Position numbers and translations under genes: made by a program. A stretch of DNA of 52,590 nt from a bacterium (GTDB lineage Bacteria; Patescibacteriota; Minisyncoccia; Minisyncoccales; JAUYFS01). Positions within the stretch are counted from its first letter, which is position 1, and every line of letters begins with the position of its first letter. Shown here in pieces: positions 1 to 52,590 of the stretch. The stretch covers positions 1 through 52,590 of the forward strand of contig JAUYFS010000014.1 in assembly GCA_030689665.1 (NCBI GenBank). The letters are read 5' to 3'. The notes below the pieces were generated by a model. That model was not told the origin of the DNA and did not search any database. It worked only from the letters and a program-made list of their open reading frames with translations.

Positions 1-1422
1 GGCGATAATGCTATTTTAAAAAAAATGAATCGCCCTTACAAAATCAGCGATTATAAAAAAATTATCAAAAAAGTAAGAGCCAAAATGCCGGACATTGCGA
101 TTTCAACTGATATTATTGTCGGTTTTCCGGGCGAAACCGAGAAACAATTTAAAAACACTGAAAAAATTTTCAAAGAAATTGAATATAATATGGCATATAT
201 TTCAGAATATTCGCCGCGCTCCGGAACCGCGGCTTTTAAGTTCAAAGATGATGTTTCAAGCCGAGAAAAAGCGAGACGCAGAAAAATACTTGAAAATTTA
301 CTGATAAAAAGCGCTCTAAAGAAAAATAAAAATCTTTTGAATAAAAAAACAAAGGTTTTGATTTATGAACAAAACAGAACAGAACTGATTGGAAAATCAG
401 AGCATTACAAAACAGTAAAAATTGTTTTGCCTGAAAAAACAAAAGAAAATTTTGTCGGCAAATTTATTGACGCAAAAATCTTAAAAGTTTTTCCTTGGGG
501 TTTAAAAGGGGAATTGATAAATAATAAATTAGTTGTGATTTTGGGGACAACAGCCGCAGGAAAAACCGATTTAGCGATTAAATTGGCAAAGGATTTTAAC
601 GGCGAGATTGTTTCTGCTGATTCAAGGCAAATTTATAAGGAGCTTGATATTGGTACGGCAAAGCCAAAATATAGAAAAAACAAAAAACAAGAAATTTTAA
701 TCGGCAATATTGTTCATCATTTTATTGATTTTATTGATTTAAAAAAGGATTTTAATGTTGCTCTTTATAAAAAACTGGCAATAGAAAAAATCAAAGAAAT
801 TCAGGAAAAAGGCAAAATTCCGTTTTTGGTTGGCGGCACTGGATTGTATATATCCGCGATTGTTGATAATTTGGAATTTCCCAAAATAATTCCTGATAAA
901 AAATTAAGAAAAAAACTTGAAAAGAAAAGTGTCAAAGAACTTTTTAAAATGTATAAAAAACTGGATCCGCAAGGCGCAAAAACAATAGAAAAGGGCAATA
1001 AAAGGCGGCTTGTGCGGGCGATTGAGGTTTCAATGTTAAGTGATAGTGTTTTTTCGCAAATTAAATCAAAAGGTACGCCGATTTTTGATATTTTGGAAAT
1101 TGGAATTGACATTGATAAATATAAGTTAAGAAAAGCGATTTATAAAAGAGTTGTTCAGATGTTTGAAAGCGGGTTGGAAAAAGAAGTTAGAAAATTAGCC
1201 AAAAAATATGGCTGGGAAAATGTTAATTTACAGACAATCGGTTATCAAGAGTGGAAAGATTATTTTGACGGAAAAATTTCCAAAGAGGAATTGCAACAGA
1301 TTATAAAAAATCACACTTGGCAATATGCCAGAAGGCAGATTACTTGGTTTAAGCGCGATGAGAGAATAAATTGGATAAAAAATTACTCAGAAGCTCAAAA
1401 ACTATTTAAAAATTTTTTATAA
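1..1422 (+). CDS. miaB-miaA: Fused tRNA-modification enzyme: C-terminal part of MiaB (radical-SAM methylthiotransferase plus TRAM) joined in frame to full MiaA (tRNA dimethylallyltransferase). The 5' end is cut by the window edge.
   Basis: Frame 1 is open from nt 1 (GDNAILKKMNRPY...). It shows IVGFPGETE and a TRAM-like end (KFIDAKILKVFPWGLKGEL). It then runs directly into the MiaA N-terminus with its P-loop (VVILGTTAAGKTDLAIKLA...SADSRQIYKELDIGTAKP) with no stop between. Confidence 0.85.
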   Translation, partial: GDNAILKKMNRPYKISDYKKIIKKVRAKMPDIAISTDIIVGFPGETEKQFKNTEKIFKEIEYNMAYISEYSPRSGTAAFKFKDDVSSREKARRRKILENLLIKSALKKNKNLLNKKTKVLIYEQNRTELIGKSEHYKTVKIVLPEKTKENFVGKFIDAKILKVFPWGLKGELINNKLVVILGTTAAGKTDLAIKLAKDFNGEIVSADSRQIYKELDIGTAKPKYRKNKKQEILIGNIVHHFIDFIDLKKDFNVALYKKLAIEKIKEIQEKGKIPFLVGGTGLYISAIVDNLEFPKIIPDKKLRKKLEKKSVKELFKMYKKLDPQGAKTIEKGNKRRLVRAIEVSMLSDSVFSQIKSKGTPIFDILEIGIDIDKYKLRKAIYKRVVQMFESGLEKEVRKLAKKYGWENVNLQTIGYQEWKDYFDGKISKEELQQIIKNHTWQYARRQITWFKRDERINWIKNYSEAQKLFKNFL

Positions 1423-1433
1423 AAATAAAAACA

Positions 1434-2210
1434 ATGGAATTTAAAGAAAAAATTAAAAACAGAAAAGGGCTAAATGTTGTTGTTTTGGTTGAACAAGCGA
1501 AAAAACAAGAAAATTTGGTTTTTTTAATGCATGGTTTTGGTTCCTTTAAAGAATTTCCTTTAATAGAAGAAATTGCGCGGATTTTTAAAGCCAACAACTT
1601 TACTGTTGTAAGATTTGACGCAACAAATAGCATTGGCGAAAGCGACGGCGAATTACAAGATGGCACAATAACCGGCTATTGCGAAGACCTAAACGATGTT
1701 ATTATTTGGGCGGAAAATCAGGAATGGCATCAAGAGCCATTTCTTTTGGCAGGCCATAGCGCTGGCGGTTATTGTGTTTCTGAATACGCGGCAGAAAATC
1801 CAAAAGAAGTTAAGGCGCTTGCGATTTTTTCTCCTTTTATTTCCGGAAAATTATTCATAGAAACCGATGAAATAAAAGCAGTATTGCCAGAGTGGGAAAA
1901 AACAGGAATAAGAAAATGGGAAAGTTCAAGCAGTCAGGGAGTTATAAAAAAATCAGGATATCAATTTATTGAAGACAGTTTAAAACTTAATATACTTGAT
2001 AGCGCTGATAAAATAAAATGTCCTGTTTTGTTTGTGTCAGGCGGAAAAGACTTAATAATTCCAATCAAAGACCAAAAATTATTTTTTGATAAATTAAATA
2101 CTCAAAAAGATTTTTATTTGATTAAAGGCGCTGACCATAACTTGAAAAACGAGGAAAATTTTCAGGATTTGCGAAAAATTGTAGAAAACTGGTCCAAAAA
2201 TTTTATTTGA
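1434..2210 (+). CDS. alpha/beta-fold serine hydrolase
   Basis: Nucleophile elbow GHSAGG, an HG-type N-terminal segment (FLMHGFGS) and a C-terminal GADH histidine motif. Confidence 0.7.
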   Translation: MEFKEKIKNRKGLNVVVLVEQAKKQENLVFLMHGFGSFKEFPLIEEIARIFKANNFTVVRFDATNSIGESDGELQDGTITGYCEDLNDVIIWAENQEWHQEPFLLAGHSAGGYCVSEYAAENPKEVKALAIFSPFISGKLFIETDEIKAVLPEWEKTGIRKWESSSSQGVIKKSGYQFIEDSLKLNILDSADKIKCPVLFVSGGKDLIIPIKDQKLFFDKLNTQKDFYLIKGADHNLKNEENFQDLRKIVENWSKNFI

Positions 2211-2257
2211 GTTTTTGATAGTTTTTTTGAACCCTGTTTTTTGATAGAATAAAAGCA

Positions 2258-3058
2258 ATGGAAAAGTATTTTGATAAAAAAAATTTCTCATTATATTTTG
2301 GAGATTCTTTAGAATTATTGAAACAATTTAAAGATGAGTCTTTTGATATGATTTTCGCTGATCCGCCTTACTTTTTGTCAAGCGGAACTTTTACATGTCA
2401 AAATGGAAAAAAAGTAAGCGTTAAAAAAGGAGATTGGGATTTGAGTAATGGATTTAAAAAGAATTTTGAATTTCAGGAAAGCTGGATTAAAGAATGCAAA
2501 AGATTATTAAAACCCAACGGGACAATTTGGGTAAGCGGAACCTATCACTCTATTTATCAGTGCGGGATTATTCTTCAAAAAGAAAATTACCACATACTAA
2601 ATGATATTTGTTGGTACAAACCAAACGCTTCTCCAAATTTGAGTTGCAGGATGTTTACCGCGAGCCATGAGAGTTTAATTTGGGCTAGAAAGGATAAAAA
2701 AGGAAAACACATTTTTAATTACGATGTGATAAGAAATTGGAAAAAAAAACCTGTGGATAAAATTCATAACACGGGGAAACAAATGAGGTCTGTTTGGGCT
2801 ATAAATACACCACCCAGAGAAGAAAAAAAATTTGGCAAACATCCAACCCAAAAACCAGCGGAATTATTAACAAGAATAATTTTAGCAAGTACCAAAAGAG
2901 GCGATAAAGTTTTAGATCCATTTACGGGAAGTTCAACAACTGGACTCGTTGCTTTTTATCTTGGGAGGAATTTTACAGGCATAGATAAAGAAAAAAAGTT
3001 TTTAGAATTGTCTATTAAAAGGTTTGAAGATTTAGAAAACAAAATTAAAACAAAATAA
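2258..3058 (+). CDS. Type II DNA methyltransferase, beta-class (motif IV before motif I), probably N6-adenine, DpnA/M.MboI-like
   Basis: FADPPYF (motif IV) lies upstream of LDPFTGSSTTG (motif I). NLSCR, WARK and GKHPTQKP blocks resemble, from memory, the DpnA-type GATC methylases. Confidence 0.85.
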   Translation: MEKYFDKKNFSLYFGDSLELLKQFKDESFDMIFADPPYFLSSGTFTCQNGKKVSVKKGDWDLSNGFKKNFEFQESWIKECKRLLKPNGTIWVSGTYHSIYQCGIILQKENYHILNDICWYKPNASPNLSCRMFTASHESLIWARKDKKGKHIFNYDVIRNWKKKPVDKIHNTGKQMRSVWAINTPPREEKKFGKHPTQKPAELLTRIILASTKRGDKVLDPFTGSSTTGLVAFYLGRNFTGIDKEKKFLELSIKRFEDLENKIKTK

Positions 3059-3060
3059 AT

Positions 3061-3585
3061 ATGAAAAGAGGGGAAATTGGAGGAGCAAATACCCAAACAG
3101 GATTAGTTTTTGAGGGAAGGGTTGATTTTTTAACTTTTATCCAAAAGCAAAAAAACTACGGTATCAAAGGAAATGTGATTTTTTATAAGGATAAAGAGGT
3201 TGGAATGAGTTTTAAAAAGCACGAACTTTATAGATTTTTAGCAAAACAAGGGGTAAATTATCTGGATTATATTTCTAGAAAAATATTACCAGACGATGCG
3301 ATTTTTGTTATAGCCAACAACACCTTATTTGTTATTGAAGTTAAATTTCAAGAGGTTGCTGGTTCAACAGATGAAAAATTACAAACATGTGATTTTAAAA
3401 TAAGGCAATATAGAAAATTATTGTCATCTTTGAATATTGATGTTGAATATATTTATATCCTAAATGATTGGTTTAAAAAACCAGAATACAAAGACGTTCT
3501 TGATTACATTATTTCTATAAAAGGTTGTTCTTACTATTTTAGTTATTTGCCCCTAAAGAAAATAGGTTTGCCGGTTCCGGATTAA
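3061..3585 (+). CDS. Putative small PD-(D/E)XK restriction endonuclease, partner of the adjacent methyltransferase
   Basis: Starts 2 nt after the MTase stop. Candidate catalytic motif PDD-x13-EVK (ILPDDAIFVIANNTLFVIEVKFQ). I recognised no other family. Confidence 0.5.
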   Translation: MKRGEIGGANTQTGLVFEGRVDFLTFIQKQKNYGIKGNVIFYKDKEVGMSFKKHELYRFLAKQGVNYLDYISRKILPDDAIFVIANNTLFVIEVKFQEVAGSTDEKLQTCDFKIRQYRKLLSSLNIDVEYIYILNDWFKKPEYKDVLDYIISIKGCSYYFSYLPLKKIGLPVPD

Positions 3586-3596
3586 AATTTTTATAT

Positions 3597-3624
3597 GAGG
3601 CTATTTTTAGCCTCTGTTTTTTTT
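3597..3624 (+). terminator. Rho-independent terminator after the R-M pair
   Basis: GAGGCT-ATTTTT-AGCCTC hairpin followed by TGTTTTTTTT. Confidence 0.7.
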
Positions 3625-3631
3625 ATTTACA

Positions 3632-3686
3632 AAGCAGGTTTGGCGGAGGCCCGACCTCCGCCAAACCTGCTTCTTGCTCACAAGAA
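3632..3686. repeat. GC-rich perfect palindrome plus a second small hairpin (REP-like)
   Basis: GCAGGTTTGGCGGAGG (3634-3649) is the exact reverse complement of CCTCCGCCAAACCTGC (3655-3670). TTCTTG-CTCA-CAAGAA follows at 3671-3686. It shares the CCTCCGCC core with the 12171 repeat. Confidence 0.7.
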
Positions 3687-3732
3687 CGAAATCCATTAAA
3701 ATACCTTAATACAAAACATTAAGATATTTTTT

Positions 3733-4419
3733 ATGATTCAAGAAGCAGCGCTAAAAGTTTCCGGAAGAATTGACCATACCAATATTGACAAAAATGCGAC
3801 AGAGGACGACATTATCAGAACCTGCAATCAGGCGAAGCAATTTAGGTTTCGCGGGGTTGATGTAAGGCCAAAATGGGTTAGTTTCGTAAAAAAAGAATTA
3901 AAAGAAACCAGCATTAAAACAATTGTTTTAGTTGACGACCCGATGGGCCTTTCTTTGCATGAGGAAAGAATGGCGATTTGTAGAAAAGCGAAAGACGACG
4001 GCACCGATGAACTTGATGTTGTTATGAATATTGTTGATTTGAAATATGAAAGATATGACAAAATTTTAGCGGATTTAAAAGAAATCGCGGCAATTGCGCC
4101 GACAAAAGTCATAATCGGCTCCGGATATTTAACAGACAAAGAAATCGCAAAAGCGTCCCAAATAGTTAAAGAGAGCGGCGCGATTTGCGTGAAGACCGCT
4201 ACAGACAAAGACCCGCTGGAAAACAGGGAATTGGGAGAAAAAGCCGAAAATCTGAAAATTATGAAAGAAAACGCGCCCGGATTATTGATTAAAGCATCTG
4301 GTTCAATCAGAAATTATGAGGATTATAAAATGATGCTTTTGGCAGGAGCTGATATTATTGGGACAAGTTCAAGCTTGGCGATTATGGAGGGATTTTATAA
4401 AACTAATTCAGAAAAATGA
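3733..4419 (+). CDS. deoC: Deoxyribose-phosphate aldolase (DeoC) family protein
   Basis: ICVKTATD (Schiff-base Lys region) and IKASGSIR motifs, with DeoC-like length. The stop overlaps the ileS start (ATGA). Confidence 0.7.
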   Translation: MIQEAALKVSGRIDHTNIDKNATEDDIIRTCNQAKQFRFRGVDVRPKWVSFVKKELKETSIKTIVLVDDPMGLSLHEERMAICRKAKDDGTDELDVVMNIVDLKYERYDKILADLKEIAAIAPTKVIIGSGYLTDKEIAKASQIVKESGAICVKTATDKDPLENRELGEKAENLKIMKENAPGLLIKASGSIRNYEDYKMMLLAGADIIGTSSSLAIMEGFYKTNSEK

Positions 4420-7256
4420 ATTTACCGGAAATAGAAAAAAAAATTCTAAAATTTTGGCAGGACAATAAAATTTTTGAGAAACTTGTAAAAAAAAATCAGG
4501 GCAAAAAGCGCTGGTCTTTTTTGGATGGCCCGATTACCGCGAACAATCCGATGGGAGTGCACCACGCTTGGGGAAGAACTTACAAGGATGTGATTCAGAG
4601 ATATAAGGCAATGAATGGATTTGATTTGCGCTATCAAAATGGTTTTGATTGCCAGGGATTATGGGTTGAGGTTGAAGTTGAAAAAGAATTGGGTTTTAAA
4701 ACAAAAAAAGACATTGAAAATTTTGGCATTGAAAAATTTGTTGAGCTTTGCAAACAAAGAGTTGAAAAATATTCAAAAATCCAAACCGAGCAGTCAATTC
4801 GTCTTGGACAATGGATGGACTGGGATAATTCCTATTTCACAATGTCAGACGAAAATAACTATGCTATTTGGTCTTTTTTGAAAAAATGCCGGGAACAGGG
4901 TTTGTTATACAAAGGAAAGGATGTTGTGCCGTGGTGTATTCGTTGCGGAACCGCGATTTCCCAGCACGAAATTTTGACCGAAGAATATAAAGAAATTACT
5001 CACAAAGCGATTTTTGTAAAATTGCCAGTTATTGGAGAGGAAAATACTTATTTTTTAGTTTGGACGACAACGCCGTGGACATTGCCGGGAAATGTGTCAT
5101 TAGCAGTAAGTCCAGATTTGGAATATGCGGAAATTAAAAACAAAGACAACGAGATTTTTATTCTTTTGAAAGACAAGGCAGAGATAATTTCTGATGGAGA
5201 AATTTTAAGAACATTCAAGGGAAAAGAATTAGAAGGAAAAGAATATCAAGGAATGTTTGATGAAATTGAAGGAGTTAAAAACGCTCTTGGCGATTATAAG
5301 CACAAAGTAATTTTATGGAAAGATGTAACTCAAGAAGAAGGAACAGGAATTGTCCACATTGCTCCTGGTTGCGGGCAGGAAGATTTTAAATTGGGAAAAG
5401 AACTAGGGCTGCCAGTGATTGATATTTTAGATGATGAAAGCAAATACAAAAAAGAATTTGGTTTTTTGGCTGAAAAATTGGCAACAACGGTAAGAGATTT
5501 CATTTTTGAAAATTTAGAAAAAAAGAAAGTCATTTTTAAAATTGAAGATTATATACACAGATATCCAACTTGCTGGAGATGCAAACAAGAATTGATTTTT
5601 AGGCTGGTTGACGAGTGGTATATTTCAATGGAAAAAATCAGGGAAAAATTAAAAAAAGTCGCTAAAGACATATTGTGGGAACCGCCTTTTGGTTTGGATA
5701 GGGAATTGGACTGGTTGGAAAATATGGGAGATTGGCTGATTTCTAAAAAAAGATACTGGGGTTTGACCTTGCCGATTTTTGAATGCGAAAAATGCGGAAA
5801 TTTTGAAGTTATTGGTTCAAAAAAAGAACTGAAAAAAAGAGTTGTTGAGGGTTGGGAAAAATTTGAGGGCCATTCGCCGCATAGACCGTGGTTGGACGCA
5901 GTAAAAATAAAGTGTTCAAAATGCGGGGAAATTGTTCCGAGAATCAAAGATGTCGGAAATCCCTGGTTGGATGCCGGAATTGCGCCGTTTTCAACAATGG
6001 GCTATTTTGAAAATAAAAAACATTGGGAAAGCTGGTTTCCCGCTGATTTTATTTGTGAGTCATTTCCAGGCCAATTTAAAAATTGGTTTTACGCAATTAT
6101 TGTAATGAGCGCTGTTTTGGAAGGCGTTGCGCCGACAAAAACAATTTTTGGTTTTGCTTCGGTTCATGACGAAAATGATGAGGAAATGCACAAATCAAAA
6201 GGCAATGCGATTTGGTTTGACGATGCAGTTGAAAAAATCGGCGCTGAAACAATGAGATGGATGTATGTAAAGCAAAATCCAGTTCTTAATCTTAGATTTG
6301 GTTGGACTGTGGCAGAAGAGACAAGGAGAAAGTTAATGACTTTATTTAATACTTTTTCCTTTTTCCATATTTATATGAAAAAAGAAGAGTTTCCGGAAAT
6401 TAAAGACGCTCCAAAAACAAAAAATATTTTAGATAAATGGATTGTTTCAAGATCAAGCTTTTTAATAAAAAAAATCACGGTTGATTTAGATAACTATAAT
6501 TTTGATGCTGCTTCGTCAGAAATTGAGAGGTTTTTTATAAACGATTTATCTCTTTGGTATTTAAGAAGGAGCAGGGATAGATTTCACCAAGGCGCTGATG
6601 GTCGCAAGCAGGCAATTGAAACTTTTTATTATATTCTTTTAAACTTAACAAAAATTATTTCTCCAATTCTTCCATTTTTATCAGAAGAATTTTATCAGGC
6701 ATTGAAAACAAAAAAAATGCCTGAATCAGTCCATTTGTGCGATTGGCCGAAAATTGATAAAAAACTGATTGACAATGACTTGGAAAAAACAATGGCAGGG
6801 GCGCGGGAAGTTGTGGCGCAAGTTTTGGCGCAAAGAGCGGAAAAAGGAATAAAAGTGAGGCAGCCATTGAGCTTGCTTAAAATTCAAGAAAAATTTCCAG
6901 AAGAAATTTTAAATATTATCAAAGATGAGGTTAATGTCAAAGAAATTCAAACAGGCAAGGAGTTTTATTTGGAAACTGAAATGAGCGCTGAACTTTTGGA
7001 AGAGGGTTGTGTCAGGGAATTTATCAGACAGGTTCAGTCAATAAGGAAAAATAAGGGTTTAACTCCCAATGATAGAATTTCAGTTGCTGTTAGCGGAGAA
7101 AAAGAAATAATTGATATTATTGTTAAAAACAAGGATTTTATTGCCAAAGAAGTTTTAGCTGACAATTTAGAAGAACGGGAACAGGGCGATAAATTTGATA
7201 AAGAAGCCAAAATTCAGGAAAAACAAATCAAAATTTCTTTGGAGGTTTTAAAATAA
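4416..7256 (+). CDS. ileS: Isoleucyl-tRNA synthetase
   Basis: HIGH-type motif (MGVHHAWGR), WTTTPWTLPGN, KMSKS-type motif (HKSKGN) and CxxC zinc knuckles. Confidence 0.93.
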   Translation: MNLPEIEKKILKFWQDNKIFEKLVKKNQGKKRWSFLDGPITANNPMGVHHAWGRTYKDVIQRYKAMNGFDLRYQNGFDCQGLWVEVEVEKELGFKTKKDIENFGIEKFVELCKQRVEKYSKIQTEQSIRLGQWMDWDNSYFTMSDENNYAIWSFLKKCREQGLLYKGKDVVPWCIRCGTAISQHEILTEEYKEITHKAIFVKLPVIGEENTYFLVWTTTPWTLPGNVSLAVSPDLEYAEIKNKDNEIFILLKDKAEIISDGEILRTFKGKELEGKEYQGMFDEIEGVKNALGDYKHKVILWKDVTQEEGTGIVHIAPGCGQEDFKLGKELGLPVIDILDDESKYKKEFGFLAEKLATTVRDFIFENLEKKKVIFKIEDYIHRYPTCWRCKQELIFRLVDEWYISMEKIREKLKKVAKDILWEPPFGLDRELDWLENMGDWLISKKRYWGLTLPIFECEKCGNFEVIGSKKELKKRVVEGWEKFEGHSPHRPWLDAVKIKCSKCGEIVPRIKDVGNPWLDAGIAPFSTMGYFENKKHWESWFPADFICESFPGQFKNWFYAIIVMSAVLEGVAPTKTIFGFASVHDENDEEMHKSKGNAIWFDDAVEKIGAETMRWMYVKQNPVLNLRFGWTVAEETRRKLMTLFNTFSFFHIYMKKEEFPEIKDAPKTKNILDKWIVSRSSFLIKKITVDLDNYNFDAASSEIERFFINDLSLWYLRRSRDRFHQGADGRKQAIETFYYILLNLTKIISPILPFLSEEFYQALKTKKMPESVHLCDWPKIDKKLIDNDLEKTMAGAREVVAQVLAQRAEKGIKVRQPLSLLKIQEKFPEEILNIIKDEVNVKEIQTGKEFYLETEMSAELLEEGCVREFIRQVQSIRKNKGLTPNDRISVAVSGEKEIIDIIVKNKDFIAKEVLADNLEEREQGDKFDKEAKIQEKQIKISLEVLK

Positions 7257-7261
7257 TCTGT

Positions 7262-7292
7262 CAGCTGAGGAGGGTCTGACCCTCCTCAGCTG
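7262..7292 (+). terminator. Terminator-like perfect hairpin after ileS
   Basis: CAGCTGAGGAGGGTC / GACCCTCCTCAGCTG around a TCTGA centre, followed by GATTTTGTT. Confidence 0.6.
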
Positions 7293-7312
7293 GATTTTGT
7301 TAAAAGTTTTTT

Positions 7313-8038
7313 ATGTTTGTTAATTATAGAACTCAGGCGATTGTTTTGGGCCGCAAAAATATCAACGAGGCTGATTCTTTGGTTTATTTTTTTACTAAAG
7401 AATTTGGTTTGCTTAAAATTTTGGGAAAATCAATCCGCAAAATTTCCTCAAAATTAAAATCCGCAGCGCGAGATTTTAATTTTGAGGAAATTGAATTTGT
7501 TCAGGGCAAGAAATTCAAGATTTTAACCGATATTTATTCTGTAAAAAAATTGCCCGAAATAAACAAGGACTTGAAAAAGAAAAAACTTTGCCATTTTATC
7601 TGCGATTTTTTTATAGAATTTGTCAGAGAGCCGGAAAAAGACCTGAAATTGTGGAACCTTTTGGCTTTTTCTTTGCAAATGACAAGGGACTGGGATAAAA
7701 ACCTATATTTGGTTTATCAGTTTTTTATTTGGAATTTTTTGAAAAACATTGGGTTTGGCATTGATTTTGAAAAATGTTTTAATTGCCATAAAAAATTAAA
7801 ACCCCAGAAAAGTTTTTATTTTACCAAAAAGGGCATTGTTTGCGATTTTTGCGAAGGGAAATCTGTTGCCGGGAAAAAAATAAAAATAAGCCAGATTACG
7901 CTTAAAATTTTAAGGACAATACAAAAAAAAGACATAAAACTTTTAAGCCGCTTGAAGGCGGCTGATAAAAATATTTTGAAAGAAATGGATTTAATGACAG
8001 CTTATTACCTTGGAATTATTCGCAAAAACGAACAATAA
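7313..8038 (+). CDS. recO: DNA repair protein RecO
   Basis: The N-terminal OB-fold pattern (AIVLGRKNINEADSLVYFFTKEFGLLKILGKS) and the C-terminal CxxC...CxxC zinc motif are typical of RecO. Confidence 0.8.
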   Translation: MFVNYRTQAIVLGRKNINEADSLVYFFTKEFGLLKILGKSIRKISSKLKSAARDFNFEEIEFVQGKKFKILTDIYSVKKLPEINKDLKKKKLCHFICDFFIEFVREPEKDLKLWNLLAFSLQMTRDWDKNLYLVYQFFIWNFLKNIGFGIDFEKCFNCHKKLKPQKSFYFTKKGIVCDFCEGKSVAGKKIKISQITLKILRTIQKKDIKLLSRLKAADKNILKEMDLMTAYYLGIIRKNEQ

Positions 8039-8049
8039 TCCGAAAACCA

Positions 8050-8084
8050 AAAGCTGTCGTGGGGTCTGACCCCACGACAGCTTT
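8050..8084 (+). terminator. Terminator-like perfect hairpin after recO, same family as 7262-7292
   Basis: AAAGCTGTCGTGGGGTC / GACCCCACGACAGCTTT. It has the same AGCTG ends and GGTCTGACC centre as the ileS hairpin. Confidence 0.6.
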
Positions 8085-8121
8085 CTCTATAATTCATACT
8101 ATATACTACATACTTCTTTCC

Positions 8122-8150
8122 TTGACAAATACAAACTAATTTGCTAATAT
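8122..8150 (+). promoter_or_regulatory. Sigma-70-like promoter (TTGACA-17-TAATAT)
   Basis: TTGACA at 8122-8127, a 17-nt spacer, and TAATAT at 8145-8150. Confidence 0.6.
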
Positions 8151-8156
8151 ATAAAT

Positions 8157-8475
8157 AGAGAGGAGTTAAATAAATAATAGTTTAGATAGCGTTTTTCCGG
8201 TTCTACAATTTTAGAAAAGAACTGGACTCAAGTAATCTTGAGAACTATCTAAACACTTAATAAGGAGGAATATATGGGTTGTCATTCCTCATGATATTAA
8301 AAGTTTTAATATCGTTGCAGGACAACCCGAATATGGAGAGCGAGAAAAAATCTTTCCAGATGAAGCGGTTCATCTCAAATAAATCGCGCATCTGAAATCT
8401 ATTTGAAAGATTTCCTTTTTCCTCTCCTTTTCCTTTTTTATACAAAGTTTTCAGGGGCCCGTCCTCTGATTTTTT
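8157..8475 (+). ncRNA. Candidate roughly 320-nt structured RNA with its own promoter and terminator (unclassified). Contains a 6-codon uORF.
   Basis: Three-way junction: P1 8180-8189/8245-8254, P2 8197-8204/8218-8225 (with one G-U valid only on +), P3 8227-8232/8237-8242. AAGGAGG at 8262-8268 lies 5 nt before ATG 8274 (MGCHSS, stop at 8292-8294) and is pairable with ATTCCTC at 8284-8290. The terminator TCAGGGG-CCCGT-CCTCTGA (8451-8469) is followed by TTTTTT. Confidence 0.45.
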
Positions 8476-8520
8476 GATTGACAAAAAGGAGAAATTTTTT
8501 ATTCTTTTTATTCTTTTAAT

Positions 8521-8674
8521 TTTTCATTTTACATTTTTCGCTTTGCATTTTACATTTCTTTTGTTTTGCGTTTTTCGTTTTACATTTTGCGTTTTGACTT
8601 TTGACATTTAAGTTTATGCTTCATGCTTTATGCTTCATGTTTCAGGTTTCATGTTTCATGCTTCATGATTTTCT
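8521..8674. repeat. Array of 22 consecutive degenerate heptads (T-tract heptads, then ATGCTTC/ATGTTTC heptads)
   Basis: Manual phasing gives ttttcat|tttacat|ttttcgc|tttgcat|tttacat|...|cttcatg|ctttatg|cttcatg|tttcagg|tttcatg|tttcatg|cttcatg with no slip in the 7-nt register. Confidence 0.75.
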
Positions 8675-8677
8675 GCC

Positions 8678-8706
8678 TTGACACAAAAAATTTCTTTTGT
8701 TAAGGT
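8678..8706 (+). promoter_or_regulatory. Possible rpsL operon promoter (TTGACA-17-TAAGGT)
   Basis: TTGACA at 8678-8683. The -10 candidate TAAGGT at 8701-8706 is imperfect. Confidence 0.4.
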
Positions 8707-8740
8707 AAAAATAATTAGCGCATAAGCGCTGTTTTAAATT

Positions 8741-8810
8741 AAATTCACCTTGTTAAATACTGCTTCGCAGTAATTTCGCTGAAAGCGAAATTATTTAACA
8801 GGGTAAAAAA
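8741..8810 (+). promoter_or_regulatory. rpsL 5' leader hairpin, a diverged member of the anti-SD/SD palindrome family
   Basis: ACCTTGTTAAATA (8747-8759) pairs with TATTTAACAGGGT (8792-8804) with one T-G pair. It encloses two small hairpins (CTGC-TTCG-CAG; AATTTCGCT-GAA-AGCGAAATT). The right arm ends 7 nt before ATG 8812. Confidence 0.55.
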
Positions 8811-8811
8811 T

Positions 8812-9243
8812 ATGCCGACAATTCACCAGTTAATGAAAAGGCCAAGAAAACAAATGAAAAAGCGCCACAAAGCGCCTGCTTTGTCATTTGCTTTTAATGT
8901 TTTAAAAAACAGGCCAAAAGATTTTCCTTCTTCTTTTAAAAGAGGCGTTTGCGTCAAGGTTTTTACCATGACTCCGAAAAAACCAAACTCTGCTTTGAGA
9001 AAAGTGGCAAGGGTCCGTTTAACAAATGGAATGGAGGTTACTGCCTATATTCCGGGAGTGGGACATAATCTTCAAGAGCACGCGGTTGTTTTAATCAGGG
9101 GCGGAAGGGTTAAAGATTTGCCTGGCGTCAGATACCACATTGTCAGGGGAATTTTGGACACTTCCGGAGTTGAAGGAAGAAAAACATCAAGAAGTTTATA
9201 CGGCGCCAAAAAAGGCAAAGGCGGCGGTTCGGCTAAAAAATAA
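8812..9243 (+). CDS. rpsL: 30S ribosomal protein S12
   Basis: MPTIHQL...[16 protein letters not shown]...[10 protein letters not shown] are classic S12 blocks. Confidence 0.97.
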
Positions 9244-9252
9244 AAAATTATT

Positions 9253-9723
9253 ATGGCAAGAAGAAAAAAAGCAGTAAAAAGAGACATAACTCCAGACCCG
9301 GTTTTTAACAGCGTCAGGGTTGAAAAGTTTATAAACCATATAATGGAAAAAGGGAAAAAATCCACAGCAAGGACGATTTTTTACAATGCTTGCGAAATAA
9401 TCAAAAACAAATCCAAGAAAGACCCTCTGGATGTTTTTGAAGAGGCCTTGAAAAATGTTGCGCCAATAATGGAGGTTAAGGCAAAAAGAATCGGCGGAGC
9501 CAAATATCAGGTGCCGATTGAGGTTAGGCCGGAAAGAAAAATAAGTTTGTCTATGAGATGGATAATCGGAGCTGCCAGAGCCAAAAAAGGAAAACCAATG
9601 CGAGAAAAATTAGCTCAGGAACTTTTGGAGGCCTCACAAAACACGGGAACTGCCGTTAAAAAGAAAGAAACAATGCACAGAATGGCAGAGGCGAACAAGG
9701 CGTTCGCGCATTTTGCGAGATAA
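9253..9723 (+). CDS. rpsG: 30S ribosomal protein S7
   Basis: PDPVFNS...KAKRIGGAKYQVPIEVRPERK...MHRMAEANKAFAHF. Confidence 0.97.
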   Translation: MARRKKAVKRDITPDPVFNSVRVEKFINHIMEKGKKSTARTIFYNACEIIKNKSKKDPLDVFEEALKNVAPIMEVKAKRIGGAKYQVPIEVRPERKISLSMRWIIGAARAKKGKPMREKLAQELLEASQNTGTAVKKKETMHRMAEANKAFAHFAR

Positions 9724-9765
9724 AAAAACGCAAAGCGCAAAGCGAAAAACGAAAAATAAATAAAA
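9724..9765. repeat. Heptad repeat array (aaaaacg|caaagcg|caaagcg|aaaaacg|aaaaata|aataaaa) in the rpsG-fusA spacer
   Basis: 7-nt register verified by hand. It is the complement orientation of the cgttttt/cgctttg heptads at 8535-8600. Confidence 0.6.
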
Positions 9766-9774
9766 TAATTTAAA

Positions 9775-11880
9775 ATGGACAGGGCTTATCCTTTGGATAA
9801 ATACAGAAACATTGGAATTATCGCGCACATTGACGCCGGGAAAACAACAACAACGGAGAGGGTTTTGTTTTACACCGGAATTTCTCACAAAATCGGCGAG
9901 GTTCACGACGGAGAAGCGATTATGGATTGGATGGAACAGGAAAGAGAAAGAGGGATTACAATTACCGCCGCAGCGACAACTTGTTTTTGGACGCCAAGCG
10001 ATTTGGAAAAGAAAAAAGAAAACGAATTCAGAATAAATATCATTGACACTCCGGGACATATTGATTTTACGGTTGAAGTCCAGAGGTCTTTAAGAGTTTT
10101 GGACGGAGCTGTTGTCGTTTTTGACGGGGTTGCGGGCGTGGAACCGCAATCAGAAACAGTTTGGCGCCAGGCGGACAAGTTTGGCGTGCCAAGAGTTTGT
10201 TTTATAAACAAACTTGACAGGATGGGCGCTGATTTTGAAAAAAGCGCTGATTCAATTTTTAAAAAATTAACACCCTACGCAATAATTTTACAGCTTCCGA
10301 TTGGAAGTGAGGAAAAGTTTAGCGGAATTATAGACCTTTTGAAAATGAAGGCGTTGTATTTTGAGGGCGAAAAAGGAGAAAACATGATTGAAAAAGAAAT
10401 TCCGCAAGAACTTCAAATTAAAGCTGAAAAATTCAGGGAAAAAATGGTTGAGAAAATCGCGGGAGAAGACGAAAATTTAACAAGCAAATTTTTGAAAGGC
10501 GAGGAAATTTCCAAGGAAGAACTTAAAAAAACTCTCAGGAAAGCTGTTTTGAACAATAAATTAAATCCAATTCTTTGCGGCTCTTCTTTAAAAAATAAAG
10601 GAGTTCAACTAATGCTTGACGCTGTTTGCGATTATTTGCCAAGTCCGGTTGATTTGCCGCCCGCGCAGGGAACCAATCCTCAAACAGGAGAAATTGTTGA
10701 GAGAAAAGCGTCTGACGACGAGCCGTTCGCTGCCTTGGCTTTTAAAATCGCTTCAGACCCTTTTGTCGGGAGTTTAACCTATTTCAGGGTTTATTCGGGA
10801 AAATTAGTCAAAGGTTCTTATGTTGTAAACTCAACTACCGGCGGAAAAGAAAGAATAGGCAGAATTATAAGAATGCACGCAAACCACAGAGAAGAAGTTG
10901 ATGATGTTTTTGCCGGCGATTTGGCTGCGACAATCGGCATGAAAAATACCAGAACGGGAAACACGCTTTGCGACGAAAACAATCCGATTGTTTTGGAACA
11001 GATTTCTTTTCCAGAGCCGGTTATTTCAATTAAAATTGAACCCAAGACAAAAGCTGACCAGGAAAAATTGGGAACATCTTTGAAAAAATTGTCAGACGAA
11101 GACCCGACCTTCAGGGTTTCCACAAATCAGGAAACCGGAGAAACGATAATTTCCGGAATGGGAGAATTACATCTGGAAATTATCGCTGACAGGTTAAAAA
11201 GAGAGTTTAATGTTGACGCTGCCGTGGGAAGACCGCAAGTTGCTTATAAAGAAACAATCAAAGAGTCAATCCAGTCAGAAGGAAAATACATCAGGCAGTC
11301 AGGAGGCAGGGGCCAATACGGGCATGTAAAAATAAGAATTGAGCCAATGCCAAGAGGCAAGGGTTTTGAATTTGTTAATGAAATCAGGGGAGGAATTATT
11401 CCCGGTGAATTTATTCCGCCGGTTGAAAAAGGAGTAAAAGAAGCGATGGACAAGGGAATTTTGGCCGGATTTCCCATGGTTGATATGAAGGTTAGTTTGT
11501 ATGACGGTTCGTTCCACGAGGTTGATTCTTCTGAAATCGCTTTTAAAATCGCCGCCAGCCAAGCGTTGCAAGACGGCGCGAAAAAGTGCAAACCAATTCT
11601 TTTGGAGCCGATTATGAGATTGGAAGTCATTGTGCCTGAGGAATACTTTGGAGACATTATCGGCGATTTGAGTTCCCGCAGAGGGAAAATTGAGGAAACT
11701 TTTGACAGATTGAATTTGAAAGTTATTGACGCTTTTGTTCCTTTGGTGGAAATGTTCGGATATGCGACAATTATAAGGTCAATTACTCAAGGCAGAGGAA
11801 CATTTACCATGGAATTTGACCAATATCAGGAGACTCCCGGAAATATCGCCCAAGAAATTATTGAAGGCAAAAGAAAATAA
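9775..11880 (+). CDS. fusA: Elongation factor G
   Basis: [29 protein letters not shown] and NKLDR GTPase motifs; 701 aa. Confidence 0.97.
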
Positions 11881-11889
11881 TTTAATAAT

Positions 11890-12162
11890 ATGGATTTAAA
11901 AACCTTAAGAGACATAATTGAGAAAGATGAGGGCAAAATATTTGTTTATGAAGAAGGCAAACCGCTTTTGGTTTTGATGAATTTTGATGTTTATAAAAAA
12001 TTAGTGAATAAAAATTTTAAAGAAGATGAAAAAGAAAAACCAGCGGGGAAAAGCATTGTTGATTTGATAACAAGAAAGGAAGAAAAACCGGAAAAGCCGG
12101 AAATTCAAGAAGAAACTAATGAAACAGGAGAAGATTTGGATATAGATGATTTGAACCTTTAA
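11890..12162 (+). CDS. Small acidic-tailed protein with a Phd/YefM-antitoxin-like N-terminal domain, inserted between fusA and tuf
   Basis: LKTLRDIIEKDEGKIFVYEEGKPLLVLMNFDVYKKL resembles the Phd/YefM beta-alpha N-domain. The C-terminal half is an E/K/P-rich disordered tail ending DLDIDDLNL. There is no adjacent toxin ORF. Confidence 0.4.
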   Translation: MDLKTLRDIIEKDEGKIFVYEEGKPLLVLMNFDVYKKLVNKNFKEDEKEKPAGKSIVDLITRKEEKPEKPEIQEETNETGEDLDIDDLNL

Positions 12163-12170
12163 TGTATTAA

Positions 12171-12238
12171 CCCGCCTCCGCCCCTAAGGGCTTCGGCGAG
12201 GCAAAGCCCGCCTCCGCCCCTGAGGGCTTCGGCGAGGC
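12171..12238. repeat. Tandem duplication of a 32-nt GC-rich palindromic unit (REP-like)
   Basis: CCCGCCTCCGCCCCTAAGGGCTTCGGCGAGGC (12171-12202), AAAG, then the same unit with one A-to-G change (12207-12238). Confidence 0.8.
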
Positions 12239-12242
12239 GATG

Positions 12243-12271
12243 TTGACAAAAAACTTTATTTTCCTTATTAT
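12243..12271 (+). promoter_or_regulatory. tuf promoter (TTGACA-17-TATTAT)
   Basis: TTGACA at 12243-12248, a 17-nt spacer, and TATTAT at 12266-12271. Confidence 0.6.
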
Positions 12272-12298
12272 TACTTTTAACACTTTGTTTTTTAAAAA

Positions 12299-12344
12299 AT
12301 TTACCCTCCCAAATTTTTCTACAAAAAACTTAGGAGGGTGAAAA
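12299..12344 (+). repeat. Anti-SD/SD palindromic element, short form (copy A). No canonical ATG follows.
   Basis: TTACCCTCCCAAATTTTT-CTAC-AAAAAACTTAGGAGGGTG. A possible TTG-initiated 16-codon uORF lies at 12347-12397. Confidence 0.7.
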
Positions 12345-12420
12345 GGTTGAAAAAAGAGCTTTGTTTCTCAATTTTTAAGGAATTGGGAGCAGGATAAAAA
12401 AATAATTAAAATTAATAATT

Positions 12421-12473
12421 AATAAATTCACCCTCCAAAATTTTTCTGCGAAAAACTTAGGAGGGTAAAAAAA
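12421..12473 (+). repeat. Anti-SD/SD palindromic element, short form (copy B), providing the tuf RBS
   Basis: AATAAATTCACCCTCCAAAATTTTTCTGCGAAAAACTTAGGAGGGTAAAAAAA. It is 53/53 identical to 43949-44001 and ends 2 nt before the tuf ATG. Confidence 0.85.
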
Positions 12474-12475
12474 AT

Positions 12476-13675
12476 ATGGCAGAAAAAGAAAAATTTGAAA
12501 GGAGTAAGTTGCATGTTAATGTCGGAACCATTGGCCATGTTGACCATGGAAAAACCACATTAACCGCGGCAATTCTAAAAGCCCTGAAATTAAAAGGTTT
12601 TAAGGCCTCAGAAAAATCAGTAGACCAGATTGACGGCACACCGGAAGAAAGAGCAAGGGGAATTACCATTGCTATTTGTCATGTGGAATATGAAAGCGAC
12701 AAAAGGCACTATGCTCACATTGATTGTCCGGGACACGCTGATTACATTAAGAACATGATTACCGGCGCTGCCCAGATGGACGGAGCGGTTTTGGTGGTCT
12801 CTGCCGCTGATGGTCCTATGCCGCAGACAAGAGAGCACATTCTTTTGGCAAGGCAGGTAGGAGTTCCGGCGCTAGTTGTTTTCTTAAATAAAGTTGACCA
12901 GGTTGATGACCTGGAACTGATTGATTTGGTTGAATCAGAAGTTAGGGAATTACTGAAAAAATATGAATTCCCCGGGGATGAAATTCCCATTATTCGCGGT
13001 TCAGCCCTTAAGGCCTTAGACGCGACTGTTGCTGACGATGAAGCGCTAAAACCAATTTATCAATTGGTAGAAGCCATAGACAACCACATTCCCGACCCAA
13101 AAAGAGACACTGAAAAGCCGTTTTTGATGGCTATTGAAGATGTCTTTTCCATAGAAGGGCGCGGAACAGTGGTCACGGGCAGAATTGAGAGAGGGATTGT
13201 AAAAGCCAACGAAGAAGTGGAAATGGTTGGTTTGAGAGATACCCAGAAAACAACCGCAGTTTCAATTGAAATGTTCAACAAGATTTTAGACGAAGGAAGA
13301 GCAGGTGAAAACGTTGGAATTCTTTTGAGAGGTTTGAAAAAAGAGGACGTGGAAAGAGGACAAGTTTTGGCAAAACCAGGGTCAATCACTCCCCACACAG
13401 ATTTTGAAGCGCAGGTTTATATTTTGGGCAAAGAAGAAGGCGGACGCCACACCCCGTTTTTCAACGGGTATAAACCCCAGTTTTACATCAGAACGACTGA
13501 TGTTACCGGCGATGTAGTTTTGCCGGAAGGAACAGAAATGGTTATGCCGGGCGACACGGTTAATTTGAAAATTAAATTGTTAAAACCGATTGCCATGGAA
13601 GAGCAGTTAAGATTTGCTATCAGAGAGGGCGGAAAGACAGTCGGCGCAGGGGTTGTCACAAAGATTACCAAATAA
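12476..13675 (+). CDS. tuf: Elongation factor Tu
   Basis: [26 protein letters not shown]; 399 aa. Confidence 0.98.
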
Positions 13676-13685
13676 ATTGTTTTTT

Positions 13686-14030
13686 ATGGAAGCGGTTAAG
13701 AAAGAAAAAAAAGAAGCTGTTGTTAAACCAAGGCTAAGGATAAAACTCAGGTCCTTTGATGATAAAGTCATTGGCAAAAGCGCCAAGGAAATAATTGAGG
13801 TTCTTTTAAGAGAAGGAGCTCAAGTCAAAGGACCTGTTCCTTTGCCTACTGAAAAGGAAAAATACACGGTGAATCGTTCAACCTTTGTTCATAAAGATTC
13901 AAGGGAGCAGTTTGAAACGAGAATTCACAAACGCTTGATAGAAGTTGATAATATCAATCCGAGAATTATTGATTCTTTGAAGAATTTGAATCTTCCGGCC
14001 GGCGTTGACATAGAAATAAAGATGGTTTAA
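13686..14030 (+). CDS. rpsJ: 30S ribosomal protein S10
   Basis: RLRIKLRSFD...GPVPLPTEKEKYTVNRSTFVHKDSREQFE. I chose ATG 13686, in frame with the track ORF, because the 13614 start overlaps tuf. Confidence 0.93.
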   Translation: MEAVKKEKKEAVVKPRLRIKLRSFDDKVIGKSAKEIIEVLLREGAQVKGPVPLPTEKEKYTVNRSTFVHKDSREQFETRIHKRLIEVDNINPRIIDSLKNLNLPAGVDIEIKMV

Positions 14031-14039
14031 TTGAAATGG

Positions 14040-14066
14040 CCCGCCTAGACGGCGAGGCTGGCGAGG
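14040..14066. repeat. Short GC-rich element with duplicated GGCGAGG, related to the CCCGCC...GGCGAGGC units
   Basis: CCCGCCTAGACGGCGAGGCTGGCGAGG lies directly after the rpsJ stop. Its ends are shared with the 12171 unit. Confidence 0.4.
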
Positions 14067-14092
14067 ATAAAGACATTGTAAAAACACAACTT

Positions 14093-14167
14093 GCTATAAC
14101 CTAACGGATATATCGAACTAATGTTCGCTATAACCTAACGGATATATCGAACTAATGTTCGCTATAA
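14093..14167. repeat. Perfect 34-nt tandem direct repeat, 2.2 copies, in the rpsJ-rplC spacer
   Basis: GCTATAACCTAACGGATATATCGAACTAATGTTC at 14093-14126 and 14127-14160, then the partial unit GCTATAA. Each unit contains the hairpin CGAAC-TAAT-GTTCG. Confidence 0.9.
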
Positions 14168-14231
14168 GTTTTTTTTGTTTATATTGGTTGTTATCAAAAA
14201 TATATGAGATATAGTGCTTTATGTTAAAAAT

Positions 14232-14846
14232 ATGGAAAAATTTATTCTAGGCAAAAAAATAGAGATGACGCAGATTTTTGAAGGCGAAAAAGTTATTCCG
14301 GTTACGCTAATTAAAGCGGGTCCTTGTTTTATTACCCAGATTAAAACAAAAGACAAGGACGGATATCAAGCAGTTCAGATTGCTTTTGACGAAATAAAAA
14401 AGCTTGGAAAGGCGGTTTTGGGACAAATGAGAGGATTGGGAAAATTTCGCTATCTAAAAGAGTTTAGGGCAAAACAACCGGCTGAAAATTCTTTTAAAGT
14501 TGGAGACAAAATTGACGTTTCTGTTTTTCAAATTGGAGACAAGGTAAGCGTAATCGGGGTTTCAAAAGGAAAAGGATTTCAGGGCGGCGTAAAAAGATGG
14601 GGTTTCTCGGGAAGAAACGCCACTCATGGAGTAAAACACGAACACAGAACCATTGGTTCGGTAGGAATGCGTTTTCCGCAAAGAGTTATTAAGGGAAGAA
14701 GAATGCCGGGAAGAATGGGCGTGGAAAGGGTAACCATTAAAAATTTGAAGATAATCAAAATTGACAAAGAAAATAATTTGTTTGCGATTGAGGGAGCGGT
14801 TCCCGGAGCGAGAGGAACGCTTTTGGAAATCAAAACCGAGAAATAG
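14232..14846 (+). CDS. rplC: 50S ribosomal protein L3
   Basis: MEKFILGKKIEMTQIF...GKGFQGGVKRWGF. ATG 14232 is preferred over the upstream GTG 14214. Confidence 0.95.
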   Translation: MEKFILGKKIEMTQIFEGEKVIPVTLIKAGPCFITQIKTKDKDGYQAVQIAFDEIKKLGKAVLGQMRGLGKFRYLKEFRAKQPAENSFKVGDKIDVSVFQIGDKVSVIGVSKGKGFQGGVKRWGFSGRNATHGVKHEHRTIGSVGMRFPQRVIKGRRMPGRMGVERVTIKNLKIIKIDKENNLFAIEGAVPGARGTLLEIKTEK

Positions 14847-14858
14847 CAAGAATTTTTT

Positions 14859-15512
14859 ATGAAAATAAAAGTTTACAATCAAAAAGGCGAAGAAACAGAA
14901 ATGATGGCAGTGCCCAAAGAAATTTTTGGAGTTGATTTTAATTCGGATTTGATTTATGAGGTTCAGCGTTCGCAAATGGCTAACAGAAGAAAAATAATCG
15001 CTCATACTAAAAATAGGGGAGAAGTTTCCGGCGGAGGCAAAAAGCCGTGGGCGCAAAAAGGAACGGGAAGAGCAAGGCACGGTTCCATCAGGTCTCCGAT
15101 TTGGAGAAAAGGCGGAGTTGTTTTTGGGCCCAGAAAAGAAAAAAACTTTAAGCAAAAAATAAACAAAAAAACCAAGGTAAAGGCTTTATTTATGGTTTTG
15201 AGCCAAAAAGTAAGGGATAATGAGCTTTTGGTTCTTGATAAAATTGACTTAAAAGAATTCAAAACAAAATTTGTAGCGGAAATTTTAAAAAATTTAGGCG
15301 CTTTAAATAAATCAATAATTATAAGCTTGGAAAAAGGCATCAAAGATAATCAAGATAAAATTATTTTAGCTTCAAGGAACATAAATCGCGTAAAATTACT
15401 CCCGATAGAGGACTTGAACGCGCTTGATTTATTGTCGGTAAAATTTTTAATTTTAACAAAATCAGGAATAAATAAGATGAGTCAAGCTTATATTGACAAA
15501 AAAGATAACTAA
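14859..15512 (+). CDS. rplD: 50S ribosomal protein L4
   Basis: GGGKKPWAQKGTGRARHGSIRSPIWRKGGVVFGP. Confidence 0.96.
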   Translation: MKIKVYNQKGEETEMMAVPKEIFGVDFNSDLIYEVQRSQMANRRKIIAHTKNRGEVSGGGKKPWAQKGTGRARHGSIRSPIWRKGGVVFGPRKEKNFKQKINKKTKVKALFMVLSQKVRDNELLVLDKIDLKEFKTKFVAEILKNLGALNKSIIISLEKGIKDNQDKIILASRNINRVKLLPIEDLNALDLLSVKFLILTKSGINKMSQAYIDKKDN

Positions 15513-15523
15513 TTTTACAATAT

Positions 15524-15985
15524 ATGACATTGCTCGGAAAAATTTTTAAAACTGAAGAAAAGAAACCGGAAAAAAAAGAAAAACCAGAAAAGAAAGAAAT
15601 TAAAGAAAAAAAAGAAGCGATAAAAAAAGAAACGGAAATAACGCCGGCTGTTGCCGTTAAGAAAACAAAAATTAAGGATTTTGAGCAGAAAAAAATACAT
15701 CCGTTTTTGGATAAAATCTTGGTATCCGCTCAAATCACTGAAAAAGCCGCGGCTTTGGCGGAAAAAAACCAATATGTTTTTAAAGTGGGCGATACTGCCA
15801 ATAAATCAGAAATAAAAAAAGCGGTGGAACAGACATTTGGAGTAATGGTTGTAAGCGTCAAAATAACAAAAGTCCCTTCAAAAAGAAAAAAAATAAAAGG
15901 CCGGTTCAAGGGTTTGAAACAAGGATACAAAAAAGCGATTGTAAGATTAAAAGAAGGGCAAACAATTGAATTATTGCCAAGATAA
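15524..15985 (+). CDS. rplW: 50S ribosomal protein L23 with a roughly 55-aa K/E-rich N-terminal extension
   Basis: The core ILVSAQITEKAA...YVFKVGDTANKSEIKKAVEQTFGV...KKAIVRLKEGQ follows the low-complexity stretch EEKKPEKKEKPEKKEIKEKKEAIKKE. Confidence 0.9.
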   Translation: MTLLGKIFKTEEKKPEKKEKPEKKEIKEKKEAIKKETEITPAVAVKKTKIKDFEQKKIHPFLDKILVSAQITEKAAALAEKNQYVFKVGDTANKSEIKKAVEQTFGVMVVSVKITKVPSKRKKIKGRFKGLKQGYKKAIVRLKEGQTIELLPR

Positions 15986-15998
15986 AAATATTTGAATT

Positions 15999-16835
15999 AT
16001 GAAATACGTAAAACCAACATCAGCGGGAAGAAGAAATATGACTTTTGCGGACTATTCAATTTTAACCAAGAAAAAACCGGAAAAGGGGCTTTTGGTTTCC
16101 AAGAAAAATACTGGCGGAAGAGGAGCAGGGGGAAGAATAACCTTGAGATTTAGGGGCAGCGGTAATAAAAGAATGTATAGAATGATTGATTTTGGCCAGG
16201 GAAAAATCAATATTCCGGGCAAGGTTGTTTCAATTGAATATGACCCTTATAGAAGCGGTTTTATCGCTTTGGTCCAGTACAAAGACGGCGAAAAAAGATA
16301 CATTTTAGCCCCGGACAAATTAGCGGTTAATCAGGAAATTATTATTTCTGAAAAAGCTGAAATAACAGTTGGAAACAGGATAAAATTGAAAAATATTCCA
16401 GTTGGAACAATTATTTATAATATTGAACTTCAGCCAAATCAAGGCGGAAGAATAGTCAGGAGCGCCGGGAGCGGAGCAGAGATTTTAAGCCACGACGAGA
16501 AATACACGCTTTTGAAAATGCCTTCAAAAGAAGAGAGAAAAATTTTAGGAGAGTGTTTTGCTTCAATCGGAATGGTTTCCAAGCCAGAACACAGATTTAT
16601 TATTATTGGCAAGGCGGGAAGGTCCAGAGCCAAAGGAAGAAGGCCGCGCGTCAGGGGTTCGGTTATGAATCCTTGCGACCATCCGCATGGAGGAGGAGAA
16701 GGAAGAACTGGAATTGGTTTGAAACATCCAAAAACTCCTTGGGGCAAGCCGGCTAAAGGAGTTAAAACAAGAAAAAGAAAAAAATGGACAAACAAATTAA
16801 TTTTAAGAAGAAGAAAAGTAATAAAAACAACTTAA
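15999..16835 (+). CDS. rplB: 50S ribosomal protein L2
   Basis: [24 protein letters not shown]. Confidence 0.97.
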
Positions 16836-16848
16836 AGAAATTTTCACT

Positions 16849-17166
16849 ATGTCAAGATCGTTAAAAAAAGGGCCATTTATAGATGAAAAGCTTTTGAAAA
16901 AAATGAAAAAGGTCAAACCTGGAGACAAGGTTGTTATTAAGACCTGGACCAGGGATTGTTCTATTACTCCGGAAATGATTGATTATACCTTTGGAGTTTA
17001 TAACGGGAAAGAACATATTGTTGTTTATATCACAGAAGAAATGGTTGGCCACAAGTTGGGAGAATTCGCGCCAACCACAAAATTTGTGAGACACGGAGGC
17101 AGATTGCAGAGAGAAATTGAAAGCAAACAAGAATCAGCTGAAACTGAAAAATTAAAGAAAGAATAA
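16849..17166 (+). CDS. rpsS: 30S ribosomal protein S19
   Basis: [11 protein letters not shown]...[10 protein letters not shown]. Confidence 0.96.
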
Positions 17167-17167
17167 T

Positions 17168-17581
17168 ATGAAAGGCCACCTTCGTCATTTGAGAATAGCT
17201 CCAAGAAAAGTCAGATTAGTGGGAGATTTGATAAAAGGAAAACGAGCGGAAGAAGCCGTGAAGCTTCTTGATTTTACGATAAAAAAAGCGGCTTTGCCGA
17301 TGAAAAAACTTTTAATGTCTGTTATTGCCAATGCCAAGCAAAATTTTAACAAAAAACCTGAGAATTTGTTTATAAAAAAAGTGATTGTTAATGAAGGGCC
17401 GAAATTAAAAAGATGGATGCCGAGAGCCAGGGGAAAGGCTTATGAAATCCAGAAAAAATCAAGCCATATCACGATTGAATTGGGTGATATCACCGAAGCA
17501 AAATCAAAAATCAAAAATCAAAAGTCAAAAACATCAAAAATTGTTAAAGAAGAAAAGAAAGAAAATAAACATAATAAATAA
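17168..17581 (+). CDS. rplV: 50S ribosomal protein L22 with a K-rich C-terminal tail
   Basis: LRIAPRKVRLVGDLIKGK...PRARGKAYEIQKKSSHITI. The tail is partly encoded by TCAAAAA heptads at 17504-17530. Confidence 0.94.
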   Translation: MKGHLRHLRIAPRKVRLVGDLIKGKRAEEAVKLLDFTIKKAALPMKKLLMSVIANAKQNFNKKPENLFIKKVIVNEGPKLKRWMPRARGKAYEIQKKSSHITIELGDITEAKSKIKNQKSKTSKIVKEEKKENKHNK

Positions 17582-17583
17582 CA

Positions 17584-18222
17584 ATGTCACACAAGGTTCA
17601 TCCTAAAATTTTTAGAATCAATGGTTTGGAAGATTGGTTATCAAGATGGTTTAACCAAAAAAACTTCTCAAAAAATCTGGAAGAAGATTTTAAAATTAGA
17701 AGATTTTTTGAGAAAAAATTTAAAGAAAGCTGGATTGAAAAAATAGAGATTGAGCGATTTGCCGACAAATTGACTATTTTTATATTTACCGCCAGGCCGG
17801 GATTATTAATTGGACGGGGCGGGAAAGGAATAGAGGACTTAAAAAATAGAATAGAAAAAGAAATTTTTGAAGGCAGGAAAGAAGGTTTGAAGTTAGAAAT
17901 CCGAGAAGTCAAGGATTTTTGGTCAAGCGCTTCTTTGGTTGCTCAGGTGGTTGCTTCACAAATTGAAAAAAGGATTCCTTTCAGAAGAGCCGTAAAACAG
18001 GCGTTGGACAGGACCATTACTTATAAGGGAGTTGAGGGCGTTAAAATAGAGGTTTCAGGAAGATTAAACGGAGCGGAAATCGCCAGAACTGAGTGGCTTG
18101 CCAAAGGAAGATTGCCGAGACATACTTTAAGAGCTGATATTGATTACAGCATCAAAGAGGCAAACTGCGCCTATGGAACCATAGGCGTTAAGGTTTGGAT
18201 TTATAAGGGAAATAAAAAATAA
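17584..18222 (+). CDS. rpsC: 30S ribosomal protein S3
   Basis: KH-domain region GLLIGRGGKGIEDLK and C-terminal GRLNGAEIARTEW. Confidence 0.96.
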   Translation: MSHKVHPKIFRINGLEDWLSRWFNQKNFSKNLEEDFKIRRFFEKKFKESWIEKIEIERFADKLTIFIFTARPGLLIGRGGKGIEDLKNRIEKEIFEGRKEGLKLEIREVKDFWSSASLVAQVVASQIEKRIPFRRAVKQALDRTITYKGVEGVKIEVSGRLNGAEIARTEWLAKGRLPRHTLRADIDYSIKEANCAYGTIGVKVWIYKGNKK

Positions 18223-18231
18223 AACAGAATT

Positions 18232-18645
18232 ATGTTGTTAATGCCAAAAAAATCAAAACATAGAAAATGGCAAAAAGGAAGAATAAAAGGAATTGAAGCC
18301 AGAGGAACGGAATTAGCTTTCGGCAGTTTTGGATTGAAATCGTTGGGTTCCAAATGGATTACAGCCAGACAGATTGAAGCCGGAAGAAGAGCGATTTTAA
18401 GATATTTGAAAAAGGGAGGAAAAATGTGGATTAGAATTTTTCCCGACAAGCCGATTTCCAGAAAAGGAACAGAAGTTCCGATGGGCGGAGGAAAGGGAAA
18501 TGTTGAATTTTACGCTTATCCGATTAAGCCCGGAAGAATAATGATTGAATTGGAGGGTATTGAGGAAAAAATGGCAAAAGAGGCGCTGGAAAAAGCTGCG
18601 GCTAAATTTCCAATAAGGACAAAATTTATCAAAAAAGAAGTTTAA
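18232..18645 (+). CDS. rplP: 50S ribosomal protein L16
   Basis: MLLMPKKSKHRKWQKGR...ITARQIEAGRRA...RMGGGKG-like block. Confidence 0.96.
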   Translation: MLLMPKKSKHRKWQKGRIKGIEARGTELAFGSFGLKSLGSKWITARQIEAGRRAILRYLKKGGKMWIRIFPDKPISRKGTEVPMGGGKGNVEFYAYPIKPGRIMIELEGIEEKMAKEALEKAAAKFPIRTKFIKKEV

Positions 18646-18649
18646 AAAT

Positions 18650-18886
18650 ATGGAAACCAAAGAAATCAGATTTAAAAAAGACGATGAATTGAAAGCGATA
18701 ATTTTGAAAATGAAAGAAAAATTGCGCCAGCTTAAATTTGACCTTGGCGTCGGGAAATTAAAAAACGCAAGAGAAATTAAAGAGACAAAAAAATTAAGAA
18801 GCAGGATTTTAACGATTTTAAATGAAAGAAAAAAAGATACCAAGCCCTCAAAAATTTTTCCACAAAAAATTCAGGAGGATAAATAA
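18650..18886 (+). CDS. rpmC: 50S ribosomal protein L29
   Basis: Position between L16 and S17, with the L29 helical pattern (ELKAIILKMKEKLRQLKFDL...NAREIKETKK). Confidence 0.88.
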   Translation: METKEIRFKKDDELKAIILKMKEKLRQLKFDLGVGKLKNAREIKETKKLRSRILTILNERKKDTKPSKIFPQKIQEDK

Positions 18887-18895
18887 TAAATTATC

Positions 18896-19153
18896 ATGGA
18901 AACAAAAGAAAAAAACAACAAAAGAAGATTAATGGGAATAGTCGTTTCAGACAAGATGGACAAAACGATTGTGGTTAGGGTTGAAAAAATGAAAGCTCAC
19001 CCAAAATACAAGAGAAGATTTAAGACGCATACAAAATATTTAGCTCATTGCGAGGGAAACGAATTTAACATTGGAGACAAGGTGGTTATAGAAGAAAGCA
19101 GGCCGATAAGCAAAAGAAAAAAATGGAAGGCCTTGCCAAAAGAAACAAAATAA
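18896..19153 (+). CDS. rpsQ: 30S ribosomal protein S17
   Basis: GIVVSDKMDKTIVVRVEK...HPKYKR...KYLAHCE...GDKVVIEESRPISK. Confidence 0.95.
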   Translation: METKEKNNKRRLMGIVVSDKMDKTIVVRVEKMKAHPKYKRRFKTHTKYLAHCEGNEFNIGDKVVIEESRPISKRKKWKALPKETK

Positions 19154-19162
19154 ATTTTAAAT

Positions 19163-19531
19163 ATGATTCAAACGGAAACAAATTTAAAAGTCGTGGATAA
19201 TACCGGAGCAAAAATGATTCGTTGTTTTAGAATTTTGGGCGGAACCAAAAGAAAATACGCAAGAATCGGGGATATTATTATTGCCGCGGTAAAGAAAGCA
19301 GAGCCGAGAAGATTGGTGAAAAAGCATGATATCGTCAAGGCTGTTGTGGTAAGGCAAAAAGCTCCATTTAGAAGGGCGGATGGAAGTTATATCAAGTTTG
19401 ATGAAAATTCAGCCGTGATTATAGACGATAAGAAAGAGCCAAAAGGAACGAGAATTTTCGGGCCAATTCCAAAAGAATTAAAAGACAGGGGATTTGAAAA
19501 AATAATCAGTTTGGCGCCGGAAGTAATTTAA
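19163..19531 (+). CDS. rplN: 50S ribosomal protein L14
   Basis: [17 protein letters not shown]...[10 protein letters not shown]. Confidence 0.97.
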
Positions 19532-19536
19532 CAAAT

Positions 19537-19854
19537 ATGAAATTAAAAAAAGGCGACACAGTTTTAATAATTTCAGGCAAAGACAAGGGTAAAAAAGGCA
19601 AGATTGTCAAAGCTTTTCCAAAAAACAACAAAATCGTTGTTGAAAGAGTTAATATAAGAAAAAAACACTTGAGGCCGAAAAGATCGGGAGAAAAGGGACA
19701 AATTGTTGAATCGTTTGGGCCGATTGATGTTTCCAATGCCAAATTTTTATGTCCGAAATGTTCAAAACCGACAAGAATTGGTTATCAATTGGTTGAGGCC
19801 GAAAAAATCAAAAAAATCAGGGTTTGCAAAAAATGCAACAATAAAATTGATTAA
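19537..19854 (+). CDS. rplX: 50S ribosomal protein L24 with a C-terminal CxxC...CxxC zinc-ribbon-like segment
   Basis: KLKKGDTVLIISGKDKGKKGKIVK (KOW motif), then CPKCSKPTRIGY...CKKCNNKI. Confidence 0.93.
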   Translation: MKLKKGDTVLIISGKDKGKKGKIVKAFPKNNKIVVERVNIRKKHLRPKRSGEKGQIVESFGPIDVSNAKFLCPKCSKPTRIGYQLVEAEKIKKIRVCKKCNNKID

Positions 19855-19859
19855 AAAAT

Positions 19860-20423
19860 ATGGTTAAAACGATGAAAGAAAAATATCAAAAAGAAGCGAT
19901 TCCGCAAATGAAAGAAAAGTTCGGGTATAAAAGCGCCATGGCTGTGCCTAAAATAGAGAAAGTTGTCATTAACGCTGGTTTCGGCAGCATGGTTTTTAAC
20001 AAAACAGGCGAAGAACAAAAGAAAATTTACGATGCCATTTTAGGAGATTTGGCGCAAATGGCGGGTCAAAAGCCGGTTTTGACAAAAGCTAAAAAATCAA
20101 TTGCCGCTTTTAGATTAAGACAAGGAAGCCCGATTGGAGCGAAAATCACCCTAAGAAGAAAAAAAATGTTTGATTTCTTGGATGTTTTGGTTAATGTTGC
20201 CCTGCCGAGAAAAAGAGATTTTAGGGGACTAGAGCTGAAATCTTTTGACCCCAGCGGAAATCTTACGATTTCAATGAAAGAACATATAGTTTTTCCGGAA
20301 ATTTCTCTGGAAAATGTCAAAAGAATTTTTGGTTTTGAAATAACAGTGGTAACAACGGCAAAAACAATAGAGGAAGGAGCGGAATTGCTAAGATTGCTTG
20401 GGTTTCCGATTAAAAAATCTTAA
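19860..20423 (+). CDS. rplE: 50S ribosomal protein L5
   Basis: VPKIEKVVINAGFG...AGQKPVLTKAKKSIAAFRLRQG. Confidence 0.96.
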   Translation: MVKTMKEKYQKEAIPQMKEKFGYKSAMAVPKIEKVVINAGFGSMVFNKTGEEQKKIYDAILGDLAQMAGQKPVLTKAKKSIAAFRLRQGSPIGAKITLRRKKMFDFLDVLVNVALPRKRDFRGLELKSFDPSGNLTISMKEHIVFPEISLENVKRIFGFEITVVTTAKTIEEGAELLRLLGFPIKKS

Positions 20424-20432
20424 TAAAATTTC

Positions 20433-20618
20433 ATGCCAAAAAAATCACAAATAATTAAATCGCAGAGAAAGCCAAAATTCAGCACCCGCATTGTCAGAAG
20501 ATGTTTTCGTTGCGGAAGAGCCAGAGGTTTTTTGAGAAAATTCGGGCTATGCAGAATTTGTTTTAGGGAAATGGCAAATAAGGGAGAAATTCCAGGAATT
20601 AAAAAATCAAGCTGGTAG
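20433..20618 (+). CDS. rpsN: 30S ribosomal protein S14, type Z (zinc-binding, 61 aa)
   Basis: [10 protein letters not shown]...LCRICFRE and the terminal KSSW. Confidence 0.95.
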
Positions 20619-20628
20619 GGCGGGAAAA

Positions 20629-20660
20629 TAAAAAATCAAAAATCAAAAATCAAAATAACA
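20629..20660. repeat. TCAAAAA heptad repeats in the rpsN-rpsH spacer
   Basis: TC dinucleotides at 20636, 20643 and 20650 give an exact 7-nt period within an A-rich tract. It is preceded by GTAGGGCGGGA, a half-site of the REP family. Confidence 0.55.
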
Positions 20661-20696
20661 AATTAAAATTCCAAAACATTTAAATTTCATCAAAAT

Positions 20697-21128
20697 ATGA
20701 CAGATCCAATCACAGATATGTTAAATAGGATAAAAAATGCCCAAGCGGTTCAAAAGACAAGCGTTAAGGTCCCTTGGTCTGATTTGAAATTCAGAATTGC
20801 AAAAATATTGGAAAGCGAAGGTTTTGTTGGAGAGATAAAGAAAAAAGGAAGAAAAACAAAAAAATTTATAGACATTGAACTTAAATATGAGATAAAAGAA
20901 TACGAAATTGAAAAAGCCATTAATCCGATAAAAGAAACAAAACCAATGATTAGAGGAATAAAAAGGGTTTCCAAACCCGGGCAAAGAATTTATGAAGGAG
21001 CGAAAAATATAAAACAGATTAAGGGCGGATTTGGAATATCAATAATATCAACTCCTCAGGGATTGATGACCGATAAAGAGGCGAGAAAAAGAAAATTGGG
21101 AGGAGAAGTTTTGTGCCAGGTTTGGTAA
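20697..21128 (+). CDS. rpsH: 30S ribosomal protein S8
   Basis: MTDPITDMLNRIKNAQ...GGEVLCQVW. Confidence 0.96.
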   Translation: MTDPITDMLNRIKNAQAVQKTSVKVPWSDLKFRIAKILESEGFVGEIKKKGRKTKKFIDIELKYEIKEYEIEKAINPIKETKPMIRGIKRVSKPGQRIYEGAKNIKQIKGGFGISIISTPQGLMTDKEARKRKLGGEVLCQVW

Positions 21129-21141
21129 TTAAATTTTTCTT

Positions 21142-21687
21142 ATGTCAAGAATAGGCAAAAAAACAATTTTAATACCCGAAAGCGTAACAACTGAATTGAA
21201 AGGCCAGGTCCTTAAAATCAAGGGGCCTAAAGGCGAATTAGATTTAAAAATTTTGCCCGATGTTAACGTTGAAATTAAAGACAACAAAGAAATTAATGTT
21301 TCTTTAAAGAGACAAACAAAGCAAAACAAACCTCTTTGGGGTTTGTTCAGAGCATTGATAGCGAATAATGTTTTGGGAGTTTCCGAGGGCTTTAAAAAAC
21401 AACTGGAAATTCGGGGATTGGGTTATAAGGCGGAAATTAGCGGCAATGACTTGATTTTAAATGTCGGTTTTTCTCACCCGGTAAAAATATCAAAACCGCA
21501 AGGAATTGAAATCAGCATTGACAATAAAATTATCACGATTTCAGGAGCTGACAAACAACTAGTCGGACAGGTTGCGGCTGACATCAGGAAGGTAAAAGCG
21601 CCAGAGCCGTATAAGGGTAAAGGAATCAGATATTTGGGCGAGAAGGTAAGAAAGAAAGTCGGCAAAAAAGCGGTTGCTTCCGCTTAA
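21142..21687 (+). CDS. rplF: 50S ribosomal protein L6
   Basis: MSRIGKKTILIP...GYKAE...PEPYKGKGIRY. Confidence 0.96.
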   Translation: MSRIGKKTILIPESVTTELKGQVLKIKGPKGELDLKILPDVNVEIKDNKEINVSLKRQTKQNKPLWGLFRALIANNVLGVSEGFKKQLEIRGLGYKAEISGNDLILNVGFSHPVKISKPQGIEISIDNKIITISGADKQLVGQVAADIRKVKAPEPYKGKGIRYLGEKVRKKVGKKAVASA

Positions 21688-21705
21688 AAATAAATTCAAT
21701 TATTT

Positions 21706-22107
21706 ATGGCAAACCACGCAAAAGAAAAAATTGTTAAGAGGCAAAGAAGAGCGCGAAGAATAAAAGCGAAAATTCTTAATATAAAGAAAAAAACAGCCGG
21801 TAAAATCAGGTTGACTGTTTTTAGGTCAAACAAGCATATTTATACCCAGTTAATTGACAATGATAGCAGAAAAACAATTGCCGCCGCTCAGGATAAGGAA
21901 ATCGCAAAGAAAGATTTAGAAAGCGCGATAAAAGAGAAAAAATTAAGCTCAAAAATAGCCATGGCTTATTTGGTTGGAAAATTAATTGCCGAAAAATCAA
22001 TGAAGAAAAAAATTAAAGAAATAGTTTTTGACCGCAGAGGTTATAAATATCATGGAAGAATCAAGGCCTTGGCAGACGGAGCAAGGGAACAAGGATTAAA
22101 ATTTTAA
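21706..22107 (+). CDS. rplR: 50S ribosomal protein L18
   Basis: RLTVFRSNKHIYTQLIDN...FDRRGYKYHGRIKALADGAREQGLKF. Confidence 0.96.
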   Translation: MANHAKEKIVKRQRRARRIKAKILNIKKKTAGKIRLTVFRSNKHIYTQLIDNDSRKTIAAAQDKEIAKKDLESAIKEKKLSSKIAMAYLVGKLIAEKSMKKKIKEIVFDRRGYKYHGRIKALADGAREQGLKF

Positions 22108-22111
22108 AAAT

Positions 22112-22663
22112 ATGATAAACAAAGAGAAAAAAACATTTAGAAAAACAGGAGGAAGAGAATTTAAAAAAGACGACGGTTTTGACTCCAAGCTTTTGGATTT
22201 GGCGCGGGTAACGAGAGTCACTGGCGGCGGGAAAAAACTTAGTTTCAGAGCCACTGTTGTTGTCGGCGACAAAAAAGGAAAGGTTGGCGTTGGCATTTCC
22301 AAGGGCCTTGATGTTTCTCAGTCCATAGAAAAAGCGACAAGAGACGCAAAAAGAAACTTGATTAAAGTTCCGATTATTGACGGCACAATTCCCCACGAAG
22401 TGACCGCTAAATTTGGCGCGGCAAGAATTTTACTAAGGCCGCAAAGAAAAGGAAGAGGTTTGGTCGCCGGCGGAACCGTAAGAGCGATTTGCGATTTGGT
22501 TGGGATTAAAGATATTTCGTCAAAGGTTCTTTCAAAAACAAAGAATAAACTGAATAACGCTCGAGCGACAATTATTGCTTTATCCAGCTTTCGCCAAGCT
22601 CGTCAAAATAAAAAAGAAAACATTAAGGAAAGCATTGAAGAAATAGAAGCGCCAGAAAAATAA
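22112..22663 (+). CDS. rpsE: 30S ribosomal protein S5 (with a C-terminal extension)
   Basis: VTRVTGGGKKLSFRATVVVGDKKGKVGVGISKG...LRPQRKGRGLVAGG. Confidence 0.96.
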   Translation: MINKEKKTFRKTGGREFKKDDGFDSKLLDLARVTRVTGGGKKLSFRATVVVGDKKGKVGVGISKGLDVSQSIEKATRDAKRNLIKVPIIDGTIPHEVTAKFGAARILLRPQRKGRGLVAGGTVRAICDLVGIKDISSKVLSKTKNKLNNARATIIALSSFRQARQNKKENIKESIEEIEAPEK

Positions 22664-22664
22664 A

Positions 22665-22775
22665 TTTACCCTCCCAAATTTTTGACCGGGAGGATTAAAA
22701 CCAGACGATGACGTTTAATAAATAAAAATTAACACCCTTACGTTTTTAGAAAAACCAAAAATTTGGGAGGGTAAA
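22665..22775 (+). repeat. Anti-SD/SD palindromic element, long form (copy C). It fills the position where rpmD (L30) normally sits.
   Basis: The 19-nt arms TTTACCCTCCCAAATTTTT (22665-22683) and AAAAATTTGGGAGGGTAAA (22757-22775) are perfect reverse complements, with a 73-nt loop. Confidence 0.9.
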
Positions 22776-22780
22776 AAATC

Positions 22781-23212
22781 ATGCAAATTCATCAATTAAA
22801 GCCCAAAAAACTTTTAAAAAAGAAGAAAAGAATAGGAAGAGGAGGTAAAAAAGGAACTTATAGCGGCCGCGGCGGAAAAGGACAAACAGCAAGAGCCGGC
22901 AGAAAAATGCAGCCGATTATAAGAGAATTGATTAAAAAATACCCGAAGTTAAGGGGTTATAGATTTAAAAATTTTGGCAAAAATATAAAAACGATTAGTT
23001 TGGATGTTTTAGAAAAAAATTTTCAGGAAAACGAACTGGTTAGTCCCGCTGTTTTGATTGAGAAAAAGTTGATTAGGCGTTATAAAGGAAATGTGCCGGA
23101 GATTAAGATTTTAGGAAGTGGCAAACTGACAAAAAAATTAGCCATTGAAGGTTGCATTTTTTCCAAAAAGGCGCTGGAATTGGCGAAAAAATTAAAGTGT
23201 GAAATTAAATGA
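22781..23212 (+). CDS. rplO: 50S ribosomal protein L15
   Basis: KKRIGRGGKKGTYSGRGGKGQTARAG. Confidence 0.95.
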   Translation: MQIHQLKPKKLLKKKKRIGRGGKKGTYSGRGGKGQTARAGRKMQPIIRELIKKYPKLRGYRFKNFGKNIKTISLDVLEKNFQENELVSPAVLIEKKLIRRYKGNVPEIKILGSGKLTKKLAIEGCIFSKKALELAKKLKCEIK

Positions 23213-24495
23213 TTAAAGAAGGAATAGATATTTTGATTAAAACCTTTAAATTCAGGGATTTAAGAAACAAAATTTTTTTTGTTCTTGGAATTTTGATTGT
23301 TTTCCGTTTGCTTACAAATATACCCATTCCCGGAGTTGATGTTGTGGCGTTGAGAAGTTTTTTTGCTTCAAGCCAATTATTCGGTTTGATGAATCTATTT
23401 ATGGGGGGAACTTTAAAACATCTTTCAATAGCAATGCTTGGATTGGGGCCATACATCACTTCCACTATTATTTTGCAGCTTTTGACAATGATTTTTCCGC
23501 AACTGGAAAAAATGTACAAAGAGGAAGGCGAAGCCGGAAAACAGAAATTTAACCAGATATCAAGAGCCCTAACTATTCCTTTGGGAATAATTCAATCATT
23601 TGCAATGATTTCTTTGCTTCAGAGGCAGCATCTTTTATTGCCGCTGTCTCCAATTGAAATCATCAGCACAATTATGACAATTACGGCTGGAACGGTTTTT
23701 TTGATGTGGCTAGGCGAATTAATTTCAGAAAAGGGGATAAGCAATGGGGTATCTTTGCTGATTTTTGCCGGAATTGTGGCAGAATTGCCGACAAGCATTC
23801 AGCAATCGGTTTTTACTTGGACAGCGTCAAGAATTCCTTCTTATGCTTTATTTTTTGTTTTGGCAATTTTGATAATTATGGCAGTTGTTATGGTAAATGA
23901 AGCCAGAAGAAATATACCGGTTTCTTACGCCAAAAGAGTCAGGGGCTTTAAAATGTTTGGCGGAGCTTCCACTTATTTGCCGATAAACATAAATCCAGCG
24001 GGCGTTATCCCGATTATTTTTGCTTTGTCTATTTTATTGCTTCCCAATATGATGGCAACGCTTTTTGTCGGAGCTGGCGGAATTTTGACGACAATTGCGG
24101 AAACTTTAAATGGTTTAGTTTCAAATCTTTGGATATACGGAACCACTTATTTTATTTTGGTTATTTTGTTCACTTATTTTTACACGGCAGTTACCTTTGA
24201 CCCGAAATCAATTTCCGAGAATTTGCAAAAAGCTGGCGGTTTTATTCCGGGAATCAGGCCAGGCAGGTCAACAGCTGAATTTTTGACAAGGATTTTAAAC
24301 AGAATTTTATTGATTGGCTCCTTGTTCTTGGGTTCAATCGCGATAATGCCGTATATTGTAAGGGGAATTACCGGAATTCAGACATTTGAGTTTTTAATAG
24401 GAGGAACAGCTTTGCTCATCGTTGTCAGTGTTGTTCTTGAATTGGTAAGGCAGATAAAAGCCCAGCTCCAAATGAGGGAGTATGATAATTATTAA
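23209..24495 (+). CDS. secY: Preprotein translocase subunit SecY
   Basis: Ten-TM pattern: IPIPGVD, LGLGPYITSTIILQLL, GELISEKGISNGVSLLIFAGI. ATGA overlap with rplO. Confidence 0.96.
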   Translation: MIKEGIDILIKTFKFRDLRNKIFFVLGILIVFRLLTNIPIPGVDVVALRSFFASSQLFGLMNLFMGGTLKHLSIAMLGLGPYITSTIILQLLTMIFPQLEKMYKEEGEAGKQKFNQISRALTIPLGIIQSFAMISLLQRQHLLLPLSPIEIISTIMTITAGTVFLMWLGELISEKGISNGVSLLIFAGIVAELPTSIQQSVFTWTASRIPSYALFFVLAILIIMAVVMVNEARRNIPVSYAKRVRGFKMFGGASTYLPININPAGVIPIIFALSILLLPNMMATLFVGAGGILTTIAETLNGLVSNLWIYGTTYFILVILFTYFYTAVTFDPKSISENLQKAGGFIPGIRPGRSTAEFLTRILNRILLIGSLFLGSIAIMPYIVRGITGIQTFEFLIGGTALLIVVSVVLELVRQIKAQLQMREYDNY

Positions 24496-24513
24496 AAATT
24501 AAAACTTGTTAAA

Positions 24514-25182
24514 ATGAAAAAACCTCTAAATTTTGCCTTAATCGGTCGTTCTGGTTCCGGAAAAGGAACCCAAGCCAAACTTTTAATGGAACATTTCGGC
24601 AACAATTTTTTATACATTTCCACAGGAGATTTATTCAGGGATTTAGCCAAAAGCGGTTCCGAGCCGGCTCTCAAAATTAAAAAAGTAATGGAGGAGGGTG
24701 GCTTGCCATTTGATTATTTGGCAATTGCTTTGTGGACGCACAAAATTGCTTATGAATTGAAAGAAGAACAGGGGCTTATGCTTGACGGCGCTCCGCGCCG
24801 ATTAAATGAAGCAAAGGTTCTTGAAGATTTTTTAGATTTTTTGGGAAGAAAAGAAAGCACCTTTAACATTTTGATAGACATATCAAGAGAAGAAGCTTTT
24901 AATCGTTTGACAAAAAGAAGGATTTGTAAAAATTGCGAAAGATTAATCCCTTGGGTTGGCGATTTTAAAAATTTGGAAGTTTGCGACCAATGCGGCGGAG
25001 AACTGATTACCAGGGTTGACGACAAGCCCGAAGCTATAAATAAAAGATTGGATTATTTTGAAGAAAATGTTGTTTCGGCGATTGAATTTTATGAGAAAAA
25101 CGGCAGATTGATAAAAATAAACGGGGAACAGCCAATAGAAAAAGTTTTTGAAGACATACTTAAGGCAATAGGCGGAAAATGA
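24514..25182 (+). CDS. adk: Adenylate kinase (zinc-lid type)
   Basis: GRSGSGKGTQ P-loop; lid with CKNC...CDQCGGELITRVDD. Confidence 0.94.
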   Translation: MKKPLNFALIGRSGSGKGTQAKLLMEHFGNNFLYISTGDLFRDLAKSGSEPALKIKKVMEEGGLPFDYLAIALWTHKIAYELKEEQGLMLDGAPRRLNEAKVLEDFLDFLGRKESTFNILIDISREEAFNRLTKRRICKNCERLIPWVGDFKNLEVCDQCGGELITRVDDKPEAINKRLDYFEENVVSAIEFYEKNGRLIKINGEQPIEKVFEDILKAIGGK

Positions 25183-25922
25183 TTCCAATAAAAACACAAG
25201 AAGAAATTGAAATAATGGCGACAGGCGGACACATTTTGGCTGAAATTATGGAACAATTGAAAAACGAAGCAAGGGCAGGCATTACAACCAATGATTTAAA
25301 CAGGCTCGCAGAGAGCCTTGTTTTAAAATACAAATGCAAGCCGTCTTTTAAGGATTATAACGGTTTTCCGGAAACGCTTTGCGCCTCTGTTAATGAAACC
25401 GTTGTTCATGGGGTTCCTTCTGACAGGGTTTTAAAAGATGGCGACATTTTATCCCTTGATTTAGGGATTTTTTACAATGGTTTTCATTCTGATATGGCAA
25501 TAACGATTCCGATCGGAAGTGTTGAGCCGGAAATTTTGAGATTAATTAAAGTTGCCAATAAAGCGTTAAAAAGAGGAATAAGAAAACTAAGGCCAAACGC
25601 CAGGATTGGCGCCATTGGAAACACAATCCAAAGATATGTGGAATCTCAGGGTTTTTGTGTTGTCAGGAATTTATGCGGTCACGGCATTGGCAGGGAATTG
25701 CATGAAGACCCGGAAATTTTAAATTACGGAAAACGCAGAGAAGGCGACTTTTTGAAAGAAGGAATGGTTGTTTGTTTGGAGCCAATGATTACCAATGGCA
25801 AGGGAGATATTAAAAAAAGCAGCGATGGTTTTGGTTTTGAAACAATAGATAATTCAATCGCCGCTCATTTTGAACACACAATTGCCATAACTCATCACGG
25901 CAGCAGGATTTTAACTGTATAA
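25179..25922 (+). CDS. map: Methionine aminopeptidase type I
   Basis: VVHGVP, DLGIFYNGFHSDMA, CGHGIG, EPMI, and HFEHTI metal ligands. Confidence 0.95.
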   Translation: MIPIKTQEEIEIMATGGHILAEIMEQLKNEARAGITTNDLNRLAESLVLKYKCKPSFKDYNGFPETLCASVNETVVHGVPSDRVLKDGDILSLDLGIFYNGFHSDMAITIPIGSVEPEILRLIKVANKALKRGIRKLRPNARIGAIGNTIQRYVESQGFCVVRNLCGHGIGRELHEDPEILNYGKRREGDFLKEGMVVCLEPMITNGKGDIKKSSDGFGFETIDNSIAAHFEHTIAITHHGSRILTV

Positions 25923-26079
25923 TAATAAATAAAGGTAAATATTCCTTAGCGACAAGAGTGGGCTTCTACCACTAATTCCATGTCAGGCTGAACCTTGACA
26001 TAGGCTTGACACAGGATTGTAAAACGATAATATAAAAAGAAGAGATACAAAGACAAATTAAAATAATAAAAATAAAAAT

Positions 26080-26367
26080 ATGTCATTTTTTTCTCAAAAA
26101 ATAAAGAAACAGGAAGAAACCCAGATAATAACGACTGGTCTAAAGGTAGAAGATTTAATAAAAAAAAATGTTCTCGAAGAACTTAAAAATAAGTTTAGTG
26201 GAAATGAAAGAATAGATACAACTGCAGTTGTATTTCATGTTATGTCTAAAGATGATAAAAACATAGCGTCAATCGTAATAGACCACAAGTCTCCAAAACA
26301 GCTAAAAGATGGGGTTGCCATTATAACTTCAAGTAAAAGCGAGGCGTTGAAAAGGTTTATAAAATAA
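26080..26367 (+). CDS. Hypothetical small protein (95 aa)
   Basis: An ORF with a plausible upstream promoter (TTGACA near 26007). I recognised no family. Confidence 0.4.
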   Translation: MSFFSQKIKKQEETQIITTGLKVEDLIKKNVLEELKNKFSGNERIDTTAVVFHVMSKDDKNIASIVIDHKSPKQLKDGVAIITSSKSEALKRFIK

Positions 26368-26381
26368 TATTTTAAAAACAT

Positions 26382-26732
26382 ATGGAAAAATCAACGGGAA
26401 ATGCAACAATTTATGAAGAAACATCTGAGGGATTTAGAGTAGACACCAATGAATTATTTTCTAATGTTACTATAACTAGGTGGGAATATGAGTCGCTAAG
26501 GAACGAAATTGATGCACTTCAAAAATCATTAAGATTAAAAGAGTGTAATTTTCGAGAAATAAGTGATGCCCAAGCCAGAAAAGACATACACCAGTTTATT
26601 ATTCAAAAGAAGAAAGAGGGTCTTAAGTCAATAAGGACAATCAATATAGTCTCTTCATTGGGTTTGCCCGCTAATCAAGTTGAAGAGATAATAAATAAAC
26701 TTATTAAGAGAAAAAAAATAGTTGAAGTATGA
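26382..26732 (+). CDS. Hypothetical protein with a C-terminal winged-helix-like segment (116 aa)
   Basis: The C-terminal DIHQFIIQKKKEGLKSIRTINIVSSLGLPANQVEEIINKLIKRKKIVE looks like a wHTH. The stop overlaps the next start (ATGA). Confidence 0.4.
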   Translation: MEKSTGNATIYEETSEGFRVDTNELFSNVTITRWEYESLRNEIDALQKSLRLKECNFREISDAQARKDIHQFIIQKKKEGLKSIRTINIVSSLGLPANQVEEIINKLIKRKKIVEV

Positions 26733-26947
26733 GCGCCTACTTTCCACTTACTAACCATGGTTGGTTTAAATTAGAATCTATTTTGGGAGACAAAGTTATA
26801 ATTCATGCGGTTAGGATAGAAAAAACCAAAGGAAGGATTACTAGTCATCACAAAAATCATAAAGTAGAAGAAGCTAAGGCAACCGGAAGCGTCGAAATTA
26901 CGTCTAGAATTTTTTTACAAGAGTTGGATATAACAAAATACTCATGA
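26729..26947 (+). CDS. Hypothetical small protein (72 aa), translationally coupled to the preceding ORF
   Basis: 4-nt ATGA overlap with 26382-26732. I recognised no family. Confidence 0.35.
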   Translation: MSAYFPLTNHGWFKLESILGDKVIIHAVRIEKTKGRITSHHKNHKVEEAKATGSVEITSRIFLQELDITKYS

Positions 26948-27118
26948 AGAAATCCCTGCAAAAACAGGCATTTTTTGACTTTCTAAACCTTACTATCTGC
27001 AAAGGCGAGAAAACAACACCTCAAACTAGGTTTGCATCAAAAGAGGACGGGTTTTATTAGACCTTGATTTTATTTTTTTAAAATTTTAATATTAATAAAG
27101 GTGCAAATTTTAAATTTT

Positions 27119-27168
27119 TCCCGCCACATATATTTTATTTTAGTAGGCGGGATCCCGACAAGTCGGGA
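27119..27168 (+). repeat. REP-like double hairpin (CCCGCC...GGCGGG followed by TCCCGAC-AA-GTCGGGA)
   Basis: TCCCGCC (27119-27125) pairs with GGCGGGA (27146-27152). TCCCGAC (27153-27159) pairs with GTCGGGA (27162-27168). It shares TTAGTAGGCGGGA with the copy at 39993-40006. Confidence 0.8.
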
Positions 27169-27188
27169 CAAATAATTAATTTTTAAAT

Positions 27189-28889
27189 ATGAAAACCAAT
27201 AAAAACCTGTTAGCTGCAATTTTAGTTATTTCAATTTTTGCTTTAACGCCAGCCGCAACCACAAAGGCGGTTAGCGTAAAGGATTTGGTCTCAAAATTAT
27301 ATTTAATTCAAAAACAGCTTGATGCTTTAAGCCAACAAGCATCCAGTTATTATGCCCAGCAAGCCGCTGTTGTTCAAAAAGCGCAAGAGGAGGCGGTTGA
27401 AAAAGCCAAACAAACAAGCGCTGGCGATGGCAAAACAACTGTTCAAGAAAATTCAGAATCAGTTGAAAAAAAATCTGACACAGGAGAAGAAAAAACAACA
27501 ATTGATTACGGCGAAGTGGCAAGGCTTCAGAATATGGTTGATTTGGGTTATCAAAATTGGAGATTGGTGCCAGGGCTGGTTTTAAAAAATGAGGGATTGA
27601 ATTACAGATTTTTAAAAGAAGAACTTGAAACCGCCAAACAAATTTCTTATTTTTCAAATATCGGGGTTGCGAAATACAGCGCGATTCACGACTCAAAAAT
27701 GTGGACCATTACTTTGATTCAGCCGACAATAGGGGTGGGAAAAATTTGGACTGTTTCCGAGACCAAAATAACTGACGACTTAAAAACCGCTCCTTGCGGC
27801 AATTACGGGGATTTAAACAACGATAAGTTTTTAACTCAGGAAGACGCGGATATTTTATTGAACTATATTTATCTGGGCGGTTCATTAACCAATGAACAAA
27901 CAATAAACGGCGATATAAACAATGACGGAAAAATAGATTTGTTTGATTCAATTTATTTAAAGAAATTTTTAGACGGAAAAGTTTCCAAATTCCCGGTTTG
28001 TTTCGGAGATTTTAGCGTTGTTTTGCCGGAAGAAAAAGAAACATTAATCAATGGCAGCAGTTATACGATAAAATGGACAATACCCAAGGGCGTTGAATCA
28101 TATTTGATTGATTTTTCCATAAAAGACAGCAAAAAAGAATATCCGGTTGATAAAATTTATGTTAATCCTTTTTCAGAATATGACGAAAACGGGGTGATTG
28201 TTATTGGCTATAATTGGCAAATCAAGGAAAAAATTGGAACTGATTACAAAATAAAACTGGATGTCAAAAATTTTGACGATGAAGTTTTACTCACGGCTGA
28301 AAGTAAAAAGAGTTTTAAAATTGAGAACATTTCCAGCGATAAAAAATTTCCACCATGCGGGAATTACGGGGATTTAACCTATAACGGCTACATTGACTTT
28401 TTAGACGCTGCTTTAATTAGGAACTATGTTAAAAAAATCGGCTATTTGTCCCAAAAACAAAAGGGAATTTCTGATTTAAACAATAACGGCAGAATAGATG
28501 CCGGGGACGCAAATGTAATTGATTTTTATCTTCAGGGAAAAATTTCCAGTTTTTTGACTTGTTCAAGCAAAACGACAAAACTCGATTTAAGCGTGGAAAA
28601 AGTTTCTTTTAGCGACGAGGGAATGGCTGTTATTGAACTGAAAAATTCAGCCAGCGTTAAAATAGGAAATAACGAAATTATTACTGGATGGATTTACAAA
28701 GACAACATTTTTGCCAAAGAATTTTCAGTTACAGGAATTGATTTTTCAAAAAGCGGGAAAGCAACTATCCAAGAAAATATTGGCGAAGTTGCGGAAAAAA
28801 TTCTTGTTTTGATTGACCCTTTGAATTCAATAGCTGAAGAATCGGAAAATAACAATTATTTTGTTTTTGAGAAAAAAACAACTAAATAA
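27189..28889 (+). CDS. Secreted multidomain protein with two Cys-bracketed dockerin-type (EF-hand-like) modules
   Basis: Signal peptide MKTNKNLLAAILVISIFALTPAATTKA. The dockerin repeats GDLNNDKFLTQEDAD...GDINNDGKIDLFDS span nt 27792-28001. GDLTYNGYIDFLDAA...SDLNNNGRIDAGDAN span nt 28353-28562. Each starts PCGNYGDL and ends at a Cys. Confidence 0.75.
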   Translation: MKTNKNLLAAILVISIFALTPAATTKAVSVKDLVSKLYLIQKQLDALSQQASSYYAQQAAVVQKAQEEAVEKAKQTSAGDGKTTVQENSESVEKKSDTGEEKTTIDYGEVARLQNMVDLGYQNWRLVPGLVLKNEGLNYRFLKEELETAKQISYFSNIGVAKYSAIHDSKMWTITLIQPTIGVGKIWTVSETKITDDLKTAPCGNYGDLNNDKFLTQEDADILLNYIYLGGSLTNEQTINGDINNDGKIDLFDSIYLKKFLDGKVSKFPVCFGDFSVVLPEEKETLINGSSYTIKWTIPKGVESYLIDFSIKDSKKEYPVDKIYVNPFSEYDENGVIVIGYNWQIKEKIGTDYKIKLDVKNFDDEVLLTAESKKSFKIENISSDKKFPPCGNYGDLTYNGYIDFLDAALIRNYVKKIGYLSQKQKGISDLNNNGRIDAGDANVIDFYLQGKISSFLTCSSKTTKLDLSVEKVSFSDEGMAVIELKNSASVKIGNNEIITGWIYKDNIFAKEFSVTGIDFSKSGKATIQENIGEVAEKILVLIDPLNSIAEESENNNYFVFEKKTTK

Positions 28890-28898
28890 AGCCTAAAA

Positions 28899-29633
28899 AT
28901 GGATGGAAAAATTCATCTGTCAGTGATAATTCCCGCTTATAACGAACAAGAAACCTTGCCTGCCACGCTTGCGAGCGTTAGCGATTATTTAAAAAAGCAA
29001 AATTTCAGCTATGAAATTATTGTTATTAATGATGCTTCCAAAGATAGAACTGCAGCAGTTGTCGGAGAATTGCTGGGGAAAATTGCCAACTTAAAATTGA
29101 TTGATGAAAAAATCAATAGAGGGAAGGGCAGTTCAGTAAAAAAGGGAATATTAGAAGCAAGTGGAGATTTTCGTTTGTTTATGGATGCTGATAATGCGAC
29201 AACAATAGACCAGGTTGAAGGAATGTGGCCTGAATTTGAAAAAGGAGCTGATGTTGTCATTGGTTCGCGCGACATAGAAGGCGCTGATATTGTCGTTGCC
29301 CAGCCCTGGTGGAGAATTTTAATGGGCAATATTTTTAATTTAATTGTCCAGATAATTGTCGGGTTGTGGGGCATAAAAGACACTCAGTGCGGATTTAAAG
29401 GATTTAGGGCGGCAGTGGCTGAGGATATTTTTAGCAGATGCAAAATAGACAGATGGGCTTTTGATGTTGAGGTTTTGTTAATCGCGAAAAAATTCGGGTA
29501 CAAAATAAAAGAAATTCCAGTAAGGTGGGTTAATAATCCCAACAGCAAGGTAAGTTTTAAGGGTATGGTAAAAATGCTCCTTGAGGTTTTAAAAATCAGA
29601 TGGAACGCAATTAAAGGAGCTTATGGGCGATAA
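28899..29633 (+). CDS. Family-2 glycosyltransferase (polyprenyl-phosphate hexosyltransferase-like)
   Basis: LSVIIPAYNEQETL, EIIVINDASKDRT, and the FMDADNAT DxD motif. Confidence 0.8.
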   Translation: MDGKIHLSVIIPAYNEQETLPATLASVSDYLKKQNFSYEIIVINDASKDRTAAVVGELLGKIANLKLIDEKINRGKGSSVKKGILEASGDFRLFMDADNATTIDQVEGMWPEFEKGADVVIGSRDIEGADIVVAQPWWRILMGNIFNLIVQIIVGLWGIKDTQCGFKGFRAAVAEDIFSRCKIDRWAFDVEVLLIAKKFGYKIKEIPVRWVNNPNSKVSFKGMVKMLLEVLKIRWNAIKGAYGR

Positions 29634-30672
29634 TTTTTTTATGGCGAAAAAAAATTTTGCCAAATTTCCTTCAGAACTAAGGCAAGAGCCAATTTCTCAA
29701 AAATGGGTTGTTATTGCCACTGGCAGGGGCAAAAGGCCTGAAATGTTCAAAAAAGACAAGAAAAATTCCACAGAAGACAACTCAAGGGATTGTCCTTTTT
29801 GCGATATTTCCACGCAGGAAAAACCAGTCCTGATTTTATATAAAGGCAAAGAAATACGACCTAGCAATAATCCAAAAAACTGGACAACAATTGTTTTCCC
29901 AAACAAATTTCCAGCGTTTTTGGTTTCAGACAAACTTGAAGAAAAAAAAGTTGGGCCTTACACAAGGATTAACGGCGCTGGCTATCACGAAGTTGTTGCG
30001 ACCAGAGACCACAAAAAATCCATGGGCCAGTTTTCCGCTTCTCAAATTAAAGAAGTAATTGATGTCTATCAAAAAAGATATTTAGACCTTGCTGACGAGA
30101 AATTTGTAAATTATATTCATATTTTTCATAATCACGGACATACTGCCGGCGCTTCAATAAGTCATCCTCATTCTCAAATTATTACAACCCCGGTTTCAGA
30201 GCCTGAACTTCATCTGGTTTTAAAAAGATTAGAAAATTATTATCAAGAAAATAAAAAATGCCTTTATTGTGAGATTTTGGAATGGGAAAGAAAAGAGAAA
30301 AAAAGAATAGTTTTTGAGAACAAGGAATTTGTTGTTTTGTGCCCCTATGCTTCAAGGAGCGCCTTTGAAACGAGAATATATCCCAAGAATCACGAGCCCT
30401 ATTTTGAAAGAATAACCGAAAAATCAAAAAATTATTTGGCGCAAGCGTTTAAAACGACGCTTTATAAAATTTATAAAGGATTGAATAACCCTGATTATAA
30501 TTTTTTTCTGCACACAGCGCCTTGCGACGAAAAAGAGTATCAATATTACCACTGGCATTTTGAGTTTTTTCCAAAAACATCAATTTCCGCCGGTTTTGAA
30601 CTTGGCGCCAAAATTCATGTTTCCAGCATAGAGCCGGAAAAAGCTGCGGAATTTTTAAGAAAAATAAAGTGA
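29623..30672 (+). CDS. galT: Galactose-1-phosphate uridylyltransferase-like (GalT/HIT family) nucleotidyltransferase
   Basis: CPFC zinc motif and SHPHSQI active-site His-Pro-His. The start could instead be ATG 29641. Confidence 0.75.
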   Translation: MGDNFFMAKKNFAKFPSELRQEPISQKWVVIATGRGKRPEMFKKDKKNSTEDNSRDCPFCDISTQEKPVLILYKGKEIRPSNNPKNWTTIVFPNKFPAFLVSDKLEEKKVGPYTRINGAGYHEVVATRDHKKSMGQFSASQIKEVIDVYQKRYLDLADEKFVNYIHIFHNHGHTAGASISHPHSQIITTPVSEPELHLVLKRLENYYQENKKCLYCEILEWERKEKKRIVFENKEFVVLCPYASRSAFETRIYPKNHEPYFERITEKSKNYLAQAFKTTLYKIYKGLNNPDYNFFLHTAPCDEKEYQYYHWHFEFFPKTSISAGFELGAKIHVSSIEPEKAAEFLRKIK

Positions 30673-31400
30673 AACAAATAATCGCAAACTGGAAAAATTA
30701 CCCCAAAAGTTTCAAAGAGGTTTTCGGATTGGCGGAAAAAATTGAAAGAAAATTGAAAGAGATTAACAACGACATTAATTTTGTTTTGTGTCCGCCAGGC
30801 GTTTTTATCAGGGATTTGGCAAAAGAATTTCCCAAAATAAATTTTGGCTCCCAAAATTTATTTTGGGAAGAAAAAAAAATCTGCACTGGAGAAATTTCCG
30901 GAAAAATGCTCAAGGATTTGGGCTGTAAATTTGCCATTGTCGGGCATTCGGAAAGAAGAAATTTTTTCAAAGAAAGCGACGAAATTATCAATAAAAAAAT
31001 AAAAATCTGCTTATCAAACAAAATTATTCCGATTTTCTGCGTTGGAGAGACATTTGAGGAAAATAAAAATCAGCAGACATTTTCAGTTCTAAAAAAACAA
31101 ATTGAAAGCGGTTTGAAAAACATCAATTTAAAAAATAAAGAAATTTTTATTGCCTATGAGCCAATTTGGTCAATAGGAACCGGAAAAGTCGCCCAAATAG
31201 AGGTTTTGAAAAATATAAGAGATTATTTAAAAGATATTGCCAATTTAAAAGGTTTCAATAAAGTAAAAATCATTTATGGCGGCAGCGTTGACGCCAAAAA
31301 TGTCGCCCAGATTTTAAACCAAGCTGGTTTTGACGGATTATTAATAGGCAAAAACTCTTTTAATTTTAAAGAGCTGGAAAAAATTTTAAATAACATTTAA
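30669..31400 (+). CDS. tpiA: Triosephosphate isomerase
   Basis: ANWKNY, VGHSERR, YEPIWSIGTG, YGGSV. Confidence 0.93.
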   Translation: MKQIIANWKNYPKSFKEVFGLAEKIERKLKEINNDINFVLCPPGVFIRDLAKEFPKINFGSQNLFWEEKKICTGEISGKMLKDLGCKFAIVGHSERRNFFKESDEIINKKIKICLSNKIIPIFCVGETFEENKNQQTFSVLKKQIESGLKNINLKNKEIFIAYEPIWSIGTGKVAQIEVLKNIRDYLKDIANLKGFNKVKIIYGGSVDAKNVAQILNQAGFDGLLIGKNSFNFKELEKILNNI

Positions 31401-31407
31401 AATAAAA

Positions 31408-31463
31408 GCATGAAGCATGAAGCATGAAACATGAAACATGGAGCATGAAACATAAAACATAAA
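31408..31463. repeat. Eight GCATGAA/ACATGAA/ACATAAA heptads, the reverse-complement orientation of the 8616-8671 array
   Basis: gcatgaa x3, acatgaa, acatgga, gcatgaa, acataaa x2, in an unbroken 7-nt register. Looser TCAATTT-type heptads follow to about 31491. Confidence 0.8.
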
Positions 31464-31563
31464 ATAATTTTCAATTTCTAATTTTCAATTTTAATTAAAT
31501 TTTCAATGAATTAATTTTCAAACAAAATAAAAAGCTTAAAAATTAAAAATTAAATATAAATAT

Positions 31564-32328
31564 ATGCAATTCTTTAAATCTCCAATTACTGGTTTTGTTC
31601 TCGGAACAACAATATCAATATGTCTATTGAGCGTATCCATATTGTTTGCCTGGACTGAACCAACATTGAACCCTCCTCAAGGCAATATTTCTGGTCCAAT
31701 CAATATCTCAAACACAGGACAATCAAAGGCAGGAGGATTAATACTTAATACCGGAGGAGCCGCTGTCGGCCTTGTTGTTGATAAAGGCAATGTGGGTATA
31801 GGGACGGCTAATCCAAAAAACAAACTGGAAGTGACTGGAATAGGCAATGTTGTATTTAACACTTCTGGTAATGTGGGGATCGGAGTAATGAGTCCTGGCT
31901 ACAAGCTTCATGTCAGCGACGCCATACATGCATCGGGCGATATTAAAACAGATAAAGATGTTTGCACCAATTTAGGATGTCTGAATGAGTTAATCGCTAT
32001 CGTTAATCCCTGGCTTGTTAACGGCATTCATAGAGCCAGCCAGTGTTCTGCTATTGGCGGTAATGTTGTGTATGTGTCCCCGGGTATGGCGGTTTGTCAA
32101 TATCCTTCATCAAGTTGTCCATCTGGATGGAGGTCATACTTGAATTGGAGTACAACACAATCGGTTCCATACTACTTTCATGACAGCCGGCGGGGACCCT
32201 GGTGGACCTGTCCGGGTGTAGCTGGGCATGTATGGTCAAATAATGCTGTTGAATGCGAGCCGACAACTCCCAGTGATCCTCCGAGATGCGGAAGGTGTTG
32301 TCCGATTGTCCAAATCGGCTGCTATTAA
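31564..32328 (+). CDS. Membrane-anchored or secreted protein: N-terminal TM plus FAWTEP motif, GNVGIG repeats, Cys-rich C-terminal domain
   Basis: MQFFKSPITGFVLGTTISICLLSVSILFAWTEPTLNPPQGN; GNVGIGTANPKNKLEV and GNVGIGVMSPGYKLHV. The last ~120 aa are Cys-rich and noticeably more GC-rich. Confidence 0.6.
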   Translation: MQFFKSPITGFVLGTTISICLLSVSILFAWTEPTLNPPQGNISGPINISNTGQSKAGGLILNTGGAAVGLVVDKGNVGIGTANPKNKLEVTGIGNVVFNTSGNVGIGVMSPGYKLHVSDAIHASGDIKTDKDVCTNLGCLNELIAIVNPWLVNGIHRASQCSAIGGNVVYVSPGMAVCQYPSSSCPSGWRSYLNWSTTQSVPYYFHDSRRGPWWTCPGVAGHVWSNNAVECEPTTPSDPPRCGRCCPIVQIGCY

Positions 32329-32333
32329 TTTTT

Positions 32334-32531
32334 ATGAAAACAAAAATATCTCAAAATCTAGTACTCGTTTTCAGCATTATAGCAACCATATTCATTGTTA
32401 ATTTTCTTGTTTTCGCCTGGACAGAACCTATCTCCAGTCCGCCCAGCAATAGAAGGGAAAATGGGGTCAACTCTATTTTTTCGGTAAATGGGGTTTTGCC
32501 CTTGCTTTTCATCTTAAAAATTCGCTGTTGA
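32334..32531 (+). CDS. Short paralogous fragment carrying the same TM plus FAWTEP leader (possible pseudogene remnant)
   Basis: MKTKISQNLVLVFSIIATIFIVNFLVFAWTEPISSPPSN, then an unrelated short tail. I chose ATG 32334 rather than 32286, which overlaps the previous gene. Confidence 0.4.
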   Translation: MKTKISQNLVLVFSIIATIFIVNFLVFAWTEPISSPPSNRRENGVNSIFSVNGVLPLLFILKIRC

Positions 32532-32557
32532 ACATCGGGTGTCCAACAGCGTTATTT

Positions 32558-32580
32558 ACAACTCATCAGAGTTGTTTTTT
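32558..32580 (+). terminator. Rho-independent terminator
   Basis: ACAACTC-ATCA-GAGTTGT followed by TTTTT. It is preceded by a second hairpin, CGCTGTTGAACA...TGTCCAACAGCG (32523-32551). Confidence 0.7.
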
Positions 32581-32630
32581 AATTAAGGTTTTGCTATTTT
32601 GAAGTAATTGAGATTTTTGATTTGATTATT

Positions 32631-34454
32631 ATGCTATCTTCGGAAATTAGAGAAAAATTTAAAAAATTTTTTGAGAAAAGAGGGCATAAAATTATTCCTT
32701 CTTCGTCTTTAATACCAGCAGATGAAACGGTTCTTTTGAATTCCGCCGGAATGCAGCAATTTGTAAAATATTTTACCGGAGAAAAAGATATTTTAGAAGA
32801 TTTTGGAAACAGGCATTTAATTTCCATGCAAAAATGTTTTAGAACAGGTGATATTGAAGAAATTGGCGATGATACCCACAACACTTTTTTTGAAATGTTT
32901 GGAAATTGGTCAATTGGGATAGATGAAAAAACAGGTTATTTTAAAGAAGGAGCCATAAAATTAGCGCTTGAATTTTTTGTGGAAACAATGGGTTTGGACA
33001 AAAAAAAGTTTTGCGTAACTATTTTTAAGGGCGAGAATGAAATTCCAAGAGACAATGAGTCCTTTGAAATTTGGCAAAAAAACGGCATTCCCAAAGAAAG
33101 AATCAGGGAATTTGGAGCCAAAGACAATTTTTGGGGACCAACAGCTTTGACAGGCCCTTGCGGCCCTTGTTCGGAAATTCACTATGACAGGGGCGAAAAA
33201 TTTGGCTGCAACGCTCAAAATTGCGGCCCTAATTGCGAAAAATGCAAAAGATTTGTGGAGATTTGGAACCTGGTTTTTATGGAATATTATAAAAACGCAG
33301 ACGGTTCCTATAAAAAACTTCCGCAGACAAATGTAGATACTGGTTTTGGTTTTGAGCGACTGACAGCAATAATGCAAGACAAAAGTTCTGCTTATGAAAC
33401 AGATTTGTTTTATCCGATTATCCAAAAATTAGAAAAGATTTCCAACAAAAATTATAATGATTTTAAAAAAGAATTCAGAATTATTTGCGACCATTTAAAA
33501 GGTTCAATTTTTTTGATTGCTGATGGGGTTGAGCCGAGCAACATCGGCAGAGGATATGTTTTAAGGAGAATTTTAAGAAGAGCAATAGGAATCGCGTTTA
33601 GATTCGGATTTTCTGAAAATTGGTATCAGGACTTAATAAAAATTTTTCAGGACATTTACAGCGAGTTTTATAATGAAATAAACAATCCAAAAATAAAAGA
33701 AATTATCAAACAAGAAGAGAATAAATTTTTAAAAACCATTGAAAATGGGCTAAAAGAATTTGAAAAAATAATAGCGAATGGAATTCGATATATCAGTTTA
33801 CCAACTGCTATAAAGAACGAAAAAAATATCAGCGCGGAAAGTTCATTTTACCTTTACCAGACATATGGTTTTCCGGTTGATTTTATGAAAGATTTGTGCG
33901 CTGAAAAGAATATCGGATTTGATGAAAAAGGATTTAAAGAAGAATTTAAAAAGCATCAGGATATTTCCCGCGCAGGAGCTGAAAAAAAATTCGGAGGGCT
34001 GGGAAAAACAGCTGATTACAAAGCAGTGAAATTGCACACAGCAACTCATTTATTGCACTGGGCGCTAAGGGAGATTTTGGGAAAAACAGCGCAACAAATG
34101 GGTTCTGATATTACCAACGAACGCCTGAGGTTTGATTTTGCTTATCCAAGAAAAATAACCAAACAAGGACTGGAAAAAATTGAGGATTTAGTTAATAATA
34201 AGATAAGGCAGGGCCTGGATGTTAGAAAACAAGAAACAACCTATAAAAAGGCGATTGAATCAGGCGCCTTGGGATTTTTTAAAAACAAGTATCCGGAAAT
34301 TGTAAATGTTTATACAGTCGGCGATTTTTCAAAAGAAATTTGCGCCGGTCCGCATATTTCAAACACAGCGGAATTGGGGAATTTCAAAATTTTAAAAGAG
34401 GAATCATCAAGCGCTGGAGTAAGAAGAATTAAAGCAATATTAAATGAATTTTGA
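32631..34454 (+). CDS. alaS: Alanyl-tRNA synthetase, short form (catalytic plus editing domains, no C-Ala domain)
   Basis: MLSSEIREKFKKFFEKRGHKIIPSSSLIP, the editing-site HTATHLLHWAL and CAGPH. It is ~607 aa, against ~870 aa for canonical AlaRS. Confidence 0.9.
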   Translation: MLSSEIREKFKKFFEKRGHKIIPSSSLIPADETVLLNSAGMQQFVKYFTGEKDILEDFGNRHLISMQKCFRTGDIEEIGDDTHNTFFEMFGNWSIGIDEKTGYFKEGAIKLALEFFVETMGLDKKKFCVTIFKGENEIPRDNESFEIWQKNGIPKERIREFGAKDNFWGPTALTGPCGPCSEIHYDRGEKFGCNAQNCGPNCEKCKRFVEIWNLVFMEYYKNADGSYKKLPQTNVDTGFGFERLTAIMQDKSSAYETDLFYPIIQKLEKISNKNYNDFKKEFRIICDHLKGSIFLIADGVEPSNIGRGYVLRRILRRAIGIAFRFGFSENWYQDLIKIFQDIYSEFYNEINNPKIKEIIKQEENKFLKTIENGLKEFEKIIANGIRYISLPTAIKNEKNISAESSFYLYQTYGFPVDFMKDLCAEKNIGFDEKGFKEEFKKHQDISRAGAEKKFGGLGKTADYKAVKLHTATHLLHWALREILGKTAQQMGSDITNERLRFDFAYPRKITKQGLEKIEDLVNNKIRQGLDVRKQETTYKKAIESGALGFFKNKYPEIVNVYTVGDFSKEICAGPHISNTAELGNFKILKEESSSAGVRRIKAILNEF

Positions 34455-35712
34455 CAGCCAAAAAAACAGAAGGTTCTCGGATATTTATATTCCTTCGCAA
34501 GAAGAAAAAACAGAAGCAACCTTAAAAGAAAATATCGGCAGGCGAGGAATAAAAATATCCTTAGGAATAAATTTGAAAAAAATAATTTTTTTAGCGGTCT
34601 TATTGGGAATTGCCAGCGTTTCTTTTGCCTACGCTTTTAACGTGAAATTAAATATTCAACTAACGCCAATTAAAGAAGATTTTTTAATTGAGGAAAAAGC
34701 GACAATTGAAAAATCAGCGCAAGCCAGCGATATTGAAAACCTTAAACTATCCAGCAAACCAATAGAAGTTGAAACTATAAAAAGCGAGTTATATCAAAGC
34801 GCGGGAAATAAAATATCCGAAACAAAAGCGACAGGAATTATAAGGGTTTATAACAATTATTCCGAAACGCCGCAGGCACTGGTGGCGACAACCAGATTTC
34901 TTTCGTCTGACGGCAAACTTTTCAGGACAACAAAAAAAGTTTCCATTCCCGGAGCTGAATATAAAAATGGAAAATTAACTTCCAATTACGCGGAAGTAAC
35001 CGTAGAAGCGGCAGAGGCAGGCGAAGAATACAATATTGAACCAGCCACATTTTCTATACCTGGTTTTGCCGGCACCGCTAAATACACTGGTTTTTACGGA
35101 AAATCATTGAATAAAATGACAGGCGGTTCCAGAAAAACAATTAAATTTGTTTCCAAAAACGATATCAGCAAAGCAAAAAACAGCTTGGAAAAACTTGTTT
35201 TTGAAGAGGGTTTGAAAGATTTGCAAAAACAGGTTCCAGATGGATATGAAATTATTCAGGGCAGTTTGGAACAGGAAATAATCAAAGACCAGTCCAATGT
35301 AAATGAGGGACTAGAGGCTGATAATTTTAGTTTAAAATTCAAAGCAAAATCAAAAGCGCTTATCATATCAAAGGAAGAATTAAATAATCTGGGTAAAAAA
35401 CTGGCTTTTAAGCGTTTATCTCAGGACAAAGAAATAAACCCGTCTTCCTTGGCTGTAAATTACGGAATTTCTGATTTTGATTCAGGCAAGGAAAAAATTG
35501 AAATTAATTTGGAGATAAAAGGAGAAAGTTTTACAAAAATAAACACAGACGCTTTATTTGAAGAAATAAAAACCCAAAGATTAAGTTCTTTGGAACAAAT
35601 TCTAAATGAAAAAAATAATTTTGCCGGCATTAAATTTGAAAAAACTCCTTTTTGGCTCAGCAGGGTTCCTTTAGACAAGGGAAAGGTCAAAATTGAGGTA
35701 AATCTTGACTAA
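34444..35712 (+). CDS. Hypothetical single-pass membrane protein
   Basis: One TM (IIFLAVLLGIASVSFAYAF) after a charged N-terminus, then a large extracytoplasmic beta-rich region. 11-nt overlap with alaS. Confidence 0.55.
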   Translation: MNFDSQKNRRFSDIYIPSQEEKTEATLKENIGRRGIKISLGINLKKIIFLAVLLGIASVSFAYAFNVKLNIQLTPIKEDFLIEEKATIEKSAQASDIENLKLSSKPIEVETIKSELYQSAGNKISETKATGIIRVYNNYSETPQALVATTRFLSSDGKLFRTTKKVSIPGAEYKNGKLTSNYAEVTVEAAEAGEEYNIEPATFSIPGFAGTAKYTGFYGKSLNKMTGGSRKTIKFVSKNDISKAKNSLEKLVFEEGLKDLQKQVPDGYEIIQGSLEQEIIKDQSNVNEGLEADNFSLKFKAKSKALIISKEELNNLGKKLAFKRLSQDKEINPSSLAVNYGISDFDSGKEKIEINLEIKGESFTKINTDALFEEIKTQRLSSLEQILNEKNNFAGIKFEKTPFWLSRVPLDKGKVKIEVNLD

Positions 35713-35754
35713 AAAATGTAAAAATTCCTAGTGCTGTTTACAAAATAATTCTTA

Positions 35755-36069
35755 GCGCGCAGAAACACTGCTTTCAAAAACCGGGACTATTTTGCCCCAG
35801 CGAGGCAAAATGTCCCTTGGTTCTCAACCTCGCTCGCCTCGCTGGAACTTTGGCGAAGCGGGCTCGCTCAGGCAGATCCTTCTTGAAAGAACGTTTCGGA
35901 ATCCCGTTGAGCTTGGTCTTGAAGCGAAGCGAAAAGTCAACGGGATGAGAACCGAGCCTGGCGCTTGCCGCTGGAGCAAGCGAACAGGCGGTTCTGAAAA
36001 GAAGGAGCTGCCGGAGCGCCATGCCCGCTCGGTTTCCGAAGCATTTTTTTCAGCAGTGTTTCTGCGCGC
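35755..36069 (+). ncRNA. Large GC-rich structured RNA candidate, class unknown
   Basis: A perfect 18-bp closing stem: GCGCGCAGAAACACTGCT (35755-35772) with AGCAGTGTTTCTGCGCGC (36052-36069). Internal helices: 35783-35796/35804-35816, 35902-35910/35937-35945 (9 bp), 35962-35968/35976-35982, and 35819-35826/35946-35953. GC content is far above the surrounding DNA. The ORFs here on both strands look non-protein-like. Confidence 0.6.
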
Positions 36070-36190
36070 GCCTCGTTGAAACTACAGCGAAACGGGCGCG
36101 AAAATTGTAAACAACGCTATTCTAGTTTTCCAAATGGCTATCTGGAAGCTTGGGTTAGAAATTGTAAACAATGATAGAAAATCTTATATC

Positions 36191-36219
36191 TTGACTAAAA
36201 AAACAATTTCTGCTAAATT
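36191..36219 (+). promoter_or_regulatory. infA/alpha-operon promoter (TTGACT-17-TAAATT)
   Basis: TTGACT at 36191-36196, a 17-nt spacer, and TAAATT at 36214-36219, 12 nt before the infA ATG. Confidence 0.5.
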
Positions 36220-36231
36220 TATATTATTCTG

Positions 36232-36450
36232 ATGTCTAAAGGAGAAATCAAAAAATACGGCATTGTAACAGAGGGTCTTCCAGACGCGAGATTTAGAGTT
36301 GAATTGGAAGACGGCAAATCAATAATCGCCTATATGGCGGGAAGGTTAAAAATACACAAAATTAAAATTTTGCCCGGAGACGCCGTGACTGTTGAATTTT
36401 CTCCTTATGATGAAAACAGGGGCAGGATTGTATATAGAGGAAAAAGATAA
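36232..36450 (+). CDS. infA: Translation initiation factor IF-1
   Basis: [51 protein letters not shown]. Confidence 0.97.
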
Positions 36451-36461
36451 TTCAGCAAAAA

Positions 36462-36578
36462 ATGAAAGTCAGGTCTTCGGTAAAAAAAATTTGTAGAGAT
36501 TGTAAAATTGTGCGTCGAAAAGGACGCATTTATGTTATTTGCAAAAAAAATCCGAAACACAAACAAAGGCAGGGTTAA
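36462..36578 (+). CDS. rpmJ: 50S ribosomal protein L36 (38 aa; not in the supplied ORF track)
   Basis: Manual translation gives [38 protein letters not shown]. It sits in the canonical position between infA and rpsM. Confidence 0.93.
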
Positions 36579-36590
36579 TTTTACAAAATT

Positions 36591-36980
36591 ATGCCAAGAT
36601 TAATAGGGATAAACATCCCGGACAACAAAAGAATAGAAAGGGCCCTAACATATATTTATGGAATTGGAATATCAAGAAGTAGAGAAATATTAAAAGCTAC
36701 TGGCGTTGATATTAATAAAAGGGCCAAAGATTTGACCCCGGACGAGTTAAAAAAACTAAAAGATTTTATTGAGAAAAGCTTTAAAACCGAAGGAGAACTA
36801 AGGAGAGAATTGATGATGAATATAAAACAGCTAAAAGAAATCGGATGCTGGAGAGGTCTTAGGCATGCAAAAGGATTAACAGTTAGGGGACAGAGAACAA
36901 AAAGAAACAGCAGAACCGTGAGAGGAAATGTAAGAAAAACGGTTGGAAGCGGACGCGTTAAAGCTCCGGCTCCGAAATAA
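36591..36980 (+). CDS. rpsM: 30S ribosomal protein S13
   Basis: MPRLIGINIPDNKRIERALTYIYGIG...GCWRGLRH. Confidence 0.97.
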   Translation: MPRLIGINIPDNKRIERALTYIYGIGISRSREILKATGVDINKRAKDLTPDELKKLKDFIEKSFKTEGELRRELMMNIKQLKEIGCWRGLRHAKGLTVRGQRTKRNSRTVRGNVRKTVGSGRVKAPAPK

Positions 36981-36995
36981 AATTAATTTCTAACA

Positions 36996-37454
36996 ATGGG
37001 CAAGAAAAAAATTATTCAAAAAAACGAAGAAGAACTTTTGCGAGAAAGAGAACAAGTAGAAGCAAATATTAGAAAAGAATTTCAGGGCGACGAAAAAAAG
37101 AAAGGCAGGATGATTGAAGGAAATATTTATATTTCTTCTTCTTACAATAATACGATTATCACTTTGGCGGATAATTCCGGGAATGTGATTGCCTGGGCAA
37201 GTTCCGGCAATATCGGTTATAAAGGAACAAAAAAGGGAACGCCGTACGCGGCGTCAAAAGTGGCAGAGCTTATTACGCAAAAAGCGAAAAAGGCCGGAGT
37301 TGAAAGAATCAATGTTTTTGTCAAAGGAATCGGCACTGGCAGAGATTCGGCGATCAGGTCTTTGGCTGCCCAGGGAATGGACATTATTTTGATAAAAGAT
37401 GTAACCCCGATTCCGCATAATGGCTGCAAGAGGCCAAGGAGAAGAAGAGTTTAA
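36996..37454 (+). CDS. rpsK: 30S ribosomal protein S11 (with an N-terminal extension)
   Basis: NNTIITLADNSGNVIAWASSG...KGTKKGTPYAA...DVTPIPHNGCKRPRRRRV. Confidence 0.96.
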   Translation: MGKKKIIQKNEEELLREREQVEANIRKEFQGDEKKKGRMIEGNIYISSSYNNTIITLADNSGNVIAWASSGNIGYKGTKKGTPYAASKVAELITQKAKKAGVERINVFVKGIGTGRDSAIRSLAAQGMDIILIKDVTPIPHNGCKRPRRRRV

Positions 37455-37468
37455 TTTCGTTTAAATTT

Positions 37469-38107
37469 ATGTCTTCAACAGTAAATTCAAAATGTAAAAT
37501 TTGCAGGAGATTGAACCAAAAATTGTTTTTAAAGGGCGAAAGATGTTTGTCGCCCAAGTGCGCTTTGGTTAAAAAACCTTATGCGCCGGGACCAAAAAAC
37601 AAAAAAAGATTTTCCAAACTCACTGAATATGGCAGAGAATTGGCGGAAAAACAGAAATTGAAAAAATGGTACAATTTAAGGGAAAAACAGTTCAAAAATT
37701 ACGTTCTTGAAGTTTTGGGAAAAAAAGGAAGGATGGGCGACGCGTCTTCTTATTTTATAAAAATTTTAGAAGAAAGATTGGACAATGTCGTTTTTAGGTT
37801 TGGGTTTGCTTTATCAAGGATTCACGCCAGACAACTTGTAAATCACGCCCATTTTTTGGTAAATGGCAAGGGCGTGAATATTCCGTCGTACCAGGTCAAA
37901 AAAGGCGATAAAATTTTAATTAAACCCTCGTCTTTAAAATTATCATATTTTCAAGGTCTGAAAACAAATTTAAAAAATTATGAAACTCAAAAATGGCTTA
38001 AGTTAAACAAAGAAACATTGGAAGGGGAAGTGGTTGGCGAGCCGACAATGGAAACAGCCAATCCTCCAGCGGAAATTCCTTCAATTTTTGAGTTTTACAC
38101 TAAATAA
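37469..38107 (+). CDS. rpsD: 30S ribosomal protein S4
   Basis: N-terminal CKICRR...C..PKC zinc motif; S4 domain RLDNVVFRFGFALSRIHARQLVNHAHFLVNGK. Confidence 0.96.
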   Translation: MSSTVNSKCKICRRLNQKLFLKGERCLSPKCALVKKPYAPGPKNKKRFSKLTEYGRELAEKQKLKKWYNLREKQFKNYVLEVLGKKGRMGDASSYFIKILEERLDNVVFRFGFALSRIHARQLVNHAHFLVNGKGVNIPSYQVKKGDKILIKPSSLKLSYFQGLKTNLKNYETQKWLKLNKETLEGEVVGEPTMETANPPAEIPSIFEFYTK

Positions 38108-38123
38108 AATTAATAAAATTTTT

Positions 38124-39119
38124 ATGATATCTTATCCTAAATCAATAAAAATAGTTAAAAAAACCGAGAATCACGGTATTTTTGAAATAGGGCCTTTTTA
38201 TCCCGGGTATGGAATCACCATTGGCAACAGTTTGCGCAGAGTTTTGCTTTCTTCTTTGGAGGGGGCGGCAATTACCAGGGCAAAAATAAAGGGTATTTCC
38301 CATGAATTTTCGGCAATTCCGGGAGTTATGGAAGATGTTTTGGTTTTAGTTTTAAATTTAAAACAGATTCGTTTTAAAATGTTCAGCGACGAGCCGGAAA
38401 AAGCATTGCTAAAAGTTAAGGGTGAGAGAGAGGCACGGGCAAAAGATATTGAGACCTCGCCCAATTTAGAAATTATCAACAAAGACGCTTTGATAGCCAC
38501 TTTAACAGAAAAGAAAGCTGAACTGGAAATGGAACTTACCATTGAAAGGGGGCTTGGTTATGAGCCGGCTGAAAGATTAGAAAAAAATAAAAAACTGGAA
38601 ATAGGAGAGATTGTTTTGGACGCGGTTTTTTCTCCGGTAACCAGAGTTATTTTCAAAACAGAAAACATTCGTGTCGGAGACAGGACTGATTTTGACAAAT
38701 TAATTTTGGAAATTGAAACAGATGGGACCATTGACCCTGACGGAGCATTATATAAATCAGCAGCCATCTTAAAGAAACATTTTGATTTTGTGGAAAGCAA
38801 TTTAGAACCAAAGGGAGAGAAAAAAGAAAAAAAGGAAAAAGGCGGAGAAAAAGAAGAAGAAAAAGATGAGATTGGAAAAATCAAAATTCAAGAATTAGGG
38901 CTTTCCCAAAGGGTTATTAACGCTCTAGAAAAGAATAAAATTAAAACAGTTAGCGGATTGATAAAGAAAAAAGAAAAGGATTTGTTGGAAATGGAAGGGC
39001 TGGGAGAACAAGCCGTTGGCGAGATAAAAAAGAAATTGAAAAAAATAGATTTGGAATTTTCCCCGATTTTATCGGGGACCCCGCCTTCAAAAATAAAAAA
39101 GGCGGCAAGGAAACAATAA
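38124..39119 (+). CDS. rpoA: DNA-directed RNA polymerase subunit alpha. The last ~19 codons are encoded by a REP-like element.
   Basis: GPFYPGYGITIGNSLRRVLLSSLEGAAI, with the alpha-CTD LGLSQRVINALEKNKIKTVSGL. ATG 38124 is preferred over 38034, which overlaps rpsD. Confidence 0.94.
   Translation: MISYPKSIKIVKKTENHGIFEIGPFYPGYGITIGNSLRRVLLSSLEGAAITRAKIKGISHEFSAIPGVMEDVLVLVLNLKQIRFKMFSDEPEKALLKVKGEREARAKDIETSPNLEIINKDALIATLTEKKAELEMELTIERGLGYEPAERLEKNKKLEIGEIVLDAVFSPVTRVIFKTENIRVGDRTDFDKLILEIETDGTIDPDGALYKSAAILKKHFDFVESNLEPKGEKKEKKEKGGEKEEEKDEIGKIKIQELGLSQRVINALEKNKIKTVSGLIKKKEKDLLEMEGLGEQAVGEIKKKLKKIDLEFSPILSGTPPSKIKKAARKQ
39061..39106 (-). repeat. REP-like double hairpin in inverse orientation, inside the rpoA 3' end
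   Basis: CCCCGAT-TTT-ATCGGGG (39061-39077), then CCGCC-N-GGCGG (39081-39105). On the minus strand this reads as the CCGCC...GGCGG plus CCCCGAT...ATCGGGG layout of the 27119 and 39973 copies. Confidence 0.7.
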
Positions 39120-39120
39120 A

Positions 39121-39229
39121 TTCACCCTCCCAAATTTTTGGGCGGCGAATTAGTCAAAAATAGCATTAAAATTAAATAACAATTAACATTCTCGCGATTT
39201 TTGGAAAGCCAAAAACTTGGGAGGGTAAA
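39121..39229 (+). repeat. Anti-SD/SD palindromic element, long form (copy D), between rpoA and rplQ
   Basis: TTCACCCTCCCAAATTTTT (39121-39139) pairs with AAAAACTTGGGAGGGTAAA (39211-39229) at 17/19 positions. The 71-nt loop is homologous to the loop of copy C. The right arm ends 3 nt before ATG 39233. Confidence 0.85.
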
Positions 39230-39232
39230 AAA

Positions 39233-39583
39233 ATGAGAAAAAGAAATAAAGGAAGAAAATTCGGCAGGGAAACCGGACAAAGAAAAGCGCTATTAAAGAC
39301 CCTAGCTAGTTCTTTGGTTTTAAAAGGAAGAATAGAAACAACAGAGGAAAGAGCCAAAGAGCTGAGAGGTTTTATTGAAAAAATAATAACCAGGGCCAGA
39401 AAGGGCGATTTGGCTTCTAAAAAAAATGTTTACAGTTATTTTAATAAAACCATTGGCAAAAAATTGATAGATGAAATCGCTCCCAACTATAAAGAAAGAA
39501 AGGGCGGCTATACAAGAATTTTTAAATTGAATCCTAGAAAAAGCGACGGCTCAAAAATGGCTTTAATTGAATTTGTTAATTAA
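39233..39583 (+). CDS. rplQ: 50S ribosomal protein L17
   Basis: RKFGRETGQRKALLKTLASSLV...GGYTRI. Confidence 0.95.
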   Translation: MRKRNKGRKFGRETGQRKALLKTLASSLVLKGRIETTEERAKELRGFIEKIITRARKGDLASKKNVYSYFNKTIGKKLIDEIAPNYKERKGGYTRIFKLNPRKSDGSKMALIEFVN

Positions 39584-39587
39584 AATT

Positions 39588-39950
39588 ATGGAAGAAAAAA
39601 TTGAGAGAAAAACATACACAATAGACGCAAACGGAAAAATTTTAGGGAGATTGGCTTCAAAAATAGCGGTTTTGTTGATGGGAAAAAACAAGCCAAGTTT
39701 TATTAAAAATAAAGACATGGGTGATTTTGTTATTGTGAAGAATGTAAGCAAAATTAGGTTTACCGGAAACAAAATAAAGAAAAAGATTTTTTACAGGCAC
39801 ACTGGTTATATCGGGAGTTTGAAAAAAATCACATTAGGAAAGGCGTTTGAGGAAAATCCGGCAAAGGTTTTAAGAGCATCAATTTTTGGAATGCTTCCTA
39901 AAAATCGCCAGAGAAAAGAACGCCTTAGAAGGCTTAAAATTGAATTATAG
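39588..39950 (+). CDS. rplM: 50S ribosomal protein L13
   Basis: YTIDANGKILGRLASKIAVLLMGKNKP...YRHTGYIGSLK. ATG 39588 is preferred over the TTG at 39567. Confidence 0.93.
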   Translation: MEEKIERKTYTIDANGKILGRLASKIAVLLMGKNKPSFIKNKDMGDFVIVKNVSKIRFTGNKIKKKIFYRHTGYIGSLKKITLGKAFEENPAKVLRASIFGMLPKNRQRKERLRRLKIEL

Positions 39951-39954
39951 GAAT

Positions 39955-40422
39955 ATGGAGAAAAAAATGAAATCCCGCCGCAAACTTCTTAATTTAGTAG
40001 GCGGGACCCCCGATAAATCGGGGGAAAACACAAATCTTGAATATTGCGAGGGAGTTGGCAGAAGGAAAACTTCCATTGCCAGAGTTAGAATTTATCCAAA
40101 AAAAAGAGAGAAGGATTTTTTAGTTAATGATAAAAATTTTGAAGATTATTTTAAAACCCTTGAACTTAGAAAAATTGGAGAATCTCCTTTTAAAGAGATT
40201 GGCTCTAACTTTTACACAACCGTCAAGGTAAGCGGCGGCGGCATAAGAAGCCAGGCAACTGCCTTAAAATTGGGCATTAGCAGGGCCTTGGTTGTTTTTA
40301 ACCCTGAATTTAGGCATCGTTTGAGAGCTGCTGATTATTTGACCCGCGACGCAAGAAAAAGAGAAAGGAAAAAATTCGGTTTGAAACGAGCTCGCAGGGC
40401 CCCGCAATGGAGAAAGAGATAA
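39955..40422 (+). CDS. rpsI: 30S ribosomal protein S9 with a REP-element-encoded N-terminal extension
   Basis: GVGRRKTSIARVRIYP...GGGIRSQA...LTRDARKRERKKFGLKRARRAPQWRKR. The only in-frame ATGs upstream of the S9 core are 39955 and 39967, so the REP at 39973-40024 is translated. Confidence 0.9.
   Translation: MEKKMKSRRKLLNLVGGTPDKSGENTNLEYCEGVGRRKTSIARVRIYPKKREKDFLVNDKNFEDYFKTLELRKIGESPFKEIGSNFYTTVKVSGGGIRSQATALKLGISRALVVFNPEFRHRLRAADYLTRDARKRERKKFGLKRARRAPQWRKR
39973..40024 (+). repeat. REP-like double hairpin inside the rpsI 5' coding region
   Basis: TCCCGCC (39973-39979) pairs with GGCGGGA (40000-40006). CCCCCGAT (40007-40014) pairs with ATCGGGGG (40017-40024). Confidence 0.8.
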
Positions 40423-40424
40423 TT

Positions 40425-40547
40425 CGCTCGGCAACGAACCCCGCCCTCTATCCTAAAAGTCAAAAGAAAGAAAATTAAAATATTACGGAAACACTTGGGA
40501 TATCCTCAAGAAAAAACACAGATTAGAGGGCGGGGTTGTTGCCTCGC
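40425..40547. repeat. Long GC-rich inverted repeat (~24-nt arms, 73-nt loop) downstream of rpsI
   Basis: AACCCCGCCCTCTA (40437-40450) pairs with TAGAGGGCGGGGTT (40524-40537), a perfect 14 bp. It is extended by GGCAAC/GTTGCC. The loop contains CTTGGGATATCCTCAAG. Confidence 0.75.
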
Positions 40548-40564
40548 TCCTGATATAAAAAGGT

Positions 40565-41263
40565 ATGTTAAAAGAACTTATTGATAATTTTTACAAAGAA
40601 AGAGAAAAAAATCGCCAACAGACAAAGTTTTGGATTACAGACGCTGGTCGTTGTCCGAGAATGATTTTTTTCAAATTTAAAAACGCTCCCAAAAAGGGAA
40701 TTGACCCGAGAATTCTTAGAATGTTTGACCATGGCGATTATATTCATCGCCTTATTTTGAACGCCTTGTTTAGCGTTGGCATAGTCAGGGCTTCTGAAAT
40801 TAACATACCCTCTCAAGAATTAATTTCAGGAAGAGCGGACGCGATTATAAGCGTTGGCGACGAAATGTATGTTCTGGACATCAAAAGCATGAACAGCATG
40901 GTTTTTAGGGGCTTGGAAAAACCAAAAGAAGAGAACGAGAATCAACTCCAACTTTATTTGCATTATTTCAAAATTCCCAAGGGCATTCTTTTATATGTCA
41001 ATAAAGATACCCAGGATTTAAGGGAGTTTTTTATTGAAAAAAATCAAGAAATAATTGATGCTTTATTAAAGGAATTGCAGGACTTGAAAAATAAAATAGA
41101 CAGCGACGAAACTCCTGCCGCTTTGGCTGATCGCTCAAAGAATTGGCAATGCCAGTATTGCCAATTTAAAGATATTTGTTCTTTGATAGGCGAGGATAAT
41201 TTAAGCTGGGATAGCGCCAAAAACAAAATAGAAGCCCTAGAAACTAAAAAAGAGGACCAATAA
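40565..41263 (+). CDS. Stand-alone Cas4/RecB-like PD-(D/E)XK exonuclease with a 4-Cys Fe-S cluster signature
   Basis: N-terminal Cys (DAGRCPRM), RADAI...VLDIKS, QLQLY (QxxxY), and the C-terminal CQYCQFKDIC (C-x2-C-x5-C). Confidence 0.75.
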   Translation: MLKELIDNFYKEREKNRQQTKFWITDAGRCPRMIFFKFKNAPKKGIDPRILRMFDHGDYIHRLILNALFSVGIVRASEINIPSQELISGRADAIISVGDEMYVLDIKSMNSMVFRGLEKPKEENENQLQLYLHYFKIPKGILLYVNKDTQDLREFFIEKNQEIIDALLKELQDLKNKIDSDETPAALADRSKNWQCQYCQFKDICSLIGEDNLSWDSAKNKIEALETKKEDQ

Positions 41264-42604
41264 TTGGTAATTTTTAGAATCTAGAATATAAAAGGCTTTC
41301 TTTTTTTCATCATAGACGGCTTTTTTTATCGGTTTGTTAAAAACTTCAAATTGATTTATTTTCCCTTTGTTATCTGTTTCAATAAAGGTAATCTTATCCG
41401 GCTTTTGAATAAATAAGTGGTAAGGGTCAAACCAAAAAATATTTGAAACGTCTTTTTGTTTTATGATTTTATTTTTTTGTCCAGATTCTTTTATTGGCTG
41501 CTGATAGTCTTTTTCTAGATAAAAAAGGCTGATTTCGGGATTTTCTTTTTGGAAAATGGCGATTTTTTTGTTATCCGGAGCAGGGGAGATAAAACCTGAA
41601 TTTATTTCTATTTTTTCAAAAATATTTTTCTGGTCAAGCAGCCATAACGCATTGTTTTCTTGCACGAATATTTTATTGCTTTTTGCGATAATCTCGTAGA
41701 TTTTTTTGTCAGAAATGGATAATGGTTCTAAATTAAAAACCTTTTGCGTTTTACCATCTATACCAATTTTTTCCGCAAAACCTTCAATATCTAGACATAA
41801 AAAAGAGCCATTTTTCCAAATGCAGTCCTTGTTTTTTGTTTTTATCATTTCAGATGTCAGGTCTTCCAAGTTGTAAATTACCAAAACGCCGTTTGCGTCT
41901 AAATAGCTTATTTTATTTTCAGAAGCGAAGCCAACTATTTTTATGTTGGGATTAAGAATTAATTTGGATTTTTTATTTCCAATCTTTTCCAATAAATAAA
42001 ATCCTTTGTCGGAATTAATAATTATTTTTTCTTCATTCTCGTTCCAAAAAACCCCATTTATTTTTTTAAAAGAGGAATTAATATTGAAAAAAAATTCTGC
42101 TGACGCCGTCAGTTTTTTAGGATTTTCATCTATTTCATTCAAGTAAAAATTAGCGCCTTTTTCGTCATTTTTGAGAACAAGCATTTTTTTCAGGGAAGGA
42201 GAAGAATAAAAATCAATTACTTTTTGGTCAAGAATTAAAGAAGGAATTTCGTTTGGCAAAAGAATTACTTCTTTTACTTCAGTTACCATTTTTTCTTCAA
42301 CCAAAAGATTTTTACTCCACGACCCATAGCCGTCATTTTGGATTTCCAAAGAATAATTACCTGGCAGCAAGTTTTTTATAAAAAAAGAACCGCCTAAAAA
42401 ATCGGTAAAATTAACAAATTCTTCATTCAAAAAAACCTTAGCTTTTTTGGGTTGTGTTTTTACATAAATGCCGCCAGTTTGGACAAGTTTTTTATTCTGA
42501 AAATCAAATCTGTAGCCCAAAGAATAAAAAATTACAATTGGCGCAAAAATAAAAAACAAAACCAAAAATACGCAGAATATCAATTTTTTTGCCCCGGTTT
42601 TCAT
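41237..42604 (-). CDS. Membrane-anchored PEGA-domain protein with a large beta-rich extracytoplasmic region. It is the only minus-strand gene in the window.
   Basis: N-terminal TM (LIFCVFLVLFFIFAPIVIFYSL) and a PEGA-like segment (VKTQPKKAKVFLNEE...LLPGNYSLEIQNDGYGSWSK). Its 3' end overlaps the convergent nuclease gene by 27 nt. Confidence 0.65.
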   Translation of the reverse strand: MKTGAKKLIFCVFLVLFFIFAPIVIFYSLGYRFDFQNKKLVQTGGIYVKTQPKKAKVFLNEEFVNFTDFLGGSFFIKNLLPGNYSLEIQNDGYGSWSKNLLVEEKMVTEVKEVILLPNEIPSLILDQKVIDFYSSPSLKKMLVLKNDEKGANFYLNEIDENPKKLTASAEFFFNINSSFKKINGVFWNENEEKIIINSDKGFYLLEKIGNKKSKLILNPNIKIVGFASENKISYLDANGVLVIYNLEDLTSEMIKTKNKDCIWKNGSFLCLDIEGFAEKIGIDGKTQKVFNLEPLSISDKKIYEIIAKSNKIFVQENNALWLLDQKNIFEKIEINSGFISPAPDNKKIAIFQKENPEISLFYLEKDYQQPIKESGQKNKIIKQKDVSNIFWFDPYHLFIQKPDKITFIETDNKGKINQFEVFNKPIKKAVYDEKKKAFYILDSKNYQLLVLFFSF

Positions 42605-42648
42605 TATTTTTAGATTAACACAAGAGCCGGAAAAAGCAATTTTAAAAT

Positions 42649-42677
42649 TTGATAAAAACCATTGATTTTGGTAGAAT
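42649..42677 (+). promoter_or_regulatory. murA promoter (TTGATA-17-TAGAAT with extended TG). It predicts a leaderless or near-leaderless mRNA.
   Basis: TTGATA at 42649-42654, TGG-TAGAAT with the -10 at 42672-42677, and the murA ATG at 42685 with no SD between. Confidence 0.45.
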
Positions 42678-42684
42678 TTCGTTA

Positions 42685-43953
42685 ATGGAAGAAAAAGTTT
42701 TTATTATTCACGGTCAAAAGCCGCTTCGCGGAGAAGTTGAAATCAGCGGCTATAAAAACGCAGCTGGCCCGATTCTAGCCGCCACCTTATTAAGCGACGA
42801 AGATTTTATAATAAAAAACCTGCCCCTTGTTGAGGATATTTTGAATTTAATTGAAATTTTAGAAAAACTTGGCAGCAAAGTTGAATGGATCGGAAAAAAT
42901 TCAATTAAAATCAACAACAAAAACATTGATTTAAACAACATTGATTTTGAAAAAATTAAGCAAAGCAGAGTTTCAGTTCTTTTGATAGGTTCAATGCTCG
43001 CAAGGTTTGGAAATTTTAAAATAAGCAGGCCTGGAGGCGACAGAATCGGTCTTAGGCCAATAACAACCCATTTGGACGCTTTTAAAAAACTGGGAGTCAG
43101 ATTAGAAGAAGATAGCGATTATTATTATTTTTACGGAGATAAAATAAAACCAGAGACATTGATTTTGAAAGAATTCAGCGTTACTGCCACTGAAAATTTG
43201 ATGATGGCAGCTTCTTTATTGGAAGGAGAAACAACTATTAAAATGGCTGCGCTTGAGCCTCAAATTCAAGATTTGGGCGATTTTTTGATTAAAATGGGCG
43301 TTCAGATAAAAGGTTTAAAAATGCACACAATTAAAATAAAAGGCAATAAAAAATTAAAAGGGGTTGAACATGAGATAATTTCAGACCCAACCGAAGCAGC
43401 GACTTTTATCATAGCTGGATGTCTTACTCCGGGCGAGGTGGTTATAAAAAATTTGGTTTCCGAATATCTTGATTCAACGATTGATAAATTGAAAGAAATA
43501 GGGGTTAACATTGAGGAGATTGATGAAAAAAGTTTAATTGTCAGGTTTTCTCCGGACTTGCAGCCGGCAAAAGTTCAAGCGCTGCCGTTTCCCGGTTTTC
43601 CAACAGATGTTTTACCCTTAATTGCAACTCTTTTGACGCAAGCAAACGGAAAAAGTTTAATTCACGACCCTTTGTACGAAAACCGGCTAAATTATATCCA
43701 CGAACTTAGAAAAATGGGCGCTGATATAGAAATTGTTGACCCCCACAGAGCGTTTATTTTCGGAAAAACAAAACTAAAAGGCGTTGAAATCGGCAGCTGG
43801 GACATAAGAGCGGGCGCTTCGCTGGTTCTTGCCGCAATTTTGGCTGACGGTAAAACCACGATAAAAGACATTTTTCAGATTGACAGAGGATATGAAAAAA
43901 TTGACGAGAAATTAAAAAAATTAGGAGCTGATATAGAAAGAATCAGCCAATAA
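42685..43953 (+). CDS. murA: UDP-N-acetylglucosamine 1-carboxyvinyltransferase (Asp variant at the fosfomycin-target Cys position)
   Basis: RGEVEISGYKNAAGPILAATLL, and RPGGDRIGLRP (Asp codon GAC at 43039-43041, where E. coli has Cys115). ATG 42685 is preferred over TTG 42649. Confidence 0.93.
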   Translation: MEEKVFIIHGQKPLRGEVEISGYKNAAGPILAATLLSDEDFIIKNLPLVEDILNLIEILEKLGSKVEWIGKNSIKINNKNIDLNNIDFEKIKQSRVSVLLIGSMLARFGNFKISRPGGDRIGLRPITTHLDAFKKLGVRLEEDSDYYYFYGDKIKPETLILKEFSVTATENLMMAASLLEGETTIKMAALEPQIQDLGDFLIKMGVQIKGLKMHTIKIKGNKKLKGVEHEIISDPTEAATFIIAGCLTPGEVVIKNLVSEYLDSTIDKLKEIGVNIEEIDEKSLIVRFSPDLQPAKVQALPFPGFPTDVLPLIATLLTQANGKSLIHDPLYENRLNYIHELRKMGADIEIVDPHRAFIFGKTKLKGVEIGSWDIRAGASLVLAAILADGKTTIKDIFQIDRGYEKIDEKLKKLGADIERISQ

Positions 43954-44001
43954 ATTCACCCTCCAAAATTTTTCTGCGAAAAACTTAGGAGGGTAAAAAA
44001 A
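43949..44001 (+). repeat. Anti-SD/SD palindromic element, short form (copy E), between murA and mreB
   Basis: 53/53 identical to 12421-12473. It overlaps the murA TAA and ends 1 nt before ATG 44003. Confidence 0.85.
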
Positions 44002-44002
44002 C

Positions 44003-45013
44003 ATGTTTTCCAAAAAAATAGGCATAGATTTGGGCACAAGCAAAAGCGTGGTTGTGGTAAATAAAAAGGGAATAGTTTTAAACGAACCCTCGGTTGTTGC
44101 CGTTTCCCTTAATGAAAATAGGGTTTTGGCAGTGGGAGAAGAAGCCAAACAAATGATTGGCAAAACTCCGGAAAACATTGTTGTTTATAGGCCGATGAAA
44201 GAGGGCGTTATCGCTGATTACAGGGTTACCCAAGCAATGCTTAAATATTTTATTCGGAAAGCGTTGGGCAGGTTTGATTTTTTCAAGCCCGAAGTTTTGG
44301 TGGCTATTCCCGATGGAGCCACTTCTACTGAAAAAAGGGCTGTTGTGGAAGCTGGTTTAAGCGCTGGCGCCAAGGCGGTTTATCCGGTAAAATCGTCAAT
44401 TTTGGCTGCCATTGGCGCTGATTTGCCGATTTATTCATGCGCTGGCCATATGATTATTGATATTGGCGGCGGGACAACTGAAATCGCCGTTATATCTTTA
44501 GGCGGAATTGTTTTTTCAAAATCAGTCAAAGTCGGGGGAGACAAGCTGGACTCAGCGATTATGAATTACATAAAAGAAAAAAATAATTTGGCGATAGGAG
44601 AACAAACCGCGGAACTTATAAAGAAAAAAATCGGGAGCGCGATTCCAAGCAGAAAAAAAGAAGAGTTTTTGGAAATAAAAGGCAGAGATTTGGTTTCAGG
44701 ATTGCCGCGCAACATTAAAATAGACGCTAACAGCGTTTGCGAGGCGATACAAGAACCGCTGGCAGAGATAATCCAGCATATCAAAATGGTTTTAAAAAGA
44801 ATTCCTCCGGAATTGTCAGCGGACATTATTGATAAAGGAATGGTTTTGGCTGGCGGCAGTTCTAATTTAAGAAACCTTGAAAAACTAATCACAAAAACAA
44901 CCGGAGTTCCGTCAATAAAAGCCAAAGATGCAGGGCTTTGCGTTACCAGAGGAGTGGAAAGAGTTTTGCCCAATCTTGATATTTACAAGAAAAGTTTATT
45001 AATTAAGGTTTGA
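44003..45013 (+). CDS. mreB: Rod-shape/actin-like protein MreB (paralog 1)
   Basis: IGIDLGTSKSVV, DIGGGTTEIAVISLGGIV, and VLAGGSSNLRNL. Confidence 0.9.
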   Translation: MFSKKIGIDLGTSKSVVVVNKKGIVLNEPSVVAVSLNENRVLAVGEEAKQMIGKTPENIVVYRPMKEGVIADYRVTQAMLKYFIRKALGRFDFFKPEVLVAIPDGATSTEKRAVVEAGLSAGAKAVYPVKSSILAAIGADLPIYSCAGHMIIDIGGGTTEIAVISLGGIVFSKSVKVGGDKLDSAIMNYIKEKNNLAIGEQTAELIKKKIGSAIPSRKKEEFLEIKGRDLVSGLPRNIKIDANSVCEAIQEPLAEIIQHIKMVLKRIPPELSADIIDKGMVLAGGSSNLRNLEKLITKTTGVPSIKAKDAGLCVTRGVERVLPNLDIYKKSLLIKV

Positions 45014-45792
45014 AAATGTTTAAATACGACCGACAAAACAAATTTTTAGTTGAAAGTTTTAAAAGCAATAAATTGGCCCATTCCTATATTTTGGTTGGGC
45101 CAAAAAGCGTTGATAAAAAAGAATTTGCCGTTAATTTTGTTAAATTTGCCAATTGCCAAAACCCAAGCCAATTTTTTCCTTGCGACAAGTGCGATAATTG
45201 TTTGAAAATAAATAAAGGAAGTTTCATTGATTTTAAAATAATTGAAGAAGACCTTTCCATCGCCAAAATGAGGGAATTGAAAAATGAGTTGATTTTTCCT
45301 CCCTACCAAGCGGATTTAAGGTTTTTAATCATAAACAACGCAGAACAAATAAAAGAAGACGCTGCCAGCGTTTTGCTTAAAACCTTGGAAGAACCAAGAA
45401 AAAGGAATGTCTTTTTTCTTTTGGCGAACAGCGTTTATCAGGTTTTGCCAACCATAAAATCGCGTTGCCAAATTTTGAAATTCAACCCGTTTTTAAAAGA
45501 AGCCAAGGAAAAAGAGGAATTTATTTTTGGCGATTTTTTGTCAAAATTAAAAAGCAAAACAATAATAGAAAAATTCAGTTTTGTTAAAAATTTGGAAGAA
45601 GAAAAATATTTTTCGTTTTTAGAAGAAGCGATAAAGTTTTTTCAAGGCAAAGTCCGCGATGATTCATTTCGCGATTATTCAAAAAAAGAATTGGTTATTA
45701 TTTTGAAAAATTTCAAAAAAGCCCATTCTTTAATCAATAAAACCAACGCCAACCAAAGATTGGCCCTGGAAAACACCCTGCTCAATACTTAA
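45010..45792 (+). CDS. holB: DNA polymerase III delta-prime subunit
   Basis: LAHSYILVGPKSVDKKEFA, the zinc module C..CDKCDNC, LKTLEEP, and TIKSRCQ. Confidence 0.85.
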   Translation: MKMFKYDRQNKFLVESFKSNKLAHSYILVGPKSVDKKEFAVNFVKFANCQNPSQFFPCDKCDNCLKINKGSFIDFKIIEEDLSIAKMRELKNELIFPPYQADLRFLIINNAEQIKEDAASVLLKTLEEPRKRNVFFLLANSVYQVLPTIKSRCQILKFNPFLKEAKEKEEFIFGDFLSKLKSKTIIEKFSFVKNLEEEKYFSFLEEAIKFFQGKVRDDSFRDYSKKELVIILKNFKKAHSLINKTNANQRLALENTLLNT

Positions 45793-45832
45793 TACCTTAT
45801 ACTAAATACTTATAATAATTAACACCAAAACC

Positions 45833-46390
45833 ATGGATTACAAAGAAATCATTAAAAAAATTGAGCCAGAAATGGAAAAAGCGGTTGTTTTTTTTAACGA
45901 GGAAACAAAAAAAATAAGAACAGGAAAAGCAATGCCGTCTTTAATTGAAAATATAAGGGTGGATTATATGGGCACAAAATTGGCCATAAAACAATTGGCG
46001 GCAATTACTATTGGCGGAGCCAGAGAATTGCTGGTTCAGCCATGGGACAAAGAAAGCGCAATGGCCATAGAAAACAGCTTTAAAGACAATGAATTTGGGC
46101 TGAGAGCGACAATCAGCAATGACTTGATAAGAGTTATTTTCCCGGAAGTAACAGAGGAAAACAGGCAAAATCTTATAAAAATTGTTCATCAAAAAGCTGA
46201 GGAAACAAGAAAAAAAATAAGGCATTTTAGGGAACAATCTTGGACAGATATCCAGAAAAAAGAAAGGGACGGCGAAATAAGAGAAGATGATAAATTCAGG
46301 GCAAAAGACAAGCTTCAAGAACTTATAGACAAATTTAATGAAAAAGTTGATGAAATCGTTGAAAAAAAAGAAAAGGAGATTTCAATTTAA
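45833..46390 (+). CDS. frr: Ribosome recycling factor
   Basis: IRTGKAMPSLIENIRVDYMGTKLAIKQLA...LRATISNDLIRVIFPEVTEE. Confidence 0.95.
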   Translation: MDYKEIIKKIEPEMEKAVVFFNEETKKIRTGKAMPSLIENIRVDYMGTKLAIKQLAAITIGGARELLVQPWDKESAMAIENSFKDNEFGLRATISNDLIRVIFPEVTEENRQNLIKIVHQKAEETRKKIRHFREQSWTDIQKKERDGEIREDDKFRAKDKLQELIDKFNEKVDEIVEKKEKEISI

Positions 46391-46398
46391 AAAACAAA

Positions 46399-47511
46399 AT
46401 GGTTATTAATATTTTAATTATTTTATTCAGCATTATCGCGCTTATAATTATCCATGAACTTGGACATTTCGTTGTTTCCAAAAAAATCGGAGTTAGGGTA
46501 GATGAATTTGGAATTGGTTATCCGCCGCGAATATGGGGCAAAAAAATCGGAGAAACAATTTATTCAATAAATTTAATTCCTTTTGGCGGTTTTGTAAGAA
46601 TTTTTGGCGAGGAAGGGGAGACATCGGAAATTGACAAGCAACGAAATTTTGCTTTTAGGCCATATTGGCAAAAAATTGCCGTTATTGTTGCCGGGGTTTT
46701 GGCTTTTTGGATAATCAGTTGGCCTTTGTTTTCCGCAGCTCTTTTTTTGGGAAGCCCGGTTTCCGTGGGCGATGAGGAAATGGCGGAAAACGCTGAGGTC
46801 AGAGTTTTGGATATTTCAAAAGATTCACCAGCTGAATTAGCTGGTTTTAAAACAGGAGACATTATAAGAAAAGTTGTTTATTTTGATCAAGAGAGCGGTT
46901 TAACCAAAACAACAGAGGTTTCGCGCGTAGACCAATTTGTGGAAATAATAAACAGCCAAAAATCAAAAAAAATAAACCTGGTTTTGGAAGATAAAAAAGG
47001 TGAATTTGAAAAAGAAATTATTCCGCGGGAAAATCCTCCAAAGGGGCAAGGAGCTTTGGGGGTTGGTTTGGTTAGGGTTTTTGACAAAAAATATTCTGCT
47101 CCGGAAGCGGTTATCGGAGGATTTGAAAGGGTGTTTTTTTCCACCAAATCGGTTATTTATTCTTTTGGGATTTTAATAAAATCAACCTATGACAAAGAAT
47201 TAAAAACTAAGATGAATTTGCAGGTGGTCGGGCCCATTGGCGTTGGCGTTATGCTCAATCAAAGCCTTAATTGGGGTCCGGGATTTTATTTAAATCTTAT
47301 CGGTTTTATCGCTGTTTATCTGGCGATTTTCAATATTTTGCCGATTCCCGCCACTGACGGCGGCCAGCTGCTTTTTTTGACCATTGAAAAAATATACGGC
47401 AAGGCATTTAATAAAGAAAAACAGAATTTAATCAATTCTTTGTTTTTTGCGCTGTTGATTGTTATTATGATTATAATTACAATTAGCGACGTTCAAAGAT
47501 ACATTTTTTAA
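46399..47511 (+). CDS. rseP: RIP site-2 metalloprotease RseP family
   Basis: HELGH, a PDZ segment (DSPAELAGFKTGDII), and NILPIPATDGG. Confidence 0.9.
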   Translation: MVINILIILFSIIALIIIHELGHFVVSKKIGVRVDEFGIGYPPRIWGKKIGETIYSINLIPFGGFVRIFGEEGETSEIDKQRNFAFRPYWQKIAVIVAGVLAFWIISWPLFSAALFLGSPVSVGDEEMAENAEVRVLDISKDSPAELAGFKTGDIIRKVVYFDQESGLTKTTEVSRVDQFVEIINSQKSKKINLVLEDKKGEFEKEIIPRENPPKGQGALGVGLVRVFDKKYSAPEAVIGGFERVFFSTKSVIYSFGILIKSTYDKELKTKMNLQVVGPIGVGVMLNQSLNWGPGFYLNLIGFIAVYLAIFNILPIPATDGGQLLFLTIEKIYGKAFNKEKQNLINSLFFALLIVIMIIITISDVQRYIF

Positions 47512-47515
47512 AAAT

Positions 47516-48760
47516 ATGCTTCAATCAAAAATTTTCAGCAAAACCCTAAAAAACGCGCCGAGCGATGAAAAAAGCCAAAACGCGATTTTACTGATTCGCG
47601 CCGGTTTTATTGATAAATTATCAGCCGGAATTTATTCTTATCTTCCGCTCGGTTTAAAGGTTATTAAAAAAATTGAAAATATAATCAGGGAAGAAATGGA
47701 AAAAATCGGAGCTCAGGAAATTTTAATGCCAGCCCTGCATTCAAAGGAAAATTGGGAGAAAACAGGGAGATGGGGAATCAAGGAAATGTTTAAGGTTGAG
47801 GATAAATACGGGCTGGGCTGGACTCATGAAGAAATAATCACGCCCTTAATGAAAAATTTTATCAACAATGTCAGTAAATTAAATGATTTGGCGGTTTATC
47901 AGATACAGACAAAATTTAGGAACGAACCAAGGGCAAAATCAGGTATTTTGAGGACCAAAGAATTTATAATGAAGGACTTATATTCTTTTCACTGCGAGGG
48001 TTCTGATTCTTTGGAAAATTATTACGAAAAAATAAAAAATGTTTACTGGGATATTTTTGAAAGATTAAAAATTAAGGAAAAAACTTATTTAACCTTGGCG
48101 TCCGGGGGCAGTTTTTCCAAAGAATCGCACGAGTTTCAGACAGTCACTCCGGCAGGAGAGGATTTAATTTATGTTTGCGAAAATTGCGGAGCTGCTATCA
48201 ATGAAGAAATAAAGGGCAATCATAATGAATGCCCGCGTTGCGGCGAGAAACGATTCAAAGAAGAAAAAGCCATAGAAGTCGGAAATATTTTCCAATTGCA
48301 TCGCAAATATTCGGAAGTTTTCGGATTGGTGGACAGTGACGGAAAACCGATTGAAATGGGTTGTTATGGAATGGGAGTAAGCAGAGTAATGGGTGCTATT
48401 GCTGAAATTCATAATGATGAAAAAGGTTTAATTTGGCCCACATCAGTCGCTCCTTTTGTTTTTCATATTTTAGCGCTGGATTCAAGCGAAGAGATTAAAA
48501 AATCAGCCCAAAAAATATATAATGAACTGAGTTTAATTAAAAAAGAAGCTTTATTTGACGACAGGGAAAATAAATCAGCCGGAGAAAAATTAGTTGACAG
48601 CGACTTGCTGGGCATTCCTTATAAAATAATAGTAAGCAAAAGAAATATGGAAAAAGGCGTGGTTGAAATAAAAGACAGGCAAAAAGGAACGGTTAAATTT
48701 TTAAAACCAATGGAACTGAACAAATTTTACAAATCAAAAATATGTTTAAAAAATTATTAG
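47516..48760 (+). CDS. proS: Prolyl-tRNA synthetase, short form. The INS editing domain is replaced by a 4-Cys zinc-ribbon-like insert.
   Basis: MLQSKIFSKTLKNAPSDEKSQNAILLIRAGFI, motif 2 FRNEPRAKSGILRTKEFIMKD, and motif 3 GCYGMGVSRV. CENC...CPRC lies at nt 48176-48241. Confidence 0.9.
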   Translation: MLQSKIFSKTLKNAPSDEKSQNAILLIRAGFIDKLSAGIYSYLPLGLKVIKKIENIIREEMEKIGAQEILMPALHSKENWEKTGRWGIKEMFKVEDKYGLGWTHEEIITPLMKNFINNVSKLNDLAVYQIQTKFRNEPRAKSGILRTKEFIMKDLYSFHCEGSDSLENYYEKIKNVYWDIFERLKIKEKTYLTLASGGSFSKESHEFQTVTPAGEDLIYVCENCGAAINEEIKGNHNECPRCGEKRFKEEKAIEVGNIFQLHRKYSEVFGLVDSDGKPIEMGCYGMGVSRVMGAIAEIHNDEKGLIWPTSVAPFVFHILALDSSEEIKKSAQKIYNELSLIKKEALFDDRENKSAGEKLVDSDLLGIPYKIIVSKRNMEKGVVEIKDRQKGTVKFLKPMELNKFYKSKICLKNY

Positions 48761-49797
48761 CGCTATTTTCAAAAGACATTGCCATTGATTTAGGAACAGC
48801 CAATTCTTTGGTTTATGTCAAAGGCGAAGGAATTGTTATTTCAGAGCCCTCGGTTGTTGCAGTTAATCAAAAAACAGGACAAATTTTGGCAATTGGCAAC
48901 GAGGCAAAAAGAATGGTTGGAAGAACGCCAGCTCATGTTGTGGCGACCAGACCCTTGGCCCACGGCGTTGTTTTTGATTTTGAGGCGACTGAACAAATTT
49001 TGAGGTTTTTTATTGAAGAGGTTCACAAAAAAAGCATTTTTCCGATTTTTCATCCAAGGGTTATTGTCGGAATTCCTTCAGCTATCACCGAAGTTGAAAG
49101 AAAGGCGGTTTCTGACGCAACCAAATATGCCGGAGCAAGGGAGGTTTTTTTAATTGAACAGCCAATGGCTTCGGCAATCGGGGCGCGGCTGCAAATTCAG
49201 GAACCAGGGGGAAATTTTATTGTTGATATTGGCGGCGGAACAACAGATATTGCGGTTATTTCTTTGGGCGGAATTGTTGTTGATAGAAGCTTAAAAATAG
49301 CCGGCGACAAACTGAACCAGGACATAATTGATTATGTTCAGGAGGAATACAAGCTTTTAATTGGAGAAAGGACAGCAGAGGAAATAAAAATAAATATCGG
49401 TTCAGTATTGCCTTTGAAAGAAAAAAAAGAAGCGCCAATAAGGGGCAGGAATTTAATAACCGGTTTGCCTGAGGAAATTATTTTAACCAACGAGGACATT
49501 AGAACAGCCATAGAAAAATCAGTAAAACAAATTATTGAGGCGGTAAAAACAACGATTGAAGAAACGCCGCCAGAACTTATTTCTGACATTATGAAAAAGG
49601 GCATTTTTTTGACCGGCGGCGGAGCTTTGTTAAGGGGTTTGGACCAGTTGATTTCCAAAGAAACAAAAATGCCGGTTAAATTGGTGGAAGACCCGCTTAC
49701 TGCGGTTGTCCGAGGAGCGGGCGTGGTTTTGGAAAATCTGGACGAACTCAAAGAGGTTTTGGTGGACATGGATTATGGCGATGTTCCTCAAATTTAA
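48742..49797 (+). CDS. mreB: Rod-shape/actin-like protein MreB (paralog 2)
   Basis: FSKDIAIDLGTANSLV, DIGGGTTDIAVISLGGIV, and FLTGGGALLRGL. 19-nt overlap with proS. Confidence 0.92.
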   Translation: MFKKLLALFSKDIAIDLGTANSLVYVKGEGIVISEPSVVAVNQKTGQILAIGNEAKRMVGRTPAHVVATRPLAHGVVFDFEATEQILRFFIEEVHKKSIFPIFHPRVIVGIPSAITEVERKAVSDATKYAGAREVFLIEQPMASAIGARLQIQEPGGNFIVDIGGGTTDIAVISLGGIVVDRSLKIAGDKLNQDIIDYVQEEYKLLIGERTAEEIKINIGSVLPLKEKKEAPIRGRNLITGLPEEIILTNEDIRTAIEKSVKQIIEAVKTTIEETPPELISDIMKKGIFLTGGGALLRGLDQLISKETKMPVKLVEDPLTAVVRGAGVVLENLDELKEVLVDMDYGDVPQI

Positions 49798-49845
49798 ATT
49801 CACCCTCCCAAATTTTTCGCAGGAAAACTTGGGATGGTAAACAAA
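49797..49845 (+). repeat. Anti-SD/SD palindromic element, short form (copy F, right arm decayed), between mreB2 and gatC
   Basis: AAATTCACCCTCCCAAATTTTTCGCAGGAAAACTTGGGATGGTAAAC. It overlaps the mreB2 TAA and ends 2 nt before ATG 49848. Confidence 0.75.
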
Positions 49846-49847
49846 AT

Positions 49848-50144
49848 ATGGATTTTAAAAAAGAAATTGAAAAAATAAGCGTTTTGGCAAGAATAGAATT
49901 GAGCGAAAAAGACAAAACAAAATTCTCAAAAGAACTGAATAAAATTTTGGACCATTTCAACATTCTTCAAAAAGCTGATGTCAAAGGAATTCAGCCGTTT
50001 TTAACTCATTCTGAATCACGAAATGTTTTTAGAAATGATGAGGCAAAAACTTGTTTTGGCAAAGAAATTTTAAAAGATGATTTTTTAGACAAACAGGGAA
50101 ATTATTTGAAAATTAAATCAGTCAAAAAAGAATGGGAATTATAG
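49848..50144 (+). CDS. gatC: Asp/Glu-tRNA amidotransferase subunit C
   Basis: IEKISVLARIELSEKDKTKFSKELNKILDHF; position upstream of gatA. Confidence 0.9.
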   Translation: MDFKKEIEKISVLARIELSEKDKTKFSKELNKILDHFNILQKADVKGIQPFLTHSESRNVFRNDEAKTCFGKEILKDDFLDKQGNYLKIKSVKKEWEL

Positions 50145-51547
50145 ATTTAACAATAAAGGAACTAAATCAGAAAATTAGGGGAAAAGAAATAAAAGCAGTA
50201 ACGGTGGCCGAAGAATTTTTGGAGGTGATAAAGAAAAAAGAAAAAAATATCAAAGCGTTTTTGGAAATTACCCCAGACCTAGCCCTGGAACAAGCAAAGA
50301 AAGTTGATGAAAAAATAGAAAAAGGAGAGGAAGTTTCCGAAATTGCCGGAGTGCCAATGGCTTGCAAAGACAATATTTTATTTGAAGGAAAAAAATGCAC
50401 AGCTGGCTCTAAAATTTTGGAAAATTATATTGCGAAATATGATGCTACGGTTATCAAAAAACTAAAAGAAAAAAACTTTGTTCTTCTTGGGAAAACCAAT
50501 ATGGACGAATTTGCAATGGGTTCTTCAACGGAAAACTCGGCCTTCCAAATTACTAAAAACCCGCTTGATTTAAAAAGGGTTCCAGGCGGTTCTTCCGGCG
50601 GTTCCGCGGCAGCGGTTTCTGCCAATGAGAGCGTTTATGCCCTAGGAAGCGACACCGGCGGCTCAATAAGGCAGCCAGCAGCTTTTTGCGGGGTTGTTGG
50701 TCTTAAACCAACCTATGGCTCTGTTTCAAGGTTTGGTTTAATCGCCTACGCCCCTTCATTTGACCAGATTGGGCCAATAACCAAAACAGTTGAAGACAGC
50801 AAGATAATTTATGATATTATAAAAGGAAGAGATGATTTTGATTCAACCAGTTTTTCTAAAAAAGAAAACAAAAAAGAAAAAAAAACAATAGGAGTGCCAA
50901 AAGAATTTTTTGAAAAAGGCATTGACAAAGAAATAAAAGAAAAAACCCTTGGTTTTATCAATAAATTATCAGAACAAGGATATTCTATAAAAGAAGTTTC
51001 CTTGCCAAATATGGAATATGCTTTGAGCGTTTATTATATTATTGTGTGTTCCGAAGCGAGTTCCAATTTGGCAAGGTTTGACGGAATCAGGTATGGTTTT
51101 TCAGAAAAAAAAGCAAAAAACCTTAAAGACACATATTTAAAAACAAGGGGCATTGGCTTTGGCGAAGAAGTCAGAAGAAGAATTCTTTTGGGAACCTACG
51201 CGCTTTCTGCCGGTTATTATGACGCCTATTATTTAAGAGCCCAGAAAATCAGAAATTTGATAAAAAAGGATTTTGAAGAAATTTTTAAAGATGTTGATTT
51301 TATTCTGGCTCCGGTTTCTCCAATTTTACCTTTCAAAATCGGAGAAAAGACAGATGACCCCTTATCTATGTATCTGGCTGATATTTACACAATTCCAGTC
51401 AACCTTGCGGGAGTGCCGGCCTTATCAGTGCCGTTTTCAAAAATAGGAAAACTTTCAATCAGCGTTCAAATCATTGGAAATTATTTTGATGAAGAAAAAT
51501 TGTTTGAATTTGGTAAAATAATTGAAAACCTAAGAGATTATGATTAA
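50132..51547 (+). CDS. gatA: Asp/Glu-tRNA amidotransferase subunit A
   Basis: Amidase signature GGSSGGSAAAV...GSDTGGSIRQPAAFCGVVGLKPTYG. Confidence 0.95.
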   Translation: MGIIDLTIKELNQKIRGKEIKAVTVAEEFLEVIKKKEKNIKAFLEITPDLALEQAKKVDEKIEKGEEVSEIAGVPMACKDNILFEGKKCTAGSKILENYIAKYDATVIKKLKEKNFVLLGKTNMDEFAMGSSTENSAFQITKNPLDLKRVPGGSSGGSAAAVSANESVYALGSDTGGSIRQPAAFCGVVGLKPTYGSVSRFGLIAYAPSFDQIGPITKTVEDSKIIYDIIKGRDDFDSTSFSKKENKKEKKTIGVPKEFFEKGIDKEIKEKTLGFINKLSEQGYSIKEVSLPNMEYALSVYYIIVCSEASSNLARFDGIRYGFSEKKAKNLKDTYLKTRGIGFGEEVRRRILLGTYALSAGYYDAYYLRAQKIRNLIKKDFEEIFKDVDFILAPVSPILPFKIGEKTDDPLSMYLADIYTIPVNLAGVPALSVPFSKIGKLSISVQIIGNYFDEEKLFEFGKIIENLRDYD

Positions 51548-52127
51548 TTCTTTTAATGCCAGCCAATTCGTCGCAGATGCAAATGAGTTTTTTAACCCAG
51601 ACAATCTTTTTTATTTGGCCAATAAATTCATTGTTCTTTTAATTTCTCCGGAATTGCAAAAAGAAATAATCTTGGCAAGGATTATTTTTTTGTCTTTTTC
51701 CATTGTTTTTCTGATTTTAATTGTTTATTTCTTATCAACCTGCGATTTTATTCAGGCGCATTTTCTTTGGAAACTTGTGGAAATTATAACCTACAAATCA
51801 TACGGAGCGAGGAAATATGAAAAAGAGTGGGGCAAAATAAAAGCATTTCTTGATAAAGGAACAGAAGACGCTTATAAAATCGCAATAATTGAGGGAGACA
51901 ATTTTATGGACCAGATTTTAAAGAGACTGAATATTCCGGGAAAAAACATTGATGAGCGCCTTAAAAATACCACAGCGGGCCAGATTCAAAACATTGATGA
52001 TTTAAGAGAGGTTCATAAATTAAGAAACAATGTGGTAAGCGACCCTTCAATAACCATTGATTTTGACAAAGCCAAAGAAACTCTTGGCGTTTATGAAAAA
52101 ACACTGAAACTGCTTGATTTATTATAG
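51540..52127 (+). CDS. Hypothetical membrane protein, in the position where gatB often sits
   Basis: One clear TM (IIFLSFSIVFLILIVYFLS) and a helical C-terminal domain. 8-nt overlap with gatA. Confidence 0.5.
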   Translation: MINSFNASQFVADANEFFNPDNLFYLANKFIVLLISPELQKEIILARIIFLSFSIVFLILIVYFLSTCDFIQAHFLWKLVEIITYKSYGARKYEKEWGKIKAFLDKGTEDAYKIAIIEGDNFMDQILKRLNIPGKNIDERLKNTTAGQIQNIDDLREVHKLRNNVVSDPSITIDFDKAKETLGVYEKTLKLLDLL

Positions 52128-52139
52128 GTTTTATTTTGT

Positions 52140-52168
52140 TTGCAAAAAATCCTCAAAAAATGTATAAT
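52140..52168 (+). promoter_or_regulatory. Near-consensus promoter (TTGCAA-17-TATAAT with extended -10 TG)
   Basis: TTGCAA at 52140-52145, TG at 52161-52162, and TATAAT at 52163-52168. Confidence 0.6.
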
Positions 52169-52206
52169 ATATTTACCTGAACTATTCAGGAGGGGGAGAT
52201 GACAAG

Positions 52207-52590
52207 ATGACCGTGAAGGAAATAATGACTTTTACGAGCGGATTCGCATGTATTTTATCAACTCTTTTTGCAGAGTTAACAGAAGTTTTAAGACCTCAAG
52301 AACAAAACATTGAATTCATTGTTGCTGCCTTAATTGGATGCATTCAAGGCGGGCATGCTGTGTTTGTTACCGGTTCGGGAATAAGCGGGGCAATCGCCAA
52401 GATGCTTGTTTTTAGATTAAAACAACTTGGTGTGGAGGCTTACCACATTCCAGAAGGAGTCGCAAGGTCATATAGACCCGGTGATGTTTTATTCGCAATT
52501 TCTTCTTCTGGAACTACCAAAACGACATTAACTCAAGTCAAACAAGCAAAAAGAGTAGAGGGGGTAATGATAATATCAATTGTATCAGAA
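52207..52590 (+). CDS. SIS-domain sugar-phosphate isomerase (6-phospho-3-hexuloisomerase/phosphoheptose isomerase-like). The 3' end is cut by the window edge.
   Basis: Manual translation gives MTVKEIMTFTSG...HAVFVTGSGISGAIAKMLVFRLKQLG...GDVLFAISSSGTTKTT. An AGGAGGGGGAG SD lies upstream. The frame is open to nt 52590. Confidence 0.75.
   Translation, partial: MTVKEIMTFTSGFACILSTLFAELTEVLRPQEQNIEFIVAALIGCIQGGHAVFVTGSGISGAIAKMLVFRLKQLGVEAYHIPEGVARSYRPGDVLFAISSSGTTKTTLTQVKQAKRVEGVMIISIVSE

Follow-up and report, generated by a model that had tools for sequence, protein, structure and literature searches.

A promoter-to-terminator unit with two covarying RNA modules upstream of rpsL in a Patescibacteria genome

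Structured 5′ untranslated regions (5′UTRs) can stabilise the mRNAs that carry them, as exemplified by the ompA 5′UTR and by the stem-loops at the 5′ end of Gram-positive mRNAs, which shield these against RNase J. To our knowledge, the non-coding RNA of the Patescibacteria (CPR), whose genomes are tiny and whose members are largely uncultured, is almost unstudied, and a literature search for structured RNAs of the CPR returned nothing specific.

Here we analyse a unit in a 52,590-nt stretch of DNA (hereafter the window) from the patescibacterial genome G000 (455 kb, 35% GC, 33 contigs, 96.5% complete). Two RNA modules of the unit have homologues in other genomes and covary with them, and the cargo protein found beside these homologues is absent from G000. 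With modest confidence, we favour the reading that the unit is a cargo-less copy, and specifically a remnant, of a modular small-gene cassette that is patchily distributed in this order of Patescibacteria. Like the stabilisers mentioned above, the cassette has a structure that starts a few nucleotides after the predicted transcription start, is followed by a strong Shine-Dalgarno (SD) sequence and precedes unrelated cargo genes. Unlike them, its leader is a specific three-way junction that covaries across genera, the copy in the window has no gene, and the stabilising effect is putative.

Architecture of the recO-rpsL spacer

The unit occupies the 773-nt spacer between recO (7313-8038), whose terminator lies at 8050-8084, and rpsL (8812 onward). 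It is single-copy, and no part of it recurs elsewhere in the genome. The original prediction described a discrete plus-strand unit running from a promoter to a terminator without a credible protein gene, and every element named there is present at or near its predicted position. Three covariance models are used below, namely R1 (seeded on the long hairpin of the window), R2 (built from the window junction alone) and R3 (rebuilt from five junction sequences including the window). The unit comprises the following features:

8122-8150, plus strand: sigma-70-type promoter, TTGACA-17-TAATAT with an extended -10 TG
8157-8179, plus strand: purine-rich 5′ leader (AUAGAGAGGAG...), predicted to pair with the U/C-rich 3′ tail
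8180-8254, plus strand: three-way-junction 5′ leader module with helices P1, P2 and P3 and a UAAU loop, from folding, model R3 and covariation
8263-8294, plus strand: putative vestigial translation start (SD AAGGAGG, ATG, five more codons, TGA), read from the sequence and matching the cassette layout
8270-8334, plus strand: lineage-specific middle hairpin in the place of the cargo gene, from folding and inverted repeats
8335-8440, plus strand: conserved long bulged hairpin with a U-rich tail, the terminator module of the cassette, from model R1 and covariation
8451-8475, plus strand: second, simple intrinsic terminator with a 7-bp GC-rich stem followed by T6, from a terminator scan (pair probability 0.98)

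The promoter scan placed TTGACA at 8122-8127 and TAATAT at 8145-8150 with 17 nt between them and the TG at 8142-8143, giving 10 of 12 consensus matches, and transcription likely starts near 8157. BLAST matches to this promoter were found in five related genomes, and a similarity search of the unit against phage DNA returned the promoter as its sole match, in Lactococcus phages. The surrounding region (7900-8900) contains 8 promoter-like sites, compared with 3.3 ± 1.9 in shuffled sequences, and 6 terminator-like sites, compared with 0.8 ± 1.0. At the other end of the unit, the terminator stem at 8451-8469 and its T6 have no counterpart in the relatives examined. The long hairpin at 8335-8427, missed by the original prediction, carries its own U-rich tail (8428-8440), and the unit therefore ends in two tandem terminators. 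Pairing of the leader with the 3′ tail (8158-8164/8431-8437) is predicted with a mean pair probability of 0.84. Most relatives have a short local leader hairpin after the promoter in place of the purine-rich leader, and this hairpin is missing from the window and from G047.

Folding of the plus strand over 8155-8478 gave -102.3 kcal/mol, compared with -66.8 ± 5.0 for dinucleotide shuffles (z = -7.08; 0 of 100 as good), and the minus strand of the same segment reached z = -5.61. The original assignment to the plus strand, which had relied on a G-U pair in P2, is borne out by the presence of the G8199-U8223 wobble and by model scores (114 versus 15 bits for R2; 57 versus 32 bits for one R1 member). 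Folding also confirmed the predicted three-way junction with a 10-bp P1 and two hairpins. P1 pairs 8180-8189 with 8245-8254 (10 bp, pair probability 1.00), P2 pairs 8196-8204 with 8218-8226 (9 bp, including the wobble), and P3 pairs 8227-8232 with 8237-8242 (6 bp, UAAU loop), with probabilities of 0.97-1.00 across the three helices.

Downstream of the junction, AAGGAGG (8263-8269) is separated by 4 nt from an ATG at 8274 that opens the reading frame MGCHSS, closed by a TGA ending at 8294. This is the SD sequence in front of a six-codon ORF that had been described, and the competing pairings proposed around it are likewise both present as inverted repeats (8270-8283/8321-8334 and 8260-8271/8284-8295). 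The middle hairpin that overlaps the ORF spans 65 nt, has the form AUAU/UGGGUUGUC...GACAACCCG/AUAU with an inner 11-bp AU-rich hairpin, and has neither a homologue in relatives nor a second copy in G000. Pfam searches of the other two ORFs in the unit, a 75-aa ORF on the minus strand (8257-8484) and a 38-aa ORF on the plus strand (8279-8395), returned nothing. The suspicion that the minus-strand ORF might have real homologues was not substantiated, as none was found among 5.8 billion proteins.

Searches with all 4227 families of Rfam release 15 gave no gathering-level match anywhere in the window. At E <= 10, the best matches over the unit were noise (RsaE, E = 4.5), and 16 related loci searched at the gathering threshold yielded tRNAs only.

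The same promoter type (TTGACAAATA...TAATTTGCTAATAT) also drives, in four genomes, a ~180-nt RNA locus that lies immediately before murB:

L004:1498-1720, L005:1496-1690, L007:702-900 and L008:1499-1700: murB-upstream RNA locus in genomes G032, G021, G039 and G029

The first segment of this locus (GUGAGUGCG...ACUAAGUC) ends in a terminator and is followed by a second promoter-like site and then a hairpin, the loop of which (GCACUCAC-AAAA-GACUUAGU) is complementary to the first segment. The locus has no match in Rfam and may represent a tandem sense/anti-sense RNA pair.

Homologous modules and complete cassettes

Homologues of the junction were identified with R2 in G025, upstream of a terminator hairpin (E ~1e-3), in G202, upstream of a gene for a 65-aa protein (E = 3e-5), and in six metagenomic contigs (including L051-L056, L052), upstream of the same 65-aa gene family (best E = 2e-8). 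R3 scored the window, one of its own five building sequences, at 61.9 bits (E = 1e-13) and added junction copies in G047, G002 and G051; outside the order, G202 was its only find in the class-level sample. Weak R2 matches in G150 and G109 were rejected since they are located in coding or unrelated sequence, and a pattern scan of metagenomes for the P3-J-P1 segment returned three contigs, all from cassettes already found.

The promoter precedes every homologous junction at the same distance, with all eight leaders following a TTGACA-17-TATAAT-type promoter and the junction lying 25-45 nt downstream of it, as is also the case in the window. An AAGGAGG-type SD sequence follows the junction after a gap of 7-60 nt in seven of the eight leaders (the exception being G025) and is accompanied by a start codon, which is ATG in six of the seven and apparently TTG in G047. 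Rather than a gene of at least 60 aa, only the six-codon ORF follows the junction in the window.

The second module, the long terminator hairpin, follows the sequence plan GGAGAG...AAAUCUUUC-CAGAUG...CUGAAAUC...GAAAGAUUU...CUCUCC with a U-rich tail. The window copy has the GGAGAG/CUCUCC basal stem, the AAAUCUUUC/GAAAGAUUU stem, an AAAUC bulge on the 3′ side, the covarying apical hairpin and the U-run. BLAST aligned a sequence from G030, a member of the same order and another family, to positions 8334-8439, and its apical helix shows a fully compensated change (GCGGUU/AAUCGC versus GUGAAC/GUUCAC). R1 recovered 12 further copies at E-values of 1e-8 to 1e-21 in 10 other genomes. Within the order, copies occur in 11 of 150 other sampled genomes (1-4 per genome), and among ~145 genomes sampled from other orders of the class, two copies were found in a single genome (G202). 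All copies of the hairpin share the orientation of the gene upstream, and a U-run comes after each. In several cases an unrelated protein gene stands directly before the hairpin, with its reading frame ending within the first bases of the latter, and the frames that run through it are inconsistent between members, indicating that it is not coding. Short versions without the apical part occur in L039 and L051.

Both modules are conserved and covary in other genomes, as the original prediction would have it. In alignments fitted to the models, and thus favouring pairing, the only eight junction sequences available are paired in 97.2% of cells, with double-sided changes at 15 of 23 pairs compared with at most 4 in slid controls. 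For the only twelve hairpin sequences available, 92.8% of cells are paired and 13 of 33 pairs show double-sided changes (2-5 double-changed pairs and at most 60% pairing in partner-slid controls). The window junction is the most divergent of the eight and lacks the inner P2 hairpin as well as the motif GGUUCCUAAAAGRGUAAU, which is common to the 5′ junction and the 3′UTR domain of complete cassettes. All three of its helices are perfect despite ~50% sequence divergence.

The complete cassette is seen directly in two loci, L049 and L052, in the order promoter, leader hairpin, junction, SD sequence and ATG, an optional 101-aa ORF and the 65-aa ORF, followed at the 3′ end by a conserved 3′UTR domain of ~110 nt, a small linker hairpin, the long terminator hairpin and a U-run. 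The cargo behind the leader varies between a 65-70-aa protein, a pair of 101-aa and 65-aa proteins, a 68-aa protein, a 180-aa protein and a GH1-like glycosidase, the most frequent being the 65-70-aa three-helix protein. The neighbourhoods of the modules are also unrelated: they are found beside tRNA genes, before murD, between thyX and rplL, and before nusA, with the loci of G030, G100 and G139 showing a murI-murD arrangement of the cassette.

The 65-aa family (L049:963-1157, L052:1266-1463) has at least 161 members, is restricted to Patescibacteria and is without a Pfam family. Its AlphaFold model shows three helices (pLDDT 87) with no fold match in the PDB below E = 1, and annotation searches gave only sub-threshold RHH_3 matches (E ~0.01) and no notable PHROG match. 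The protein is encoded in 22 of 150 other genomes of the order and is absent from both G000 and G025. Of the 11 nucleotides that distinguish the gene in L051 from that in L052, where it lies in a different neighbourhood, 10 are third codon positions; the two copies encode identical proteins, which argues that the 65-aa protein is real and under strong purifying selection.

Against this layout, the start site in the window can be interpreted. Complete cassettes carry AAAGGAGG(U)GA and then the cargo-gene ATG at the position of the stub, and the post-junction CACUUAAUAAGGAGG of the window corresponds to their GCACCUAAA...AAAGGAGG. Because the stub matches the cargo-gene start of complete cassettes, we read the SD sequence, ATG and six-codon ORF as the probable vestigial start site of a lost cargo gene. 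The peptide MGCHSS itself is unique to the window. A second cargo-less copy, derived independently of that in the window, is present in G025. It is 256 nt long and has neither SD sequence nor ATG at the corresponding position, while its junction is almost the same as in gene-bearing copies.

Two further features of related loci are worth recording. The ~110-nt 3′UTR domain follows the 65-aa gene in L052 (1470-1585), L034, L032, L033, L039, L040, L051 and L073, has the plan GGAGAAGGCAAGGUUG-hairpin-CCUAAAAGGGUAAUUG...hairpin...CAGAACAAGAAC...CCCUUCUCCCC and is not in Rfam; two of its hairpins covary in an alignment of only four sequences, making it a candidate motif. Contig C7 of G103 holds two copies of the terminator hairpin 800 nt apart (L031:701-803 and L031:1501-1603) after different ORFs, one of which has an HExxH-like motif, with the same promoter-like segment of ~40 nt after each hairpin. 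This layout looks like a tandem cassette array.

Variation at the site of the unit was assessed through RecO homologues at 80%, 77% and 54% identity, which were traced to contigs. The 77% group has the same ileS-recO-...-rpsL-rpsG-fusA order and lacks the unit entirely. Contigs of the 80% group and of one near-identical strain break just after recO (~177 nt after it in L019-L021, just past it in L083, and shortly after it in L022 and L023), which suggests strain heterogeneity or a repeat at this position. The slot in the 77% group holds a 246-aa gene (L024:3848-4588) with a K/E-rich middle, which belongs to no Pfam family, is dissimilar to the unit at the nucleotide level and has no counterpart in the window. 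The promoter of this gene (TTTTTTGATTGACA...TATTCT) is resembled by a promoter-like TTGACA-16-TATTCT at 8478-8505 of the window, which may be an orphaned remnant of it. T-rich and CATGCTT-type heptad repeats fill 8497-8674 of the window, and beyond them a promoter-like site for rpsL at 8678-8706 (TTGACA-17-TAAGGT) was read by eye and is not listed by the promoter scan. This rpsL promoter and the 3′ part of the heptad array are 90% identical between the window and the 77% group.

Origin and possible roles of the cargo-less unit

We propose that the window retains the promoter, three-way junction, SD sequence with ATG, and terminator hairpin of the cassette, and that the cargo gene together with the 3′UTR domain was replaced by the 65-nt lineage-specific hairpin. 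The promoter, RNA ends and abundance of the unit are predictions. Transcription from 8157 would produce a very stable non-coding RNA of ~280-320 nt in which a 5′UTR is fused to a 3′UTR, and its 3′ end is predicted at one of the two tandem terminators. The leader of complete cassettes could serve as a 5′ stabiliser or a translation-control element, with the hairpin acting as an efficient terminator. The cargo-less transcript is most likely a still-transcribed remnant without a role in rpsL expression.

The main alternative, which we hold to be possible and decidedly less probable than the remnant, is that the leader-terminator fusion was exapted as a functional sRNA and kept for action in trans. 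Such an RNA could titrate a factor that binds the UTR modules, or base-pair through its SD-like and anti-SD-like stretches. Perfect helices at ~50% divergence, a consensus-like promoter and a streamlined genome of only 455 kb, from which useless DNA would be expected to be deleted, fit continued selection and function better than decay; furthermore, cargo-less copies have arisen at least twice (G000 and G025), each being the sole copy in its genome. However, the unit is absent from the syntenic site of the closest relatives, the near identity of the G025 copy to gene-bearing copies suggests that its gene was deleted recently and not that an sRNA was kept for long, and the two cargo-less copies share no conserved unpaired sequence outside the common modules, all of which argue for a remnant. 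We also know of no target or partner for such an sRNA. A related proposal, which we regard as doubtful, is that a single factor, possibly the 65-aa protein, binds both the junction leader and the bulged hairpin as two new RNA motifs specific to Patescibacteria, and that the cargo-less fusion was kept as a regulatory or decoy RNA.

We consider it very improbable that the unit is a small-protein or type I toxin-like gene, with the 38-aa or the 75-aa ORF expressed from a folded mRNA. The window RNA does resemble hok/sok-type mRNAs in being ~300 nt long and heavily folded, with predicted pairing of its 5′ and 3′ ends and an SD sequence that could be masked. Unlike hok/sok, however, it has no conserved ORF and no hydrophobic toxin ORF, the hydrophobic stretch of the 38-aa ORF being only ~11 residues and neither ORF having one of transmembrane length, and the promoter scan found no minus-strand promoter-like site for an antisense RNA inside the unit. 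The database searches of the two ORFs described above also speak against such a gene, and the 38-aa ORF starts with TTG and overlaps the conserved hairpin, where the frame differs or is stopped in other members.

The proposals that the unit controls the rpsL-rpsG-fusA operon, either as a leader-peptide attenuator or as a cis-regulatory leader, both put forward with the original prediction, could not be upheld, and we now rate them as more improbable still. They were attractive given that rpsL follows 340 nt downstream on the same strand and that the unit combines an SD-led mini-ORF with mutually exclusive pairings. However, rpsL is separated from the unit by two terminators, ~200 nt of T-rich heptads and a promoter of its own. 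Nor is the mini-ORF conserved, and complete cassettes carry a real gene in its place; a perfect SD sequence with a mini-ORF therefore need not mean a leader peptide. Homologous modules adjoin unrelated genes, and relatives with the same synteny keep the rpsL promoter without the unit. A variable slot next to a retained promoter argues that rpsL expression is independent of the unit.

Equally improbable is a pile-up of palindromic or MITE-like DNA repeats without meaning at the RNA level. Both strands fold far better than shuffles and the slot is strain-variable, as such repeats would predict, yet the unit has no repeated part in the genome, its G-U pairs and model scores distinguish the plus strand, and all members show one fixed orientation relative to promoters, upstream genes and U-runs. 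Least probable of all is a divergent housekeeping RNA (SRP RNA or 6S RNA), a reading prompted by the failure of the SRP (RF00169, RF01854) and 6S (RF00013) models to find anything in G000, and excluded by the patchy distribution of the modules, which were detected in only ~3-8% of the genomes sampled from the order, did not turn up at the syntenic site of the nearest relatives and form UTRs of protein genes in other genomes, and by the lack of an SRP domain IV motif or a 6S-like rod with a central bubble. RF00169 and RF00013 likewise found nothing in five relatives (G030, G025, G103, G100 and G031, of which two are single-contig genomes). RNase P RNA and tmRNA were detected on other contigs of G000. 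It may be that SRP RNA has diverged too far in this order for the Rfam models to detect.

Comparison with known systems

The junction leader and the 95-nt bulged terminator hairpin constitute two covariation-supported motifs new to Rfam. As a cargo-less copy, the unit in the window would provide a concrete example of gene loss from a cassette leaving behind a promoter-driven folded RNA, and hence of how mRNA UTRs could give rise to a potential sRNA.

The leader resembles the aptamers of purine-type riboswitches (RF00167) in forming a P1-P2-P3 junction in the 5′UTR just upstream of the SD sequence, to which the window adds a terminator. It differs from them in having no Rfam match at E <= 10, almost empty junction strands, a 4-nt UAAU loop on P3 and no conserved loop-loop motif, and the heterogeneity of the downstream genes, which include small proteins and a GH1-like gene, argues against a riboswitch. 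As a whole, the cassette is similar to phage 'moron'-type cassettes, being a self-contained promoter-to-terminator unit with a patchy distribution, varied neighbourhoods and, in G000, a strain-variable slot. Unlike morons, it has no consistently adjacent phage or mobile-element genes and shows no target-site duplications, and copies from different contexts share 83-88% identity instead of being identical, which leaves recent mobility of the cassette unsupported. Finally, the terminator module is comparable to intrinsic terminators and 3′UTR-derived sRNAs, since its hairpin and U-run are always located at the 3′ end of a transcription unit. It departs from ordinary intrinsic terminators in its length of ~95 nt and in the conservation, across families, of its AAAUC 3′ bulge, apical hairpin and stem sequence.

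Follow-up and report, generated by a model that had tools for sequence, protein, structure and literature searches.

Palindromic SD-bearing hairpins in leaders and junctions of a Patescibacteria contig are probably recently inserted copies of a small dispersed repeat

The hairpins that pair a Shine-Dalgarno (SD) motif with its complement in the window (the whole 52,590-nt stretch of DNA analyzed here) are best read, with a probability of about 0.7, as recently inserted copies of a small palindromic dispersed repeat of the REP/MITE/RPE type, rather than as a conserved coupling device. The copies appear to belong to a family of repeats in the candidate phyla radiation (CPR) that has so far not been described. 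A sequence-only reading of this DNA had inferred that the hairpins enforce translational coupling, and had offered as an alternative a MITE-like palindrome that delivers a ready-made ribosome-binding site (RBS); it is the alternative that fits the lineage-specific insertion and the dispersed Patescibacteria family described below.

Related hairpins in the window

Eight related hairpins were found in the window: four short forms (39–45 nt), two long forms (approximately 113 nt), one variant that lacks GGAGG, and a single degenerate copy. In the mRNA sense, ACCCUCC is paired with GGAGGGU in the hairpins, and the repeated unit is a 39-nt core of the form (T/C)ACCCTCC(C/A)AAATTTTT - loop - AAAAA(C/T)TT(A/G)GGAGGGT(G/A). 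According to Pfam, the flanking genes encode S5/L15, EF-Tu, RpoA/L17, MurA/MreB, and MreB/GatC.

The spacer between rpsE and rplO is filled by a long form (positions 22664–22776, plus strand), the outer arms of which (22665–22684 and 22756–22775, 20 nt each, with 71 nt between them) are 100% complementary. Its left arm begins 1 nt after the rpsE TAA, which ends at 22663, and its right arm ends 5 nt upstream of the rplO ATG at 22781, just as the sequence-only reading had described. Degenerate inner arms lie within 22664–22699 and 22728–22776, and the element folds at −34.2 kcal/mol (z-score, −5.2). The second long form (39120–39230, plus strand) fills the rpoA–rplQ spacer, with arms at 39121–39141 and 39209–39229 that are 90% complementary and a fold of −29.8 kcal/mol. 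The loops of the two long forms had been reported to be alignable; in fact, the whole elements align over their full length, and also with three long copies from another metagenome, and the mean column identity of these five long forms, which occupy unrelated junctions and come from two sources, is 79%. A covariance model built from the short copies detected two half-elements within each long form, and the conserved 113-nt form behaves as a dimer whose inner arms have decayed. The possibility of a promoter in the loops of the long forms was rejected, because a sigma-70 scan found none in 22000–23500 and none within the rpoA–rplQ element.

Two of the short forms, both on the plus strand, fill intercistronic spacers: that between murA and mreB (43954–43998; −15.3 kcal/mol) and that between mreB2 and gatC (49798–49842; 56.2 bits; −14.8 kcal/mol), where the SD has decayed to GGGATGG. 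The other two lie on the plus strand in the 5′ UTR of tuf, one early in the leader (12299–12343; 66.1 bits) and one directly 5′ of the gene (12426–12470). The 45-nt cores of the latter and of the murA–mreB copy score identically (65.1 bits each), and the scores of the four short forms as a whole, 56–66 bits, correspond to E-values of about 1e−11 to 1e−14; these sites, like all the others that had been listed, are real. A promoter-like site, TTGACA-17-TATTAT (12243–12271, plus strand, 11/12 consensus matches), is located upstream of both tuf-leader elements; it is the best promoter-like match in 8000–13000 and is conserved in the relatives L115, L116, and L117, and the earlier tuf-leader copy lies approximately 28 nt past its second hexamer. 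The stop-to-start architecture proposed for all of these sites holds for the four intercistronic copies, but not for those at 12299 and 12426, neither of which follows the stop codon of a gene: no ORF ends at the TAA beside the tuf copy, which has another in-frame TAA ahead of it. A leader ORF coupled to tuf was likewise rejected, because the sole small ORF (12338–12397) ends at least 26 nt before the second element and is not conserved in the relatives.

The element in the rpsL 5′ UTR (8743–8809, plus strand; −24.8 kcal/mol; z-score, −6.9), which we call variant B, had been taken for a diverged form. Its termini (ATTCACC...GGGTAAAA) are indeed those of the other copies, but its paired interior is different and GGAGG is absent, and it is read as a sister variant that combines the same termini with another interior. 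Furthermore, the covariance model extended the earlier count of at least seven copies by a degenerate eighth inside the 3′ end of rpmC (18840–18884; minus-strand score, 39.8 bits; plus-strand score, 23.8 bits). That this copy is an insertion was evident when the L29 protein and the underlying DNA were compared with those of L108, L110, and L111; it lengthens protein L29 by 12 residues, and its GGAGGA lies approximately 17 nt 5′ of the rpsQ ATG. Two perfect 19–21-nt palindromes, in recO (7441–7492) and tpiA (30829–30869), were rejected as in-ORF copies, because the encoded proteins align with those of relatives without gaps and the palindromes are native coding sequence. Other spacers in the window are also filled by lineage-specific sequence, consisting of simple repeats and of a 120-nt GC-rich palindrome distinct from the one described here.

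Orthologous sites in close relatives

The window was compared with relatives whose EF-G is 82–96% identical and whose MreB is 79–94% identical. At seven of the eight sites, one or more of these relatives, and usually every relative examined, had an empty site. At rpoA–rplQ, murA–mreB, mreB2–gatC, the tuf and rpsL leaders, and the end of rpmC, the spacers of the relatives are A/T-rich and 5–22 nt long, and the orthologous junctions are unstructured, with neither an SD nor a hairpin. For example, element-free spacers occur at rpoA–rplQ in L112 and L113 (11–13 nt), at murA–mreB in L112, L113, and L114 (7–22 nt), and at mreB2–gatC in L113 (5 nt). The tuf-adjacent copy is absent in L116 and L117, and the SD-less variant B occupies that site in L115; the rpsL site contains the termini alone in L115 and is empty in L116. 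The rpsE–rplO junction is empty in L110 and L111 and carries variant B in L108/L109, and a short copy of this variant is found in L072.

In the clearest case, comparison of the 12299 copy with the empty site of L116 showed an exact 39-nt insertion, AAAAAATT[39 nt]AAAAGGTTG against AAAAAATTAAAAGGTTG. No target-site duplication was observed at this tuf-leader pair, the other filled/empty pairs being too diverged to judge. In this lineage, the recent insertions occurred after AATT, into very short A/T-rich stretches just 5′ of start codons. Because intercistronic spacers in this genome are only 5–20 nt long, an element that fills one spans the distance from the stop codon to the start codon.

Predicted folding and masking of the SD

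The short forms were predicted to fold on the sense strand at −15 to −16 kcal/mol and the long forms at −30 to −34 kcal/mol, with z-scores of −2.6 to −6.9 against dinucleotide shuffles; the sense-strand hairpin was always weaker than the antisense-strand hairpin. Four copies begin 0–1 nt past a TAA, and their paired arm ends 5–9 nt before the ATG, while the distance from GGAGGG to the ATG is always 7–10 nt. The predicted probability that GGAGGGU is unpaired is approximately 0.00–0.01 for rplO, rplQ, and mreB, and rises to 0.19 in the gatC copy with its decayed SD. Transcribed in the gene sense, a copy would thus fold its GGAGG onto CCUCC, whereas the A-rich 7–10 nt ahead of the AUG would remain open, as in many SD-less genes of this genome.

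The masking strand is within reach of a ribosome at the upstream stop codon in four of the eight copies; it is out of reach in the two tuf-leader copies and the rpsL copy, and the rpmC copy lies wholly inside an ORF. When the 8 to 15 nt past the stop codon were forced to be unpaired, the short hairpins dropped from about −15 to −4 or −5 kcal/mol; in the long forms, however, the SD re-paired with the degenerate inner arm once the outer arm was blocked. An SD core is present in only 5 of the 53 genes here, and in four of these five it lies inside an element. Together with the orthologues of the element-bearing genes, which have no SD at all, this indicates that an SD is not required.

A repeat family across Patescibacteria

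Searches for the left arm returned 92 distinct matches, of which 57 are two-armed (6 within the window, 51 on other contigs). The 51 two-arm copies come mostly from named or inferred Patescibacteria, including Yonath-, Wolfe-, and Doudnabacteria, Paceibacterota, and metagenome-assembled genomes (MAGs) labelled Saccharibacteria, whereas the 35 one-armed matches, many of them in non-CPR genomes, look like chance. Further diverged copies were recovered with the covariance model. Approximately 17 copies adjoin a start codon, and 8 lie next to both a stop and a start codon; others sit 3′ of stop codons or elsewhere. At least seven are in frame inside ORFs, a count restricted to the Pfam-confirmed cases (KsgA, Fmt, PolX, and the leaders of four prepilins) because our ORF-context classifier is crude and over-calls such positions for some copies. 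The in-frame unit is 13 codons long and reads ..FTLxNFxxKNLGG...

Changes on both sides of the stem were observed at seven pairs, more than in any of 500 shuffles or in slid controls; this covariation was recalculated with the diverged copies found by the model, since the search pattern had fixed the left arm. Some copies carry CCGCC/GGCGG in place of CCTCC/GGAGG, which keeps the pairing and loses the SD. Two mismatches are conserved (A.C in 33/44 copies, and A.A or C.A in 31/44), suggesting that an imperfect hairpin is recognized. All but one of the window copies have the same orientation, as do eight of nine independent stop-to-start copies (“forward”). The stop-to-start geometry recurs in L015, L041, L042, and L089, and in reversed orientation in L032/L067/L095/L096.

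No part of the window matched Rfam at the gathering threshold, and the hits returned at a permissive E-value, to miRNA-precursor, sRNA, and leader models, all fell well short of the gathering scores of those models. Literature searches found no published description of this palindrome family. The palindrome pattern had no match in a viral contig collection, so that a phage vehicle for its spread is not supported.

Alternative explanations

If the hairpins were a dedicated coupling module, the anti-SD arm at the upstream stop codon would mask the SD, only a terminating ribosome would free it, and the two cistrons would be translated in step. Such a module agrees with the stop-to-start fit of four copies, the full pairing of the SD in the predicted ensemble (unpaired probability of about 0.01), the collapse of the short hairpins when nucleotides past the stop are blocked, the same geometry in other lineages and in both orientations, and the consistently weaker sense hairpin; indeed, at as many as four intercistronic copies, coupling makes physical sense. 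It nevertheless fails as a general explanation, because three copies lie in 5′ UTRs where ribosomes have no upstream ORF within reach and another lies inside an ORF, the freed SD of the long forms re-pairs, the SD-less variant occupies the same sites (including rpsE–rplO in a relative), the junctions of close relatives lack the element and their genes lack any SD or hairpin, and many family members lie in ORFs or 3′ of genes. The compensatory CCGCC/GGCGG copies, which preserve a stem without an SD, also speak against a dedicated module, which we consider unlikely. A related scheme, rather doubtful in our judgment, is that of mobile palindromic elements with a self-masked RBS that have adapted to the junctions and leaders of compact, SD-poor Patescibacteria genomes, where terminating ribosomes or a double-strand RNase would unmask the SD and the downstream essential gene would stay expressed. 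In the same tentative scheme, the anti-SD arm would abut the upstream stop, the SD arm would be placed 7–10 nt from the start, and the 13-codon unit would be tolerated in frame, for example, in prepilin leaders; the element would then amount to a mobile cassette for translational coupling.

RNase III-type processing occurs at intercistronic sites of phage T7 and likewise at Neisseria Correia elements. RNase III cuts Correia repeats at their inverted repeats (PMC10969869), and the 16–20-bp stem described here could similarly be a putative substrate for an enzyme of this type, whose cuts would split the transcript between cistrons, expose the SD by removing the anti-SD arm, and leave remnants of the stem to protect the new ends. 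Long, nearly perfect stems exactly between cistrons or in 5′ UTRs are in keeping with such processing, and cleavage would explain the expression of tuf behind an SD-masking hairpin of −15 kcal/mol. However, recent insertion and the in-ORF copies show that processing is not why the family exists, and the two conserved mismatches of the short forms shorten the continuous helix; a processing or stability hairpin is, in our view, very unlikely as the explanation. A signal at the DNA level, whether a protein-binding palindrome, a DNA-uptake-type sequence among CPR bacteria, or an antisense or bidirectional terminator, could account for the retention of sequence beyond pairing, including the two mismatches, across distant lineages, and for a stronger minus-strand hairpin that was flagged as terminator-like. 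Yet the density of copies is low compared with that of known uptake sequences, the copies are always complete palindromes with a patchy distribution between close relatives, the sense-strand hairpin is followed by A-runs and not U-runs, and nearly all genes are on the plus strand, leaving no antisense genes to terminate. We regard such a signal as highly improbable. An intrinsic terminator on the sense strand was ruled out by the A-rich tails on the plus strand; only the minus strand is terminator-like.

In the dispersed-repeat reading, which we prefer, mobility is suggested by the distribution of the copies, and spread may have been mediated by a single-strand, hairpin-recognizing transposase. 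Insertions would be near-neutral, and the copies that persist are probably those whose orientation and position leave expression unblocked. Where a copy lies between cistrons, the base of its hairpin would be opened by a ribosome that terminates there, and some coupling would be a likely by-product of insertion; such coupling to upstream translation is plausible at up to four sites and is impossible for the three 5′ UTR copies and the rpmC copy. Several observations run counter to a neutral, selfish repeat. The uniform orientation and the 7–10-nt spacing between the SD and the AUG make some selection on expression likely, although strand-specific insertion would produce the same orientation pattern. 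Moreover, a selfish repeat would not usually retain 20 nt of identical sequence between deep lineages, which hints that a conserved constraint is at work, and an SD-masking hairpin of −15 kcal/mol is expected to be costly at the highly expressed tuf and ribosomal-protein genes unless it is opened or cleaved.

Significance

CPR genomes are small and tightly packed, and even so a 39-nt palindrome has made its way into the leaders and junctions of tuf, rpsL, rplO, rplQ, mreB, and gatC, and into the L29 coding region. These copies will mislead gene-calling programs that depend on SD motifs; they are also useful as markers of very recent divergence of CPR populations. The SDs carried by the elements are nearly the only ones here, and the copies thus constitute a natural experiment on a masked SD in SD-independent translation. 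Should the hairpins indeed couple or gate translation, this would be a case in which translational wiring is supplied by a mobile element.

Comparison with known systems

Coupling by SD occlusion is represented by the coat–replicase pair of RNA phage MS2, E. coli rpmI–rplT, and synthetic coupling cassettes, all of which are locus-specific, conserved structures. By analogy, the hairpins described here would hold the downstream SD in a stem, the opposite strand of which can be reached by ribosomes that translate the upstream cistron or terminate on it. Unlike these structures, however, they form a repeated, recently inserted cassette that is missing at orthologous junctions of related species, so that conservation of the locus is not seen, and they also occur without an upstream ORF. 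Rickettsia palindromic elements (RPE; 100–150 bp, Rickettsia-restricted) insert in frame in genes as well as between genes. The family resembles RPE in its in-frame insertions, here in prepilin leaders, KsgA, Fmt, PolX, and the L29 C-terminus, but its sequence is unrelated and its in-frame unit is 13 codons.

The likeness to MITEs such as Correia and ERIC lies in the inverted-repeat arms (16–20 nt, at the termini), the short and long size classes, intergenic insertion, and co-transcription. In contrast to MITEs, the 39-nt unit is far smaller, has no known parent insertion sequence, and, in the single filled/empty pair that could be compared cleanly, showed neither a TA nor any other duplication of the target. 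ERICs overlap or adjoin stop codons, those next to stop codons are biased in orientation, and their folding is hindered by translating ribosomes (PMC10969869). The terms “ribosome binding” and “Shine-Dalgarno” do not occur in a 2024 MITE review.

The sequence-only reading knew of no described element class with stop-to-start geometry, but, in addition to ERICs, stop-adjacent REPs have been published: REPs are often no more than 15 nt away from a stop codon and can provide that codon with their termini, some are found inside ORFs, and conserved hairpin mismatches matter for their recognition (PMC12306157, PMC3733652, PMC10969869 for ERICs). The present family differs from REPs in that its arms are an SD/anti-SD pair, its copies favor the 5′ side of genes instead of 3′ ends, and it has no sequence similarity to enterobacterial or pseudomonad REPs. 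In the window, the sequences that flank the copies are TAAATT and TAAAAAA, and neither strand carries a GTAG tag, nor is there a CGTC tag; only the copies in MAG CAZGFB01 bear GTAG tags, as in the RAYT-mobilized GTAG-REPs (PMC3733652). With eight copies in 52.6 kb and 57 two-arm copies in the window and the retrieved loci, the family shares with REPs a short imperfect palindrome (about 20–45 nt) in many dispersed copies that are mostly extragenic and co-transcribed.

Copies in the window and their setting

The inverted repeat reported from sequence alone between rpsE and rplO (genes identified by Pfam) is perfect: its arms (22665–22684 and 22756–22775) are 20 nt long, 100% complementary, and 71 nt apart, between the rpsE TAA ending at 22663 and the rplO ATG at 22781. 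A covariance model built from the short copies scored 56–66 bits at 12299–12343, 12426–12470, 43954–43998, and 49798–49842, resolved each long form into two half-elements (22664–22699 and 22728–22776; 39120–39150 and 39182–39230), and found a degenerate eighth copy at 18840–18884, within the end of rpmC, where L29 is longer by 12 residues. Copies exist at all the further sites that had been listed, but the stop-to-start geometry holds only at rplO, rplQ, mreB, and gatC, where the copy begins directly 3′ of TAA and its GGAGGG (GGGATGG in gatC) ends 7–10 nt before the ATG, and fails at both tuf-leader copies and rpsL. The two short copies in the tuf 5′UTR (starting at 12299 and 12426) lie downstream of a near-consensus promoter (12243–12271), and a check of this leader found no ORF ending at the TAA beside the tuf copy. 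The rpsL copy (8743–8809) is a 5′UTR hairpin of variant B, in which the family termini (ATTCACC...GGGTAAAA) enclose a different paired interior without GGAGG. The long loops are indeed alignable: five long forms, two from the window and three from Ga0233423 contigs, align at 79% column identity. Both window long forms contain decayed inner arms (22688–22699 and 22728–22745; 39141–39150 and 39182–39199), for example GGGAGGAT and CACCCTTACGTTTTT. Because GGGAGGAT can pair with the outer anti-SD arm, the right-arm Shine-Dalgarno (SD) has two alternative partners, which may permit switch action or may simply reflect dimer ancestry.

The window, a complete MAG contig of 52,590 nt, has a GC content of about 35% and carries nearly all its genes on the plus strand, and no gene for L30 separates S5 from L15; among named organisms, Patescibacteria of the Parcubacteria/Paceibacteria type have the closest related proteins. 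Spacers in gene runs are mostly ≤20 nt (overall median, 13 nt). A 5-mer SD core occurs at −20 to −4 in only 5 of the 53 plus-strand ATG genes, so the organism initiates mostly without an SD; the 20 nt 5′ of these starts are A-rich (A+T, 83%), and by analogy with Bacteroidota this combination suggests SD-independent initiation. Elements supply four of the five SD cores, the gatC copy having decayed, and nearly all strong SDs of the contig are thus element-borne, each paired with ACCCUCC.

The same sites in related genomes

Syntenic contigs of relatives were fetched via RplO, MreB, and EF-G homologues. The 113-nt element-bearing rpoA–rplQ spacer corresponds to TAAATTTTAGAAAAATG in L112 (MreB 94%) and to 13 element-free nt in L113. 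The murA–mreB spacer measures 49 nt in the window and 7, 14, and 22 nt in relatives, and mreB2–gatC 50 and 5 nt, respectively. The rpsE–rplO spacer is 117 nt in the window, 19 nt in L110, and 9 nt in L111, while the 70 nt of L108 (RplO 85%) are an SD-less variant B. Neither tuf-leader copy is present in L116 and L117, and L115 (EF-G 96%) has a decayed copy at the first site and variant B at the second; the rpsL leader has just the termini in L115 and is empty in L116, and the rpmC end is insertion-free in L108, L110, and L111. At the first of the two tuf-leader sites, exactly 39 nt in the window make up the whole difference from L116, which is empty there, and no target sequence is duplicated. 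Judging from these comparisons, the window copies are recent, lineage-specific insertions. The orthologues of element-bearing genes in relatives have neither hairpin nor SD, yet function. Separately, L116 (k141_208826) carries a 23S-rRNA-intervening-sequence-protein gene (PF05635; L116:1630–2001) between rpsG and fusA that the window lacks.

Other lineage-specific fillers occupy spacers in the window, including (AAAATCA)n, (CATGAAA)n, and a GC-rich palindrome at about 40425–40545, consistent with a genome in which repeats are building up at the few sites that do not code. The palindrome (stem of about 22 bp; −47.5 kcal/mol for 40414–40568) fills the 142-nt spacer after rpsI and is absent from the 18-nt spacer of the closest relative, L112; it probably represents another family of insertion repeats. 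Between a 90-aa ORF and the tuf promoter, at 12165–12238, stand two tandem copies of a GC-rich hairpin of 32 nt (CCCGCCTCCGCCCCTRAGGGCTTCGGCGAGGC), a place taken in L115 and L116 by a short hairpin of another kind. Heptamers, (ATGCTTC/CATGAAA)n, lie upstream of rpsL (8514–8676) and after tpiA (31409–31464), (AAAATCA)n lies in the rpsN–rpsH spacer (20625–20676), and a perfect 34-nt × 2.2 repeat precedes rplC (14093–14167); where compared, such simple-repeat spacers are short in relatives. Perfect palindromes in recO (7441–7492, 21 nt) and tpiA (30829–30869, 19 nt) score weakly with the element model and were rejected as insertions, since both proteins align gap-free with relatives.

Distribution outside the window

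Searching for exact matches to the left-arm pattern gave 27 stretches in GTDB species genomes and 79 in metagenomes. After de-duplication, 92 distinct matches remained, 57 of them with the right arm present (51 outside the window, 6 within it); matches with one arm only number 35, include non-CPR genomes, and look like chance. The two-armed GTDB matches belong to genomes under the names Patescibacteria, Yonath-, Wolfe-, and Doudnabacteria or to MAGs with the label Saccharibacteria. Eight hits came from one MAG alone, CAZGFB01. The covariance model found additional diverged copies in the fetched loci. The 113-nt long form recurs in three Ga0233423 contigs of window-like GC, before a permease gene, a pyruvoyl-decarboxylase-like gene, and recA, and variant B also occurs in one unrelated metagenome contig. 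About 17 copies are start-adjacent, with a long ORF beginning ≤14 nt from GGAGGG, and in 8 of them an upstream stop adjoins the copy as well (four window copies, L015, L041, L042, and L089); the family is not confined to this position, as copies also follow stop codons, several in reverse orientation, or lie within ORFs. One independent stop-to-start case is reversed (L032/L067/L095/L096).

Seven or more copies lie in frame within genes; the host genes verified by Pfam are those of KsgA, Fmt, PolX, and four type IV prepilins. The prepilin leader copies (L040:1443–1487, L057:1238–1282, L012:6627–6671, L034:421–465, and L083:1138–1240) place a 13-codon unit (...GFTLQNFSEKNLGGFTLIE...) at the G|FTL cleavage motif, the left arm GGATTTACCCTC being the GFTL codon string itself. 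Insertion at G|FTL(I)E yields GFTLxNFxxKNLGGFTLIE, of which Pfam N_methyl matches the second motif copy. Target similarity, or tolerance because the leader is cleaved off, may account for these repeated hits on pilin leaders. The copies in KsgA (L007:747–794), Fmt (L027:765–812), and PolX (L086:879–923) share one frame and orientation, reading ..FTL(Q/P)NF..KNLGG.., and add 11–19 residues, across which the Pfam domain matches run.

Folding, coupling, and the nature of the family

Sense RNAs fold at −15 to −16 kcal/mol (short forms) and −30 to −34 kcal/mol (long forms), with z-scores of −2.6 to −6.9. The antisense strand folds better in every copy (−20 to −22 and −37 to −38 kcal/mol, respectively), because two sense-strand mismatches (A·C; A·A or C·A), conserved among 44 distinct short copies, become G·U or U·U. 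Pairing is found in 85% of cells across these 44 copies, and 7 of 16 pairs carry changes on both sides, more than in any of 500 shuffles or in the slid controls. In several diverged copies, CCTCC/GGAGG has become CCGCC/GGCGG, keeping the helix and destroying the SD, and variant B likewise retains termini and pairing without the SD; the invariant features are therefore the termini and the imperfect palindrome, resembling those of transposase-recognised hairpins, rather than the SD.

The sequence-only reading held that the SD is masked until a ribosome terminating at the adjacent stop melts the 5′ arm, enforcing translational coupling. Intercistronic copies were folded with the stop codon plus 8–15 nt forced single-stranded. 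Short hairpins dropped from about −15 to −4/−5 kcal/mol, which effectively frees the SD, and from the known ribosome footprint we infer that a terminating ribosome would open them. In long forms, by contrast, the SD gained a new partner, the degenerate left inner arm (−14 to −18 kcal/mol), and at the three 5′UTR copies such a mechanism cannot work. Lasting SD masking before tuf, which must be highly expressed, suggests that the hairpin is tolerated, bypassed via the open A-rich 10 nt 5′ of AUG, or cleaved. The hairpins are real and non-random; their regulatory interpretation is supported only in part. An adaptive, mobile coupling cassette with a self-masked ribosome-binding site seems unlikely, and coupling, RNase processing, and mRNA stabilisation are possible as secondary effects.

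The best-supported reading is a dispersed palindromic repeat of REP/MITE/RPE type. The MITE-like alternative already raised fits the recent lineage-specific insertion and the dispersed copies. Copies would recently have colonised A/T-rich DNA 3′ of AATT, beside start codons, and the stop-to-start geometry arises because spacers of 5–20 nt are filled by one copy. Orientation is biased (7/8 window copies; 8/9 independent stop-to-start copies), possibly through selection against the reverse orientation, which folds into a more stable hairpin followed by a U-rich tail, or through strand-specific insertion; these sources are inseparable here because all genes lie on one strand with uniform GC skew.

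Comparison with known systems

Ribosomes stall at REPs that lie close to stop codons; the terminus of a REP can itself provide a stop codon, and REPs also occur within genes (PMC12306157; PMC3733652). Stop-adjacent ERICs show biased orientation and folding disturbed by ribosomes, Correia repeats are RNase III sites, and RPEs enter ORFs in frame (PMC10969869). In these behaviours the family described here matches REP, ERIC, Correia, and RPE elements, but it is unrelated to them in sequence. A window search gave no Rfam model for it, and literature searches on Patescibacteria/CPR together with Shine-Dalgarno, palindromic, or MITE terms yielded no description of it. The CAZGFB01 copies (L003, L005, L013, L016, and L025) resemble GTAG-type REPs in having AGTNNGTAG modules, which are GTAG tags on the reverse strand, at either side, whereas the window copies lack these tags. 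The family is unusual in four respects: its arms form an SD/anti-SD pair, its copies favour the 5′ side of genes, the unit found in frame is 39 nt, and sequence identity extends across deep CPR lineages. Among known element classes, it belongs with the small palindromic insertion repeats, as a new member.

Follow-up and report, generated by a model that had tools for sequence, protein, structure and literature searches.

A GC-rich island upstream of infA in a Patescibacteriota genome is probably the core of a structured, MITE-like mobile element

Correia, ERIC and RUP elements are intergenic MITEs that are bounded by terminal inverted repeats (TIRs) and multicopy; on co-transcription they form stable hairpins, and they can influence how neighbouring genes are expressed. 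They are near-perfect foldbacks of 100-160 bp and make 2-bp (TA) or short duplications. A general description of MITEs of this type is given in PMC3184786, which also describes two structured MITEs, bcr1 and IMU. The first of these, from the Bacillus cereus group of the Firmicutes, is a non-autonomous element of ~155 bp that lacks a transposase, has 5-bp direct repeats and is not conserved in its distribution between close relatives; compensatory base changes preserve the cruciform-like fold predicted for it (PMC3184786), and it is known to be transcribed. IMU is a 288-bp MITE with TIRs, a gene-less core and a stable predicted fold, which is mobilised in trans by a transposase of the ISSod9 type and makes a 5-bp target duplication (PMC3184786); its cognate IS has been identified and its transposition demonstrated experimentally. 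REPINs and REP sequences are hairpin repeats with compensatory stem changes (PMC3116915) that depend on a Y1 transposase and have neither long TIRs nor a target duplication. Large noncoding RNAs such as OLE, GOLLD, ROOL and HEARO/omega-RNA also form GC-rich islands in AT-rich genomes, with many helices and covariation, and some of them are tied to mobile elements.

Here we describe an element of ~350-470 nt from an AT-rich, Parcubacteria-like genome, found in a window of 52,590 nucleotides (the whole stretch of DNA analysed, contig JAUYFS010000014.1 of GCA_030689665.1). Like bcr1, it is non-autonomous, carries no transposase, varies in presence between close relatives and keeps its predicted fold through compensatory changes. 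One copy, in a locus designated L048, is flanked by a 5-bp repeat as in bcr1 and IMU, whereas the duplication at the window copy is 13-15 bp. Unlike bcr1, it has a GC-rich and far more branched core, and it shows no sequence similarity to that element. It falls into the ~290-nt size class of IMU and shares its general organisation, but again there is no sequence similarity (a blastn search against plasmids was empty), and its mobility is predicted from sequence. Compared with the Correia/ERIC/RUP type, it is two to three times larger, its multi-helix core is asymmetric and includes a 59-nt block that does not vary, and it carries nested mini-hairpins. These mini-hairpins are REP-like in size and composition, whereas the main element has TIRs and direct repeats. 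It is set apart from the large noncoding RNAs by the lack of any Rfam model even at E<=10, the absence of a strand signal, its TIR and direct-repeat bounds, and its presence or absence in close relatives. The island probably forms the core of a mobile DNA element that is non-autonomous and MITE-like, and that as a type is a structured bacterial MITE, bcr1-like.

The island lies in a non-coding gap between an upstream stop codon (35710-35712) and the infA ATG at 36232. Its GC content is 0.565-0.575 in 200-nt windows, against ~0.32 in the flanks, and its value of 0.607 per 150 nt is the top peak of the 52.6-kb window (mean 0.357). The initial annotation had picked out this segment as a non-coding, GC-rich island closed by a perfect 18-bp stem, and the GC maximum and the stem were both recovered: GCGCGCAGAAACACTGCT at 35755-35772 on the plus strand has its exact reverse complement at 36052-36069, with 0.02 matches expected by chance. 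Once the A5/T7 run is included, this inverted repeat (I1) extends to 26 nt at 88%. The stem does not mark the boundary of the element, as had been supposed, but forms the inner part of TIRs that reach well beyond it.

The minimum free energy (MFE) of the plus strand was -162.8 kcal/mol (z = -8.2), and that of the minus strand was as good (-164.3 kcal/mol, z = -8.4). Most of the helices drawn in the initial annotation (35783-35816, ~35832-35863, 35901-35910/35937-35946 and 35956-35989) are part of the MFE fold, in agreement with the repeat finder (I11, I12). The proposed GAGCG/CGCTC helix at 36014-36030 is unused, with 35865-35892 pairing with 35991-36018 instead (I2), and the alternative GAACC/GGTTC pairings do not appear either. 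Rfam gave zero matches at gathering score over the whole window, and at E<=10 only noise (miRNA, snoRNA and CRISPR-DR models, E 0.2-10), consistent with the earlier description of the segment as an RNA candidate of unknown class.

Comparison with related genomes located the ends of the insertion. In four related lineages the same pair of genes is separated by an intact empty site of 33 nt. In L002, whose flanks are 88-96% identical to those of the window, position 35716 is joined straight to 36203 via one copy of ATCTTGACTAAAAAA, and the same 33-nt gap is found throughout L049-L057 (orthologues 85% and 78% identical). The 15-bp sequence ATCTTGACTAAAAAA occurs twice in the window, at 35702-35716 and 36188-36202 (direct repeat D2), whereas each of the empty sites (L002, L049 and L052) has a single copy, as expected of a target-site duplication; the insertion between the two copies (35717-36187) is 471 nt long. 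Both junctions are also spanned by independent Logan contigs that match the window at 100% identity; these contigs end within the core, at 35764 and 36023, which is the behaviour expected of a repeat. Judged against these empty sites, the element has been inserted between the stop codon of the GlxA-domain gene and the infA -35 box in this lineage only.

The left direct repeat contains the stop codon TAA (35710-35712) of the upstream GlxA-domain gene, and the right one carries the -35 box TTGACT (36191-36196) of a promoter-like site for infA (36191-36219). Owing to the duplication of 13-15 bp of target, both the stop codon and the infA promoter survived.

Further copies were found in the same metagenome-assembled genome (MAG) and in a second organism. 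An open reading frame (ORF) annotated across the island serves only as a handle for locating other copies. Translations 86-96% identical to its own were found on a contig of 5,963 nt from the same MAG, where one is complete and two, at the contig ends, are partial; a further such copy is at the end of a contig of 24,568 nt. The family is thus present on three contigs of the MAG, and the partial copies at contig ends leave the number of distinct loci at three to five. On an unrelated JGI contig, L048:1500-1855 is 78% identical over 353 nt to the window copy and is ~355 nt long; it is placed between RtcB and TrmO/archease genes and is antisense to its flanking genes, whereas the window copy is in the sense orientation. 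Comparison at the DNA level was made between two copies (window and L048), with the remaining MAG copies represented by translations. These alignments show a family with multiple copies in this genome and a member in another organism.

Exact scans with the 18-mer gave 23 loci in GTDB genomes, all single chance matches in high-GC genomes with none extending, and 21 loci in JGI metagenomes, likewise chance matches without extension. It follows that the family is rare or that its inverted repeat varies. There was no match to a 486-nt block in blastn searches against phages and plasmids, nor to the 18-mer and three conserved blocks in viral contigs, and no second copy was found in the window or, by nhmmer, in the compared loci. 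A possible solo remnant of an element end at 32548-32561 (AGCGTTATTTACAA) differs from the end motif at one position, but it overlaps a terminator hairpin that is conserved in relatives and is probably a chance match.

The two DNA copies begin at TGTAA, the point where their flanks diverge. In the window, the outer AT-rich part of the left TIR (35717-35754; I4, I6) begins 5'-TGTAAAAATT and contains the motif TGTTTACAA at 35735-35743; from its first base onwards it can be aligned to the L048 copy, whose left end reads TGTAAGTATT..GTTGTTTACA, and the similarity starts exactly there. The L048 copy has the ends 5'-TGTAAG...CTTGCACA-3', of the TGT...ACA type, with TTAAC on both sides, and its TIR pairs TGTAAGTATTCTCAGCGTTGTTTACAC with the reverse complement of GTGTAAACAACGCTCGTATTTCTTGCACA. 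In the window, the terminal repeats can be paired in two ways, 35713-35743 with 36162-36192 (31 nt, 71%) and 35729-35743 with 36105-36119 (87%), and across the element the inverted ends measure 27-55 nt.

Inside the outer left repeat lies the inner GC-rich part, which is also the 5' arm of the 18-bp stem P1 (35755-35772, from the inverted-repeat search). It is followed by a 59-nt block (35768-35826; columns 14-72 of alignment A3) that is identical in the window and L048 and that takes in hairpin H1 (35783-35816) and its loop; the MFE fold contains H1, which corresponds to helix 2 of the alifold-type two-copy structure. The long-range stem P2 joins 35866-35892 with 35991-36017 (I2, MFE, helices 4 and 5) and encloses two hairpins, namely H3 at 35901-35946 (ATCCCGTTGA ... 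TCAACGGGAT; I12, MFE) and H4 at 35956-35989 (GCCTG GCGCTTGC ... GCAAGCG AACAGGC; MFE, helix 10), the latter with one C-G to U·G change between the window and L048. A small hairpin (36027-36042; helix 11) followed by T7 (36044-36050) is conserved in L048; on the plus strand only, this segment (36027-36050) is weakly terminator-like, and the terminator scan did not flag it. The 3' arm of P1, the inner GC-rich part of the right repeat (36052-36069, from the inverted-repeat search), is kept in the translated copies P0002 and P0004 (..SAVFLRA..).

The right side of the window copy is more complex. An internal copy of the right terminal repeat (AAAATTGTAAACAACGCTATTCTAGTTTTCCA, 36101-36132; D3, I6, alignment A2) ends in CA and is the counterpart of the true right end in L048. 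A 26-nt spacer (36133-36158), which is absent from the empty sites and has no match elsewhere in the window or in the loci compared by nhmmer, separates it from an outermost copy (AAATTGTAAACAATGATAGAAAATCTTATA, 36159-36188; I4, D3) that abuts the right direct repeat. This outermost type is the end found in other copies of the genome, as seen from back-translated P0002 (..VNNAGNSYI..) and P0004 (..VNNARIFYI..). The canonical element is ~350-360 nt long and consists of composite TIRs (an outer AT-rich part, 5'-TGTAA...TGTTTACA, and the inner GC-rich 18-mer) around an asymmetric, branched, hairpin-rich core without a gene.

Two 30-nt mini-hairpins, each with a placement ambiguous by 5 nt, are nested in the window copy. 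The first (35837-35866, flanked by GCTCG at 35832-35836 and 35862-35866) is the bulged helix of the initial annotation. It is absent from L048 and from P0002, whose translation lacks PRWNFGEAGS, and present in P0003 and P0128. The second (36071-36100, flanked by GCGCG at 36066-36070 and 36096-36100) is absent from L048, P0002 and P0004, where the translation passes from ..FLRA directly to KN(YF)VNN, i.e. AAAAAT..GTAAACAAT. The two are homologous to each other (28/36 identical, null maximum 22), and both are secondary insertions in the window copy. A core built of repeated mini-hairpin units was considered and rejected, as only these two units are homologous. At a later stage the window copy acquired these two 30-nt insertions as well as an additional right end.

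We then weighed the coding potential of the island. GenBank annotates a hypothetical protein of 89 aa (Q8O39_01290, 35810-36079, plus strand) and JGI also annotates an ORF across the element, several frames are open, and a 40-nt stretch that includes the 18-mer matches an RsmB-like gene in a Ruminococcaceae MAG at 90%; these observations would fit a decayed fragment of a foreign higher-GC protein gene. The evidence from the copies speaks against such an origin. The frame is shifted by a 2-nt indel between the window and L048 and interrupted by a TGA in the latter; codon differences are non-synonymous in 17 cases and synonymous in 3, and substitutions by codon position are 9:10:4, with third positions changing least. 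The element ORF had no match in Pfam, its protein-level relatives among 5.8 billion sequences were other element copies only, and an 82-aa ORF on the minus strand, searched against 1.84 billion representatives, gave only two low-complexity matches in giant proteins. The RsmB-like match (L015, L040) is due to chance, with tblastn showing no similarity beyond 8 residues (RAETLLS). The annotated ORF is accordingly spurious, the earlier description of the segment as non-coding holds, and decay from a protein gene, which had been named as a scenario that would overturn the RNA proposal, is effectively refuted and of almost negligible probability.

No transposase was seen among the 10 window ORFs scanned, and the sole large minus-strand ORF has no such domain. 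The element is small and gene-less, with 471 nt between the repeats in the window and ~355 nt in L048, both below ~500 bp. The TIRs, the lack of a conserved frame and the absence of a transposase together point to a MITE-like non-autonomous element.

The fold of the core provides a further line of evidence. In the comparison of the window with L048, all seven double substitutions in stems were compensatory (7/7; permutation null mean 0.98, P(>=7) = 5e-5), a covariation signal that comes from two sequences and that hairpins acting at the DNA level would equally yield. The alifold structure contained 6 compensatory pairs, against 0-1 when partners were slid. One of the exchanged pairs is in P1 (35759/36065, G-C in the window and C-G in L048), three are in P2 (35872/36011, 35874/36009 and 35877/36006) and three in H3 (35907/35940, 35908/35939 and 35901/35946), and L048 is predicted to adopt the same fold as the window (z = -6.5 and -5.9). 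With 7/7 doubles compensatory, the branched core fold has been maintained in evolution by compensatory substitutions. The proposal of a large structured RNA in the initial annotation therefore stands as far as the fold is concerned, with significant covariation in the two copies compared, but the locus is a repeated insertion and not a single-copy RNA gene of the host.

Compensated helices invite a reading in terms of RNA, in which the core would be a functional structured noncoding RNA that rides on, or was captured by, a mobile element and acts as a guide, a regulator, or a stabiliser or terminator of mRNA in cis, with the covariation reflecting selection on the RNA. The compensatory substitutions fall in three separate helices, and the invariant blocks, of which GGGACTATTTTGCCCCAGCGAGGCAAAATGTCCC is an example, extend over unpaired stretches and the loop of a hairpin. 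The core also branches asymmetrically instead of forming a plain foldback, and the small hairpin with U7, on the plus strand only, is conserved in both copies. The differences between the two mini-hairpins (C-G to T·G, T·G to T-A, and G·T to G-C) also retain pairing on the plus strand only. Against this, strand asymmetry is nil in the core as a whole: the two strands have similar energies (MFE -161.4 vs -162.9 kcal/mol) and 5 G·U pairs each, which left our attempt to assign a strand from G·U pairs neutral, and one-sided stem changes comprise 4 G·T and 5 A·C. No conserved promoter-like site was seen inside the element in either copy, the two copies lie in opposite orientations, the element is dispensable, being absent in four related lineages, and no Rfam family matched at E<=1-10. 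We consider this reading unlikely, and an RNA role of the conserved fold is unproven. A bolder version is more doubtful still, namely that the core is a new mobile structured RNA of ~290 nt, either a trans guide or scaffold for the element's recombinase or nuclease or a cis-regulatory module, carried in a TIR-bounded vehicle that spreads among Parcubacteria-like and other uncultivated microbes, with the 30-nt mini-hairpins as a second nested mobile layer.

Taken as a MITE-like element, the locus shows TIRs, a target-site duplication, a small gene-less body, and multiple copies with presence or absence among relatives. A transposase encoded elsewhere would move the element in trans by binding the TGTTTACA-containing ends. 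TG...CA termini are typical of DDE transposons, and together with the putative 5-bp duplication in L048 they would be consistent with a DDE enzyme of the IS3/IS481/Tn7/Mu type. The conserved fold may serve the propagation or persistence of the element itself, acting as single-stranded or cruciform DNA in transposition, or as a stable RNA after read-through transcription.

Several features sit less easily with this MITE-like model. The direct repeats are unequal: those of the window copy measure 13-15 bp and those of L048 5 bp, or 7 at the most, and such inequality is unexpected for a single transposase with a fixed stagger. The right side of the window copy is irregular, with two right-end copies. 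The core is also no simple foldback of two halves, the classic MITE form, but asymmetric with a 59-nt invariant block, which would fit a functional RNA too.

The length of the duplication in the window, taken alone, suggests a miniature derivative of a casposon-like element moved by a Cas1 integrase. Family-2 casposons have 14-bp duplications and terminal inverted repeats (PMC4779613), close to the 13-15 bp found here; the L048 repeat, however, is just 5 bp, the termini are TG...CA, and no casposon-derived MITE is described in that source. We regard this origin as highly improbable. The hairpins themselves recall a different mode of transposition, that of a hairpin-dependent single-stranded DNA transposon derivative, either a PATE of the IS200/IS605 type or a REPIN-like sequence, in which a Y1/HUH transposase (TnpA or RAYT) would recognise the hairpins. 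Compensatory changes in hairpins are known from REPINs (PMC3116915), the left and right interiors are asymmetric, and the nested 30-nt GC-rich hairpins resemble REP units. On the other side, the element has inverted ends of 27-55 nt and flanking direct repeats at both loci, neither of which IS200/IS605 elements or REPINs possess, there is no common tetra- or pentanucleotide 5' of the left end (AAAAAA vs TTAAC; ..CTAAAAAA vs ..CATTAAC), and the scanned window ORFs included neither a TnpA nor a RAYT gene. Hairpins as such, although present, do not identify elements of this class. We regard such a derivation as very unlikely.

In the MITE-like reading that we favour, an orphan structured-RNA candidate in a CPR-type genome is mobile DNA, a result that guards against mis-annotation at a locus where GenBank and JGI call a protein and GC-based RNA screens would call an RNA. 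It would also reveal an active or recently active family of non-autonomous transposons in a genome that is tiny and streamlined, a setting in which they are regarded as scarce, and one whose landing in the ribosomal-protein/infA cluster broke neither gene nor promoter. With a compensated fold and a second layer of 30-nt hairpins, the family offers a compact system for asking whether selection acts on the folds of MITEs as DNA substrates of transposition or as RNA. Should the RNA reading prove true, the family would represent a new class of mobile structured RNA.

The GC-rich island upstream of infA was found to be closed, as the initial annotation had proposed, by a perfect 18-bp stem (P1), formed by GCGCGCAGAAACACTGCT at positions 35755-35772 and its exact reverse complement at 36052-36069. 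This 18-mer occurred only twice in the window with 3 mismatches permitted (0.02 expected by chance), and the inverted repeat extended to 26 nt at 88% identity. The GC content of the island (0.607 per 150 nt) was the maximum of the whole window (mean 0.357), and the surrounding gap measured 519 nt, between the stop codon (35712) of a gene for a 422-aa GlxA-domain protein and the infA start (36232). The local helices first drawn from the sequence were present in the MFE fold (z = -8.2), and the reverse strand folded equally well (z = -8.4). Rfam searches gave 0 matches at the gathering score across the window, with only noise at E<=10, and no tRNA, tmRNA or Rfam family at the gathering score, including ribosomal-protein leaders, was detected in the 52.6 kb, even though the window represents a ribosomal-protein/secY/infA/rpoA cluster. 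The 18-mer with 22 flanking bases also matched, at 90% over 40 nt, an RsmB/NOL1-like methyltransferase gene in Ruminococcaceae MAGs (L015:7240-7279 and L040:2027-2066; conserved stretch ..NEIIPKRAETLLSNLER..), a match judged coincidental, with no similarity outside the 40 nt.

Comparison with relatives revealed that the island lies within an insertion. In L002, a relative's Logan contig found via an infA protein look-up, the flanks were 88-96% identical to the window and the upstream stop was followed by infA after 33 nt. By blastn, L002 1-1043 corresponded to window 34674-35716 and L002 1026-1394 to window 36185-36553; positions 35717-36187 are therefore extra in the window. L002 has a single 15-mer ATCTTGACTAAAAAA, and the window has two (35702-35716 and 36188-36202). 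This duplication left two features intact: the upstream stop codon in the left duplicate and, in the right duplicate, the -35 box (TTGACT) belonging to the infA promoter-like site. L049-L057 (JGI, ENA and Logan contigs), whose orthologues share 85% and 78% protein identity, all show the 33-nt gap and target sequence seen in L002. Both element junctions were independently confirmed by L003 and L001, two Logan contigs that match the window at 100% identity and break off within the core at 35764 and 36023, a pattern that a core repeated in that sample would be expected to produce.

Regarding the surroundings, the nearest named relatives of the upstream protein were from Candidatus Nealsonbacteria/Parcubacteria (~36% identity). 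A non-ribosomal block of ~9 kb (about 26000-35712), encoding a dockerin/CARDB protein, a GT2 glycosyltransferase, GalT, TIM, a hypothetical protein, AlaS and the GlxA-domain protein, lies between map and infA and is kept in relatives (L049 and L052). A PD-(D/E)XK/Cas4-like nuclease gene (40565-41263) follows rpsI, at the same position in relatives, and neither CRISPR nor cas1 context was seen in the window.

The element is multicopy. The window itself contained no second copy, and a search with the translation of the island ORF returned, besides the window's own Q8O39_01290, three further "proteins" at 86-96% identity, all from a single contig (5,963 nt) in the same MAG (1 complete, 2 partial at the contig ends), and a cluster look-up added a fourth translated copy (P0128), which closes a contig of 24,568 nt. 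Given their placement at contig ends and their overlapping sequence, the partial copies leave 3-5 distinct loci. Both ends of the 5,963-nt contig (proteins MDP2820772 to MDP2820780) fall within element copies, and its N-terminal (P0003) and C-terminal (P0004) fragments, at opposite ends, share an overlap of 30 identical residues, consistent with a ~6-kb unit that is circular or repeated in tandem and carries 2-3 element copies. The P0128 fragment matches the variant of these end fragments. A profile of the translations identified one more relative, P0007, on JGI contig L048, where the DNA at 1500-1855 and the window element shared 78% identity across 353 nt. This copy lies between RtcB and TrmO/archease genes on a contig of 43% GC, in a different organism and context.

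Both DNA copies begin 5'-TGTAA precisely at the point of flank divergence (alignment A2), and the L048 copy ends ...CTTGCACA-3', giving TGT...ACA termini, with TTAAC on either side. The terminal inverted repeats are composite, with an outer AT-rich part carrying the motif TGTTTACAA, whose 3 occurrences in the window all lie within the element, and an inner GC-rich part, the 18-mer. The right side of the window copy is irregular: the inner repeat is followed by a 30-nt insert and then by a right-end copy (36101-36132) that corresponds to the true end of the L048 copy, and beyond a 26-nt spacer lies another right-end copy (36159-36188). This last one adjoins the direct repeat and agrees with the right ends of P0002 and P0004 as obtained by back-translation. 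Elsewhere in the window, the gap before alaS (32337-32561) is ~290 nt, against ~86 nt in L052, and the additional ~210 nt have no alignable counterpart in relatives; AGCGTTATTTACAA (32548-32561) in this gap is one mismatch from the end motif, a likeness that is probably due to chance because it overlaps a terminator hairpin kept in relatives.

Two 30-nt GC-rich mini-hairpins, at 35837-35866 (bounded by the 5-nt repeat GCTCG; initially drawn as a bulged helix) and 36071-36100 (bounded by the 5-nt repeat GCGCG), were homologous at 78% identity (28/36; null maximum 22). Neither occurs in L048 or P0002; P0003 and P0128 carry the first, and P0004 lacks the second. This presence/absence among copies indicates that they are secondary insertions or duplications within the element, and they look like a second, tiny insertion/duplication module nested in the MITE. 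No further copies were found in the window or in the other loci examined. They recall REP units, or the GC clusters known from yeast mitochondria.

The island ORF had no protein relatives except other element copies, and no Pfam domain. A 2-nt indel places the upstream halves of the window and L048 copies in different frames, and 3' of it we counted 17 non-synonymous against 3 synonymous codon differences (9:10:4 at codon positions 1:2:3). On these grounds, together with an in-frame TGA in L048, the element was rejected as protein-coding. The JGI gene call for P0007 (L048:1452-1879) takes this TGA for W, and translating the locus by table 11 does not yield the query; either the ORF was called spuriously under an alternative code or L048 comes from a TGA-recoding lineage.

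The fold has been maintained. In alignment A3, which compares two DNA copies, the window and L048 cores with the 30-nt insert removed (287 columns, 38 differences), RNAalifold gave 90 pairs, 6 with compensatory double changes, compared with 0-1 when partners were slid by 1-3 columns. In the window MFE structure (104 pairs), all 7 pairs changed on both sides remained Watson-Crick (35759/36065, 35872/36011, 35874/36009, 35877/36006, 35901/35946, 35907/35940 and 35908/35939; several with transversions), whereas random re-placement of the same substitutions yielded a mean of 0.98 and reached 7 in 5e-5 of trials. The L048 copy showed the same fold architecture (z = -6.5 and -5.9), and positions 35768-35826, a stretch of 59 nt that takes in hairpin H1 with its loop, were identical in both DNA copies. 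The double changes may reflect divergence between active source elements whose fold was maintained, and the single changes neutral decay after insertion, in which case the latter would carry no strand information.

The strands were equivalent in G·U pairs (5 each) and energy, and the one-sided substitutions comprised 4 G·T (tolerated on +) versus 5 A·C (tolerated on -). The sole strand-specific feature was a weak + strand hairpin followed by U7 (36027-36050), kept in L048; no promoter inside the element was conserved, and the element lies sense to its neighbour genes in the window and antisense in L048. A true RNA gene carried in the element appears unlikely.

The element showed all the MITE features that we tested, namely terminal inverted repeats, target duplication, lack of a gene, multiple copies and presence/absence polymorphism. 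IS200/IS605 PATEs and REPINs have no terminal inverted repeats and no duplication, and differ in these defining features from the element, which has both. Among known MITEs, bcr1 is structured, with compensatory changes and 5-bp repeats, and IMU, of about 290 bp, is moved in trans (PMC3184786); REPIN hairpins likewise show compensatory changes (PMC3116915). The duplication in the window, given as 13-15 bp since two bases at its start may be part of the element, is similar to the 14 bp of casposons (PMC4779613) and recalls a casposon-derived origin, against which stand the TG...CA ends and the repeat of just 5 bp in L048. We consider the element likely to be a non-autonomous DNA transposon, mobilised in trans by a putative transposase, probably of the DDE type, that would bind the TGTTTACA-bearing ends. 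The conserved branched fold may serve the transposition of this element as DNA, or may act as RNA after read-through transcription.

Follow-up and report, generated by a model that had tools for sequence, protein, structure and literature searches.

A family of small palindromic elements, each 50-52 nt long and made of two adjoining hairpins, is present in three copies in the window (the whole 52,590-nt stretch of DNA that was analysed), and two of these copies lie in frame within essential genes, where they add 18 codons near the 5' end of rpsI (ribosomal protein S9) and, in inverted orientation, 17 codons near the 3' end of rpoA (RNA polymerase α subunit). We consider it likely that the family is a duplicative, REP/MITE-like element that is tolerated in frame at permissive protein termini, in the manner of the Rickettsia palindromic elements (RPEs). 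The window stems from a single metagenome assembly in which the contig was assembled once; it has a low GC content (32-40%), nearly every gene is on the plus strand, and it carries the str/S10/spc/alpha ribosomal protein clusters. The best-named homologs of its S9, its RpoA and a glycosyltransferase belong to Patescibacteria/CPR (Parcubacteria, Paceibacterota, Nealsonbacteria, Minisyncoccales). Both intragenic copies fall in the gene run S11-S4-rpoA-rplQ-rplM-rpsI, and the intergenic spacers in these compact genomes comprise 2-15 nt.

All three copies had been recognised in a first-pass annotation of this DNA, as an intergenic one at 27119-27168, one at 39973-40024 and an inverted one at 39061-39106, and pattern searches, in which the window was compared with 100 dinucleotide-preserving shuffles, confirmed them. 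The four arms of the element are variants of TCCCG(C/A)C and form a long-loop hairpin directly followed by a short-loop hairpin, with stems of 6-8 bp. Copy c1 (27119-27168, plus strand) is intergenic and reads TCCCGCC-N20-GGCGGGA, directly followed by TCCCGAC-AA-GTCGGGA. Copy c2 (39973-40024, plus strand) is a 52-nt double hairpin inside rpsI, and c3 (39060-39110, minus strand, i.e. inverted) is a 51-nt insert inside rpoA. The pattern CCCGCC-N10-35-GGCGGG matched twice (27120-27151 and 39974-40005) and CCCGAY-N1-6-RTCGGG three times (27154, 39062 and 40009), and the combined pattern CCGCC-N-GGCGG-N0-4-CCCGA also matched three times, the third match being located at 39072-39105 on the minus strand; none of the three patterns occurred in the shuffles. 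Scanning for adjacent GC-rich perfect hairpin pairs returned, besides the three copies, a single weak site and a tandem repeat at 12174 that is unrelated to them, and the same scan on mononucleotide shuffles yielded none in 19 of 20 trials. The stems of all three window copies are perfect or near-perfect, and the copies fold as two adjoining hairpins with energies of -21 to -26 kcal/mol and z values of -4 to -5.2 (c1: -21.4 kcal/mol, z -4.0; c2: -26.2 kcal/mol, z -4.9).

Judged by sequence, the homology within the family reaches past the stems. Copies c1 and c2 both carry TTTAGTAGGCGGGA, as had been claimed before, c1 and c3 (the latter read on the minus strand) have CCGCCT-NNN-AAAATAAAA in common, and c2 and c3 share the hairpin CCCCGAT...ATCGGGG. 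A covariance model (CM) built from c1, the ortholog of c1 in a related locus (L055) and c2 only, with the RpoA copy left out, recovered the inverted copy in rpoA with 36.9 bits (E about 1e-8) and matched the rpoA copy of another relative (L003) with 25.7 bits. As c2 is closer to c1 of the window, with which it shares TTTAGTAGGCGGGA, than to the L055 ortholog of c1, the similarities point to copying within this lineage. Searching the whole window with filters off gave no further convincing copy, and the count within this genome, which covers the 52.6 kb of the window, is thus three copies, two of them intragenic. The next match, at 8196-8242, scored 15.7 bits (E 0.016). At 8180-8254 a 10-bp outer stem encloses a double hairpin of element-like architecture (-27.7 kcal/mol, z -5.2), followed by a strong Shine-Dalgarno sequence with a 6-codon mini-ORF (MGCHSS*; 8262-8295); next comes a region of T-rich repeats, about 500 nt long, that precedes rpsL. 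The structure at 8180-8295 may represent a leader or regulatory RNA, or else a member of the element family that has diverged.

The rpsI gene (39955..40422, plus strand) encodes 155 amino acids, the closest database orthologs having 137, and starts with an ATG 4 nt past the rplM stop codon, as it does in relatives, so that the ancestral start (MEKK...) is intact. The insert follows codon 6 in frame, comprises 54 nt (18 codons) and encodes SRRKLLNLVGGTPDKSGE, i.e. residues 7-24, with a predicted peptide that includes KLLNLVGGTPDK. In the protein alignment MEKK(M/E)K is followed by SRRKLLNLVGGTPDKSGE and then by N(T/K)N(L/F)EYCEG, the 18 middle residues being found in the window alone. None of the 17 other aligned S9 orthologs has a counterpart of these residues, and at the DNA level the site is uninterrupted in L001 and L002, whose S9 proteins are about 89% identical to that of the window, and in L003 (75%). 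Removal of 54 nt, from 39971-39973 to 40024-40026, leaves the fewest mismatches in the flanks and corresponds to the 52-nt element plus two A's within an A run, the target site being GAGAAA|AACAAA. The element had thus been placed correctly in the reading frame of rpsI, whereas the insert extends beyond the double hairpin to 39973-40026 (±2 nt). The extension is lineage-specific; it matches the element within 2 nt, and three relatives have the empty site.

The first-pass annotation had also stated that the S9 core lacks an in-frame start past the element. Inspection of the stretch after c2 for in-frame ATG, GTG, TTG, CTG and ATN codons bore this out, the sole candidate being ATT at codon 41, which lies within the conserved core. 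Since no start is available between c2 and the core, c2 has to be translated if S9 is made, and on this ground we infer that it is. Of the six frames of c2 only two are open, one of which is that of rpsI, as would be expected where insertions into an essential gene have to pass selection. In an AlphaFold2 model of S9, calculated with an alignment of 18 sequences, no secondary structure precedes residue 31, and pLDDT values are <50 for residues 10-25 and >90 in the core. Among Patescibacteria the total length of S9 ranges from 133 to 239 amino acids and the N-termini vary widely, suggesting that this terminus is permissive.

The second intragenic copy resides in rpoA (38124..39119, plus strand; 331 amino acids). 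Here the element is inverted and forms an in-frame insert of 51 nt (17 codons) that encodes SPILSGTPPSKIKKAAR ahead of the last two ancestral codons, KQ*, so that the ancestral stop is kept after the insert and the C-terminus reads ...KKIDLEF-SPILSGTPPSKIKKAAR-KQ*; the predicted peptide includes IDLEFSPILSGTPPSK. The earlier view that an inverted copy forms the last ~19 codons of rpoA holds for its place and orientation, the number of codons supplied before KQ* being 17. The tail is present in three of the 120 best RpoA homologs, namely in the protein of the window, in P0122 (83-84% identical; RpoA of L003) and in P0123 (71-74%; RpoA of L009), and the remaining 117 terminate at ...LE(L/F/I)K plus 0-3 residues. 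The closest relative, P0125 of L054 (91-92% identical), ends with ...IDLEFKK* and has an empty site: its DNA reads GAATTC|AAAAAATAA, compared with GAATTT[51 nt]AAACAATAA in the window. The rpoA gene of L010 is empty as well, and the empty junctions are identical (...GAATT(C/T)|AAAAAATAA). The best-fitting removal runs from 39059/39060 to 39109/39110, so that the tail, like the S9 extension, coincides with the element, in this case within 1 nt. Residues 314-331 of the AlphaFold model of RpoA, which follow the last helix of the C-terminal domain, have pLDDT values <50 and no secondary structure. According to the two models the inserted peptides of S9 and RpoA are probably disordered or floppy and located outside the folded cores.

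The relatives were grouped as (((window, L054/L002), L003), (L009, L010)), L011 on the basis of concatenated S11, S4, RpoA, L17, L13 and S9 sequences, together with single-gene values for the fragments L054 and L002. The window, L003 and L009 carry the rpoA insert, and L054, L010 and L011 lack it. Given this grouping, the pattern needs three events: either a single gain and two exact losses, or as many as three gains that hit one site in one orientation. Window and L003 inserts are alike at 43 of 51 nt, the identity of the two genomes at 4-fold degenerate sites being 0.51, which implies that the rpoA copies are either constrained or younger than the split of the genomes. The window copy is also nearer to that of L003 than to c1 or c2, which favours common descent. 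Six of the eight substitutions between the two inserts, as read by eye, are non-synonymous, roughly the proportion of random change, so that a constraint at the protein level is not evident. The folding energy rises from -22 kcal/mol in the window to -17.7 kcal/mol in L003 (z -2.6 to -3.3) and -3.4 kcal/mol in L009 (z -0.6). A homologous extension lacking the element was sought as well, and the RpoA tail of L009 was found, the peptide of which (..TPLSKIKKVATK) is still recognisable though the hairpins have decayed; as its DNA can still be aligned to the element, this tail represents a decayed copy and does not speak against an insertion. The patchy distribution may reflect exact excision, repeated targeted insertion or allele exchange by recombination. 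A recombination tract behind it could not be shown: the part of rpoA that immediately precedes the insert resembles L054 (empty) more than L003 (filled).

Copy c1 is located 21 nt upstream of the ATG of a gene for a secreted protein with dockerin and CARDB domains (27189..28889, plus strand; 566 amino acids). L055, which together with L056 and L057 represents the same genome as L003, contains an ortholog of c1 at 8226-8275, again 21 nt upstream of the orthologous dockerin-protein gene and within a generally conserved upstream region. The presence of this ortholog in L055-L057 indicates that c1 is an old, conserved copy and was not inserted recently. Helix 1 of the L055 ortholog carries one compensatory exchange of C-G to T-A and one change of C-G to U-G, helix 2 has one mismatch, and altogether 4 of 28 stem nucleotides differ. 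The covariation, calculated from three sequences only, was equalled by 50 of 500 shuffles, and both compensatory changes are CpG transitions. The copies are better conserved than neutral sites (43/51 vs 0.51 for rpoA, 4/28 changed for c1), which agrees less well with passive decay than with selection, concerted evolution or a recent spread. Where the two hairpins of c1 adjoin (27148-27157), they form the palindrome CGGGATCCCG, which contains GGATCC. Between map and the region upstream of the dockerin gene lies a stretch of about 1.1 kb (25923-27050) with three small ORFs (95, 116 and 72 amino acids) that gave no Pfam match above threshold; as L055 has a 134-nt spacer at this position, the stretch appears to be an inserted cassette immediately upstream of c1.

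A further, partly decayed copy was matched by the CM in L009 (15567-15619, minus strand; 21.8 bits, E 5e-4), where it lies between frr and rseP with ATTTAA on each side. The frr-rseP spacer has 8 nt and no element both in the window (46391-46398) and in L003, demonstrating that copies occupy different sites in different lineages. Altogether four loci are known: rpsI is filled in the window alone, rpoA in the window, L003 and L009, frr-rseP in L009 alone, and the region upstream of the dockerin gene in the window and L055. The distribution among lineages differs from locus to locus, as is typical of a family that is duplicative and dispersed. The four loci are at most about 25 nt away from a start or stop codon, which may most simply be read as survivorship in genomes with spacers of 2-15 nt. 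The empty sites of rpoA and frr share the 11-mer AATTTAAAAAA, which was noticed post hoc, occurs five times in the 52.6 kb and is absent from the S9 target site; its presence at the two sites hints at a target preference. Flanking repeats could amount to AA (2 nt) at S9, to ≤1 nt at rpoA and to ATTTAA (6 nt) at frr-rseP of L009, and they sit in A/T runs, in which chance repeats are likely.

Outside these loci we searched 185,579 GTDB species genomes with the strict element pattern and obtained 12 matches, each of them in a genome with a GC content of 60-77% and explicable by chance. A slightly relaxed pattern gave 29 matches in JGI metagenome contigs, 28 of which are in loci of 50-74% GC. Neither search yielded an intact copy of the family or a further contig of this organism. 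The single match of low GC (L046) was rejected, as it lies inside a bacterial RNase P RNA gene (9805-10234 of L046; RF00010, 96 bits at a gathering score of 100, E 6e-30) that contains several CCCGCC...GGCGGG hairpins with A/T-rich loops, and it is thus no evidence for the element family. Rfam gave no match in the whole window at the gathering score and only noise in the operon (38900-40700) at E up to 1, and no tRNA or tmRNA gene was found. An intrinsic terminator was dismissed because no T run or terminator-like site is present at any copy on either strand, and no promoter signature was found at the copies. No transposase was detected among the 15 window ORFs that were scanned against Pfam, picked mainly for non-obvious function, or in the precomputed Pfam lists of the relatives' loci. 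A literature search for such elements in Patescibacteria gave nothing relevant.

These results have to be weighed against other explanations. The double hairpin might mainly be a functional RNA or DNA structure, such as a stabiliser of mRNA 5' or 3' ends, a processing site or a protein-binding site, that is selected at cistron boundaries, so that the rpsI and rpoA copies would be kept for their function and not as tolerated junk. A mobile origin, like that of E. coli REPs, would not conflict with such a function, but we regard this explanation as rather unlikely. Such a function could explain why c1 sits in a conserved upstream region with both stems kept in a relative of 51% 4-fold identity, why the c1 ortholog shows a C-G to T-A compensatory change and a G-U pair that works on the plus (mRNA) strand alone, why the stems are perfect or nearly so in each of the three window copies, and why the four known sites are so close (≤ about 25 nt) to start or stop codons. 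However, sister lineages at about 90% identity do without the S9 copy and the RpoA copy, so that neither is required, and the RpoA copy is inverted, which means that the mRNA holds the reverse complement. Furthermore, the hairpins decay in L003 and vanish in L009, Rfam contributed no match even at E up to 1, a terminator signature is missing, and the covariation among three sequences is weak, given that 50 of 500 shuffles equalled it and that both compensatory changes are CpG transitions. Selection at the level of the peptides, for instance as basic tails contacting RNA or DNA, with the palindromy of the DNA being incidental, is very improbable. The motif TP(P/L)(S/A)K(I/T)KK(A/V)A is indeed kept in the RpoA tail of three lineages, even where the hairpins have decayed, and the DNA of the tail is more conserved than 4-fold sites. 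Yet the same DNA occurs in both orientations and at non-coding sites (c1 and the frr-rseP copy of L009), sister lineages lack the peptides, six of eight substitutions in the RpoA insert are non-synonymous, and the peptides are modelled at low confidence and without secondary structure. The extensions might also be untranslated or unreal: the assembly could be at fault, the genes could be pseudogenes, translation could begin at a non-canonical start farther downstream, or the inserts could be removed from the RNA. The contig is present in one assembly only, and its S9 and RpoA each form a single-member protein cluster on that one contig; nevertheless, we find this explanation scarcely credible. 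Both inserts are multiples of three, contain no stop in the frame used and have intact conserved codons on either side, among them the ancestral start and stop, both genes are essential and present in one copy each in the window, and no ATG, GTG, TTG, CTG or ATN codon separates the element from the conserved S9 core. The RpoA insert, moreover, was assembled independently in other samples (L003 to L006, L009, L055 to L057).

The manner of mobilisation bears on a further alternative, namely that the hairpin pair is the minimal substrate of a transposase that recognises single-stranded hairpins, of the IS200/IS605 TnpA or RAYT type ('peel and paste'). Insertion at a preferred sequence without target duplication, combined with precise excision, would explain the repeated gain or exact loss in rpoA. 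The patchy RpoA insert (((window+, L054-), L003+), (L009+, L010-)) with its identical empty junctions agrees with this, as do the 11-mer AATTTAAAAAA common to the empty rpoA and frr sites, the inconsistent target duplication and the GTAG located 5' of GGCGGGA in c1 and c2. On the other hand, neither the 15 ORFs of the window that were scanned nor the relatives' Pfam lists contained a Y1 or any other transposase, GTAG is replaced by GAAG, GCAG or AGGG in other copies, the S9 target GAGAAA|AACAAA does not contain the 11-mer, the target motif was noticed post hoc, and homologous recombination between populations could yield an equal patchiness. We therefore view this alternative as doubtful. Equally speculative is the more far-reaching proposal of a minimal mobile element that is still active in CPR, with an AATTT|AAAAAA-type target and exact excision like that in 'peel-and-paste' transposition, which would have entered and left the same rpoA position several times in close lineages, its stems being kept by selection or concerted evolution. 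If this were true, the element would repeatedly furnish core informational proteins with new termini, and would do so in genomes regarded as almost devoid of mobile DNA.

According to the preferred explanation, i.e. a duplicative palindromic element tolerated in frame, the three copies would constitute one family of about 50-nt elements that spread, presumably by duplicative insertion, inside a small clade of Patescibacteria. Owing to the compactness of the genomes, with spacers of 2-15 nt, insertions would survive only at gene boundaries, and two of them would have hit essential genes with an open frame and a length that is a multiple of three, giving 18 codons in rpsI and 17 in rpoA. The ribosome would translate through the inserts from the ancestral start to the ancestral stop, and the added peptides would be tolerated, and possibly selectively neutral, as disordered tails on termini whose length varies among relatives. 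Points that speak against it are the lack of a transposase among the ORFs scanned and of an intact copy among the GTDB and JGI sequences searched, the inconsistent flanking duplications, the three events needed for rpoA, and a conservation of the copies above that of neutral sites. Provided that the inserts are translated, selfish palindromic DNA can be taken up as terminal peptides even by the best-conserved informational genes of a streamlined CPR genome. Where ribosomal and RNA polymerase subunits bear lineage-specific extensions, the inserts thereby offer an origin that is concrete and can be dated; to our knowledge, the origin of such extensions in CPR is otherwise unexplained. There is also a practical warning, as the inserts alter the lengths and alignments of genes used as phylogenetic markers (S9, RpoA).

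The principle has been known since the discovery of the RPEs; new are the host clade, the much smaller element and the clean pairs of empty and filled sites, but not the mechanism. RPEs are palindromic repeats located in frame in protein-coding genes and read through (Ogata et al. 2000, as cited in PMC10969869), and of the copies first reported in R. conorii nearly half are, by the account in PMC10969869, fused translationally to the ORFs in which they sit. Bacterial MITEs, too, are known to be fused in frame with ORFs of the host on occasion (PMC10969869). The element described here resembles RPEs in that palindromic inserts are found in frame in unrelated genes, including essential ones, with an extra peptide that is apparently compatible with fold and function, in that non-coding copies exist, and in that the host genomes are small and compact; its inserts of 54 and 51 nt have an open frame and retain the ancestral start and stop, and would be read through. 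RPEs, however, are about 100-150 bp long, belong to Rickettsia-specific sequence families and often lie inside proteins, whereas the present element has about 50 nt in two adjoining hairpins, an unrelated sequence and a host among the Patescibacteria, and both intragenic copies lie within 6-7 codons of a protein terminus. Its size of about 50 nt, its host and the lack of an Rfam match make it an analogue of the RPEs and not a member.

REPs and REPINs are similar: they, too, are short imperfect palindromes (20-65 nt), GC-rich against AT-richer surroundings, that lie at cistron boundaries and show no clear target duplication. Yet REPs are extragenic by definition, number tens to hundreds of copies and have a cognate RAYT gene (IS200/IS605-like Y1 transposase), whereas two of the three window copies are intragenic and no RAYT is among the 15 ORFs scanned. 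GTAG precedes GGCGGGA on its 5' side in c1 and c2, and the corresponding motif is GAAG in the reverse complement of c3, GCAG in L003 and AGGG in the L055 ortholog of c1; judged from these sequences, the element lacks the conserved GTAG that is a criterion for REPs. With MITEs such as Correia, ERIC, BOX/RUP and Anabaena MITEs it shares the character of a small non-autonomous repeat that is polymorphic for presence and absence among relatives. MITEs, in contrast, have defined terminal inverted repeats, a target duplication of fixed length and usually >100 bp, whereas the 'TIR' of the present element comprises about 5 nt (TCCCG/CGGGA) and its flanking duplications are inconsistent. At 6 of 7 positions the outer arms of c1 (TCCCGCC, GTCGGGA) are inversely complementary, a consequence of the one 7-mer shared by all four arms. 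PATEs (palindrome-associated transposable elements) are hairpin-only derivatives of IS200/IS605. They are alike in consisting of a left-end and a right-end hairpin with nothing between, and precise gain and loss without target duplication would fit them as well, but they are longer and are defined by ends that match those of a resident IS200/IS605 element. By analogy, the element is best described as a small REP/MITE-like palindromic repeat tolerated in frame in ORFs, and would be of the same known kind as the Rickettsia elements. The proposal of the first-pass annotation that REP/MITE insertions at gene ends were absorbed as extensions is thus supported by the lineage-specific terminal inserts; it has to be qualified in so far as the relation to REPs or MITEs is putative, the conserved GTAG is absent and c1 is old.

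Several other repeats are present in the window. A second family occurs at 12296-12345, 12423-12475, 22657-22778, 39113-39232, 43951-44003 and 49795-49850 and has the sequence AAATTCACCCTCC(C)AAATTTTT...AAAAACTT(A/G)GGAGGGTAAAAAAA-ATG. It forms a hairpin with CCCTCC as 5' arm and the Shine-Dalgarno sequence GGAGGG as 3' arm, directly upstream of the start codons of tuf, rplQ and other genes, and its copy between rpoA and rplQ is a 102-nt insertion that is absent from L054, L003, L009 and L010. The spacer between tuf and a 90-amino-acid ORF that follows fusA contains a tandem pair of a GC-rich 32-nt unit (CCCGCCTCCGCCCCTRAGGGCTTCGGCGAGGC; 12171-12238, spacing 36 nt). A gene for an N6/N4 DNA methyltransferase is followed by an unannotated ORF of 174 amino acids (2258-3585), possibly forming a restriction-modification pair. 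Finally, a long inverted repeat (GCTCGGCAACGAACCCCGCCCTCT ... AGAGGGCGGGGTTGTTGCCTCGC) lies at 40425-40555 between rpsI and a gene for a PD-(D/E)XK nuclease; L003 lacks it and has a spacer of 18 nt at this position, L001 has the same outer arms with a different interior, and the repeat looks like a MITE-like insertion.
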